From the IMG/VR virus record IMGVR_UViG_2529293015_000003: a stretch of 43,724 bases of DNA; one strand, written 5' to 3'. Shown here one piece after another: positions 1-43,724 of the stretch (positions are counted from its first letter, which is position 1; every line of letters begins with the position of its first letter). Made by a program: the position numbers and the translations under genes. The stretch comes from a virus. Lineage: Duplodnaviria; Heunggongvirae; Uroviricota; Caudoviricetes. A model generated the notes under the pieces. That model made no database searches. It was not told where the DNA came from and was given only the letters and a program-made list of their open reading frames with translations.

Positions 1-2
1 CC

Positions 3-2596
<2,594 letters not shown>

Positions 2597-2597
<1 letters not shown>

Positions 2598-2624
2598 GAA
2601 AAGCCCGGCGTTCGGGCTTTTCTG
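2597..2624. terminator. Bidirectional rho-independent terminator between convergent genes
   Basis: Hairpin aagcccg-gcgtt-cgggctt (2601-2619) flanked by an A-run on the left and a T-run on the right. Confidence 0.6.
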
Positions 2625-2643
2625 TTATGACGGGTTCAATTTT

Positions 2644-3642
2644 TTATCCGTTACCGCGCGACGGTTTCTGCGTGATAAACGTCTCAAGCATCTTTTCCGC
2701 AATTGCCGACCAGGTGTGACACTGGACCTTTTCAGCATTTTTCACGCGATCAACGCGAGCAATAACCTCATCCCAATCAATCCGCGACTTGATAACCATA
2801 TGGTTCACCAAAGCCAAGCGATCTGGCGGAAGGCAATCGGGAGGCGTTAATACCAACGCCCCGCACATTGCCGCCTCAAGAACAGTTAATCCAAGGCTTT
2901 CGGGATGCGTAACGATAAAAACGTCACTCTTACGCAATTCAGCTGCAAATTCGGTTGCTGGCACCGGCGTCCGTCTGTATGGAGTTACCGAAATATTCCC
3001 CGGATCAATGGTAACCAATCCATCATCAGTCAACGTTCTGGCCTCATACGGAAAGGTCAGACGCTGAAGGTTCATAAGGATACTTAAGGAGTGATCAAAA
3101 CCACTAACATCAAATGCAGCGTGGTCTACAAAAATACGCAGAACATCGTCTGTTTTGGTTTCCAGATGGAACAGATCCTGATTCGCTGCCCATCCAACAT
3201 GTTTGTTAAAGCGATTATGACGCTCTAACCTGCCGGGATTATCCAGGTACCGCCAGGTATCATCGCGGACAGTAAAAGTAATATCGACTGGTGCCGAATC
3301 CAGCATAGAACCGTCGTATACCTGGGCTACCCATCCAGTGAATCGACGACGCAGTTGCACGCCTATTTCCTTGGGCACCGTAGTAAAATACCGCAATCCT
3401 GGCGCTAAAATGGCTTTCGCAGAACACGAGGTCGCAGCGGTCAACACAGCTTCAACATAATCCTCCGGGCTTTCGACGCCGGGGGAATATGGACGATGGT
3501 ATTGCAATGTTACCCCGGCCTCACTAAAGGCGCAGGCCAGGTTGTAAGCCCACATTTCCGTATATGTTTTCACATCACTGATAGCTTCAAATTTTCGCCC
3601 AATGATCAGGATGTTCATCGGCTTTTCCTCATTCCATTGCAT
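2644..3642 (-). CDS. GT-B fold glycosyltransferase (GT1/GT4-like)
   Basis: C-terminal FIVTHPESLGLTVLEAAMCGALVLTP matches the E-x7-E nucleotide-sugar-binding motif of retaining GT-B enzymes; ATG overlaps the helicase stop (TAATG). Confidence 0.65.
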   Translation of the reverse strand: MQWNEEKPMNILIIGRKFEAISDVKTYTEMWAYNLACAFSEAGVTLQYHRPYSPGVESPEDYVEAVLTAATSCSAKAILAPGLRYFTTVPKEIGVQLRRRFTGWVAQVYDGSMLDSAPVDITFTVRDDTWRYLDNPGRLERHNRFNKHVGWAANQDLFHLETKTDDVLRIFVDHAAFDVSGFDHSLSILMNLQRLTFPYEARTLTDDGLVTIDPGNISVTPYRRTPVPATEFAAELRKSDVFIVTHPESLGLTVLEAAMCGALVLTPPDCLPPDRLALVNHMVIKSRIDWDEVIARVDRVKNAEKVQCHTWSAIAEKMLETFITQKPSRGNG

Positions 3643-5012
3643 TAATAATCCTCTTGCCAGTCAGCACCAGCATAGTTATCAAACCGTGAGTATTGGCCGT
3701 TAAAAGCCAATCTCACCATGCCAATTGGGCCATTTCGTTGCTTACCGATAATCACCTCGGCAATGCCCTTCATTTCGCTATCCGGGTGATAAACTTCGTC
3801 GCGATACAGAAACATGATCAGGTCTGCGTCCTGCTCAATTGCTCCTGATTCACGTAAATCTGAATTTACCGGTCGTTTGTCCGCACGCTGTTCAAGCGAT
3901 CGATTAAGTTGTGACAATGCCACCACCGGTACTTGTAATTCCTTCGCCAACGCCTTCAGTGAGCGAGAAATCTCGGCAATTTCCAGCGTTCGGTTATCTT
4001 GCAGCTCGGGGACGCGCATAAGTTGCAGGTAGTCGATCATAATCATGCTCAAACCACCATTTTCTTTATAAACACGACGAGCGCGGGAACGTAGCTCTGT
4101 CGGCGTCAGGGCGCTTGAGTCATCAATAAAAATATTCTGCTTGTCCAACAGAATACCCATTGCGCCAGAAACCCGCGCCCAATCATCGTAGTTAAGTTGC
4201 CCCGTTCTAATACGAGTCTGATCAACGCGTGCAAGAGAAGCCAGTGAGCGCATCATCAGCTGGTGGCTCGGCATCTCAAGGCTAAAAACCAATACGGGCT
4301 TATCGTTACGGACTGCGGCATTTTCGACGAGATTCATCGCAAACGTAGTCTTCCCCATCGATGGGCGGGCGGCGACAATGATGAGATCGGACGGCTGAAG
4401 CCCTGCCGTCTTCTTATTGAGATCGGTAAATCCCGTATCAAGCCTCGTTACACCATCATGTGGGCGCTGAAACAACTCTTCTATGCGAGATACCGTTGCA
4501 TCGAGAATGCTGGCGATATCTTTTGGACCACTACCGCTCTTTTGTCGTTTTTCAGCTATTTCAAAAACGCGGCGCTCGGCCATATCCAGCAATTCATTGC
4601 TGCCCCTGCCATCCTGCGCATATCCAGCTTCGGCTATTTCATTTGCGACGGAAATCATTTCACGAACAACCGCGCGTTCACGAACGATATCCGCATAAGC
4701 ACAAATATTTGCCGCGCTGGGCGTGTTCTTTGACATCTCCGCAAGGTACGCAAAACCACCGGCGCGTTCTAATTTACCGTTCTGTTCAAGTGCTTCAGCA
4801 AGTGTTATCAAATCAATCGGTTTGCCATGACTTAATAACCTCTCCATCTCACTGAAAATTTCACGATGAGCACTGGTATAAAAATCATCAGCAACTATAC
4901 GATCTGCCACTTCATCCCAGCGGCAGTTATCAAGCATTAAGCCACCAAGTACAGCTTGTTCTGCACTAAGGGAATTTGGCATGGATTCAAGAGGGGATGC
5001 AGACATTAGCAC
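3642..5012 (-). CDS. ban: DnaB-family replicative DNA helicase (P1 Ban-like)
   Basis: 456 aa with Walker A ARPSMGKTTFAMNL, Walker B/H4 regions (IMIDYLQLM, ALSQLNRSLEQR) and a DnaB N-terminal domain; colinear with DnaB throughout. Confidence 0.9.
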   Translation of the reverse strand: MLMSASPLESMPNSLSAEQAVLGGLMLDNCRWDEVADRIVADDFYTSAHREIFSEMERLLSHGKPIDLITLAEALEQNGKLERAGGFAYLAEMSKNTPSAANICAYADIVRERAVVREMISVANEIAEAGYAQDGRGSNELLDMAERRVFEIAEKRQKSGSGPKDIASILDATVSRIEELFQRPHDGVTRLDTGFTDLNKKTAGLQPSDLIIVAARPSMGKTTFAMNLVENAAVRNDKPVLVFSLEMPSHQLMMRSLASLARVDQTRIRTGQLNYDDWARVSGAMGILLDKQNIFIDDSSALTPTELRSRARRVYKENGGLSMIMIDYLQLMRVPELQDNRTLEIAEISRSLKALAKELQVPVVALSQLNRSLEQRADKRPVNSDLRESGAIEQDADLIMFLYRDEVYHPDSEMKGIAEVIIGKQRNGPIGMVRLAFNGQYSRFDNYAGADWQEDY

Positions 5013-5291
5013 TCCACCCAGGCGTGCTGAATGTCAGATATAATCGGCATACTCAAATCACTCCTAACGATATGAGTCATCACCAGAAAATCAGGATTAA
5101 TGCGCCGGACTCTTCCCGGCTGTCACACCGAATCGCCAGGATGGTGAGTCCCTGAATCCGCTATCCTACCAACGGTGACTTGCACATTCCGGCTACCTGG
5201 TTTGTTGCCTGAGCTAGGGGAAAAGGTAACCCCTTTAACGTCACCAGACCGCTAACGACGCATGTGCCAGACGCCGTGTTACAACCAAATA

Positions 5292-5367
5292 TGGTGGCCC
5301 CTACCGGACTTGAACCGGTGACCGTGCGATTATGAGTCGCCAGCTCTAACCACTGAGCTAAAGGGCC
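5292..5367 (-). tRNA. tRNA-Ile2 type, anticodon CAT (lysidine-decoded AUA)
   Basis: 76 nt on the minus strand: GGCCCTT acceptor, D-arm TAGCTCAGTGGTTAGAGC, anticodon loop CTCATAA, T-arm ACCGG-TTCAAGT-CCGGT, encoded CCA; near-identical to E. coli ileX as I recall it. Confidence 0.85.
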
Positions 5368-5380
5368 GGATTACGGTTTC

Positions 5381-5488
5381 ATTAGTGCTTCAATGGCGCT
5401 AACAATACCGCCTACAACTATGGCAACAATGATAATGAGAACAATTGGATACTTATCTGCAAAATCCCAGAAACCCATCACTGATCCT
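5381..5488 (-). CDS. Small hydrophobic peptide (35 aa, single predicted TM helix)
   Basis: ATG with AAGGA SD 6-10 nt upstream; translation MGFWDFADKYPIVLIIIVAIVVGGIVSAIEALMKP; too short for the ORF track. Confidence 0.35.
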
Positions 5489-5641
5489 TCGAGACTGTTT
5501 TAAATATCGGCCATACCAATGTTACAGCTACTGCCACCAACGCCCCGTCCGATAAAACTGACAGGATTGTGCTGGTGAAATCCACCAGCACAGATAGCAC
5601 GAGAAAGACCAAAGCCAGAATTAAACGTGCTTTTATAACCA

Positions 5642-6067
5642 TCAGACATACTGTTCCAGTGGCAATTGAAGAGCCTGGGCAATTTTCTTCAATTGCTCCT
5701 GCTCTTCAGCCCCAATGCCATCCTGGTCAGCAATATCAATGCATAGGCACAGAACATCTACCGCATCATTAGTCCCGGACACATCAGCCAGCTCACGTAA
5801 AGCCTGGGCATTAGCTCGGCGCGGCGAGGCTTCATATTGAGCGCGAATATTGGCGCTCATCTGGGCAATTTCACCGGAGAAGGGCGCAAAGGCAGGAAGT
5901 GCTGCAATGGTTTTTTCCAATACTGCAATTTCTTTCGCATCGCAGGTGCCGTCAGAGTATGCAATGGAATATGCGCCCCAGACGGTCGCTTCCACCGCAT
6001 CACGGTTTTCCATCTTCTTGACTCCGCCAGCCGCTTTGCGGAATTTCTTTTTGAGAATGCCGAGCAT
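5642..6067 (-). CDS. TerB-domain protein (P1 TciA-like)
   Basis: 141 aa with TerB-like pattern (acidic/Ala-rich, TVWGAYSIAYSDGTCDAKEIAVLEK); GAGG SD 8 nt upstream of the ATG at 6067. Confidence 0.6.
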   Translation of the reverse strand: MLGILKKKFRKAAGGVKKMENRDAVEATVWGAYSIAYSDGTCDAKEIAVLEKTIAALPAFAPFSGEIAQMSANIRAQYEASPRRANAQALRELADVSGTNDAVDVLCLCIDIADQDGIGAEEQEQLKKIAQALQLPLEQYV

Positions 6068-6330
6068 TTATTAACCTCATTACTGGTTGGGAAATAAGGT
6101 TGCGGTGCCGGGTGCCTCCCGGTGTCCTTTGGCTGGTTATCCACCGTGGACGGGGAAACAAGGAGAAATGAATGGACTGATATAACCGTTTCCCCGCGTG
6201 CGCTTAGCCGCATTCACCGCAATGGTAAGAGCATTTGGCTGACTGAGCGGCGATGACGCCTGTACGCATTTGGTGATCCGGTTCTGCTTCCGGCATTCGC
6301 TTAATTAGCCAAATACTCTTAACGTTGCGA

Positions 6331-6417
6331 TGGCGGAGAGTAATGGAATCGAACCATCATCGCTTGCGCAACGGGACGGCTTTCAAGACCGCTTGAGCAC
6401 CATGCTCCCTACTCTCC
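6331..6417 (-). tRNA. tRNA-like, class II (long variable arm), anticodon loop CUUGAAA (UGA, Ser-type); non-canonical D-arm
   Basis: 87 nt: perfect 7-bp acceptor GGAGAGT/ACTCTCC, discriminator G, encoded CCA, T-arm GATGG-TTCGATT-CCATT; the anticodon stem needs two G-U pairs and the D-loop is short. Confidence 0.3.
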
Positions 6418-6809
6418 AGTGATTGTGGTGGTCGGTGCTGATCTCCGACTGCGCCTCTTTTTTTCATAGCCCATAAGGCCGGTCAGTGCGCTTGATGACT
6501 GAGGCATCGATATTTACTACGCCGCCTCGTTGCCATCGGGCGGACTTGCGCGCCAGCAACACGCATTCACCACAATGTTGAGAACACTGGTTGTCACGCG
6601 GCAACGCAACATTTATTCATAGATTGGGATATGACCCCGTTACGCCAGTGTTCTCAACGTTGTAGTGCCGGTTACGGTTCCGGCCAGGCCTCTTCCTCAA
6701 CGGGGTGTTCTCCATACGGACTACCGTTTATTGGTCGTTCCTGCGGTTTATGTTGTGAAGCCAGATGCTTATCTTCTGGTTGCTTCAAAGAGCTGCGCTT
6801 CCTCACAAC

Positions 6810-6883
6810 GGTAAGGGTACTTCGTAGGGATTCGAACCCTCTGCCAAGCTCGGCGATCTCCGACGTCGCAAAATACCCTTACC
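6810..6883 (-). other. tRNA-like structured element: canonical T-loop closed by a 10-bp perfect inverted repeat
   Basis: ggtaagggta (6810-6819) pairs with tacccttacc (6874-6883); the minus-strand interior carries GGGTTCGAATCCC plus a TCGG-agatcg-CCGA hairpin; 74 nt but no canonical D or anticodon arm could be folded. Confidence 0.3.
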
Positions 6884-6891
6884 TGTTGTGC

Positions 6892-6967
6892 TGGTGCCGA
6901 TTAACGGACTCGAACCGCTGACATCCTGCTTACAAGGCAGGCGCTCTACCAACTGAGCTAAACCGGC
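6892..6967 (-). tRNA. tRNA-Thr, anticodon TGT
   Basis: 76 nt: acceptor GCCGGTT/AATCGGC, D-arm TAGCTCAGTTGGTAGAGC, anticodon stem CCTGC/GCAGG with loop CTTGTAA, T-arm AGCGG-TTCGAGT-CCGTT, encoded CCA. Confidence 0.85.
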
Positions 6968-6969
6968 AT

Positions 6970-7045
6970 TGGCGATGGTGGATGGATTTGAACCATCGAC
7001 CCGTTGATTAACAGTCAACCGCTCTAACCGCTGAGCTACACCATC
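6970..7045 (-). tRNA. tRNA-Asn, anticodon GTT
   Basis: 76 nt: acceptor GATGGTG/CACCATC, D-arm TAGCTCAGCGGTTAGAGC, anticodon stem GTTGA/TCAAC with loop CTGTTAA, T-arm GATGG-TTCAAAT-CCATC, encoded CCA; 2 nt from tRNA-Thr. Confidence 0.9.
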
Positions 7046-7714
7046 ACTTGCCGGGTACGTCTCCGGCGAGGGCTTCCACCTCCGTATGCTTTTCGGCGCA
7101 CCGCGCCCTGGCTGCAATTCGGTAACAGGGGATGCATAACCCTGGCTTCCAGCGTGATTAGCGCCTTCAGCATGACGGGATATACCCGTAGCAAGACGTT
7201 ATTCCTAAATTGCTAAAAGCAATTGCTGTTACGCCGAATGAAAAAGGACGTAACAGGTAAGGACGCTGACCAAAAAGATGGCCCCTTCTCGCTCATCTGG
7301 TTAATCGAACCAGCGCCCTTACCTGTTGTGCCTCCCCGTTCCCTAATACACAGACGGGGACACTCTGCGGTCGATTTTTTGACGGGGGACGACTCATACC
7401 CCGTGGCGTCTGGCTTCTTAGGCCGCTACCATCATCAGATCATCGTTTGCATTTACTTTAATGGTCAGTTTCTAAACCGCCGCAAAGTCGCTAACCATGA
7501 CGAAAACCCTGAAAAAAACGCCCACCCGAAGATGGGCAAACTGGAAGCTCGTAACGCACTTCGGTGTTGCCACTTAGGCGTATGGTCAACCTGGCAACTC
7601 GGCGTCATGATGGGGAAGGAGTCACTACCCCGCCATACTTGCCGCCGCGCCTGTCGCGGCTAACAGCTAAATCGCTCTATAAATCACGATTCATTGAGGC
7701 GATATTACACTAAT

Positions 7715-7731
7715 AAATTTATTAGAGCAAT
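7715..7731 (-). promoter_or_regulatory. C1-repressor-type operator (17/17 match to the P1 consensus ATTGCTCTAATAAATTT on the minus strand)
   Basis: Plus strand reads AAATTTATTAGAGCAAT; overlaps the dmt stop codon (7722-7724). Confidence 0.55.
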
Positions 7732-10700
7732 ATACCTAAAACGTCATGAGCTACACCTCGAGTATCCCCCTTACAAGACACAGAACGTCTGGCAAAAAGA
7801 GGTTCCACTCTGAAGCCACTGTCATGATAAAGCTCTCTGATATTTGGCGCGCCACTGTTAGTAATTAGAACCTTTGCACCTCGGCGATGAGCATCCGTCA
7901 ACAGAGACACCAGGCGTTTTTGCTCTTCAAACTTAAAGTCATGACCGGAATAGTTCGTGAATCCCTCTGTATTTGGGAGCGGTTCATACGGCGGATCGCA
8001 AAAGATGACATCTCCTTCTCCGGCAGCTTCAATCACCGCAGCAAAATCACCACATACAAACTCAGAACGCCCTTCCGCACCAAGGAAGGCTTCCATCTCC
8101 TGCAATGGGAAATACGGAGTTTTATACTTCCCATAACCGACATTGAACTCACCGGCCTGGTTGTAACGCGTCAATCCGTTAAAACAATGTCGGTTCAGGA
8201 ACAAAAACGCCGCTGCGCGATGTAAATCATCATAGACTTGTTTGTTAAACGCATTCCGTACTGCCAGGTATCCTTCCTGTGTGTTGTAGTCCTGGAAGAA
8301 ACGATGTGCCAGAGTGATAAGTGAATGCGCCTCGCGTTGCAGAGTCTTGTAAAAGTTAATCAGGTCAGCATTCACATCATTTAGCAGATTTTCCTGGTAT
8401 CCGGCATTCATGAAGACAGCTCCGCCACCAACGAAAGGTTCAATCAGGCGCTTCCCTTCTGGCAAATAGCGAAAGATTTGTTCCAGAACACCAAATTTTC
8501 CACCAGCCCATTTGAATATGGACCGTTCGAATTCTGCCGCTGGTTTAACTTTTCGCTCTTTTGTTTCACTTCCTTCTTTCTGCCGACATACGGCCTTAGT
8601 AATCCGATCGCCAATCCAGCGCATTACTGGTATTGCCATACTATTGCCGATCGCTTTGTAACGCGGCCCGTCAGCTGCAAGCATCGCGGCCTCTTCTTCG
8701 CTTAAATCTGGATAGTGATTGCGAAGATATGCCAGTTCATCTGAATTAACTTTTTTACGCTTTTCCGTCGGGATCAACGTATGCCCATCAGGAAAACCTT
8801 GCAGCCTTTCACATTCGACAGGGGTAAGACGGCGGACAGCTACTTCTGCGTTTCTTACTTCATAGCAAACAGCTGTTGGATTTTTAGCCATTAGAGATGG
8901 TGAAGTATTCTTAGTTGCAGCATGTTGTGTACCGCTCATACGCTCAGGAAAAGCCAATGTAACAAGATGCTCATGGCTTTCTTGCTCACGTGCCCGCAAT
9001 GTACCATGCCCTTCTGACCAAAAACCTGCTCCTGTGCTGCTAAAAACGGCAAGGTCAGTGGCATCTTTAAAATCTCTTGCCTTTACTGTCGATGCGGTTT
9101 CATCGTCAATATATTCCCCAAATGCTGCCATCCTGAAAGCGTTTACGGCTTTCGTCGATTTCATACCGGGTGGCATGTCAGCGTGTAGGCATGGATTTAG
9201 GCTTTCGCCACTGATTGCAGCGCCATTTGCAATAATGGCGGAAGTGATTTCCTTCTTTTTTCGGCTCGGCGCAATATTCCGGCGCACGCCTTCGAACTCA
9301 AAAAGTACCGTTGCGGGATCGAGGTCTGTTCGAGCACTTGCGACAACAAACACGCGTCGGCGTCGTTGTGCCACTCCGAAGTATTGGGCATCAAGGATTC
9401 TCCAGGCCACTTTTCGCTGCGGTCCATAAATACAACCACACTGCGGCCACTTTGGAGCATGGCAACCGGTTTTGACATCCCACCGCCAGAACGCGTTACT
9501 TTTTCCTGATTCAGGTCGATCACCTGGTTCAAATGGCGCATCTTCTCCAGCCAATCCGGCAAGGAAACATCCGAAGGCGTTATCTGCCGATGACAAGACT
9601 CCTGGGACATTTTCCCAGACGATAACGGATGGTTTGAGAAATGACTCAGCCCGTTTGTCGTCAATTGCATTTGCAAGCTCCACATACTTTAAAGTTAGCG
9701 CGCCACGCTCATCATCAAGCCCACCACGTAATCCAGCGATACTGAATGCCTGACAGTTATGGACCACCGCACCATTGAGGATATAGGAATGATCACCTTC
9801 GACTTCTATGTTGTATACAGTATCTAGGCCTACCGATTTAAACTCTTTGACTGTTCGTAAAAGCATTCCATGAGCCAATCTTGATTTACGTGACAATTTC
9901 TGCGGGCAGATTGTTACCTGATAATAATTCCGTTGATTTACCACGCGATCCTCAATCACTTTTTTGGGCTCAACTTCAATAAAGCTGACCGAAGAAACAT
10001 AACCACAAGTCTGTGACAACTCCGCAACGCCCCAAGCAAGCGCAGGACTAACACTATTAATTCTAAATCCCGCTTTACCACTTGGTGTCCCATCAGTATC
10101 AAGATAGCCTTGTAAAAACACATGACGCAATGGATGCGACATCACCCATGCAGGGATACGCTTAGCATGGCTTAACTCGCCAAAATGTTCATTAAGCCAA
10201 TTGGCATAACACGTATCATTCAAGGTTACTTTGATGCTCCCTCGGATTTCGCTTGCCACGGAAAATATGTTTTCTGGTATGCGGCAATGAAACTTTCTCA
10301 ACTTCTGGCAATTTATGCCAAAAACAACCGCCTTCTTAGATTTACCTTTCCATCTCCTAATATATCCATCGCCAACATAAGCGCCCGCAAGATACATAGC
10401 CTGTTCTTCAGACAAGAACCGAGAACAAATATCTGGAGATGCAATATTGAAATTAGTTAGAGCACACCATTGATATCCCGGCATATCACATGCTGCTCGC
10501 CATTCCGGTTCAGACAACAACTCTCTCTTAAAATATGTGCCATTTTTCCGGGTGTTTTGGGCTTTCCACCGAACCGCCAGGAAGGGATGGTCATTGGTTG
10601 TTCTTATACCTAAAGGCTGCCCAACGGCATTAAGTAACCCCGTATTAGCTATTTTTGAACCAACTCTTTTTACTTGTTGTAACCGCCCGAGATGACTGAC

Positions 10701-11009
10701 TACGTAATCGCCAGGGCAAACATCTTCTATTGGTTTATAACCATTTTTACAAAGAACCATATGCCCCGCGGTAAAACATGGTGTCCCTCCCACCAGCACA
10801 TCAGGGGCTTCAATTTCTCCAGCCTGGACTTTTTGGGCGAGTTTTGTCATGTCGCCAAGGTTGGCGACATGGGGCCAGCGGTGCGCAAGAACGGCAGATG
10901 GAAAAGGCTCTATTTCAGCAAACCACGCCGGACGCATACCCAACGGTTCCCAGGCAATACTCGCGGCTTCAATTCCACTGCAAACAGATCCATAGCACAG
11001 TTCTTTCAC
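7722..11009 (-). CDS. dmt: Bifunctional DNA methyltransferase: N-terminal C5-cytosine MTase (intein-interrupted) fused to C-terminal Dam-like N6-adenine MTase
   Basis: C5 motifs: [10 protein letters not shown] (I), [12 protein letters not shown] (IV, split by the intein), IVWENVPGV (VI), [10 protein letters not shown] (VIII), [17 protein letters not shown] (IX/X). Dam-like C-terminus: [25 protein letters not shown] start overlaps the rdgC stop (GTGA). Confidence 0.85.
9756..10778 (-). mobile_element. Intein (341 codons) with LAGLIDADG homing-endonuclease domain, inserted in the PCQ catalytic motif of the C5-MTase
   Basis: Begins Cys78 (CFTAGHMVL, block A), block [20 protein letters not shown] motifs [10 protein letters not shown] and [10 protein letters not shown], block [13 protein letters not shown], block G NGAVVHN, +1 Cys; excision joins GGTP to CQAFSIAG. 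Confidence 0.85.
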
Positions 11010-30086: not shown

Positions 30087-30155
30087 TTTTTCTCCAAATT
30101 TGCATCAACCTTCAATCATCAGCTCGAAATGGTGATTCTTTGCACTTAGAAAACG

Positions 30156-30172
30156 AAATTTATTAGAGCAAA
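30156..30172 (-). promoter_or_regulatory. C1-repressor-type operator (16/17) upstream of the kilA-like operon
   Basis: Plus strand reads AAATTTATTAGAGCAAA. Confidence 0.5.
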
Positions 30173-30250
30173 TTTTTCTAACTCGATCCAGATCGGGTTG
30201 GTCGATCTGCTCAGAAACCTGCCAGTTTGCTGGCAGGTTTTTTTCTTTTG

Positions 30251-31294
30251 TTAACCTATTGCTACTGGTTTTAACAAACCAGCATCAAGTAGCTTACGAG
30301 TTAACCACTGCTGGCCTTTACCCGTTAATTGGGGCGTCAGCCGTATCTGGTAGCCATTTTCATCATCCAGCACCACTTCTTTCACCGTGAAATACCCGGC
30401 GTTAATGTACTGCTGGCGCGGTACGTTTTTGCGCGCACCAAAAGCCATGAGAATGCCGTTCTGGCGCAACCATGAGAAAAGGGCGTTTTGCTTAAGTCCA
30501 ACGACCTTTGCAAAGTTCCCGATCAGGATTCCATTGGCCACTGATACCCGGTCGGCAAAATCGACTTTAGGGGCTGCGGCCACCAGCTGTTGTTCCAGCT
30601 GCATTTTCTGTTCTGCCAACTCGGCAGCCAGGCGTAGAGCTTCTGGTAATGTTTGGGGGATCGATGGGGCAGGGGAGTTTGCCTGCTGCAATTCTTCCAG
30701 TTTGTCGATCAGCGAACGGCGGACGGCTTTTGATTCGCGTGCGGCGACTCGCAGGGCTTGTTTGTAGGTCATGGTTATGACAACCATAGGCGTACCGCCA
30801 CCTGGCGGCACGGTTGCACTTTTTGTGTAACCGTCCTCACCTTCTAATTCGTCGAGTATTTTTTCGATGAATTTGTTGTTCCGAACCTCTGGTTCCCCAC
30901 ATAACTTACGCGCTTCATTGACCATCTTTAACAGTGTCAGGCTGTCGATTGTGTCTCCGGTGTTGGGGATGATATTCACGGCTGGTGCTGGCGTAGCTGA
31001 CGTAACAGGTGCTGTTTTTTCAACATTCAAATTATTACCGGTCATTCTATGTGCCTCCTTTCTCATTTCTGCTGCCACTGTTGCGTAACGTAGACGTCCT
31101 TGTTCAATCAAATAATCCCTGATCTCGGCTATCAGTAGCCTGTTGATCACAGCCTTATCTGTTCGGGTATAAAAACGTCTGGTTATCATGAAATAGTTGG
31201 CAATTGCGCCGGGGATCTCCCGTGTCGGCATACAGGCAGTATGCAGGGCGATCGCTTCGGCTATTTCATTACGGGTGACGAGAGGTGTTTTCAT
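30251..31294 (-). CDS. Antirepressor Ant-like protein (KilAC-type C-terminal domain)
   Basis: 347 aa; shares its C-terminal domain with the kilA-like ORF; its start overlaps the stop of the upstream small ORF (ATGA). Confidence 0.6.
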   Translation of the reverse strand: MKTPLVTRNEIAEAIALHTACMPTREIPGAIANYFMITRRFYTRTDKAVINRLLIAEIRDYLIEQGRLRYATVAAEMRKEAHRMTGNNLNVEKTAPVTSATPAPAVNIIPNTGDTIDSLTLLKMVNEARKLCGEPEVRNNKFIEKILDELEGEDGYTKSATVPPGGGTPMVVITMTYKQALRVAARESKAVRRSLIDKLEELQQANSPAPSIPQTLPEALRLAAELAEQKMQLEQQLVAAAPKVDFADRVSVANGILIGNFAKVVGLKQNALFSWLRQNGILMAFGARKNVPRQQYINAGYFTVKEVVLDDENGYQIRLTPQLTGKGQQWLTRKLLDAGLLKPVAIG

Positions 31295-31512
31295 AAACCC
31301 CCCTGAACGTCGGCAGAGAAGGGGAGGCTCCAGTAACTAAGTGAATTGCGCGAATTAGTTGAAAAACGGGCTGTAAAAATGCAGGGGCCATCAGGCAATT
31401 GAGAGCGTGCTTCGTCTTCTGTTGCTGCGATAACGAAGTGATAGTGGTGTTTTTGGCAGGAGTAAAAGCGCCAGATAAATTCAGGATGAGTAGGGGTAGG
31501 GATAGTAGCCAC
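31291..31512 (-). CDS. Icd-like small ORF translationally coupled to the ant-like gene
   Basis: 73 codons, GTG start with AAGGAGG SD 8 nt upstream; stop overlaps the ant ATG. An alternative overlapping 81-codon frame (31269..31514) exists. Confidence 0.4.
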   Translation of the reverse strand: MATIPTPTHPEFIWRFYSCQKHHYHFVIAATEDEARSQLPDGPCIFTARFSTNSRNSLSYWSLPFSADVQGGL

Positions 31513-31555
31513 AATGGCAGCCTCCTTTTGCTAATTTAAGGAGCTACCGCGTGAG

Positions 31556-31640
31556 GTTCCAATCTCAATGGCGGTAGCACTGACTGGGTTGGAACTACCG
31601 GCGCAAAAGGGAACCGGCCTGCCTTTCGGCAGCCCAGCCA
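31556..31640 (-). ncRNA. c4-like antisense RNA region (immI-type translational repressor); limits approximate
   Basis: Minus-strand GCUACCGCC is complementary to GCGGUAGC just upstream of the icd-like SD and to a related GCCGGUAGUUCC segment upstream, matching the a1b1/c4/a2b2 layout recalled for P1. Confidence 0.35.
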
Positions 31641-31846
31641 GCACTACCATTGATCTCGGAGCTATGTGCTACGTATGGCTGTGCGATGGCATGACACAAA
31701 AAAAGACGCTTTTGGCGTCTGTGTCGCCTTTTGCATTATCCGGGGTTCCAATCCCAGCATCCGTTTTACTAAGATGCCTGTTTAGGATAAACCGAAAATG
31801 CATTAGCACGCAAGCAAGTTAATGTAGCATATGAAGCTAAAAAAAT

Positions 31847-31863
31847 AAAATAATTAGAGCAAC
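31847..31863 (-). promoter_or_regulatory. Degenerate C1-type operator (14/17) at the immI-like promoter
   Basis: Plus strand reads AAAATAATTAGAGCAAC. Confidence 0.35.
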
Positions 31864-32009
31864 TTGCAACCATGTGAATTATTTCTCTGGTAACTAAAAT
31901 GTATGAGTTTAATTGATATGGGTCAAAGATTTTGACCATTGCATGGTGAAACTGTATGCTACAAAATGTTATTTTAAGGCGTTTTATCTGTGGCAGGAGA
32001 TAGTTAATC

Positions 32010-32360
32010 ATGTCATCTGAACATGTTCGTAAAGGTGTAACAAATGCGAAATTCAATGAAGAGCAATCTAATATTCTCTTTATTGAAATAGGAATTCTGT
32101 CAATACTGATAGGTTTAATGTCTAAATCATGGTGGGCCTTTGGCGGTTCTTTTCTTGGACTGATTTTTAGTTTAAGAATAAAATTTCTGGCAATACCATT
32201 GATGATTGTATTTAGCTTAGTATGGGGAGCTATTGGCTATAGTATTGGTACTTTGTTTGAATCAACAGCAGCAAGTATTGTTTTGGGGGTAATTGCTTTC
32301 CTGAGTGGTTTGGGTACTCATTTTGCGGCCGTGCAATGGGCAAATGATATTGCAGAATAA
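32010..32360 (+). CDS. Small polytopic inner-membrane protein (116 aa)
   Basis: AGGAGA SD; three hydrophobic helices; AT-rich gene. Confidence 0.55.
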   Translation: MSSEHVRKGVTNAKFNEEQSNILFIEIGILSILIGLMSKSWWAFGGSFLGLIFSLRIKFLAIPLMIVFSLVWGAIGYSIGTLFESTAASIVLGVIAFLSGLGTHFAAVQWANDIAE

Positions 32361-32382
32361 TTACAGATAAGAAGCGAAAAGA

Positions 32383-32859
32383 ATGAATATGAGATGGTTT
32401 TTATTATTTGTATCGTTAGTTTCAGCAGGAACATTTGCAAAAATAGATCCTCTACAATGGAATGTAATTGAAGAGAGAGGGGGGAGAGAATATACAATCC
32501 ATAATCATAATGGTGATAAGATAAGTTTTTTATGTGATATGGGATTCATGTATGGTTCACCAGATAGTGCAGGTAGTTTAGGCTTGTTGCTAAGTTCGTC
32601 GAATAATAAAAAAGAGTATAATGCTGACAAGAATAAAATAGTATTAACTATAGATGGTGAGCAATATCCTTTTAGCAATCTTGGATCAATGGTTGGAGAT
32701 TCTTGGTGGTATGCCTTTTGGCAAGATGCAGCAGATTCAAATGCTAATATGATTGATGCTTATGTTGATAATGAAAAAATTGCTACATTCCCTCTTTCTG
32801 GGCTAAGTAAGTTGTATCAACAAGCCAAAATGGATGGATGTATTAAACGAGGCAAATGA
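32383..32859 (+). CDS. Secreted/periplasmic protein (158 aa) with signal peptide
   Basis: MNMRWFLLFVSLVSAGTFA followed by a likely signal-peptidase I site before KIDP; AT-rich gene. Confidence 0.55.
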   Translation: MNMRWFLLFVSLVSAGTFAKIDPLQWNVIEERGGREYTIHNHNGDKISFLCDMGFMYGSPDSAGSLGLLLSSSNNKKEYNADKNKIVLTIDGEQYPFSNLGSMVGDSWWYAFWQDAADSNANMIDAYVDNEKIATFPLSGLSKLYQQAKMDGCIKRGK

Positions 32860-32933
32860 TCTTTCTGTGTTAAAGATTAACGCAATCAATAAAACATTGG
32901 TTGCGTAGTATTCTATTATATAAATGGAATAAT

Positions 32934-33968
32934 ATGACAAAAATTACTAATTCTAATGAGTTGAAGTTACTGTATAAACAGTCAGTGCTCATTCCATCAT
33001 ACAAAGATCACGTAGCGATCTTGCAAAAACAATTAGGAATAGAAAAACATTCTTTTCAAAATATGACAAGATTGAATAGACAAGCTGTAATTAGTAACTC
33101 TCTTCGAAAACAATTGGCTAGTATGCCGAACTTGGCTGGAATAGGCAGCAAGTATCGTGAACATATCGCGATTTTACAGAAACAGACTCAGGCTCTTTTC
33201 CCTCATGACGCAAATAGATATATTCAAATGCTAAGGAAACAGGCCGAAATAGCTATGCCATTACGAAAACAGCTTGAGGTGCTTAATAAGCAAGCTGGTT
33301 TAAATAACATGCAAGCGATACTTAAAGAATTACAACAAAGTGCAAGTTATAAAATAGATGTAAGCCAAGACATAAAGAAAGTACTAGATCACTATGCTAG
33401 AACAAGAAATGCTTCATTACATCAAATAATAGAGCAGGGGATTTCATCTATTGCGCAGGCTTATGCTGAAGGTGCTACTGAAACATCACACACCAAAAGT
33501 AATGTTCAAAACAAAGGATTAAATAAACCTAGCTCAAAGTTTGTTGATTCATTTAAAGAGCTTCCTTATCCTCTGCAATGGTTACTAATGGTTATATTTT
33601 CTCAAGTTGTGTTTGGTGCTTTTATTGATTACGGAAAAGAGAAAACCTTGCTGGGAATACACAAGGCAGAATCATATTTTATATCTCTGTTTGAGGATAA
33701 ACCAATATCAAAGCAACAATTAATTAAAGAAAACAAAGAAATTAGTTGGGAAGATCTCAATGGTTTTCGTTTTATAACTGGTGAGAACGTAAGATTACAC
33801 GTCAGTCCTTCTATAAATAGTGAGGTGATTGAATGCATTGGCAAAAATACTATAGTGGCTGTTTTAGATAAAAAAGATCGCCAATGGCTTTTCGTGCAGG
33901 TTAAATCAGGGGACGAGTTTATTACTGGATGGATTACACGAACATACACAAAGCCTCTTAAGGCTTGA
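32934..33968 (+). CDS. Bitopic membrane protein: repeat-containing N-terminal domain, one TM helix, C-terminal SH3b-like domain
   Basis: Internal tandem repeats (HVAILQKQ...LRKQLASMPNLAG and HIAILQKQ...LRKQLEVLNKQAG), TM helix LQWLLMVIFSQVVFGAFIDY, SH3b-like C-terminus; ATG at 32934 chosen over the track's TTG at 32901. Confidence 0.5.
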   Translation: MTKITNSNELKLLYKQSVLIPSYKDHVAILQKQLGIEKHSFQNMTRLNRQAVISNSLRKQLASMPNLAGIGSKYREHIAILQKQTQALFPHDANRYIQMLRKQAEIAMPLRKQLEVLNKQAGLNNMQAILKELQQSASYKIDVSQDIKKVLDHYARTRNASLHQIIEQGISSIAQAYAEGATETSHTKSNVQNKGLNKPSSKFVDSFKELPYPLQWLLMVIFSQVVFGAFIDYGKEKTLLGIHKAESYFISLFEDKPISKQQLIKENKEISWEDLNGFRFITGENVRLHVSPSINSEVIECIGKNTIVAVLDKKDRQWLFVQVKSGDEFITGWITRTYTKPLKA

Positions 33969-34098
33969 ATTTTATCACCGTATCTTGGGGCTGGGTGTTG
34001 ATGACGATGTGCTACTTGAAGCACTTGAGTTGTTTTAACATAGTATCTGAAATGTGTAGACTGACCGGTAACAAATGACAACTCGTAGAATCGGTTAA

Positions 34099-34689
<591 letters not shown>

Positions 34690-34699
34690 GGGAGCTGAT

Positions 34700-35311
34700 A
34701 TGGGGCTTAATGTTGCTTCAGTAAAGTCTTATGTATCTTCGGCATTAACGACGACATTATTTGGCTCCGGCGTTGGTGAGCGGGAAGTTGGTAAGCTGAC
34801 GTCAATCATCATGAACAAAATGCTGTTCGCGCAAGGATGGCAGTTCTCTGTCGAAGTTGATGGACTGGAGGGAGCAGACTTCTTTGCCAAAGATATTACC
34901 TACCACGATTACAGCATCGAATATGAAACGATTAAAATCGGTGGAGGGAATATCCTTCAACCAACGGAGCGTTCGCCAGGGCAGATAACAATGATGGTCA
35001 GGGATACCGTTGATGGCCTCGTTTTGGACTGGTTTAAGACGGCAAAAAGTCGGGTGATCAATCCGGACGGTACCGGGAATATACCGTCTAAATATTTGCT
35101 CAATGTGCGTATTTATCGGTTGCTGTCCTCCGGTTTAACCAAACTGGAAAATGAGATGACGGTATTCCCGGTCACTACCGGCGATGTCACCTATGCGCGA
35201 GATCAGGTTACTGAATTTAAGTCATTCCCAATGACCTTCGCATTGCACAGCACGTTTAACCAATCCTCAAGTTCTTTGGCTTCCCTTTTGGGCTTTAGCT
35301 TTTCTCTTTGA
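34700..35311 (+). CDS. Tail tube-like protein (by size and position)
   Basis: 203 aa ORF two genes upstream of the sit-like gene; assignment by synteny only. Confidence 0.4.
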   Translation: MGLNVASVKSYVSSALTTTLFGSGVGEREVGKLTSIIMNKMLFAQGWQFSVEVDGLEGADFFAKDITYHDYSIEYETIKIGGGNILQPTERSPGQITMMVRDTVDGLVLDWFKTAKSRVINPDGTGNIPSKYLLNVRIYRLLSSGLTKLENEMTVFPVTTGDVTYARDQVTEFKSFPMTFALHSTFNQSSSSLASLLGFSFSL

Positions 35312-35325
35312 ATTAAGGAGCAAGG

Positions 35326-36207
35326 ATGCTTTTACCTCTTTTCCCGCTACCATCGCGGCCAACTGAATTGATCCAGTTCCGTCAGCCAAATATTGCTGAT
35401 GCGATGCGTTTCAACTCGATAACACCGGAGGAACAAGAACAACAGACAACGGCGTATTTAAAAGCCTTGCTGGCTGAACCCGCGAAACATGATCCCCTGA
35501 CATGGACGGCGCAGGACCGGATTACCGCGTTATGGTGGATATTTACCGGCTCCCGTGAAACACCGGTCGAGACATTCACCTACACCTGTAAACATTGCGG
35601 TAAAGAGCATTATTACGATTGCGATATGAATGCTCTGGCTGAAGATATCCAGGTCCTGGAAGTGGAACCGTTCATTGACGATATTGAGGTGTCTGTAGAG
35701 GGCGTGCCTTATCAATGGCGTATCGTGCCGCTTGATGGTTGGGCAATGGAAATGCTGGAGATGCGCCGTGCAGCATTGCCACCTGAAGACGACGCGGAAT
35801 TCAAAGAAGCGATCGTTGATTTGCGTTTTTGGGAATTCGCTTATCAGTGTGAACTTTATAACGATGTTAGCGGTACTCGTGAAGAGCAGGCTGAGCGTCG
35901 TTATGAAACGATCAAACGGATGGCCATTGATACTGAATTTATGAAGCTGGCGGCACACATCCGGCTGGCTCATGAAAAGCTCGAACATGGTTTACCGTGC
36001 TACATCGATAAAGGCGAAATGCGTCTTCGTCTCCCGCCGCACAAATGCCCAAACCAGGATACAAAGGAGTCCACAGAGGGTGCGTATACCCGTCTGTGGG
36101 TGCCCTTTCGGGCTACCGACTTCATTCCACAGGTGGGGATTGAAAAGCTATCAGACCTTAGTGTCCAACCTGGTTTTGTATGGGGGTATACCGATTCAGG
36201 ACGCTGA
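35326..36207 (+). CDS. Tail-region hypothetical protein
   Basis: 293 aa ORF. Confidence 0.5.
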   Translation: MLLPLFPLPSRPTELIQFRQPNIADAMRFNSITPEEQEQQTTAYLKALLAEPAKHDPLTWTAQDRITALWWIFTGSRETPVETFTYTCKHCGKEHYYDCDMNALAEDIQVLEVEPFIDDIEVSVEGVPYQWRIVPLDGWAMEMLEMRRAALPPEDDAEFKEAIVDLRFWEFAYQCELYNDVSGTREEQAERRYETIKRMAIDTEFMKLAAHIRLAHEKLEHGLPCYIDKGEMRLRLPPHKCPNQDTKESTEGAYTRLWVPFRATDFIPQVGIEKLSDLSVQPGFVWGYTDSGR

Positions 36208-36288
36208 AAGGCTCACTGAATCCTATGCGTTTTTCCTGTTGGAGAAACTGGAAGAAAAACTTAAACCGAAGCGGTAGGCGATAAGATC

Positions 36289-39200
36289 ATGGAAAGAAAA
36301 AACGCCAACATTGACGATGTGATAAGGACGGTTGAAACCGCCAGCGCAAAAGAGCTGGAAGAGCTTGCAGGTATTCGGGAAGCCGTTGAAGATTTGAAAG
36401 GGGGGCGAGTTGCTACAGTTGATCCTGTCTCTCGCAGTGTGTCGGCATTAAATCGCACAATCGAAAATTCCCGGCCAGACTTTGTGGCCAATGCGCCATC
36501 AGTGGACCCTATTGTTGAGGCAATGAAACGGCTTAATTTAGGGGACGTTTCTCGTGTAGTTCAGGAGGATGTTGCTCTACAGGAACCGCAGGCCAAATCA
36601 ACTACGCGAAAGGATAAAAAACGACGCAAGAAGGCTATAACAGCAGATGTAAAGGCGCAACGGACCGAAGCAGCCGAACACGCTCGCGAAATGTTCGGTC
36701 AAAAAGGCGGTGCGCAAAAAAGCCAAAACCAACGCGATGCGCGTGGTCGTTTTATTGGAAAGTCAGGGAGTAAGGCCGCAGCGGAAGATGCCCGTGCTGA
36801 ACGTGCTGAAAAGGCCAGGCGCAAAGAGGATGATGAGCGTCTAAATGCTGAATCAGGTTTATTAAAAAAACTGTCAAAAGTAGCTGAAGGCATAGGTAAC
36901 CCTTCAGAGACTCGTGCCGTCGATGCGTTAGGTTATGCCGTTGCTGGTCCATTGTGGGCAGCAGGGAAGGAGCTTGGCGGGATATCAAAAGAAGTTGGTG
37001 GATCGCTTAATGGTGCCAGAAAGTCTATTGCCGATGTGATTCGTGGCAATGACGATAACAGCCGTAGAAAAGGTTTTTTAGGCGTAAATCGCAAAATAGT
37101 GCCGATGTCGTTCAGGTTAACACCCAAAAACGGACGGTTCAGGAGCTTCAGGAGCAGACCAGCGAAATTAAAGAGGGCAATGACAAGATTCTCAGCGCCC
37201 TTGATCAGATAGCCAAAAACACCGGGAAAAAGAAGGGCGGCTTGCTGTCCAAACTATTTAGCCTGTTAGGGAAGGGGGCCGGAGGTATTGCTTCCCTTAT
37301 TTTTGGCCGTGGGGCACTAAAGAAAGTTGGCTCGATGGCACTAGGTGCTTTAGGTATAAAAAAAGTTGCAAGCTTATTGGGCTTTGGTGGAAAAAAAGCT
37401 GCTGCCAAAGAAGCTGGCGAATTGGCTACTCGCGGTGCCGGAAAACTTGCAACTAAGGGATTGGGGAAACTAGGTGTTAAGGCGCTTGCAAAGGGGGCTT
37501 TACGCGCAATTCCGCTAGTCGGCACGGTGGCTGGAGGTATCTATGATGCGGTAACCGGTTGGAATGATACAGAAGCACAACGTCGGGCGTTTGGGCTTAA
37601 AGATGGAGAAAATCCATCTTTTCAGCAAAAAGCAGCCTATACGCTGGCTAATGTTCTCGATATGGGGGGGTTGGTATCTGGTATTAGCAGCGCCATTGGC
37701 GGTGTTCTCAAATCACTTGGATTTGAGGATATCGGTAATATGTTACAATCATTTTCGACGGAAAGTATTGCACAGGCCATTGATAGTGGGATTACCAGTT
37801 TAGAAACGTATATTTCTAACCTTGGTGACACTATATCCACGACATTTAGTGATTATACCGCAAAGATTGGTGATGCTATATCTGCATGGTTCAGTGACAC
37901 TACAAAGAATCTGAACGAAAAATTAGACGCCATCAAAAACTTCTTTACTGTCGATAACCTGAAACAGGTTTTCAGTGATGCAATTAATAGTGCAATTGAT
38001 TTCATTAAGAACCCAGGGAAATACATTAAAGAGGCTGGCAGTAATCTATGGAGTGCCGCAAAAGAGCTTTCAGGTGAAGTTGTAGATGCCGCTGTTCAGA
38101 GCACCCCTGTAGCCTGGGTTGCATCAAAGCTAGTCAAAAAAGCGGATGCGAAAGAGGTTAAACCTGAATTAAAAACACCTGCTAAAGAAAGTCAGGAGGG
38201 CAATGCTCCTAAAACTGAATATACCCCTAAAAAGGCTAATATTGTCACTCGTGTTGTAAATGCATCCCTAGATACAGCGAAAGATAGCAATAAAACAGTT
38301 AAAGAAACTGCCAATCAGATTATCAAGGCAAATGCCGTAGAAACGGGCAATCGCGCGTTGCAGAAAATTGATAATGCTATTGGTCAAAATAGCTCATCAT
38401 CATCGTCGCTTAATACTACTGGCACCAGGAATGACATTCAGAAAGCTGCGGATACCTACAACAATGGCAACTTGGATGTAAAAGTCGGAAGCCTTGGCGC
38501 TGAAGGTAAGGCAAATCTCGATAAGTTGGCTCCGTATTTTGCTGAACTAGAGAATAAATATGGCCTTCCTGAAGGTACTCTTTACGCGATCGCTGCAACT
38601 GAATCTGGTGGTGATCCTAACGCAAAATCTACGCTTACAAGATCACCAAATGGAAAGCTAAGTGGTGGCGCTCTCGGAATGTTCCAGTTTACGAGCGTTG
38701 CTCGTGAGGAAACTGGATTATCCCGGGAAGATTCTTTTAATCCGGAAAAATCGGCAGAAGCTGCGGCTCTTCTCATGAGCAAGTATCTGAAGCAAGCCAA
38801 TGGAGACTTAAACGAGGCCATCACTGCATATAACGCTGGGTTTGGCACTATCAATAAGTGGAAAAAAGGCACAGGTGACTTATCGAAAGAAAACCGTGAG
38901 TACGCGATCAAGGTCAATACTCATCGTGCTCGCTATTTAGGTGGTGAAATCTATACACCTGGAGCAGGAGCACAGGGTGGGGCGCAATATGGAGTGAGGG
39001 GACCACTGCCTGATAACGCCGTTATCGATCAGTCTACTGGCTTGGCGTTTACCCCTGGTGATAGCCCGTTTGAGAAAGGCGGTCTGGTAGACAAAATTGG
39101 CAATGCTGTTGGCGTTAACGATCTGGTCAACAAATTCATGAATGGCCGGGGTATGCGTCGGGAAGTCGTTCAGGGAACGCTCGAAGAACGTGCACGAGGG

Positions 39201-39716
39201 AAGGGGACCGCAACAGCAGCTGGCAATGTGTATGTTGATACTCCGATGCCAGTTGAAGAGGCGCGTCCGGTGGCCAGCAACTCAAGTTACTTTGACCAAC
39301 TCGGCGCACAAATGGGGATTGATGGACTGTATGACAAACTCATTAATGCCCGGGGAATGCGCTCAAATAATTCTCCTCAACCAGCTTCCACGTCCCAGAT
39401 GACGACTGCCGCCAACGATTTGCAGCAACCAACTGGTCGTATGCAGATAGACGGGCAGGTTATTAGTGACCTTGGCGGTTCCGGTGCCAAGCCGACAATG
39501 CAGTTGGCTGATAATACCGTTTCACTTGATGGTGAAACGAAGCGGCTGTTTGCGCAGATGACCTCATTGCTTGCCAGGATTGAAGAGCACACCAAAGACT
39601 CGGCGAAAGGCCAGGGAACTGTCGTAAAGGTCAGCACGCCTCAGCCGGGCGTTATGCGCACGGTACCACTGTCAATTGATGATCCGTTGATGAATGACTA
39701 CGCGAGAGTTGATTGA
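36289..39716 (+). CDS. sit: Sit-like tail protein with lytic transglycosylase domain (tape measure/injection protein), interrupted by a -1 frameshift at 37074-37080
   Basis: ORFs 36289..37212 and 37242..39716; the downstream frame is open from 37068; slippery heptamer T TTT TTA at 37074-37080; SLT-like motifs AIAATESGGDPNA, LGMFQFT, AYNAGFGTINKW. Confidence 0.6.
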
Positions 39717-40072
39717 TGGCCAACAATAACGAAATTGATCCTTTGCTGACGCTGGAGTTATCCGGCGTAAAAACGTATGAGTCCCAGGAGGAGGCCTGGG
39801 GCGCTCGTTTATATGAGTGGCTAAACACTTATCAGGGTGAGGTATACGGGGATCCGTCATGGGGCAATGTTTTACCGCAGTTTAAACACGAACCGACCAA
39901 CTTGTCGCATGTTCAAATTGCGGTTGAGGCAATGCTGTTGCAAAAACTGACGGTAGATTTACCTGACATACCGATTTCTGGCTTGTCAGTAGCCGAGGGA
40001 GATGCTTTTGATAAGTTGAAAATATCCATTCGTATCAGGGATATAACTATCACACAGGACGTGGTGCTATGA
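39713..40072 (+). CDS. Tail/baseplate-region hypothetical protein
   Basis: 119 aa; start overlaps the sit-like stop and its stop overlaps the next gene. Confidence 0.5.
   Translation: MMANNNEIDPLLTLELSGVKTYESQEEAWGARLYEWLNTYQGEVYGDPSWGNVLPQFKHEPTNLSHVQIAVEAMLLQKLTVDLPDIPISGLSVAEGDAFDKLKISIRIRDITITQDVVL

Positions 40073-43724: not shown

Follow-up and report, generated by a model that had tools for sequence, protein, structure and literature searches.

The open reading frame at 2644..3642 (minus strand) in the 43,724-nucleotide window analysed here, a caudovirus sequence from IMG/VR (IMGVR_UViG_2529293015_000003), is the phage P1 gene dbn, which is already catalogued and not new. Together with pmgO, pmgP and pmgQ, it belongs to a set of four P1 genes without a known role that look like one module, conserved as a group in numerous unrelated phages. 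That the four protein families occur together and in syntenic order across these phages was directly observed, and this comparative link was not found in the literature searched. We tentatively propose that Dbn provides one step of a phage glycan module with PmgO, PmgP and PmgQ, which would act on an acceptor other than DNA, most likely a virion protein.

The dbn gene and the ban operon

The features of the window on which the analysis draws are as follows.

1965..2597, plus strand: gene 5 orthologue (baseplate hub or needle), the last gene of the convergent tail-baseplate operon
2597..2623, no strand assigned: hairpin from RNA folding, between the convergent stop codons of dbn and gene 5
2644..3642, minus strand: dbn orthologue, 332 aa, predicted GT-B (GT4-like), counted from the ATG that overlaps ban
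2875..2901, minus strand: E-x7-E motif, E248-SLGLTVL-E256, inside the invariant block HPESLGLTVLEAA
3616..3618, minus strand: alternative dbn start codon, M9, with its own GAGGA Shine-Dalgarno sequence
3640..3644, minus strand: TAATG junction, in which the ban stop codon and the dbn ATG have one base in common
3642..5012, minus strand: ban orthologue, a DnaB-type replicative helicase of 456 aa
5292..5367, minus strand: tRNA with a CAT anticodon (tRNA-Ile2 in the P1 annotation), 5' of ban in the same operon
7704..7731, no strand assigned: C1 repressor operator pair (Oban / Op72ab) heading the ban operon, annotated in P1 at the same place

Across ban, dbn and gene 5 the window is about 98% identical to P1 DNA (97.9% over a 2.8-kb stretch), and dbn has the same synteny as in P1, lying directly 3' of ban and convergent with gene 5. 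The encoded protein shares 96.7% amino acid identity with P1 Dbn and 98.8% with that of RCS47, at 100% coverage, and matches PHROG 2518 over residues 1-332 of 332 (E 1e-238). The original prediction took no glycosyltransferase to be known at this place in P1, but P1 has dbn ("downstream of ban") at exactly this position, and the GenBank record AF234172 annotates it as a "possible glycosyltransferase", so that its putative enzymatic nature was already on record. The NCBI cluster carries the name "glycosyltransferase family 4 protein", and the counterpart in P7 is named glt; it is annotated as shorter, and tblastn recovers an intact frame of 332 codons. P1 Dbn (AAQ14048), P7 Glt and the RCS47 "putative glycosyltransferase, Dbn" are the same gene, equal in length and likewise placed between ban and gene 5 with a convergent terminator, and differ from the gene studied here by allelic changes only (96.7-98.8% amino acid identity). 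The window belongs to the RCS47-like branch, with an intein in dmt and an extra tRNA-Ser.

An intact dbn frame is present in 81 of 83 P1-like loci, its dN/dS across 53 alleles is about 0.12, and the 45 Dbn protein variants compared all share an identical HPESLGLTVLEA. It is this conservation (low dN/dS and invariant HPESLGLTVLEA) that identifies dbn as a real gene, since single-base overlaps are common in operons. That dbn might be a pseudogene is ruled out by the dN/dS of 0.12 and the frame left intact in 81 of 83 loci. The profile search of viral contigs listed 80 loci, all of them near-identical and P1-like, with some 30 more distant viral loci not among them, and a search of genome contigs with the Dbn alignment returned three loci.

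At the junction, the minus-strand letters at 3640-3649 read ...GATTATTAATG, in which the helicase stop codon TAA (3644-3642) and the dbn ATG (3642-3640) share a single base at 3642, exactly the overlap that had been claimed. An overlap is kept in 76 of the 83 P1-like loci, as TAATG in 74 and as TGATG in two. The other seven carry an additional open reading frame of about 100 aa between ban and dbn, and dbn begins there at M9, behind AAGGAG. Dbn homologues outside the P1 group also begin at the position equivalent to M9, except for P0013 and P0019, which have longer called N-termini. The start codon of dbn is therefore ambiguous as judged from sequence, and M9 is possibly the true one.

The assignment of the upstream gene as a ban-like DnaB helicase was confirmed by Pfam (DnaB_C 4.8e-106, DnaB 2.7e-35) and agrees with the P1 annotation. 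Co-expression of dbn with a replication gene had also been claimed: the gene does lie directly behind a ban-type helicase with which it is co-transcribed, whereas the link to replication is not upheld. The P1 ban operon (tRNAs, tciABC, ban and dbn) is a mixture of accessory genes that the phage can do without, and ban itself is non-essential in P1. At the head of the operon, the C1 operator pair comprises a perfect consensus match at 7715-7731 (minus strand) and a partner with two mismatches at 7704-7720 (plus strand), and the window holds five such matches against 0.36 expected, both as scored with a general C1 operator consensus. A consensus scan found only one weak sigma-70-like site within ban (4279-4252) and gave no independent support for P1dbn and P2dbn, the internal promoters predicted in the P1 record. 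The hairpin at 2597..2623 (-17.6 kcal/mol, z -4.4), matched in stability by none of 200 shuffles, is probably a bidirectional terminator that closes the ban operon; the same consensus scan, strict for terminators, left it unflagged. The DNA methyltransferase gene dmt lies 4 kb from dbn.

Predicted fold and activity of Dbn

The AlphaFold2 model of Dbn (pLDDT 89.5) predicts two Rossmann-like domains with a cleft between them, the arrangement by which a GT-B fold is recognised. In agreement with the expectation of a soluble GT-B enzyme bearing E-x7-E, the motif is present and no segment of the protein scores as membrane-spanning, with 19-residue Kyte-Doolittle means peaking at 1.53. Both E248 and E256 are invariant in 18 Dbn family members; among 97 members E256 is invariant and E248 is at least 90% conserved. 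Based on fold and motif, Dbn is predicted to be an active, soluble, retaining-type GT-B glycosyltransferase of the GT4-like kind.

Retaining GT-B enzymes of CAZy family GT4 (sucrose-phosphate synthase, BshA, PimA/PimB, GlgA, WaaG and WaaB) are only 9-15% identical to it, most of them are longer than its 332 aa, and the Dbn family has invariants of its own (GWAA at 150-153 and D173-H174). Pfam Glycos_transf_1 scores 25.1 bits, below its gathering cut-off of 26.4, and aligns over profile positions 83-169 of 172 with its first half unaligned. Searches with Dbn gave only insignificant matches in NCBIfam and no defence family in PADLOC at E values up to 1, and a PDB sequence search with the 97-member profile aligned no more than 40 residues, around E-x7-E. 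Among viral structures, Dbn is closest to a Tupanvirus glycosyltransferase (TM 0.76/0.80, E 2e-18), and no protein O- or N-glycosyltransferase matched the structure specifically above the general GT4 matches.

Cassettes of dbn, pmgO, pmgP and pmgQ in other phages

The Dbn family numbers 378 representatives. Outside the P1-like phages, Dbn homologues are found in tight cassettes with two Cst-II-like (GT42-like) proteins and one GT8-like protein, and none of the loci examined has a helicase beside the Dbn homologue. The genes of these cassettes are contiguous and overlapping in the order pmgO-pmgP-dbn-pmgQ, compared with pmgO-pmgP-ppp-pmgQ in P1. In P1-like phages the phosphatase gene ppp thus fills the dbn slot, dbn closes the ban operon at its 3' end under C1 control, and the two gene sets lie on opposite sides of the tail-baseplate operon. 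P1 Dbn is 47-58% identical to its cassette-embedded homologues, and P1 PmgO, PmgP and PmgQ are 37-65% identical to the cassette neighbours in other phages. As found with tblastn in whole phage records, P1, RCS47, SJ46, P7 and JL22 all carry PmgO, PmgP and PmgQ. The cassette neighbours had no tblastn match in the window, as the partners lie outside it; judging from relatives that are 98% identical, this genome would carry pmgO, pmgP and pmgQ about 3.3-6 kb beyond position 1. In P1, pmgO-Q belong to the pmg operon; they follow the late promoter LPpmgL and adjoin the tail-baseplate operon, and C1 operators precede both dbn (Oban) and pmgN-Q (Oppp). The physical separation of dbn from pmgO-Q in P1 speaks against a module, and dbn could have been recruited to another job.

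The proposed module is distributed over P1-like and lambdoid phages, coliphages of about 110 kb (EP_H11, IME392), prophages of rhizobial myoviruses and jumbo phages of Xanthomonas and Stenotrophomonas. HMM matches to PmgO, PmgP and PmgQ adjoin a Dbn-like gene in L003, L008, L092, L094 and L100 (phage EP_H11) and lie within 7 kb of one in L093 and L095, while PmgO-like and PmgQ-like genes flank a Dbn-like gene in L096, L097 and at least 12 of the loci L182-L205. Partial associations also occur: phiNP and JK004 have pmgO-pmgP-pmgQ without dbn, and in L090 and L206-L209 a Dbn family member lies away from PmgO- or PmgQ-like genes.

It had been claimed that the gene is co-expressed with a replication gene rather than with structural or LPS-conversion genes. 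The homologues outside the P1 group sit instead with glycosyltransferase-like genes in or beside structural or late operons. In a Bradyrhizobium prophage, and in at least 12 diverged soil contigs, the cassette separates the genes for tail sheath and tail tube; an Alsobacter prophage has it between those for the major capsid protein and the head-tail adaptor, and lambdoid phages have it directly upstream of terminase, in the direction of the late genes. The placements inside structural operons represent a few independent insertion events, with the sheath-tube lineage counted as one. The homologue cassettes hold four or five glycosyltransferases together with sugar methyl- or pyruvyl-transferases. 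Bacterial relatives occur in capsule or polysaccharide clusters, such as a kps-type capsule cluster in Colwellia, and the bacterial cassette neighbours carry the Pfam families MptE-like and WaaZ_KDO_III.

The partner proteins can be placed in enzyme classes. The PmgO/P profile matches Campylobacter jejuni Cst-II over nearly the full domain (E 1e-5), and also Cst-I, Maf and Lst, and the RefSeq name of PmgO is "alpha-2,3-sialyltransferase". PmgO and PmgP have about 200 aa and presumably lack the membrane-association tail of Cst-II. Since they are Cst-II/GT42-like, they would be expected to use CMP-ulosonic acids, for example CMP-Kdo. Cst-II and Cst-I (GT42) are sialyltransferases, whereas E. coli K-12 makes no CMP-sialic acid, and CMP-Kdo would be the likely donor in that host. 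With the PmgQ profile, the GT8-like enzyme Gat1 is recovered (E 9e-6), and PmgQ-like matches are present in Tetraselmis viruses.

Candidate acceptors and related glycosylation systems

In the mechanism that we favour, PmgO and PmgP would transfer CMP-activated ulosonic acids such as CMP-Kdo, PmgQ would contribute a GT8-like hexosyltransferase step, and these enzymes and Dbn would work in the cytoplasm during lytic growth to assemble a short oligosaccharide. Dbn would have no role in replication. A phage structural protein is judged the likeliest acceptor, which would amount to virion glycosylation, with the lipopolysaccharide (LPS) core second. Catalytic activity, the donor sugars, a concerted action of all four enzymes and the nature of the acceptor are inferred. 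A wider claim is possible but doubtful, namely that Dbn-PmgO-PmgP-PmgQ is an unrecognised, widespread phage pathway that places a Kdo- or ulosonic acid-containing oligosaccharide on virion proteins or, in a variant, rewrites the LPS core and so removes the phage's own receptor. For the function of dbn or pmgO-Q, the papers searched offer only two gene tables and one transcriptome remark, and the words glycan and glycosylation do not occur in two P1 cryo-EM papers and the virion proteome paper, which is absence of evidence only.

Deletion mutants of dbn, pmgO, pmgP and pmgQ are available (Gonzales et al. 2022). Plaquing is normal in published work both after in-frame deletion of dbn and after its knock-down by CRISPRi, and none of the four single knock-outs has a plaquing phenotype; any benefit of these genes is therefore conditional. 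All four deletions also showed "normal restriction" on EcoA, EcoB and EcoK hosts, a result that covers type I systems only (PMC9024508, Table S3, Fig. S1). By these published knock-outs, dbn is dispensable and irrelevant to type I restriction. This bears on DNA, which had been named as one of three candidate substrates beside a phage protein and a host envelope component, and which is now the least supported of them. The position of dbn, with a helicase gene beside it and dmt at a distance of 4 kb, would suit an enzyme that places a sugar on phage DNA against host nucleases; however, the dbn deletion is restricted normally in the published comparison with wild type (EcoA, EcoB and EcoK, type I only), unmodified wild-type P1 itself undergoes restriction of 1e-1 to 1e-3 on these hosts, and P1 anti-restriction rests on the virion Dar proteins. 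The suggested fold comparison with DNA glucosyltransferases points the same way. T4 DNA alpha-glucosyltransferase (AGT, 1y6f) and beta-glucosyltransferase (BGT) are phage-encoded and have a GT-B fold, as Dbn does, but show no specific similarity to it above other GT-B enzymes, with AGT at rank 23, below some 20 ordinary GT4 enzymes. The P1 features listed include no hydroxymethyl-pyrimidine or TET-type gene, and to our knowledge P1 has none; its DNA is ordinary Dam-methylated DNA. Homologue cassettes with four or five glycosyltransferases and methyl- or pyruvyl-transferases are, moreover, typical of oligosaccharide assembly and not of base modification, and we regard DNA glycosylation as highly improbable. 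That Dbn instead has Ban or some other replisome protein as its substrate, and is translationally coupled for this reason, is scarcely credible: the only support is the single base that dbn shares with the ban stop codon, while in the loci examined no homologue outside the P1-like phages has a helicase gene as its neighbour, a reading frame separates ban from dbn in seven P1-like loci, and both genes are dispensable.

Remodelling of the host envelope is a stronger contender, though we still consider it unlikely. Here, Dbn and PmgO/P/Q would work on the cytoplasmic side of the inner membrane, with lipid A-core or some other lipid-linked glycan as acceptor, and the added Kdo and hexoses would mask or prevent the outer-core glucose that serves as P1 receptor, protecting lysogens or infected cells from superinfection and sparing progeny from sticking to debris. 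The receptor of P1 is LPS core glucose, and over-expression of WaaZ reportedly truncates the K-12 outer core, as Frirdich and colleagues are said to have found in 2003. This possibility gains from the MptE-like and WaaZ_KDO_III families on bacterial cassette neighbours, from the PmgO/P profile matches to the lipooligosaccharide sialyltransferases Cst-II and Lst, from the kps-type capsule cluster in Colwellia, and from phiNP, a carrier of pmgO-P-Q whose receptor is LPS core GlcII. The combination of GT4, GT8 and WaaZ-like enzymes is an LPS-core toolkit and, together with the bacterial relatives in capsule and polysaccharide clusters, it favours a lipid-linked acceptor. However, the cassette is mostly co-directional and overlapping with late structural or terminase genes, and lies within the head or tail operon in two lineages; this placement predicts late lytic expression, at a time when surface LPS can no longer be altered from the cytoplasm. 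The C1 operators before both P1 gene sets lead us to expect repression in lysogens, where expression would be possible only from the predicted internal promoters P1dbn and P2dbn, and we know of no LPS change in P1 lysogens. It is also conceivable, but quite improbable, that Dbn has been uncoupled from the pmg genes and, soon after infection, attaches sugar to a protein or small molecule of the host, for host takeover or counter-defence. The location of dbn away from pmgO-Q in an early, C1-controlled accessory operon is consistent with this, as are the modules of phiNP and JK004, which mark dbn as an optional member, and the family members found apart from PmgO/Q-like genes (L090, L206-L209). 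Against it, all four families are kept in P1-like phages, P1 Dbn retains its 47-58% identity to cassette-embedded homologues, and Dbn matches neither a PADLOC family nor, specifically, any protein O- or N-glycosyltransferase structure.

A phage-made glycan on P1 virions or on the LPS of infected cells would provide a function for the pmg genes. If present on virions, it would extend virion glycosylation beyond mycobacteriophages and giant viruses and would be the first such system known from a phage that infects Gram-negative bacteria, found in a phage as classic as P1.

The phage module resembles two known kinds of system. The enterobacterial LPS-core set comprises WaaG and WaaB (GT4), WaaO, WaaR and WaaJ (GT8) and WaaZ (an MptE-like Kdo transferase), the same three classes that the module contains with Dbn (GT4-like), PmgQ (GT8-like) and PmgO/P (MptE/Cst-II-like). 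The Waa proteins, however, have no close sequence relationship to the module, which is phage-borne, usually part of late or structural operons, and without a reported LPS phenotype. Freeman and colleagues reportedly described, in 2023, cassettes for virion glycosylation in mycobacteriophages. Judged by their descriptions, these cassettes and the giant-virus enzymes are, like the module considered here, viral glycosyltransferase sets, often with a methyltransferase, beside structural genes. In contrast to them, neither P1 nor any other phage with this module has a reported glycan.

The dbn gene at the end of the ban operon

The ORF at 2644-3642 is an already known gene whose annotation as a putative glycosyltransferase is on record. 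Over 2.8 kb around the ORF, DNA identity is 97.9% with phage P1 and 98.6% with RCS47, a P1-like phage; protein identity is 96.7% and 98.8%, respectively. GenBank entry AF234172 (P1) names the ORF dbn ("downstream of ban"), notes it as "function unknown, possible glycosyltransferase" and has it after ban, converging on gene 5; it is named glt in P7 and "putative glycosyltransferase, Dbn" in RCS47. The original prediction knew of no glycosyltransferase here in P1, which the P1 record contradicts. Its observation of a soluble protein with an E-x7-E motif, starting at an ATG that overlaps a helicase stop codon, was confirmed by the ORF itself, the Pfam DnaB match upstream, residues E248-x7-E256 and the lack of a membrane-spanning segment; its interpretation is partly supported.

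Features of the dbn region
1965-2597, convergent baseplate gene (gene 5)
2597-2623, hairpin with an 11-bp stem between dbn and the baseplate gene (-17.6 kcal/mol, z -4.4 on folding)
2644-3642 (-), dbn ORF, 332 codons
3618-3616 (-), alternative start codon M9 (second ATG of dbn), with a GAGGA Shine-Dalgarno ahead
3642-3640 (-), dbn ATG, sharing one base with the upstream TAA at 3644-3642; the junction reads GATTATTAATG
3642-5012 (-), ban-type ORF preceding dbn, 456 codons
7704-7731, C1 operator pair heading the ban operon, a consensus match, annotated Obanab in P1

The preceding ORF encodes a DnaB-type helicase (Pfam DnaB_C, 4.8e-106; DnaB, 2.7e-35), and the overlap is kept in 76 of 83 P1-like loci (TAATG in 74, TGATG in 2). 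In the other seven, an extra ORF of ~100 codons separates ban and dbn, and dbn starts at the M9-equivalent codon behind AAGGAG. Non-P1 homologues likewise begin at the M9-equivalent position, except P0013 and P0019, whose called N-termini are longer. Given these homologue starts and the Shine-Dalgarno ahead of M9, the overlap may not mark the real start, and the true one perhaps lies elsewhere than the overlapping ATG. The extra ORF (MQRKLTKRNKNWLSDML..., ~100 aa; L081 5684-6001, also in L083-L088, all P1-like IMG/VR contigs) shares its overlapping ATG-CAA start with P1 dbn, so that the first eight codons of P1 dbn may be left over from it.

Whichever start is real, dbn is the final gene of the ban operon, which runs from the C1 operator pair through tRNA genes and tciABC to ban and dbn. 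All ban-operon genes tested in a P1 CRISPRi screen were dispensable (dbn EOP 1.3), and co-transcription with ban therefore places dbn among accessory genes rather than in the replication pathway. Of the predicted expression with a replication gene, the shared operon stands and the replication link does not, since the operon carries dispensable accessory genes and, in the loci examined, no helicase adjoins a dbn homologue outside the P1 group.

Dbn and its recurrent partners

The E248-x7-E256 motif falls within the block VTHPESLGLTVLEAAMCGA. Pfam Glycos_transf_1 matches Dbn over the second half of the profile only, at 25.1 bits (below the 26.4 cut-off), NCBIfam and PADLOC profile searches gave no useful match, and PHROG 2518, which has no function assigned, matches full length. 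Compared with viral structure models, Dbn is by far most similar to a glycosyltransferase of Tupanvirus (TM 0.76/0.80, E 2e-18), and the 50 highest-ranking models include none that is named as a T4 glucosyltransferase. The family is modest, with 378 clusters at E < 1e-3 in a profile search of 1.84 billion representatives. D173, H174, E256 and G261 are invariant in a 97-member alignment, and G150, W151, H246, E248, S249 and G251 are at least 90% conserved. Across 53 alleles from P1-like contigs, the dN/dS of ~0.12 and the unvarying HPESLGLTVLEA point to a maintained, probably active enzyme. Family members include fusions, with a C-terminal SAM methyltransferase domain (P0109), with two GT1-type domains (P0099) or with an unassigned N-terminal extension of 218 aa (P0090).

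Three partner families recur next to Dbn-like genes (blastp, HMMs), namely two paralogous ~200-aa proteins with weak Pfam MptE-like matches and a ~225-aa protein with a DxD motif. In lambdoid contigs L008, L092 and L094 the Dbn-like gene lies in an overlapping gene run directly upstream of terminase; L003 has a similar run, with no terminase identified on the contig. A search of whole phage records revealed that P1 itself encodes all three families, as PmgO (37-45% identical to its counterparts), PmgP (55% identical to the L008 neighbour) and PmgQ (47% identical). A tblastn search of the window with these families found nothing because the pmg genes lie outside it, about 3.3-6 kb past position 1.

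Gene orders around the partner families
Phage EP_H11, L008, L092, L094: pmgO-pmgP-(X)-dbn-pmgQ
P1: pmgO-pmgP-ppp-pmgQ, with dbn ~6 kb off, across the convergent tail-baseplate operon 26-25-7-24-6-5
phiNP, JK004: pmgO-pmgP-pmgQ, without dbn

The pmgP-pmgQ slot is filled in P1 by the lambda-type Ser/Thr phosphatase gene ppp (L103 2961-3653), whereas EP_H11 (L100 9001-9969) and the lambdoid contigs (L094 1020-1973) have a dbn homologue there, which suggests that ppp replaced dbn in P1 and that dbn moved to the ban operon.

The PmgO/PmgP profile matches the GT42 sialyltransferase Cst-II of C. jejuni over nearly the whole domain (E 1e-5), and additionally Cst-I, Maf and Lst. For PmgQ, the profile matches Gat1, a GT8-like alpha-galactosyltransferase (E 9e-6), and relatives give weak Pfam Glyco_transf_8 matches; RefSeq labels PmgO "alpha-2,3-sialyltransferase" and PmgQ "glycosyltransferase". 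Based on these profile matches, the set comprises two predicted CMP-ulosonic-acid transferase-type enzymes plus a GT8-like and a GT4-like one, joined in some versions by an FkbM methyltransferase, pyruvyl transferase or nucleotidyltransferase. This composition indicates oligosaccharide assembly rather than one-sugar base modification. We consider it likely that Dbn, PmgO, PmgP and PmgQ form one phage glycan module, of which Dbn would be the GT4-like member.

Genomic positions of the proposed module and its possible acceptors

Positions of genes of the proposed module
Bradyrhizobium prophage L097: exactly between tail sheath and tail tube genes, a five-gene cassette (8597-12260) of PmgO-like (PmgO/P-like), 241-aa protein, Dbn-like, PmgQ-like and FkbM methyltransferase
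Alsobacter prophage L096: interleaved between major capsid gene, 719-aa SPRY/cadherin/LamG protein and head-tail adaptor
phiNP: after lysis genes and before terS, in late-gene direction
P1: pmgN-Q behind C1 operator Oppp, downstream of late promoter LPpmgL and adjoining the tail-baseplate operon back to back

The sheath-to-tube order of L097 recurs in 12 or more contigs from soil metagenomes (L182, L184-L190, L195, L198, L201, L202). Together these make up a lineage of Bradyrhizobium-type and soil myovirus prophages, in which the five-gene order persists as Dbn-like identity falls from 82% to 54%. A larger cassette on the 281-kb contig L098 (7190-12395) encodes GT8-like, nucleotidyltransferase/cupin, GT47-like, polysaccharide pyruvyl transferase and Dbn-like proteins and ends with two more, at least one PmgQ-like; an MptE-like gene adjoins terminase on this contig.

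For dbn, pmgO, pmgP and pmgQ, published in-frame deletion mutants all have normal plaquing and "normal restriction" on EcoA, EcoB and EcoK hosts, type I systems only, on which wild-type P1 is restricted 1e-1 to 1e-3 (Gonzales et al. 2022, PMC9024508). CRISPRi EOPs are 0.7-1.4 across the four genes, and the only remark on dbn in a transcriptome preprint is its deregulation in an hfq mutant. The knockout and restriction checks proposed with the original prediction are thus largely answered, and DNA, one of its candidate substrates, loses ground, with no sign of DNA protection against these type I systems.

We rank phage structural proteins first as acceptor, because head, tail or late operons have received the module more than once and because the viral structure most like Dbn belongs to a giant virus, a group whose members the mimiviruses are known to glycosylate their own particles. 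However, P1 cryo-EM papers and the virion proteome paper mention no glycan on the particles, and none of the deletion mutants shows a phenotype. Second comes the LPS core or a different lipid-linked glycan: GT4, GT8 and WaaZ-like enzymes make up the LPS-core toolkit, bacterial relatives lie within polysaccharide clusters (in Colwellia, a capsule cluster of kps type; in a second case, close to WaaZ-like and GT1 genes), and the receptor of phiNP, like that of P1, is LPS core glucose, but late, C1-repressed expression cannot alter LPS already at the surface. A separate host target comes third, and DNA or replication proteins last. The useful new lead is the link of dbn to pmgO, pmgP and pmgQ, which can be tested with existing strains.

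Other features of the window

Five matches to the C1 operator consensus ATTGCTCTAATAAATTT were found in the window against 0.36 expected by chance. The pair at the ban operon head, of which one site is perfect and the other has two mismatches, overlaps the start of dmt, and two further 1-mismatch sites lie at 12260-12276 and 30156-30172. The bifunctional C5/N6 DNA methyltransferase gene dmt (7722-11009, -) encodes 1095 aa, compared with 754 aa for the P1 product. An intein-like insert (Hint_2, aa 77-126; LAGLIDADG_3, aa 298-361) interrupts the C5-methylase catalytic motif (...VVHN|CQAFS); it is present in RCS47 and vB_EcoM-Ro157c2YLVW and absent from the P1 reference (69% coverage). Inside the ban operon, the window carries a tRNA-Ser with anticodon TGA (6331-6417, -), whereas the corresponding stretch of the P1 reference, where upl and plp are annotated, has only tRNA(CAT), tRNA-Thr and tRNA-Asn.

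What the first reader, a model, noticed from the sequence alone, without database searches (positions are those of the whole stretch)
9756..10778. LAGLIDADG intein inserted exactly at the catalytic PCQ motif of a C5-cytosine methyltransferase
The dmt-like ORF reads ...VLVGGTP | CFTAGHMVL ... NGAVVHN | [12 protein letters not shown].... Removing the 341 codons between the bars reconstitutes [12 protein letters not shown], the motif IV of C5-MTases, so the +1 Cys that drives splicing is also the methyltransferase's catalytic cysteine. The insert has every intein block (A, B, two LAGLIDADG motifs, F, G ending in HN) and looks AT-richer than the flanking extein by eye. Inteins are classically found in replication/repair enzymes; I do not recall one being described in a phage dmt gene, so this may be an undescribed intein allele that makes MTase activity conditional on splicing.
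Basis: partly seen in the sequence, partly recalled or inferred. Interest (0 to 1): 0.85.

Follow-up and report, generated by a model that had tools for sequence, protein, structure and literature searches.

The report
Intein in P1-like phage Dmt methyltransferase
The DNA methyltransferase gene of this P1-like E. coli phage-plasmid is interrupted, exactly at the enzyme's catalytic cysteine, by a standard self-splicing, mobile protein element (an intein with a homing endonuclease) that is common in sequence databases, is never annotated as an intein in the records I opened, and was in none of the papers I could search.

Summary
ORF 7722-11009 (-) encodes a 1095-aa Dmt. Residues 78-418 (window 9756-10778) form a 341-aa class-1 intein with a LAGLIDADG homing endonuclease. 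It has Cys1, TxxH, two LAGLIDADG motifs with their acidic residues, and a C-terminal His-Asn followed by Cys+1.

Reference P1 Dmt (754 aa) aligns with one clean 341-residue gap at P|C. The rejoined GGTPCQAFS aligns with M.HhaI FPCQAFS, so Cys+1 is the methyltransferase nucleophile (Cys81 in M.HhaI). The predicted structure (pLDDT 92.8) matches PI-SceI and other endonuclease-bearing inteins.

The intein is polymorphic:
- It is in 133 of 497 P1-like plasmids and 152 of 491 dmt-carrying complete E. coli genomes, including phage RCS47 and one lab "P1".
- It is less diverse than its host gene and is scattered across the extein trees.
- It carries private flanking synonymous variants.

This pattern fits spread by homing, but ordinary recombination is not excluded. 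Relatives occupy the same site in C5-methyltransferases of many bacterial phyla.

The mechanism is ordinary. The host protein and insertion site appear undescribed. No searchable paper mentions it, and database records call the protein only "Dam family methyltransferase". Splicing and cleavage remain untested.

The parts
7722..11009 (-). dmt precursor coding sequence (1095 aa, 121.8 kDa): N-extein, intein, C-extein
   Evidence: The identical protein is in NCBI, named 'Dam family site-specific DNA-(adenine-N6)-methyltransferase'.
10779..11009 (-). N-extein (aa 1-77): start of the C5-cytosine methyltransferase domain, ending ...VLVGGTP, with Pro at position -1
9756..10778 (-). Intein (341 aa, 38.3 kDa, pI 9.3): Hint splicing domain split by a LAGLIDADG homing endonuclease domain
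   Evidence: Pfam and NCBIfam hits. Clean gap against P1 Dmt. AlphaFold pLDDT 92.8. Foldseek best matches are PI-SceI, the Tli VMA intein, PI-PfuI and PDB 2cw7 ('intein homing endonuclease II').
10740..10778 (-). Intein block A ([13 protein letters not shown]). Cys1 is the nucleophile for the N-S acyl shift.
   Evidence: C1, F2 and G5 are invariant in 13 relatives.
10572..10610 (-). Intein block B ([13 protein letters not shown]), with the TxxH motif formed by Thr61 and His64
   Evidence: T61 and H64 are invariant.
10359..10397 (-). LAGLIDADG motif 1 ([13 protein letters not shown]), with catalytic Asp137
   Evidence: G132 and G138 are invariant and D137 is at least 90% conserved.
10083..10121 (-). 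LAGLIDADG motif 2 ([13 protein letters not shown]), with catalytic Asp229. The conserved Lys206 lies at 10146-10169.
9756..9821 (-). Intein blocks F and G ([22 protein letters not shown]), with penultimate His340 and terminal Asn341
   Evidence: TIGR01443 hit. Alignment to the Spl DnaX mini-intein C-terminus. N341 is invariant.
9753..9755 (-). Cys+1 codon (TGT). It is the splice-junction nucleophile and also the motif IV (PCQ) catalytic cysteine of the C5-methyltransferase.
   Evidence: The spliced sequence aligns [12 protein letters not shown] with M.HhaI GFPCQAFSISG, chain positions 78-89, so the Cys is Cys81.
8760..9752 (-). C-extein, remainder of the C5-methyltransferase domain (ENV, QRRR, target-recognition region, [23 protein letters not shown])
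   Evidence: PF00145 at 104 bits and TIGR00675. Motif alignment to M.HhaI.
7743..8522 (-). C-extein, Dam-type N6-adenine methyltransferase domain (aa 830-1089 of the precursor)
   Evidence: PF02086 at 192 bits and TIGR00571 at 248.8 bits
10763..10794 (-). DNA around the upstream junction. The last 16 nt of the N-extein (CTG GTG GGA GGG ACA CCA) carry 6 synonymous differences from the intein-less alleles of otherwise the same background. Position -1 is A in 30/30 intein-bearing alleles and T in 72/72 closely related intein-less alleles. I read this as a co-conversion tract.
11006..11911 (-). hrdC/rdgC, upstream gene of the operon. Its stop codon overlaps the dmt GTG start (GTGA).
11904..12188 (-). 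uhr, first gene of the operon
   Evidence: The first 30 nt of P1 uhr match the window exactly at 12159-12188. The lower boundary (11904) assumes the 285-nt length annotated in P1.
12260..12276 (-). C1 repressor operator Odmt (Op68), identical to P1. It places dmt, and so the intein, under prophage repression.
7704..7731 (-). Divalent C1 operator Oban, overlapping the dmt stop codon

Best explanation
The segment is a genuine class-1 intein (Hint splicing domain plus a double-motif LAGLIDADG homing endonuclease). It sits in the N-terminal C5-cytosine methyltransferase domain of the bifunctional Dmt protein of a P1-like phage-plasmid, between Pro77 and the motif IV catalytic cysteine.

Inferred mechanism. 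dmt is transcribed with uhr and hrdC from the C1-repressed promoter when the prophage is derepressed. A 121.8 kDa precursor is made. Cys1 performs the N-S acyl shift at the Pro-Cys1 bond. Cys+1 attacks the thioester, Asn341 cyclises, and an S-N shift joins the exteins. The products are an 83.5 kDa Dmt with an intact GGTPCQ active site and a free 38.3 kDa endonuclease.

The C5 domain cannot be active before splicing, because its nucleophile is separated from the rest of motif IV. The C-terminal Dam domain may not depend on splicing.

At the DNA level, the free endonuclease is expected to cut intein-less dmt alleles at the GGTP|CQ coding site when two P1-like elements share a cell. Repair from the intein-bearing allele would then copy the intein together with short flanking tracts (homing).

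What is shown: the anatomy, all catalytic residues, the fold, the presence/absence polymorphism, and population patterns that fit homing. What is inferred: splicing, cleavage, and present-day endonuclease activity.
For: - Anatomy and coordinates.
- Domain models LAGLIDADG_3, Hint_2 and intein_Cterm.
- One clean 341-aa gap against P1 Dmt, with 98.5% identity elsewhere.
- Cys+1 aligns with M.HhaI Cys81, and the ENV, QRR and GNS motifs are intact.
- In 13 relatives of 24-52% identity, C1, T61, H64, K206 and N341 are invariant, and D137 and D229 are at least 90% conserved.
- The AlphaFold model has pLDDT 92.8 and pTM 0.89. The best PDB matches are PI-SceI (E 7e-17), the Tli and Pho VMA inteins, PI-PfuI and PDB 2cw7 ('intein homing endonuclease II'), followed by I-DmoI and I-SceI.
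- Polymorphism: the intein DNA is in 5 phage records and 133 plasmids. The empty junction is contiguous in 13 phage records and 361 of 497 plasmids. It is in 152 of 491 dmt-positive complete E. coli genomes.
- Mobility signature: intein nucleotide diversity is 0.58%, against 1.4% for the adjacent C-extein and several percent for the N-extein in the same elements.
- Intein-bearing alleles are scattered on extein trees, needing at least 5 and 14 state changes.
- The same intein occurs with two different target-recognition regions.
- Variants at -22, -48, -104 and -118 occur only in intein-bearing alleles, and position -1 is a fixed difference, 30/30 against 72/72.
- All 30 copies keep a full open frame, with 14 synonymous and 15 nonsynonymous segregating sites, giving pN/pS of about 0.3.
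- Relatives sit at the same site in C5-methyltransferases of many phyla.
Against: - There is no experimental evidence here for splicing or DNA cleavage.
- The -1 residue is Pro. From my own knowledge, not verified here, Pro at -1 is poorly tolerated by several model inteins, so splicing could be slow or conditional.
- Pfam Intein_splicing is below its cut-off, and Hint_2 only just reaches its own.
- An open frame does not prove splicing. Translation must cross the intein to reach the Dam domain, which may be the selected function.
- The patchy distribution and the flanking-marker pattern could come from ordinary homologous recombination among P1-like plasmids after a single invasion.
- pN/pS of about 0.3 on 29 segregating sites is weak evidence.
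- At least one copy looks frameshifted (1022-nt match under a split CDS annotation), and 7 of 133 plasmid matches are partial.
- Whether the P1 C5 domain methylates DNA at all is itself only 'perhaps' in the P1 annotation.
Confidence: 0.85

Rival explanations
1. The intein still splices, but its endonuclease is no longer active, or all reachable targets are resistant. On this view the present 27-31% frequency and the scattered distribution reflect one past invasion followed by ordinary homologous recombination and plasmid exchange among P1-like elements, not ongoing homing.
For: Every closely related intein-less allele differs from the intein-bearing flanks at position -1 (72/72), and often at -4 and -7. 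That pattern is what fixation among susceptible sites with only resistant sites remaining would leave. P1-like plasmids are visibly mosaic, with N-extein identity to the window of 83-100% beside a 99% identical intein. Selection on the intein is only moderate, pN/pS about 0.3. Some copies are decayed or partial.
Against: Both catalytic Asp residues, Lys206 and the LAGLIDADG glycines are intact here and conserved in relatives down to 24% identity. All 30 sampled copies keep the full 1023-nt frame. The intein is 2-10 times less diverse than its flanks, which implies it shares a more recent ancestor than the host gene does.
Confidence: 0.3
2. The insert is a former intein that no longer splices. 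The C5 domain is permanently disabled, and the 122 kDa fusion persists because its C-terminal Dam domain still provides the adenine methylation that P1 needs for packaging.
For: Pro at -1 may hinder the first splicing step (my own knowledge, not verified here). Only the Dam function of Dmt is established, and the C5 activity is annotated as 'perhaps' (PMC12707154). The reading frame would be kept in any case, because translation must pass through the intein to reach the Dam domain.
Against: All splicing residues are present and conserved across the family: Cys1, Thr61, His64, His340, Asn341 and Cys+1. The same Pro|Cys junction is kept in relatives from many phyla, which is hard to explain unless they splice. 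All C5 motifs in the exteins are intact.
Confidence: 0.08
3. The segment is an ordinary conserved domain of this methyltransferase family, or an assembly or annotation artefact.
For: Database records name the protein simply as a Dam family methyltransferase and show no intein feature.
Against: Hundreds of independent records lack the segment and show a clean 341-aa gap. More than 150 independent complete genomes contain it. Its fold and motifs are those of an intein with an endonuclease.
Confidence: 0.01

Closest known systems
PI-SceI (S. cerevisiae VMA1 intein) and the archaeal VMA and PI-PfuI inteins with LAGLIDADG endonucleases
   Same: The architecture is the same: a Hint domain interrupted by a double-motif LAGLIDADG endonuclease. 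It has Cys1, TxxH, terminal His-Asn and a Cys+1 nucleophile, and it is inserted at a catalytic site of the host enzyme. These are the best structural matches, with Foldseek E 7e-17 to 2e-9.
   Different: Sequence identity is only 11-17%. At 341 aa it is smaller than PI-SceI (454 aa by my own knowledge; the matched PI-SceI chains are 394-448 residues). The host is a phage/plasmid DNA methyltransferase rather than an ATPase or polymerase. The -1 residue is Pro.
Inteins of actinophage DNA methylases (DNMT-1/2 of mycobacteriophages, PMC5050341; the Dorothy_75 family, PMC9957025)
   Same: These are also LAGLIDADG-type inteins in orphan phage DNA methyltransferases. They are patchily distributed among homologues, and the intein phylogeny disagrees with the host-gene phylogeny.
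   Different: Those hosts are N6/N4 (amino) methyltransferases of phages of Actinobacteria. This host is a C5-cytosine methyltransferase domain of an enterobacterial phage-plasmid, and the insertion is at the motif IV catalytic Cys. None of their sequences was returned as a relative.
Intein-less Dmt of reference phage P1 (NC_005856, YP_006537.1, 754 aa)
   Same: It is 98.5% identical over both exteins. The operon (uhr-hrdC-dmt) and the C1 operators Odmt and Oban are the same.
   Different: It lacks the 341-aa intein. It has CCT rather than CCA as the Pro codon at the junction, plus other synonymous differences within 16 nt, and Trp instead of Gly at position -4.
Same-site inteins in other bacterial C5-methyltransferases (Mannheimia haemolytica 'Hint domain-containing protein' P0011, Metarhizobium album L113, Lachnospiraceae, Pseudoscardovia, Arthrobacter and others)
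   Same: The insertion point is the same, immediately before the motif IV Cys: GGTP|CQ, FGSP|CQ, SPD|CK/CT, SPE|CT. The architecture is the same, and they are 27-52% identical to this intein.
   Different: The host methyltransferases and taxa differ. The M. haemolytica host gene is truncated just after the intein. As far as the sources show, these exist only as automated annotations.

Membership tests
Intein (canonical class 1) | In-frame insertion that is absent from orthologues, whose removal restores the uninterrupted conserved host sequence | tested here: met
   P1 Dmt aligns with a single gap at columns 78-418. The empty junction is contiguous in 13 phage records and 361 plasmids.
Intein (canonical class 1) | N-terminal Cys or Ser (block A) and the TxxH motif (block B) | tested here: met
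   Cys1, Thr61 and His64 are present and invariant in 13 relatives.
Intein (canonical class 1) | C-terminal blocks F and G ending in His-Asn, followed by Cys, Ser or Thr at +1 | tested here: met
   ...VVHN|C. TIGR01443 scores 25.9-28.9 bits against a cut-off of 15.6. It aligns with the Spl DnaX mini-intein C-terminus.
Intein (canonical class 1) | Hint (Hedgehog/intein) fold of the splicing domain | tested here: met
   The model has pLDDT 92.8. Foldseek matches PI-SceI, the Tli VMA intein, PI-PfuI and Prp8 inteins. Pfam Hint_2 scores 28.5 against 28.4. Intein_splicing is below its cut-off at 22.1 against 35.8.
Intein (canonical class 1) | Autocatalytic protein splicing that yields ligated exteins and a free intein | not testable with these tools
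   This needs expression followed by western blot or mass spectrometry. The predicted products are 83.5 and 38.3 kDa from a 121.8 kDa precursor.
LAGLIDADG homing endonuclease (double-motif, intein-borne) | Two LAGLIDADG motifs, each ending in a catalytic acidic residue | tested here: met
   [11 protein letters not shown] (Asp137) and [11 protein letters not shown] (Asp229). Both are conserved in relatives. PF14528 scores 36.6 bits against 22.5.
LAGLIDADG homing endonuclease (double-motif, intein-borne) | Pseudo-dimeric alpha-beta-beta-alpha-beta-beta-alpha fold | tested here: met
   The helix and strand order over residues 124-292 of the model fits. Foldseek matches I-DmoI, I-SceI, I-AniI and I-OnuI.
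LAGLIDADG homing endonuclease (double-motif, intein-borne) | Site-specific cleavage of the intein-less allele and biased inheritance (homing) | not testable with these tools
   Only indirect evidence is available: low intein diversity against the exteins, scattered distribution, private flanking variants and a fixed -1 difference.
C5-cytosine DNA methyltransferase (host domain, PF00145) | Motif IV PCQ with the catalytic Cys, plus motifs VI (ENV), VIII (QxRxR), IX and X | tested here: met
   The motifs are complete only after in-silico splicing. Alignment to M.HhaI places Cys+1 on Cys81, and ENV, QRRRR and GNSMAIPV are present. PF00145 scores 104 bits. m5C activity of P1 Dmt is annotated only as 'perhaps'.
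Bacterial intein-like (BIL) domain (considered, not adopted) | (From my own knowledge.) A Hint domain without an endonuclease, usually in variable regions of non-conserved proteins, and not requiring a +1 nucleophile or clean splicing | tested here: not met
   This element has an endonuclease domain, sits at the most conserved motif of the host enzyme, and has His-Asn|Cys.

The most novel reading that the evidence does not exclude
The intein is an active homing element now spreading through the P1-like phage-plasmids of Enterobacteriaceae, and it also acts as a post-translational switch. On this reading the Dam domain works in the precursor, while the C5 activity appears only after a slow or conditional splicing step at the unusual Pro-Cys junction. 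Such a step could be sensitive to redox state through Cys1 and Cys+1, or to DNA. This would time m5C modification during lytic growth. It would also give a natural intein system in E. coli and phage P1, a host generally treated as intein-free (my own knowledge).
Probability: 0.12. Interest if true: 0.75.

Novelty: new member of a known kind. Interest (0 to 1): 0.5.

Why it matters
- **A new host and site for inteins.** It adds a C5-cytosine DNA methyltransferase, and an insertion site directly at the motif IV catalytic cysteine. The same site is used by related inteins in many bacterial phyla.
- **A natural intein in a tractable system.** It places a natural, polymorphic intein in phage P1 and E. 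coli, one of the most tractable genetic systems. About 3% of complete E. coli genomes carry it, and one sequenced lab "P1" strain already has it. Intein homing, co-conversion, resistance of target sites and splicing at a Pro(-1) junction could all be measured directly with standard P1 crosses.
- **A practical annotation point.** Hundreds of database records call a 1095-aa protein simply "Dam family methyltransferase". Methylome or defence-evasion predictions for these phage-plasmids should take into account that the C5 domain needs splicing.

Tried and rejected
- **Literature.** All ten full-text searches found no paper describing this intein. The terms paired 'intein' with P1-like, dmt, phage P1, RCS47, cytosine methyltransferase, intein-containing DNA methyltransferase, C5 and cytosine-5 terms, phage-plasmid, Punavirus, and motif IV. 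Hits that looked relevant were not. The main text of the 2015 intein survey (PMC4760082) does not mention methyltransferases, and its supplements are not held. Subscription-journal papers and intein databases could not be searched, so 'undescribed' is provisional.
- **Pro at -1.** An attempt to read a paper on extein tolerance failed because it is not held. That point therefore rests on my own knowledge.
- **PDB by sequence.** The sequence search found only the C-terminal 42 residues, matching a mini-intein. The fold search was needed to recover the full match.
- **Tree building.** The neighbour-joining trees with parsimony counts are crude and are confounded by recombination.
- **Ungapped N-extein diversity.** The figures are inflated by one allele with an indel (L006), so I use them only qualitatively.
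- **Rejected readings.** I considered and rejected a BIL domain, an ordinary methyltransferase domain and an assembly artefact.
- **The fixed -1 difference.** I considered whether the T at -1 proves endonuclease resistance. It does not, because co-conversion of the base next to the insertion explains it equally well.
- **Empty sites with the intein-type core.** Intein-less sites with the core ACACCA|TGTCAG do exist, but only in three divergent Dmt-family genes and not in P1-like dmt.
Full report
**1. The observation**

The window has one long ORF on the minus strand, 7722-11009, of 1095 aa with a GTG start. Its translation reads ...[22 protein letters not shown]...[20 protein letters not shown]. 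The segment between the bars is residues 78-418, which is 341 codons and window 9756-10778. These are exactly the coordinates in the finding.

Removing the segment leaves a 754-aa protein containing [12 protein letters not shown]. The insert has 42.8% G+C against 48.7% for the rest of the gene, and the sliding profile dips to 0.42-0.44 across it.

**2. What the insert is**

Profile searches on the 341-aa segment give these scores:

| Model | Score (bits) | Cut-off (bits) |
|---|---|---|
| Pfam LAGLIDADG_3 | 36.6 | 22.5 |
| Pfam Hint_2 | 28.5 | 28.4 |
| NCBIfam intein_Cterm (TIGR01443) | 25.9 | 15.6 |
| Pfam Intein_splicing | 22.1 | 35.8 (below cut-off) |

There are also weak matches to intein-containing RNR, GyrA, RFC and DnaB models.

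The canonical blocks are all present:
- Block A is [13 protein letters not shown], with Cys1.
- Block B is [13 protein letters not shown], with Thr61 and His64.
- LAGLIDADG motif 1 is [11 protein letters not shown], with Asp137.
- LAGLIDADG motif 2 is [11 protein letters not shown], with Asp229. The conserved Lys206 is also present.
- Block F is [15 protein letters not shown].
- Block G is NGAVVHN, with His340 and Asn341, followed by Cys+1.

I aligned it with 12 relatives of 24-52% identity. C1, T61, H64, G132, G138, K206, G224, G230 and N341 are invariant, and D137 and D229 are at least 90% conserved.

An AlphaFold model built on that alignment is confident, with pLDDT 92.8 and pTM 0.89. Its best PDB matches are the bifunctional inteins PI-SceI (E 7e-17), the Tli and Pho VMA inteins, PI-PfuI and PDB 2cw7 ('intein homing endonuclease II'). 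Free-standing LAGLIDADG enzymes such as I-DmoI, I-SceI and I-AniI follow. A sequence-only PDB search recovered just the C-terminal splicing region, against the Spl DnaX mini-intein.

**3. The host protein and the insertion site**

The exteins carry a C5-cytosine methyltransferase domain (PF00145, 104 bits) followed by a Dam-type N6-adenine methyltransferase domain (PF02086, 192 bits; TIGR00571, 249 bits). This is Dmt of phage P1.

The reference P1 protein (NC_005856, 754 aa) is annotated as a 'bifunctional DNA methyltransferase; methylates DNA at N6 adenine in GATC sequences and perhaps at C5 cytosine'. It aligns with the window protein with a single gap at columns 78-418 and 98.5% identity elsewhere.

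The spliced sequence aligns with M.HhaI as [12 protein letters not shown] against GFPCQAFSISG. This puts Cys+1 on HhaI Cys81, the nucleophile that attacks C6 of cytosine (established enzymology). Motifs [23 protein letters not shown] and GNSMAIPV are intact.

The operon context matches P1:
- The C1 operator Odmt is identical, at 12260-12276.
- uhr starts at 12188.
- hrdC/rdgC spans 11006-11911, and its stop codon overlaps the dmt GTG start.
- The divalent C1 operator Oban lies over the dmt stop codon, at 7704-7731.

**4. Distribution**

The intein DNA is found at 95-100% identity in:
- 5 phage records: RCS47, vB_EcoM-Ro157c2YLVW, and one 'P1 del res del mod' lab isolate, OP279344;
- 133 PLSDB plasmids of Escherichia, Salmonella and Shigella.

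A 450-nt query of the rejoined exteins is contiguous, meaning intein-less, in 13 phage records (P1, P7, SJ46, JL22 and others) and in 361 of 497 plasmids.

Among 5,426 complete E. coli genomes, 491 carry the dmt Dam region and 152 carry the intein. So roughly 27-31% of P1-like dmt genes are intein-bearing.

None of the records I opened annotates an intein. The exact protein is in NCBI as 'Dam family site-specific DNA-(adenine-N6)-methyltransferase'. Only fragments are auto-named 'LAGLIDADG family homing endonuclease' or 'Hint domain-containing protein'.

**5. Evidence bearing on mobility**

I compared 30 intein-bearing and 72 closely related intein-less alleles, drawn from IMG/VR, the reference phages and the window.

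(a) All 30 inteins are full length with no stop codons. They have 29 segregating sites, 14 synonymous and 15 nonsynonymous, giving pN/pS of about 0.3.

(b) Intein nucleotide diversity is 0.58%. In the same elements the adjacent C-extein has 1.4% and the N-extein several percent. One allele (L006) has an N-extein only 83% identical to the window's, next to a 99.4% identical intein.

(c) On neighbour-joining trees of the exteins, the intein-bearing state needs at least 5 changes (N-extein) or 14 changes (C-extein). The intein also occurs with two different target-recognition regions.

(d) The flanks show a clear pattern:
- The Pro codon at -1 is CCA in 30/30 intein-bearing alleles and CCT in 72/72 intein-less ones.
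- Variants at -22, -48, -104 and -118 are private to intein-bearing alleles.
- From +24 to +160, the intein-bearing alleles are almost uniform for a haplotype held by only about a third of intein-less alleles.
- The window's own class carries CTG GTG GGA GGG ACA CCA. That is six synonymous differences within 16 nt from intein-less alleles of otherwise the same background.

A scan of IMG/VR found 94 intein-less sites with T at -1. It found only three with the intein-type core ACACCA|TGTCAG, and all three are in divergent Dmt-family genes, not in P1-like dmt.

Together these patterns are what homing from a diverged donor with co-conversion of flanking markers would leave. They do not prove that the endonuclease is active today. 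Ordinary recombination after one invasion could give much of the same picture. The fixed -1 difference is explained equally well by co-conversion or by resistance of the remaining empty sites.

**6. Relatives elsewhere**

The large protein search returned 26 hits, and nearly all carry PF00145. Where the junction is visible, the intein lies immediately before the motif IV Cys. Examples are GGTP|CQ, GGVP|CQ, GGSP|CQ and ASPE|CT.

A scan of one genome per species found about 35 full-length relatives. They come from Pseudomonadota, Bacillota, Actinomycetota, Bacteroidota, Chloroflexota, Cyanobacteriota, Verrucomicrobiota and others. Again they sit at FGSP|CQ, SPD|CK/CT, SPE|CT or SFP|CT. This is therefore a broadly distributed insertion site in C5-methyltransferases, and the P1-like copy is its enterobacterial member.

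**7. How it most likely works**

This section is inferred from established intein chemistry. On prophage derepression the uhr-hrdC-dmt operon is expressed and the 121.8 kDa precursor is made.

Class-1 splicing would then proceed in four steps:
1. An N-S acyl shift at Pro77-Cys1.
2. Trans-thioesterification to Cys+1.
3. Cyclisation of Asn341.
4. An S-N shift that joins the exteins.

This yields 83.5 kDa Dmt and a basic 38.3 kDa endonuclease. The C5 active site exists only after splicing. The Dam domain, which supplies the GATC methylation P1 needs at pac in dam- hosts (PMC12707154), is a separate C-terminal domain and may not depend on splicing. That could make the intein nearly cost-free to the phage.

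The Pro at -1 is conserved across much of the family. From my own knowledge it is unfavourable for several model inteins. This is the one mechanistic oddity worth testing.

**8. Comparison with what is known, and novelty**

Mechanistically this is a standard intein with a LAGLIDADG endonuclease of the PI-SceI type. Inteins in phage DNA methylases are already published, but for N6/N4-class enzymes of actinophages (PMC5050341, PMC9957025).

I found no paper that mentions an intein in P1 dmt, in P1-like phage-plasmids, or at motif IV of a C5-methyltransferase. The main text of the 2015 bacterial and archaeal intein survey does not mention methyltransferases. Intein databases and subscription journals could not be checked.

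I therefore rate it a new member of a known kind. It is correct, unannotated, apparently undescribed, and experimentally convenient, but it is not a new mechanism.

**9. Verdict**

- **Observation:** confirmed.
- **Interpretation:** supported, with three corrections. The intein is common rather than rare. Methylase inteins are not unprecedented. Only the C5 half of Dmt can be conditional on splicing.
- **Confidence by claim:** about 0.97 that it is an intein, about 0.85 that it splices, and about 0.6 that its endonuclease is currently active.
- **Interest:** 0.5.

Noticed in passing
window 17808-18617 (+): A 269-aa ORF with a T5orf172 / GIY-YIG-like nuclease domain (PF10544, 26.9 bits). It corresponds to the gene that lies between the RepB-family initiator and parA in plasmid CP057476, where it is annotated 'GIY-YIG nuclease family protein'; window 18786-19982 is a 398-aa ORF, the same length as that parA. 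It may be a free-standing homing-endonuclease-like gene in the same element.
   Followed up: partly
window 14670-15857 (+): An IS91-family transposase (Y2_Tnp plus Zn_Tnp_IS91), inserted a few kb from the dmt operon.
   Followed up: partly
window 5292-5367, 6331-6417, 6892-6967, 6970-7045 (all -): Four tRNA genes lie downstream of dmt: Met(cat), Ser(tga), Thr(tgt) and Asn(gtt). In the stretch I opened, the reference P1 record annotates only Asn and Thr just downstream of dmt.
   Followed up: no
L135 2501-3520 (Ruminococcus MAG); L148 2501-3529 (Flexilinea MAG): Related inteins are inserted directly after 'WENV', which looks like motif VI of C5-methyltransferases; I did not confirm the identity of these host genes. 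The junctions read WENV|CF...HN|CGA[YF]SS.
   Followed up: no
P0011 (Mannheimia haemolytica, 439 aa; seen on 578 contigs): This is a same-site intein, but the C-extein stops about 20 residues after the intein (…VVHN|CQSDKGGTVKASGGGFEWRE). The host methyltransferase gene is therefore truncated while the intein ORF is kept across many isolates.
   Followed up: partly
L001 (NC_005856, reference P1) dmt codon 74: Reference P1 reads VLVWGTP|CQ, with Trp instead of Gly four residues before the catalytic Cys. It is the only one of the 105 alleles tabulated with this change.
   Followed up: no
L003 (OP279344, 'Escherichia phage P1 isolate del res del mod'): A sequenced laboratory P1 derivative carries the intein, together with a shorter and different target-recognition region in the C5 domain (Dmt of 1013 aa). 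An intein-bearing lab strain therefore already exists for experiments.
   Followed up: partly
NZ_CP027223.1 35242-36263 (E. coli 2015C-3101 plasmid): The intein match is 1022 nt rather than 1023, and the region is annotated as two CDSs. This is probably a frameshifted, decaying copy. In addition, 7 of 133 plasmid matches cover less than 80% of the intein.
   Followed up: no
NZ_CP007394.1 2164412-2167699 (E. coli ST2747 chromosome): A dmt whose intein and last 1,179 nt are 100% identical to the window's lies in a record labelled as a chromosome, next to truncated P1 tail and baseplate genes. In total, 5 of the 153 intein matches in complete E. coli genomes are on chromosomes. These are either integrated or degraded P1-like elements, or assembly joins.
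   Followed up: partly
L185, L186, L187 (IMG/VR): Three divergent Dmt-family C5-methyltransferase genes have an empty site whose core is identical to the window's intein flanks, ACACCA|TGTCAGGCATTCAG. They could be naive targets, or relatives of the original donor background.
   Followed up: partly

Follow-up and report, generated by a model that had tools for sequence, protein, structure and literature searches.

A predicted P1-type C4 antisense RNA switch with a new specificity allele in the immI operon of a P1-like phage-plasmid

Described C4 systems and the immI operon of the window

In phages P1 and P7, the immI region (c4-icd-ant1/2) runs in the order C1 operator, a1b1 leader, C4, a2b2, icd, ant1/ant2 and kilA. 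C4 of P1 was reportedly identified by experiment as a 77-nt RNA (Citron and Schuster 1990, 1992) and is reported to be processed by RNase P (Hartmann et al. 1995). In the P1 record, C4 is annotated as an RNA. Further modules lie in D6 (c4-icd-ant) and in RCS47 and JL22, where a second module sits at another genome position, between pacB and c1. The lambdoid Salmonella prophage Gifsy-1 carries IsrK, "orf45" (STnc1160) and AnrP. In the model of Hershko-Shalev et al. 2016, the region that holds C4 is a coding ORF, and C4 and P1 go unmentioned (PMC4825925). In the same system, anrP translation rises 139-fold when IsrK is provided in trans, the a' mutations C159U and C162U derepress anrP, and a short Hfq-binding IsrK that activates antirepressor translation in trans has been shown for Gifsy-1 alone (PMC4825925). 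Finally, the c4-a1b1 motif (Weinberg et al. 2010; RF03163), found upstream of C4, comprises a pair of covarying hairpins, the second of which contains a1 and is closely followed on its 3' side by b1.

The window analyzed here, 43,724 nt of the virus record IMGVR_UViG_2529293015_000003, is a P1-like phage-plasmid, approximately 97% identical to P1, SJ46 and RCS47 across most of its length. Its minus strand carries a complete immI operon, with a C1 operator, an a1/b1 leader with terminator, C4, a2/b2, icd and ant1/ant2, as follows.

31847..31863, minus strand: C1-repressor operator-like site GTTGCTCTAATTATTTT (consensus match), upstream of the c4 leader, counterpart of P1 Oc4/Op51
31699..31777, minus strand: leader RNA, a1b1 element of the IsrK type (Rfam isrK, RF01394), with two hairpins, single-stranded b1 and an intrinsic terminator
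31745..31751, minus strand: a1, UUGGAAC, in the second leader hairpin, exact complement of a'
31727..31734, minus strand: b1, GCAAAAGG, exact complement of b'
31567..31654, minus strand: C4 antisense RNA gene (Rfam RF01695, 76.7 bits)
31603..31610, minus strand: b', CCUUUUGC, in the loop of hairpin 2 of the C4 fold, complement of b1 and b2
31589..31595, minus strand: a', GUUCCAA, a single-stranded junction of the C4 fold, complement of a1 and a2
31556..31562, minus strand: a2 target, UUGGAAC, exact complement of a', with co-variation
31521..31531, minus strand: b2 target GCAAAAGG (31531-31524), exact complement of b', overlapping the icd Shine-Dalgarno AAGGAGG (31527-31521)
31291..31512, minus strand: icd, cell-division inhibitor, 73 aa, GTG start (NCBIfam phage_ICD_like, 52.8 bits)
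30251..31294, minus strand: ant1, antirepressor, 347 aa (Pfam ANT/KilAC, E = 1.3e-30)

We read this region as an immI immunity operon in which a C4 antisense switch of the P1 type would hold icd and ant silent, with a probability of about 0.92; processing and repression in trans are carried over from P1/P7 and Gifsy-1. The system itself is already known, and what is new is its specificity allele, one common among E. coli plasmids. This analysis itself established the gene identities, the match to the RNA family, the fold and all complementarities together with their co-variation.

By analogy with P1, transcription would begin at promoters beside the C1 operator and cross the a1/b1 leader; some of it would end at the intrinsic terminator, and the remainder would read C4, a2/b2, icd and ant. 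C4 would be excised from this transcript as an RNA of approximately 79 nt with three helices, and its pairing through b' with b2 and through a' with a2 would block icd translation. With icd blocked, and ant expressed only through icd (by ATGA coupling and, in P1, also Rho-dependent polarity), the antirepressor would stay off and lysogeny would be kept.

The likeness to P1/P7 extends to the RNA fold, the positions of a', b' and their targets, the placement of b2 over the icd Shine-Dalgarno, the ATGA coupling and the proteins, with Icd and Ant 95% identical. In the window, the overlap of the icd stop and the ant start, noted in the preliminary description, lies at ATG 31294-31292 and TGA 31293-31291. 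Along its entire length, Met84 included, Ant1 shares 95% identity with P1 Ant1, and an in-frame internal start, ATG 31045, preceded by AAGGAGG, corresponds to the ant2 annotated in P1. The 95% identity of Icd to P1 Icd holds for residues 8-73, whereas residues 1-9 match D6 Icd. At the DNA level, similarity to P1 starts only approximately 27 nt inside icd; a different cassette thus supplies the leader, C4, the targets and the first codons of icd. The window also differs from P1/P7 in its stronger Shine-Dalgarno (AAGGAGG), its GTG start for icd and the replacement of the upstream sim genes by unrelated genes.

The closest DNA relatives of the RNA cassette are the D6 module (87.7%) and the second modules of RCS47 and JL22 (81-83.5%). 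These share with the window the C4 outer stem, a conserved element between a2 and b2 (see below) and the Icd N-terminus MATIPTPTH, and D6 and JL22 also share b (GCAAAAGG), with GUCAAAGG in RCS47. They differ in a (UUGAGAC, 2 nt off that of the window) and in their divergent downstream Icd and Ant, Icd being 67% identical. Gifsy-1 has the same three RNA parts: IsrK is an a1b1 leader plus terminator, with c4-a1b1 overlapping isrK; a C4 gene follows isrK (69 bits, NC_010392.1 34214-34131); and a2, a stem-complementary element (GGUGGUGA) and b2 over the antirepressor Shine-Dalgarno come next, at the anrP ribosome-binding site. Gifsy-1 "orf45" thus contains a C4 gene. Unlike the window, a P1-like plasmid, Gifsy-1 lacks icd, has its antirepressor gene directly after C4 and carries a = UUGGCGU and b = AUCACCG.

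The C4 RNA gene, its recognition pairings and the leader

The Rfam C4 model matched over its full length (positions 1-87 of 87) with 76.7 bits against a gathering score of 45 (E = 2e-13). This bears out the preliminary description in its central proposal, a gene for a C4-type antisense RNA ahead of an icd-like ORF, here with Icd and Ant of the P1 type and an expected RNA of approximately 79 nt. The RNA gene reaches 31654, beyond the extent given for it, 31530-31640. With ends transferred from the P1 annotation, mature C4 would span approximately 31648-31570 (79 nt). Its minimum free energy was −46.4 kcal/mol (z = −5.46), and the three-helix structure was identical to the Rfam consensus, with a long outer stem of 16 bp, a hairpin 1 with a GAAA tetraloop and a large-loop hairpin 2. 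When the fold was followed through 84 homologues, 92.7% of positions were paired, 18 of 27 pairs had changed on both sides and the covariation score was 0.480, compared to 0.19 for the control. The 3' end (...ACCGCCA), together with a tRNA-like acceptor stem, is compatible at the level of sequence with excision, by RNase P at the 5' end, as an RNA of approximately 77 nt.

In near-identical plasmids, PGAP places an "ash family protein" (WP_001396852.1) at this exact spot, and the 39-aa ORF at 31650-31531 matches Pfam PF10554 with 33 bits against a gathering score of 26; translation of Gifsy-1 "orf45" has also been reported to matter for anrP expression (PMC4825925). That the locus encodes a small Ash family protein instead of an RNA is nevertheless highly improbable. 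The frame is not conserved, with 14 codons in P1, 31 in P7, 39 in the window and read-through into the next gene elsewhere, so that the ORF, counted from the shared AUG, has anywhere between 14 and more than 100 codons in the homologues. Substitutions are compensatory for the RNA helices, the ORF had no NCBIfam match, and the P1 record has an RNA here. We therefore rejected the Ash family protein as a real CDS despite the PF10554 match; the annotated CDS probably represents the C4 gene in translation. Annotation of the immunity region of the window can now replace the hypothetical "ash family protein" with a C4 RNA gene, a leader RNA and their targets.

The antisense contacts of this C4 are a' GUUCCAA with UUGGAAC and b' CCUUUUGC with GCAAAAGG: a' matches a2 at 7 of 7 positions and b' matches b2 at 8 of 8, and b2 overlaps AAGGAGG. 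Both follow from the sequence together with the P1 annotation, and the preliminary description, which assigned the pairing segments elsewhere, left these complementarities of a' with a2 and a1 and of b' with b2 and b1 unnamed. The a':a2 pairing was 99.1% paired with a covariation of 0.682 against 0.173. Across 106 distinct homologues, the a and b sequences co-varied three ways: complements of at least 7 nt were present for a2, b2 and a1 in 100, 94 and 100 homologues, respectively, and for b1, at least 6 nt, in 86. Mean runs in this set were 6.9-8.0 nt, compared to 3.9-4.7 nt when loci were permuted (for b2, 7.98 versus 4.15 nt; for a1, 6.93 versus 4.72 nt). There were 51 distinct b' loops, each fitting its own b2, and 66 different a/b combinations in the 106 homologues; this free reassortment suggests a large natural set of orthogonal antisense/target pairs. 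A local hairpin, UCCUU (31542-31538) with AAGGA (31527-31523), was predicted in all modeled processing states.

Upstream of the C4 gene, the leader contains exact copies of the targets, a1 at 31751-31745 and b1 at 31734-31727. The Rfam isrK model (RF01394) matched it at full length (positions 1-77 of 77) with 53.8 bits against a gathering score of 50, and an independent terminator scan found a hairpin at 31720-31704 followed by a U-run. Of 20 sampled loci, 16 had an isrK match in the equivalent spot ahead of C4, and so did Gifsy-1. The leader has the shape of the c4-a1b1 motif, yet RF03163 had no match at E ≤ 1 within 31300-32000, in contrast to the isrK model, which also spans b1 and the terminator; because of this, the leader of the window is filed as isrK only. 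At the equivalent place in three other loci and in Gifsy-1, RF03163 did match. Altogether, Rfam isrK is the a1b1 leader.

The a1/b1 copies in the leader would most likely act as a competitor, or decoy, for C4, a role favored by the matching architecture of Gifsy-1 and by the effects on anrP seen there with IsrK in trans and with the a' mutants. In two P1-like relatives, a1 no longer matches a' and a2, indicating that a1 is dispensable for upkeep of the module and leaving its role uncertain. The purpose of a1/b1 is an old question in P1, and the identity of isrK with a1b1, together with the helix described below, offers testable handles on it.

A conserved helix between the C4 outer stem and the a2-b2 interval

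The preliminary description had proposed a three-part layout in which GCUACCGCC is the antisense element, blocks icd through GCGGUAGC and has an upstream copy in GCCGGUAGUUCC. All three strings are present on the minus strand where it placed them, at 31578-31570, 31550-31543 and 31602-31591, respectively, and two features of the region follow from them.

31571..31578, minus strand: distal 3' strand of the C4 outer stem, GCUACCGC (the proposed middle segment), paired with the C4 5' end in the fold and complementary to 31550-31543
31543..31550, minus strand: conserved element GCGGUAGC between a2 and b2 (the proposed downstream segment), co-varying with the stem strand

The downstream pairing is real. 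GCUACCGC and GCGGUAGC form a perfect 8-bp complement, far above chance, and the distance of 20 nt given to the icd-like Shine-Dalgarno is roughly right, with GCGGUAGC ending 15 nt before AAGGAGG. In 84 distinct homologues, 80.3% of cells paired and all 8 pairs had changed on both sides. The covariation was 0.454, compared to 0.202 ± 0.015 after shuffling, and none of 500 shuffles reached 0.454. Slid registers were 34-56% paired, and when stem strands and downstream windows were re-paired between loci, the longest run averaged 4.98 ± 0.13 nt against 6.26 nt observed (0 of 1000).

The upstream pairing fared differently. It amounts to 6 bp alone (CGGUAG 31600-31595 with CUACCG 31577-31572) inside the folded C4, and in the 84 homologues it showed no conservation signal, being 60.4% paired compared to 58.5% when shuffled, with slides of ±3 equally good. 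What was taken for an upstream partner consists of a' and the 3' side of hairpin 2. The middle segment GCUACCGCC belongs to the outer stem of C4 as its 3' strand, and its partner in the fold is AUGGUAGUGC at the C4 5' end. As a whole, then, the proposed layout is hardly credible, notwithstanding its perfect and co-varying downstream complement. Its antisense element is buried in the 16-bp outer stem of folded C4, GCGGUAGC stops short of the Shine-Dalgarno and leaves it uncovered, and its upstream partner is short, unconserved and within C4. Moreover, a2 precedes GCGGUAGC just as a' precedes the stem strand, an order that does not fit a single antiparallel duplex with mature C4. The three parts annotated in P1 are instead a1b1 in the leader, a'b' in C4 and a2b2 at the icd ribosome-binding site, with exact equivalents in the window.

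The helix with GCGGUAGC can form only when C4 is unfolded, and it is therefore not through this contact that C4 blocks translation. The hairpin of GCGGUAGC with 31578-31571 holds a2 in its loop, and we interpret this conserved helix as probably belonging to an alternative fold adopted by the transcript before processing, with C4 unfolded and the leader paired in cis to a'b'. A terminator role for this hairpin was rejected, there being no U-run after it in the window or in Gifsy-1.

We consider it about an even bet that the helix is a functional cis element, stabilizing a second fold of the primary transcript (a1b1 with a'b', C4 unfolded, a2 in the hairpin loop) and so setting the share of C4 versus unprocessed mRNA. 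The helix covaries about as strongly as the C4 fold itself (0.454 versus 0.480). All its pairs are Watson-Crick, while G-U is accepted with the competing 5' strand; in column 85 of the alignment, for example, the stem strand changes from C to U and the downstream base from G to A, while the 5' strand stays G. It is also present in the minimum free energy structure of the full window precursor along with a1:a' and b1:b', each with a probability of 0.41. Unconstrained folding of 21 precursors was heterogeneous, and comparisons of forced conformers were used instead. The forced folds differed by a median of 0.8 kcal/mol in 82 precursors, 61 of which were within 5 kcal/mol, and the helix was complete in 30 of 56 leader-paired folds and in 0 C4-folded ones, although its absence from the latter follows from the constraint itself and it was missing from the other 26 leader-paired folds. 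Published data are consistent with such a second fold: the Gifsy-1 transcript runs as two conformers on native gels, one with a1:a' (PMC4825925), and a downstream hairpin has been noted to overlap, in some cases, with the 3' half of the outer stem of C4 (Weinberg et al. 2010). Against a cis role, the energies are thermodynamic predictions alone, and co-transcriptional folding should favor C4. The P1 and P7 versions of the helix are weaker, with 5 bp and a mismatch, and for these phages the predictions make the leader-paired fold less stable by 3-5 kcal/mol. In addition, the sequences are related, so that independent changes are fewer than the cell counts imply, and approximately 10 distinct variants of the helix with 7 bp or more were seen. 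The predicted balance of the two precursor folds varied widely by locus, the C4-folded state being favored in P1, P7 and Gifsy-1.

Covariation points to a selected pairing without telling cis from trans, and the stem strand, by homology to P1, lies at the very 3' end of mature C4, where it would be free to wrap. GCGGUAGC might thus be a third trans contact, invaded by the C4 3' end after the a and b contacts, or a processing signal guiding cleavage of that end. We regard this as unlikely, since the sites follow a parallel rather than an antiparallel order with respect to a':a2, opening of the 16-bp outer stem would be required and 8 bp is too short for RNase III.

Extending the cis reading to C4 modules in general, we tentatively suggest, at somewhat less than even odds, that they are three-RNA circuits built on a bistable precursor, with the terminated leader (IsrK) serving as the C4 decoy and the read-through RNA picking between two folds. 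In the first fold, C4 would be folded and processed and the repressor made; in the second, the leader would pair with a'b' in cis, the C4 3' strand would pair with the element between a2 and b2, and C4 would not be released. If true, the bistable circuit would join two literatures that do not cite each other, on P1 C4 and on Gifsy-1 IsrK/orf45, and would make "orf45" and the "Ash protein family" C4 RNA genes.

Specificity allele and operator region

The recognition sequences of the window, a' GUUCCAA and b' CCUUUUGC, are identical neither to those of P1 (CUGUCAA and CACUAAC) nor to those of P7 (CUGCUAA and CACAAUC). On the target side, a = UUGGAAC and b = GCAAAAGG in the window compare to a = UUGACAG and b = GUUAGUGA in P1 and to a = UUAGCAG and b = GAUUGUGA in P7. 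Since a and b set immunity specificity, the sequences predict that this allele should be heteroimmune to both P1 and P7 at immI. At ≥99% identity, the same allele was found in 17 plasmids of PLSDB and in 25 E. coli records of RefSeq; a near-identical plasmid is NZ_CP077546.1. The predicted heteroimmunity bears on which P1-like phage-plasmids, which often carry resistance genes in E. coli, could coexist or superinfect.

Operator-like sites for the C1 repressor number 5 in the window, compared to 0.36 expected by chance, with sites upstream of the leader and of kilA. The site upstream of the leader, GTTGCTCTAATTATTTT, has 14 of 17 matches to ATTGCTCTAATAAATTT and aligns column by column with the P1 and P7 operators. 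The hexamers that align with the P1c4 promoter of P1 are weak (TTGCGT, 18 nt, TATCCT), and the promoter is assigned here from the P1 alignment alone. A sigma-70 consensus scan missed this P1c4-aligned promoter and returned two other upstream candidates, at 31926-31898 and 31878-31850. In P1 itself, P1vir carries immI substitutions, reported without coordinates (PMC8198154), and the laboratory P1 record OP279344.1 is wild type in the C4/immI region.

The C4 module of the window and its setting

By its similarities, the window comes from a P1-like (Punavirus) phage-plasmid: over 79-88% of its length, the final 23.7-kb portion shares ~97% identity with Salmonella phage SJ46, RCS47, P1, and relatives. 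At curated thresholds, Rfam detected three tRNAs, C4, and isrK in the window, and a permissive Rfam scan of 31300-32000 revealed no additional RNA. The three tRNA genes (5295-7045, minus strand) are likewise found in P1-like phages.

Features of the C4 operon region (coordinates; strand; feature)
31863-31847; C1-operator-like site upstream of the leader, 14/17 consensus matches, aligning with P1 Oc4
31777-31699; minus; isrK RNA (RF01394), full-length, immediately upstream of C4, 53.8 bits versus 50
31751-31745; minus; a1 UUGGAAC, leader, within the isrK match
31734-31727; minus; b1 GCAAAAGG, leader, within the isrK match
31720-31704 plus U-run; minus; intrinsic terminator at the end of the isrK match
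31654-31567; minus; C4 antisense RNA (RF01695), full-length, 76.7 bits versus gathering score 45
31610-31603; minus; b' CCUUUUGC, hairpin 2 loop
31595-31589; minus; a' GUUCCAA, single-stranded junction
31562-31556; minus; a2 UUGGAAC, between C4 and icd
31531-31524; minus; b2 GCAAAAGG, overlapping Shine-Dalgarno AAGGAGG
31512-31291; minus; icd, 73 aa, GTG start, NCBIfam 'phage_ICD_like' match
31294-30251; minus; ant, 347 aa, KilAC/ANT domain
30086-29286; minus; KilA-N/KilAC protein

The preliminary description had recognized a P1 c4-like system here, a textbook system that it named correctly; its three strings occur where it placed them, and the icd/ant ATGA overlap is present (31294-31291). 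The pairing segments it proposed, however, were mis-assigned, as the true contacts are a' and b'.

In P1 and P7, C4 is cut from the operon transcript, and a' and b' then pair with a2 and b2; icd translation is blocked, ant, which depends on icd translation, is off, and C1 repression is not antagonized. These steps are established for both phages, reportedly through the work of Citron and Schuster in 1990 and 1992, Biere et al. in 1992, Riedel et al. in 1993, and Hartmann et al. in 1995. The mechanism is partly summarized in PMC8198154 and PMC12197685. To judge from its sequence, the window has the anatomy for every one of these steps: its C4 would be processed from the operon transcript as in P1/P7, a' and b' would pair with a2 and b2 to block icd translation, and ant, dependent on that translation, would go unexpressed, leaving C1 repression unopposed.

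Five C1-operator-like sites occur in the window, versus 0.36 expected; besides the leader site, they include matches at 7704-7731 (an overlapping inverted pair), 12260-12276, and 30156-30172. One is upstream of kilA, where P1 has OrepL. The window Icd shares 95% identity with P1 Icd across residues 8-73. Ant matches P1 Ant1 at 95% along its entire length and retains Met84, at which P1 Ant2 starts; the counterpart ATG at 31045 is preceded by AAGGAGG. The icd start codon (31510-31512) is GTG in the window and a few close relatives but ATG in most relatives, including P1. A short patch of Ant (residues ~154-172; 30770-30835, minus strand) is wholly unlike P1 Ant1, with GEDGYTKSA-TVPPGGGTPMVV in place of GE-FYTKSAKSHGTRAGRSFEV, whereas its flanks are 95-100% identical; the patch looks like a compensated frameshift. 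Beside the c4 promoter, P1 carries simABC and P7 two membrane or lipoprotein genes, whereas in the window this place is taken by three unrelated ORFs (116, 158, and 355 aa; 32010-33968, plus strand), the last with a weak SH3_3 match; this flank is a variable cargo site.

In near-identical plasmids (NZ_CP077546.1, 79084-79203), the exact site of C4 is annotated by RefSeq/PGAP as an 'ash family protein' of 39 aa (WP_001396852.1), and the window counterpart, ORF 31650-31531 (minus strand), matches Pfam PF10554 (Phage_ASH) at 33 bits versus a gathering score of 26. The ORF was rejected as a conserved gene: its frame is not kept among C4 homologues, spanning 14 codons in P1, 31 in P7, and 39 in the window, and elsewhere it reads through for up to more than 100 codons. 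Substitutions across the region are RNA-compensatory, and PF10554 is probably, at least in part, a model of an RNA gene in translation.

Antisense contacts and specificity alleles

The contacts were located by reference to the P1 record, which annotates a1/b1 in the leader, the 77-nt C4, and a2/b2 just before icd. In P1, a1 and a2 are TTGACAG, b1 is GTTAGTGC, and b2 is GTTAGTGA; all of these sites have exact equivalents in the window, at the same relative positions but with other sequences. Homologues comprised 80 icd-linked IMG/VR loci and 120 more retrieved with a hairpin-2-anchored pattern that left a' and b' free, 107 of whose 121 matches fold as C4. Among 106 distinct sequences, with partners permuted between loci as a control, Watson-Crick runs of at least 7 nt were found at a2 in 100 (mean run 6.85 nt versus 3.90 permuted), at b2 in 94 (7.98 versus 4.15), at a1 in 100 (6.93 versus 4.72), and at b1 in 77 (6.94 versus 4.65), with 17 a', 51 b', and 66 combinations represented. 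On an alignment of 84 homologues (A1), a':a2 is 99.1% paired, with a covariation of 0.682 versus 0.173 shuffled (0/500) and slid registers at no more than 41.5%; for the C4 fold, the corresponding values are 92.7% and 0.480 versus 0.192 shuffled. Altogether, site matching beyond permutation and covariation indicate that the antisense layout is real and that the a/b recognition sequences evolve as matched triplets. In two P1-like IMG/VR loci (L013 and L015), a1 is two bases off a' and a2, though these still match each other; thus, a1 matching is not needed for persistence of the module.

The window alleles (a, UUGGAAC; b, GCAAAAGG) are unlike those of both P1 (UUGACAG; GUUAGUGA) and P7 (UUAGCAG; GAUUGUGA), and D6 a, UUGAGAC, differs from window a at two bases. 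Because P1 and P7 are reportedly heteroimmune through differences of similar size, a finding attributed to Citron and Schuster in 1990, the window element is predicted to be heteroimmune to both. P1/P7 heteroimmunity is summarized in PMC6906374. At 99% identity or higher, the 421-nt region recurs in 17 plasmids of PLSDB and in 25 E. coli records of RefSeq; the window C4 is a C4 family member with an uncharacterized but common specificity allele, and its novelty is therefore low.

DNA identity to P1/P7 (95%) starts only ~27 nt inside the window icd, and upstream of this junction the closest relatives are D6 (87.7%) and the second c4-ant module of RCS47 and JL22 (81-83.5%). The junction, at ~31485, separates a D6/RCS47-like leader, C4, targets, and first 7-9 icd codons from a 95% P1-like remainder of icd-ant; the first Icd residues, MATIPTPTH, are of the D6 type, and the equivalent of the P1 Icd FtsZ-binding core (residues 12-51; PMC11897509) falls within the P1-like portion. 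Among relatives, a and b alleles reassort independently, e.g., P1 b with P7 a. The mosaic junction and this reassortment together indicate that recombination shuffles immunity specificity. In RCS47 and JL22, the second leader-C4-icd-ant module lies between pacB and c1 (1500-3200 in both), besides the normal immI; a second c4-icd region has also been reported in D6-like plasmids (PMC6799933).

A co-varying helix downstream of C4

The segment GCUACCGCC forms the 3' side of the outer stem of C4; in the folded RNA it pairs with the 5' end, AUGGUAGUGC, according to the Rfam alignment as well as the minimum-energy fold (-46.4 kcal/mol, z = -5.46 versus shuffles). Pairing with an upstream segment, as previously suggested, is not upheld: it amounts to 6 bp only (CGGUAG, 31600-31595, with CUACCG, 31577-31572), is 60.4% paired versus 58.5% shuffled, shows a covariation of 0.135 versus 0.122 in shuffles, and is equally good after slides of +/-3, its supposed partner consisting of the 3' arm of hairpin 2 together with the junction. 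The suggested downstream pairing, between GCUACCGC (31578-31571) and GCGGUAGC (31550-31543), is a perfect 8-bp complement that is conserved and co-varies on A1.

Between a2 and b2, always at the same offset, homologues carry an element that can form Watson-Crick pairs with the final 7-9 nt of the C4 3' strand. Stem strand and element change together, as in UCACCACC/GGUGGUGA, UCGCCACC/GGUGGCGA, CCAUCACC/GGUGAUGG, CCGCCACC/GGUGGCGG, GCUACCAC/GUGGUAGC, CCACCGC/GCGGUGG, and GCUACCGC/GCGGUAGC in the window. On A1, this helix is 80.3% paired, with two-sided changes at 8/8 pairs (117 cells), a covariation of 0.454 versus 0.202 +/- 0.015 shuffled (0/500), and slid registers at 34-56%; it was read off one aligned sequence, and kinship among the sequences makes the cell counts overstate independent events. 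At A1 column 85, the 3' strand changes from C to U, the 5' strand keeps its G in a G-U pair, and the downstream element changes from G to A, which argues that the element does not merely duplicate the 5' strand of C4.

The helix cannot belong to a single antiparallel duplex with mature C4, because the mRNA order a2-then-element parallels a'-then-stem-strand on C4; in cis, the helix is a hairpin with a2 in a ~20-nt loop. The window transcript was folded in differing processing states. For the full precursor (31777-31483), the minimum-free-energy structure (-114.4 kcal/mol) pairs the leader with a'b' in cis, leaves C4 unfolded, and includes the downstream helix; each of the three pairings has a probability of 0.41, which places them in a single conformer. 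For a transcript beginning at the C4 5' end, C4 is predicted to fold and the probability of the helix falls to 0.08; with the C4 5' strand left out, it reaches 0.92. In all modeled states, the Shine-Dalgarno is covered by a small hairpin that pairs UCCUU (31542-31538) with AAGGA (31527-31523). When the two conformers were forced in 82 distinct precursors, the median energy difference was 0.8 kcal/mol, with 61/82 within 5 kcal/mol; the helix was fully formed in 30/56 leader-paired folds and never in C4-folded structures, where the constraint itself precludes it. Unconstrained precursor predictions vary, with folded C4 favored in P1, P7, and Gifsy-1.

These predictions agree with two published observations: the outer stem of C4 was noted to overlap, in its 3' half, a downstream hairpin in some cases (Weinberg et al., 2010), and native gels of the Gifsy-1 transcript show switching between two conformers (PMC4825925), one of which is held by a pairing that we identify as a1:a'. 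The modeling suggests, with a probability of about 50%, that the downstream helix stabilizes the precursor's non-C4 fold and helps set the amount of C4 released. This helix, which joins the 3' strand of C4 to the target region, is a by-product of possible specialist interest.

The isrK leader and Gifsy-1

Of 20 C4 loci sampled, 16 have an isrK match on the C4 strand, 20-45 nt upstream of C4, and a c4-a1b1 (RF03163) match overlaps it in two of these 16. The Gifsy-1 region examined (NC_010392.1, 34076-34329, minus strand) contains both RNAs.

RNA matches in Gifsy-1 (coordinates; strand; feature)
34316-34240; minus; isrK, overlapped by c4-a1b1
34214-34131; minus; C4, 69 bits

After C4 come a2 UUGGCGU, GGUGGUGA (the complement of the C4 3' strand UCACCACC), and b2 AUCACCGGA, the last overlapping the Shine-Dalgarno of anrP. 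The ORF that Hershko-Shalev et al. call 'orf45', located between isrK and anrP, starts at an AUG in the C4 5' end, ends in an ATGA overlap with anrP, and contains a full Rfam C4 match with matched a/b sites. Their processed ~80-nt species, STnc1160, is most simply C4, and their report makes no mention of P1 or C4 (PMC4825925). A literature search for a paper linking IsrK and C4 found none; an APSE phage paper lists both RNAs, unconnected. We take Rfam isrK and the a1b1 leader of C4 modules to be one element, an identity of possible specialist interest as a further by-product.

In Gifsy-1, anrP translation increases 139-fold when IsrK is provided in trans, and mutations at nt 159 and 162 derepress anrP (PMC4825925); both positions fall in a'. 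Both effects fit an a1b1 leader competing for C4, as proposed by Citron and Schuster according to the citation in Weinberg's supplement. Mutations in a1 also raise basal expression (PMC4825925), which does not fit simply with competition and therefore indicates that cis pairing matters too.

Follow-up and report, generated by a model that had tools for sequence, protein, structure and literature searches.

The P1-like plasmid prophage of Escherichia coli B093 carries a sit gene divided in two open reading frames, and we conclude, with a probability of about 0.83, that the division is a genuine deletion of one nucleotide by strand slippage, which shortened a conserved run of seven T residues (T7) to six (T6). 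The DNA analyzed in this work, referred to as the window, is a stretch of 43,724 nt that corresponds to the complete contig CADHNQ010000056.1 of the assembly GCA_902849155.1. An earlier note, made from these letters, had described the split and left three explanations without ranking them: programmed −1 frameshifting, a real deletion of 1 nt that generates a pseudogene, and a homopolymer sequencing error. The T7 run found in the relatives and a second assembly that carries the same T6 run favor the real deletion.

The divided sit gene and its surroundings

The window belongs to a P1-type (Punavirus) phage-plasmid and is collinear, in reverse orientation, with the P1 genome from position 76300 down to 37095. 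When the P1 proteins were compared with the window using tblastn, the genes tub, pmgB, sit, pmgA and bplA were located in the same order as in P1 between positions 34700 and 41499, and sit is the only gene present between pmgB and pmgA. Both neighbors are intact and lie on the + strand; the product of pmgB (35326..36207) is 99.7% identical to P1 PmgB, and that of pmgA (39716..40072) is 100% identical to P1 PmgA. The region 36289-39716 matches sit of P1, P7, SJ46, RCS47 and phi456 at 93-96% nucleotide identity, and it is also matched in about 480 plasmids.

The 5’ part of sit (+ strand) is contained in frame 1, in an ORF of 307 amino acids that starts with ATG (36289..37212). Its codons 1 to 263 encode the native Sit sequence up to ...RRKGF; from Leu264, whose TTA codon spans the deletion site, the frame continues out of register for 44 codons until the TAG at 37210-37212. 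The 3’ part, also on the + strand, lies in frame 0, that is −1 with respect to frame 1; this frame has a TAG at 37065-37067 and then no other stop until 39714-39716, so that the region 37068..39716 includes 883 sense codons plus the stop. In the mechanical list of ORFs this frame appears as an ORF of 824 amino acids (37242..39716), because TTG 37242 is the first start codon present in it. The upstream TAG marks how far 5’ a change of frame could occur and still rescue the protein. The T6 run occupies positions 37074-37079 (+ strand) and is followed by A at 37080; the frame 1 codons are GGT TTT TTA, and the heptamer T_TTT_TTA (37074..37080) is therefore in the X_XXY_YYZ phase with respect to the upstream frame. 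The coordinates that had been given for the two frames, the upstream TAG and the heptamer were exact upon recheck, and the frame analysis at 37065-37080 confirmed both the −1 relation and the geometry of the split. A functional sit has an uninterrupted reading frame; in the window, the frame changes at 37074-37080.

Insertion of one T in the run restores an uninterrupted protein of 1142 amino acids, which agrees with the length that had been predicted (about 1142) for the joined frames; P1 Sit has 1140 residues. The restored protein reads KGFFRRKSQ across the junction, and it is identical in 1106 of 1142 positions (97%), with no gaps, to the intact protein WP_096917225.1 (1142 residues). Its residues 750-869 match the SLT domain (PF01464) with an E value of 1.1e-25 and a score of 89.9 bits versus a cut-off of 21.3; computed from these residues, the coding region of the domain is 38535..38894 (+ strand). 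The proposal that the gene is P1 sit is thus borne out by the pmgB and pmgA neighbors, the SLT domain and the homology along the full length.

The window shows other features that differ from P1. The dmt gene product (7722-11009, − strand) is a single ORF of 1095 amino acids versus 754 in P1, and it carries an in-frame insert of about 340 residues (about 9756-10775) that has the typical features of an intein. This insert is bounded as ...GGTP / CFTAGHMV ... GAVVHN / CQAFS; it includes a Hint domain and a LAGLIDADG_3 endonuclease domain, and it directly precedes the catalytic Cys of the PCQ motif of the C5-methyltransferase. As judged from its sequence, the insert has the makeup of a canonical intein. 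It is present, with 95-100% identity, in 133 plasmid records and in 5 phage records including RCS47, and a literature search retrieved no description of it. An insert absent from P1 interrupts upfA (14235-16042) and contains an ORF for a transposase of the IS91 family (14670..15857; Y2_Tnp, E = 1.5e-39; Zn_Tnp_IS91). At 16595-17515 there is a plasmid replication initiator of the Rep3 type that is only 42% identical to P1 RepA, hence the replicon type differs from that of P1; it is followed by an ORF with a T5orf172 domain (17808-18617). The regions 26588-28478 and 31486-34069 have no counterpart in P1. The former includes an outer-membrane β-barrel protein of the Ail/Lom type (27804..28319, − strand), and the latter, which replaces simABC of P1, carries several ORFs, among them a YfjT-family protein and a protein of 344 residues with a weak SH3_3 match.

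Length of the T run among relatives

In an alignment of sit from the window, P1, SJ46 and phi456, the only gap of 1 nt is located at the T run, which is T7 in the three references and T6 in the window; a pairwise blastn comparison with P1 reveals further small gaps in the divergent central region of sit that offset each other. The length of the run was scored at a larger scale with a pattern that permits from T5 to T8. With this pattern, T7 was found in 82 of 82 IMG/VR contigs, 2 of 2 GTDB representative genomes, 3 of 3 phage loci and 50 of 50 metagenome contigs, so that all the 137 pattern-matched loci showed T7 and a single frame. Using a query of 91 nt, the site was detected in 471 records of E. 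coli complete genomes and in 478 plasmid records. Given that the identity bands of this query do not distinguish T7 from T6 plus one SNP, the records were recounted with a T6-specific 37-mer that is unable to seed on T7, and this 37-mer was present in 1 of the 471 genome records and 3 of the 478 plasmid records. The T6-bearing records are NZ_CP123964.1, CP042641.1 and CP121349.1, and they are 92-94% identical to the window; at this identity they were discarded as its relatives, and their T6 runs represent independent events or errors. In each of them, tub, pmgB, sit or bplA carry several more frameshifts over a stretch of 8 kb, for which reason they were judged to be error-rich assemblies, likely submitted as finished sequence with the homopolymer errors of long reads still uncorrected.

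The comparison with intact sit homologues that the earlier note had suggested therefore yielded T7 and one continuous ORF in the sound relatives. Judging from the aligned sequences, T7 is the conserved form of the run and the T6 heptamer a derived one, and the split is absent from every sound relative examined. Since the shortening from T7 to T6 directly produces the heptamer, its presence at the junction of the frames requires no coincidence statistics. The description of the site as a classic slippery site was right as to the heptamer and its phase; the emphasis placed on it was misleading, since the heptamer merely arose as a side effect when the T was lost.

These results bear on the idea that a regulated slip on T_TTT_TTA yields a short and a long Sit product. 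The heptamer is correctly phased, the −1 frame opens just upstream of it, the product of a −1 slip would be full-length Sit with Phe264 replaced by Leu, which is nearly native, and in reticulocyte lysate, a eukaryotic system, U6A slips at 4-6% without any stimulator (PMC3458567). Against this possibility, the layout in two frames is not conserved, since all the sound relatives have T7 and one ORF. The stem-loop that the earlier note had proposed to look for downstream as a stimulator did not appear in folds computed without pseudoknots: the 90 nt located 3’ of the heptamer gave −15.9 kcal/mol versus a mean of −17.7 for shuffled sequences (z = +0.65), and the first 50 nt gave z = −0.02, so that folding was no better than that of shuffled sequences. 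A scan against Rfam revealed no family with an E value better than 0.61, that is, no significant element. No Shine-Dalgarno sequence is present at about 10 nt upstream of the heptamer, where the only purine-rich stretch, AAAAGG, abuts it. In a systematic study carried out in E. coli, the background was 0.055% and motifs lacking stimulators gave ratios from 2 to 10 over it, hence a heptamer of this kind would reach at most about 10 times the background; moreover, the U-type motifs that were efficient belong to the class with U or C, not A, as the last base (PMC4066793). The frameshift present in repL, described below, falls outside any X_XXY_YYZ motif. Apart from the phased heptamer, the sit split lacks the features by which programmed −1 sites are recognized, and with T7 in the relatives, no stimulator and a motif that is weak in E. 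coli, we regard programmed frameshifting as scarcely credible.

In tail genes, the known frameshift occurs in the chaperone gene located upstream of the tape measure gene, and not inside the latter. At the position where the extensions of tail chaperones produced by frameshifting occur, the window has an ORF of 101 codons (35972-36277, + strand) in the +1 frame, which overlaps the 3’ terminal 236 nt of pmgB and terminates 12 nt upstream of sit; the phi456 record has a small hypothetical gene annotated at this place. This ORF has no Pfam match, only the ~29 codons at its end resemble protein-coding sequence, and a clear slippery site was not observed. Its interpretation as a frameshift of the tail-chaperone type was set aside, considering the +1 frame, a sequence that for the most part looks out of frame, and the lack of a Pfam match.

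Origin of the assembly and the second lesion in repL

The same split was found in a second assembly. Products identical to the 307- and 824-residue ORFs are annotated in E. coli B093 (EHN94217.1 and EHN94218.1), and the Broad Institute scaffold of this strain, JH590659.1 (100,856 nt), also encodes RepL in pieces of 192 and 88 residues. This scaffold and the window are 100.000% identical, with no gaps, along 20.6 kb (window positions 18678-39256), and both have T6 in sit and in repL. According to Touchon et al. 2020, the assemblies that were not sequenced at the Broad were submitted to ENA (PMC7314097). B093 is an isolate from bird feces from New South Wales and is listed as sequenced by Illumina MiSeq at ~31x (PMC7314097, S1 Dataset), whereas 70 isolates of the same collection were sequenced by Roche 454 at the Broad (PMC7314097). 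The Broad scaffold taken alone is not decisive, because 454 sequencing is prone to homopolymer errors. Nonetheless, the sequence identity together with the table of that paper, rather than a mapping of accessions, indicate that the window is very probably the Illumina MiSeq assembly of B093, and given this origin of GCA_902849155.1, two independent data sets very probably agree on T6.

The second lesion affects repL, the gene of the lytic replication initiator (28415..29256, − strand), which is divided in ORFs of 192 and 88 amino acids; P1 RepL has 281. It is also a deletion from T7 to T6 on the + strand (28729-28734), and in the coding strand it appears as a shortening from A7 to A6. The context of this lesion, ATT AAA AAA CAA, is not an X_XXY_YYZ motif, therefore the lesions of sit and repL share a mutational cause and not one related to recoding. 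The T6 run of repL is also present in 5 of 84 P1-like loci from IMG/VR, and the 88-residue fragment of RepL is found in other assemblies, including complete plasmids of E. albertii; from this distribution, the run looks like a recurrent site of inactivation. The closest relative of the window at repL (L120, 99.6% identical) has T7.

When about 44 genes of the window were checked one by one against P1, frameshifts were observed in sit and repL only, and about 40 genes were intact. Four other runs of seven bases in the window are unchanged with respect to P1, as are 133 of 157 runs of 5-6 bases. The altered runs mostly carry base substitutions, two are part of larger deletions, and a single run of six gained a base; none of the 157 runs compared had lost a single base relative to P1. 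The only homopolymer that is longer than in P1 is an intergenic A run (7512-7518) in a dicF-like region, with A7 versus A6. The idea that the window comes from a generally error-rich assembly was discarded, since only two lesions were found across all the P1 genes and the homopolymers of at least 5 bases.

The alternative that sit is intact in the real plasmid, with a T7 run, and that T6 is an error of sequencing or assembly in the length of the homopolymer, draws on the fact that both frameshifts of the window are reductions from 7 to 6 in T runs; taken alone, such a pair of lesions fits replication slippage or a homopolymer-biased platform alike. In addition, all the other database records with T6 at the sit site are error-rich assemblies, and part of the collection of B093 was sequenced by Roche 454 at the Broad. 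However, the Broad scaffold and the ENA contig were produced separately and agree in both T6 runs; for a strain listed as MiSeq at ~31x, a miscall between T6 and T7 in the consensus is improbable; no further frameshift occurs in about 42 genes of the window, unlike the error-rich records; and the 88-residue RepL product is present in other assemblies, among them the complete E. albertii plasmids. We therefore consider the sequencing error, one of the three explanations initially proposed, to be unlikely.

Predicted consequences and comparison with known systems

In the favored explanation, a real deletion, slipped-strand mispairing during replication would have removed one T from the T7 run of sit. 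Translation of sit would then stop after 307 codons, 263 native and 44 out of frame, and the 824 C-terminal codons, including those of the SLT domain, would at best be translated separately by re-initiation at TTG 37242. This TTG is located 30 nt past the upstream stop and has the Shine-Dalgarno-like sequence AGAAGGG a few bases 5’ of it. A rare spontaneous −1 slip on U_UUU_UUA, expected at a sub-percent level in E. coli, would be the sole route to full-length Sit, in the form of Phe264Leu. Given that Sit is the presumed tail ruler, tail assembly would be expected to fail or to be very inefficient. Judging from its gene content, the element of B093, with both sit and repL broken, is probably unable to complete the lytic cycle, and it most likely persists as a plasmid by means of the intact parA and parB genes and the Rep3-type initiator. 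That none of the 883 downstream codons has become a stop suggests a recent mutation in sit; an artefact, or a leaky gene still under selection, would explain this observation equally well.

It could be proposed that the deletion is real and functionally tolerated, either because slippage supplies enough Sit or because the pieces of 307 and 824 residues work separately, in which case the phage would still be viable, perhaps with altered tails. Few copies of the tape measure are needed per phage tail, the downstream frame is stop-free along 883 codons and 97% identical to intact homologues, and the TTG with its AGAAGGG sequence lies close to the upstream stop. On the other hand, the allele was found in one strain among ~1,000 elements with no sign of spread, the expected slippage is not higher than 0.5%, and repL is also broken, so that lytic growth is probably impaired anyway. 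A search for promoters and terminators, relevant for a reading of the region as two separate genes, gave matches at chance level only. We give little credence to this alternative, and equally little to its particular form in which the heptamer created by the deletion would save the gene, either by slipping enough to provide Sit(F264L) or with a split tape measure built from the two pieces; if this were the case, the element of B093 would still be able to assemble tails, perhaps in small numbers or of reduced length.

Taken as a real deletion, the split represents an ordinary frameshift mutation in a known gene, and PGAP already labels equivalent cases as frameshifted. Annotation should treat both ORFs as a single frameshifted sit pseudogene, instead of a pair of hypothetical proteins or a recoding site, and the heptamer should be kept out of the catalogues of programmed frameshifts. 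With lesions in both sit and repL, this P1-like element is probably a defective prophage that is maintained as a plasmid; this is a small data point on the decay of phage-plasmids and it opens no new question.

Among known systems, the closest counterpart is Sit of P1 (AAQ14011.1, 1140 residues), described in the P1 record as a putative structural injection transglycosylase and putative tail ruler. The gene of the window shares with it the position in the order tub-pmgB-sit-pmgA-bplA, a nucleotide identity of ~95%, the SLT domain and, after one T is restored, an identical sequence at the junction (…RRKGFFRRKSQNS…). In contrast with P1 sit, it has T6 instead of T7 and is thus divided in two ORFs, and its center is mosaic and contains several indels with respect to P1 that maintain the frame; the best intact match of its product is WP_096917225.1 (1142 residues, 97%). 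A similar lesion is present in QC817_RS23295 (NZ_CP123964.1), a pseudogene annotated as a lytic transglycosylase domain-containing protein and labelled as frameshifted by PGAP, in which the same change from T7 to T6 occurs at the same site; unlike P1-like pseudogene records such as this one, the window is clean in other respects, and a second assembly reproduces its T6 run. With canonical −1 frameshift sites, such as U_UUU_UUA of HIV-1 gag-pol, A_AAA_AAG of E. coli dnaX and those of the tail-chaperone genes G/GT of phages, the window shares a phased X_XXY_YYZ heptamer and a long −1 ORF; it differs from them in that its site has neither a stimulatory structure nor a well-spaced upstream Shine-Dalgarno sequence, its layout is not conserved among homologues, and its motif is not an efficient one in E. 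coli.
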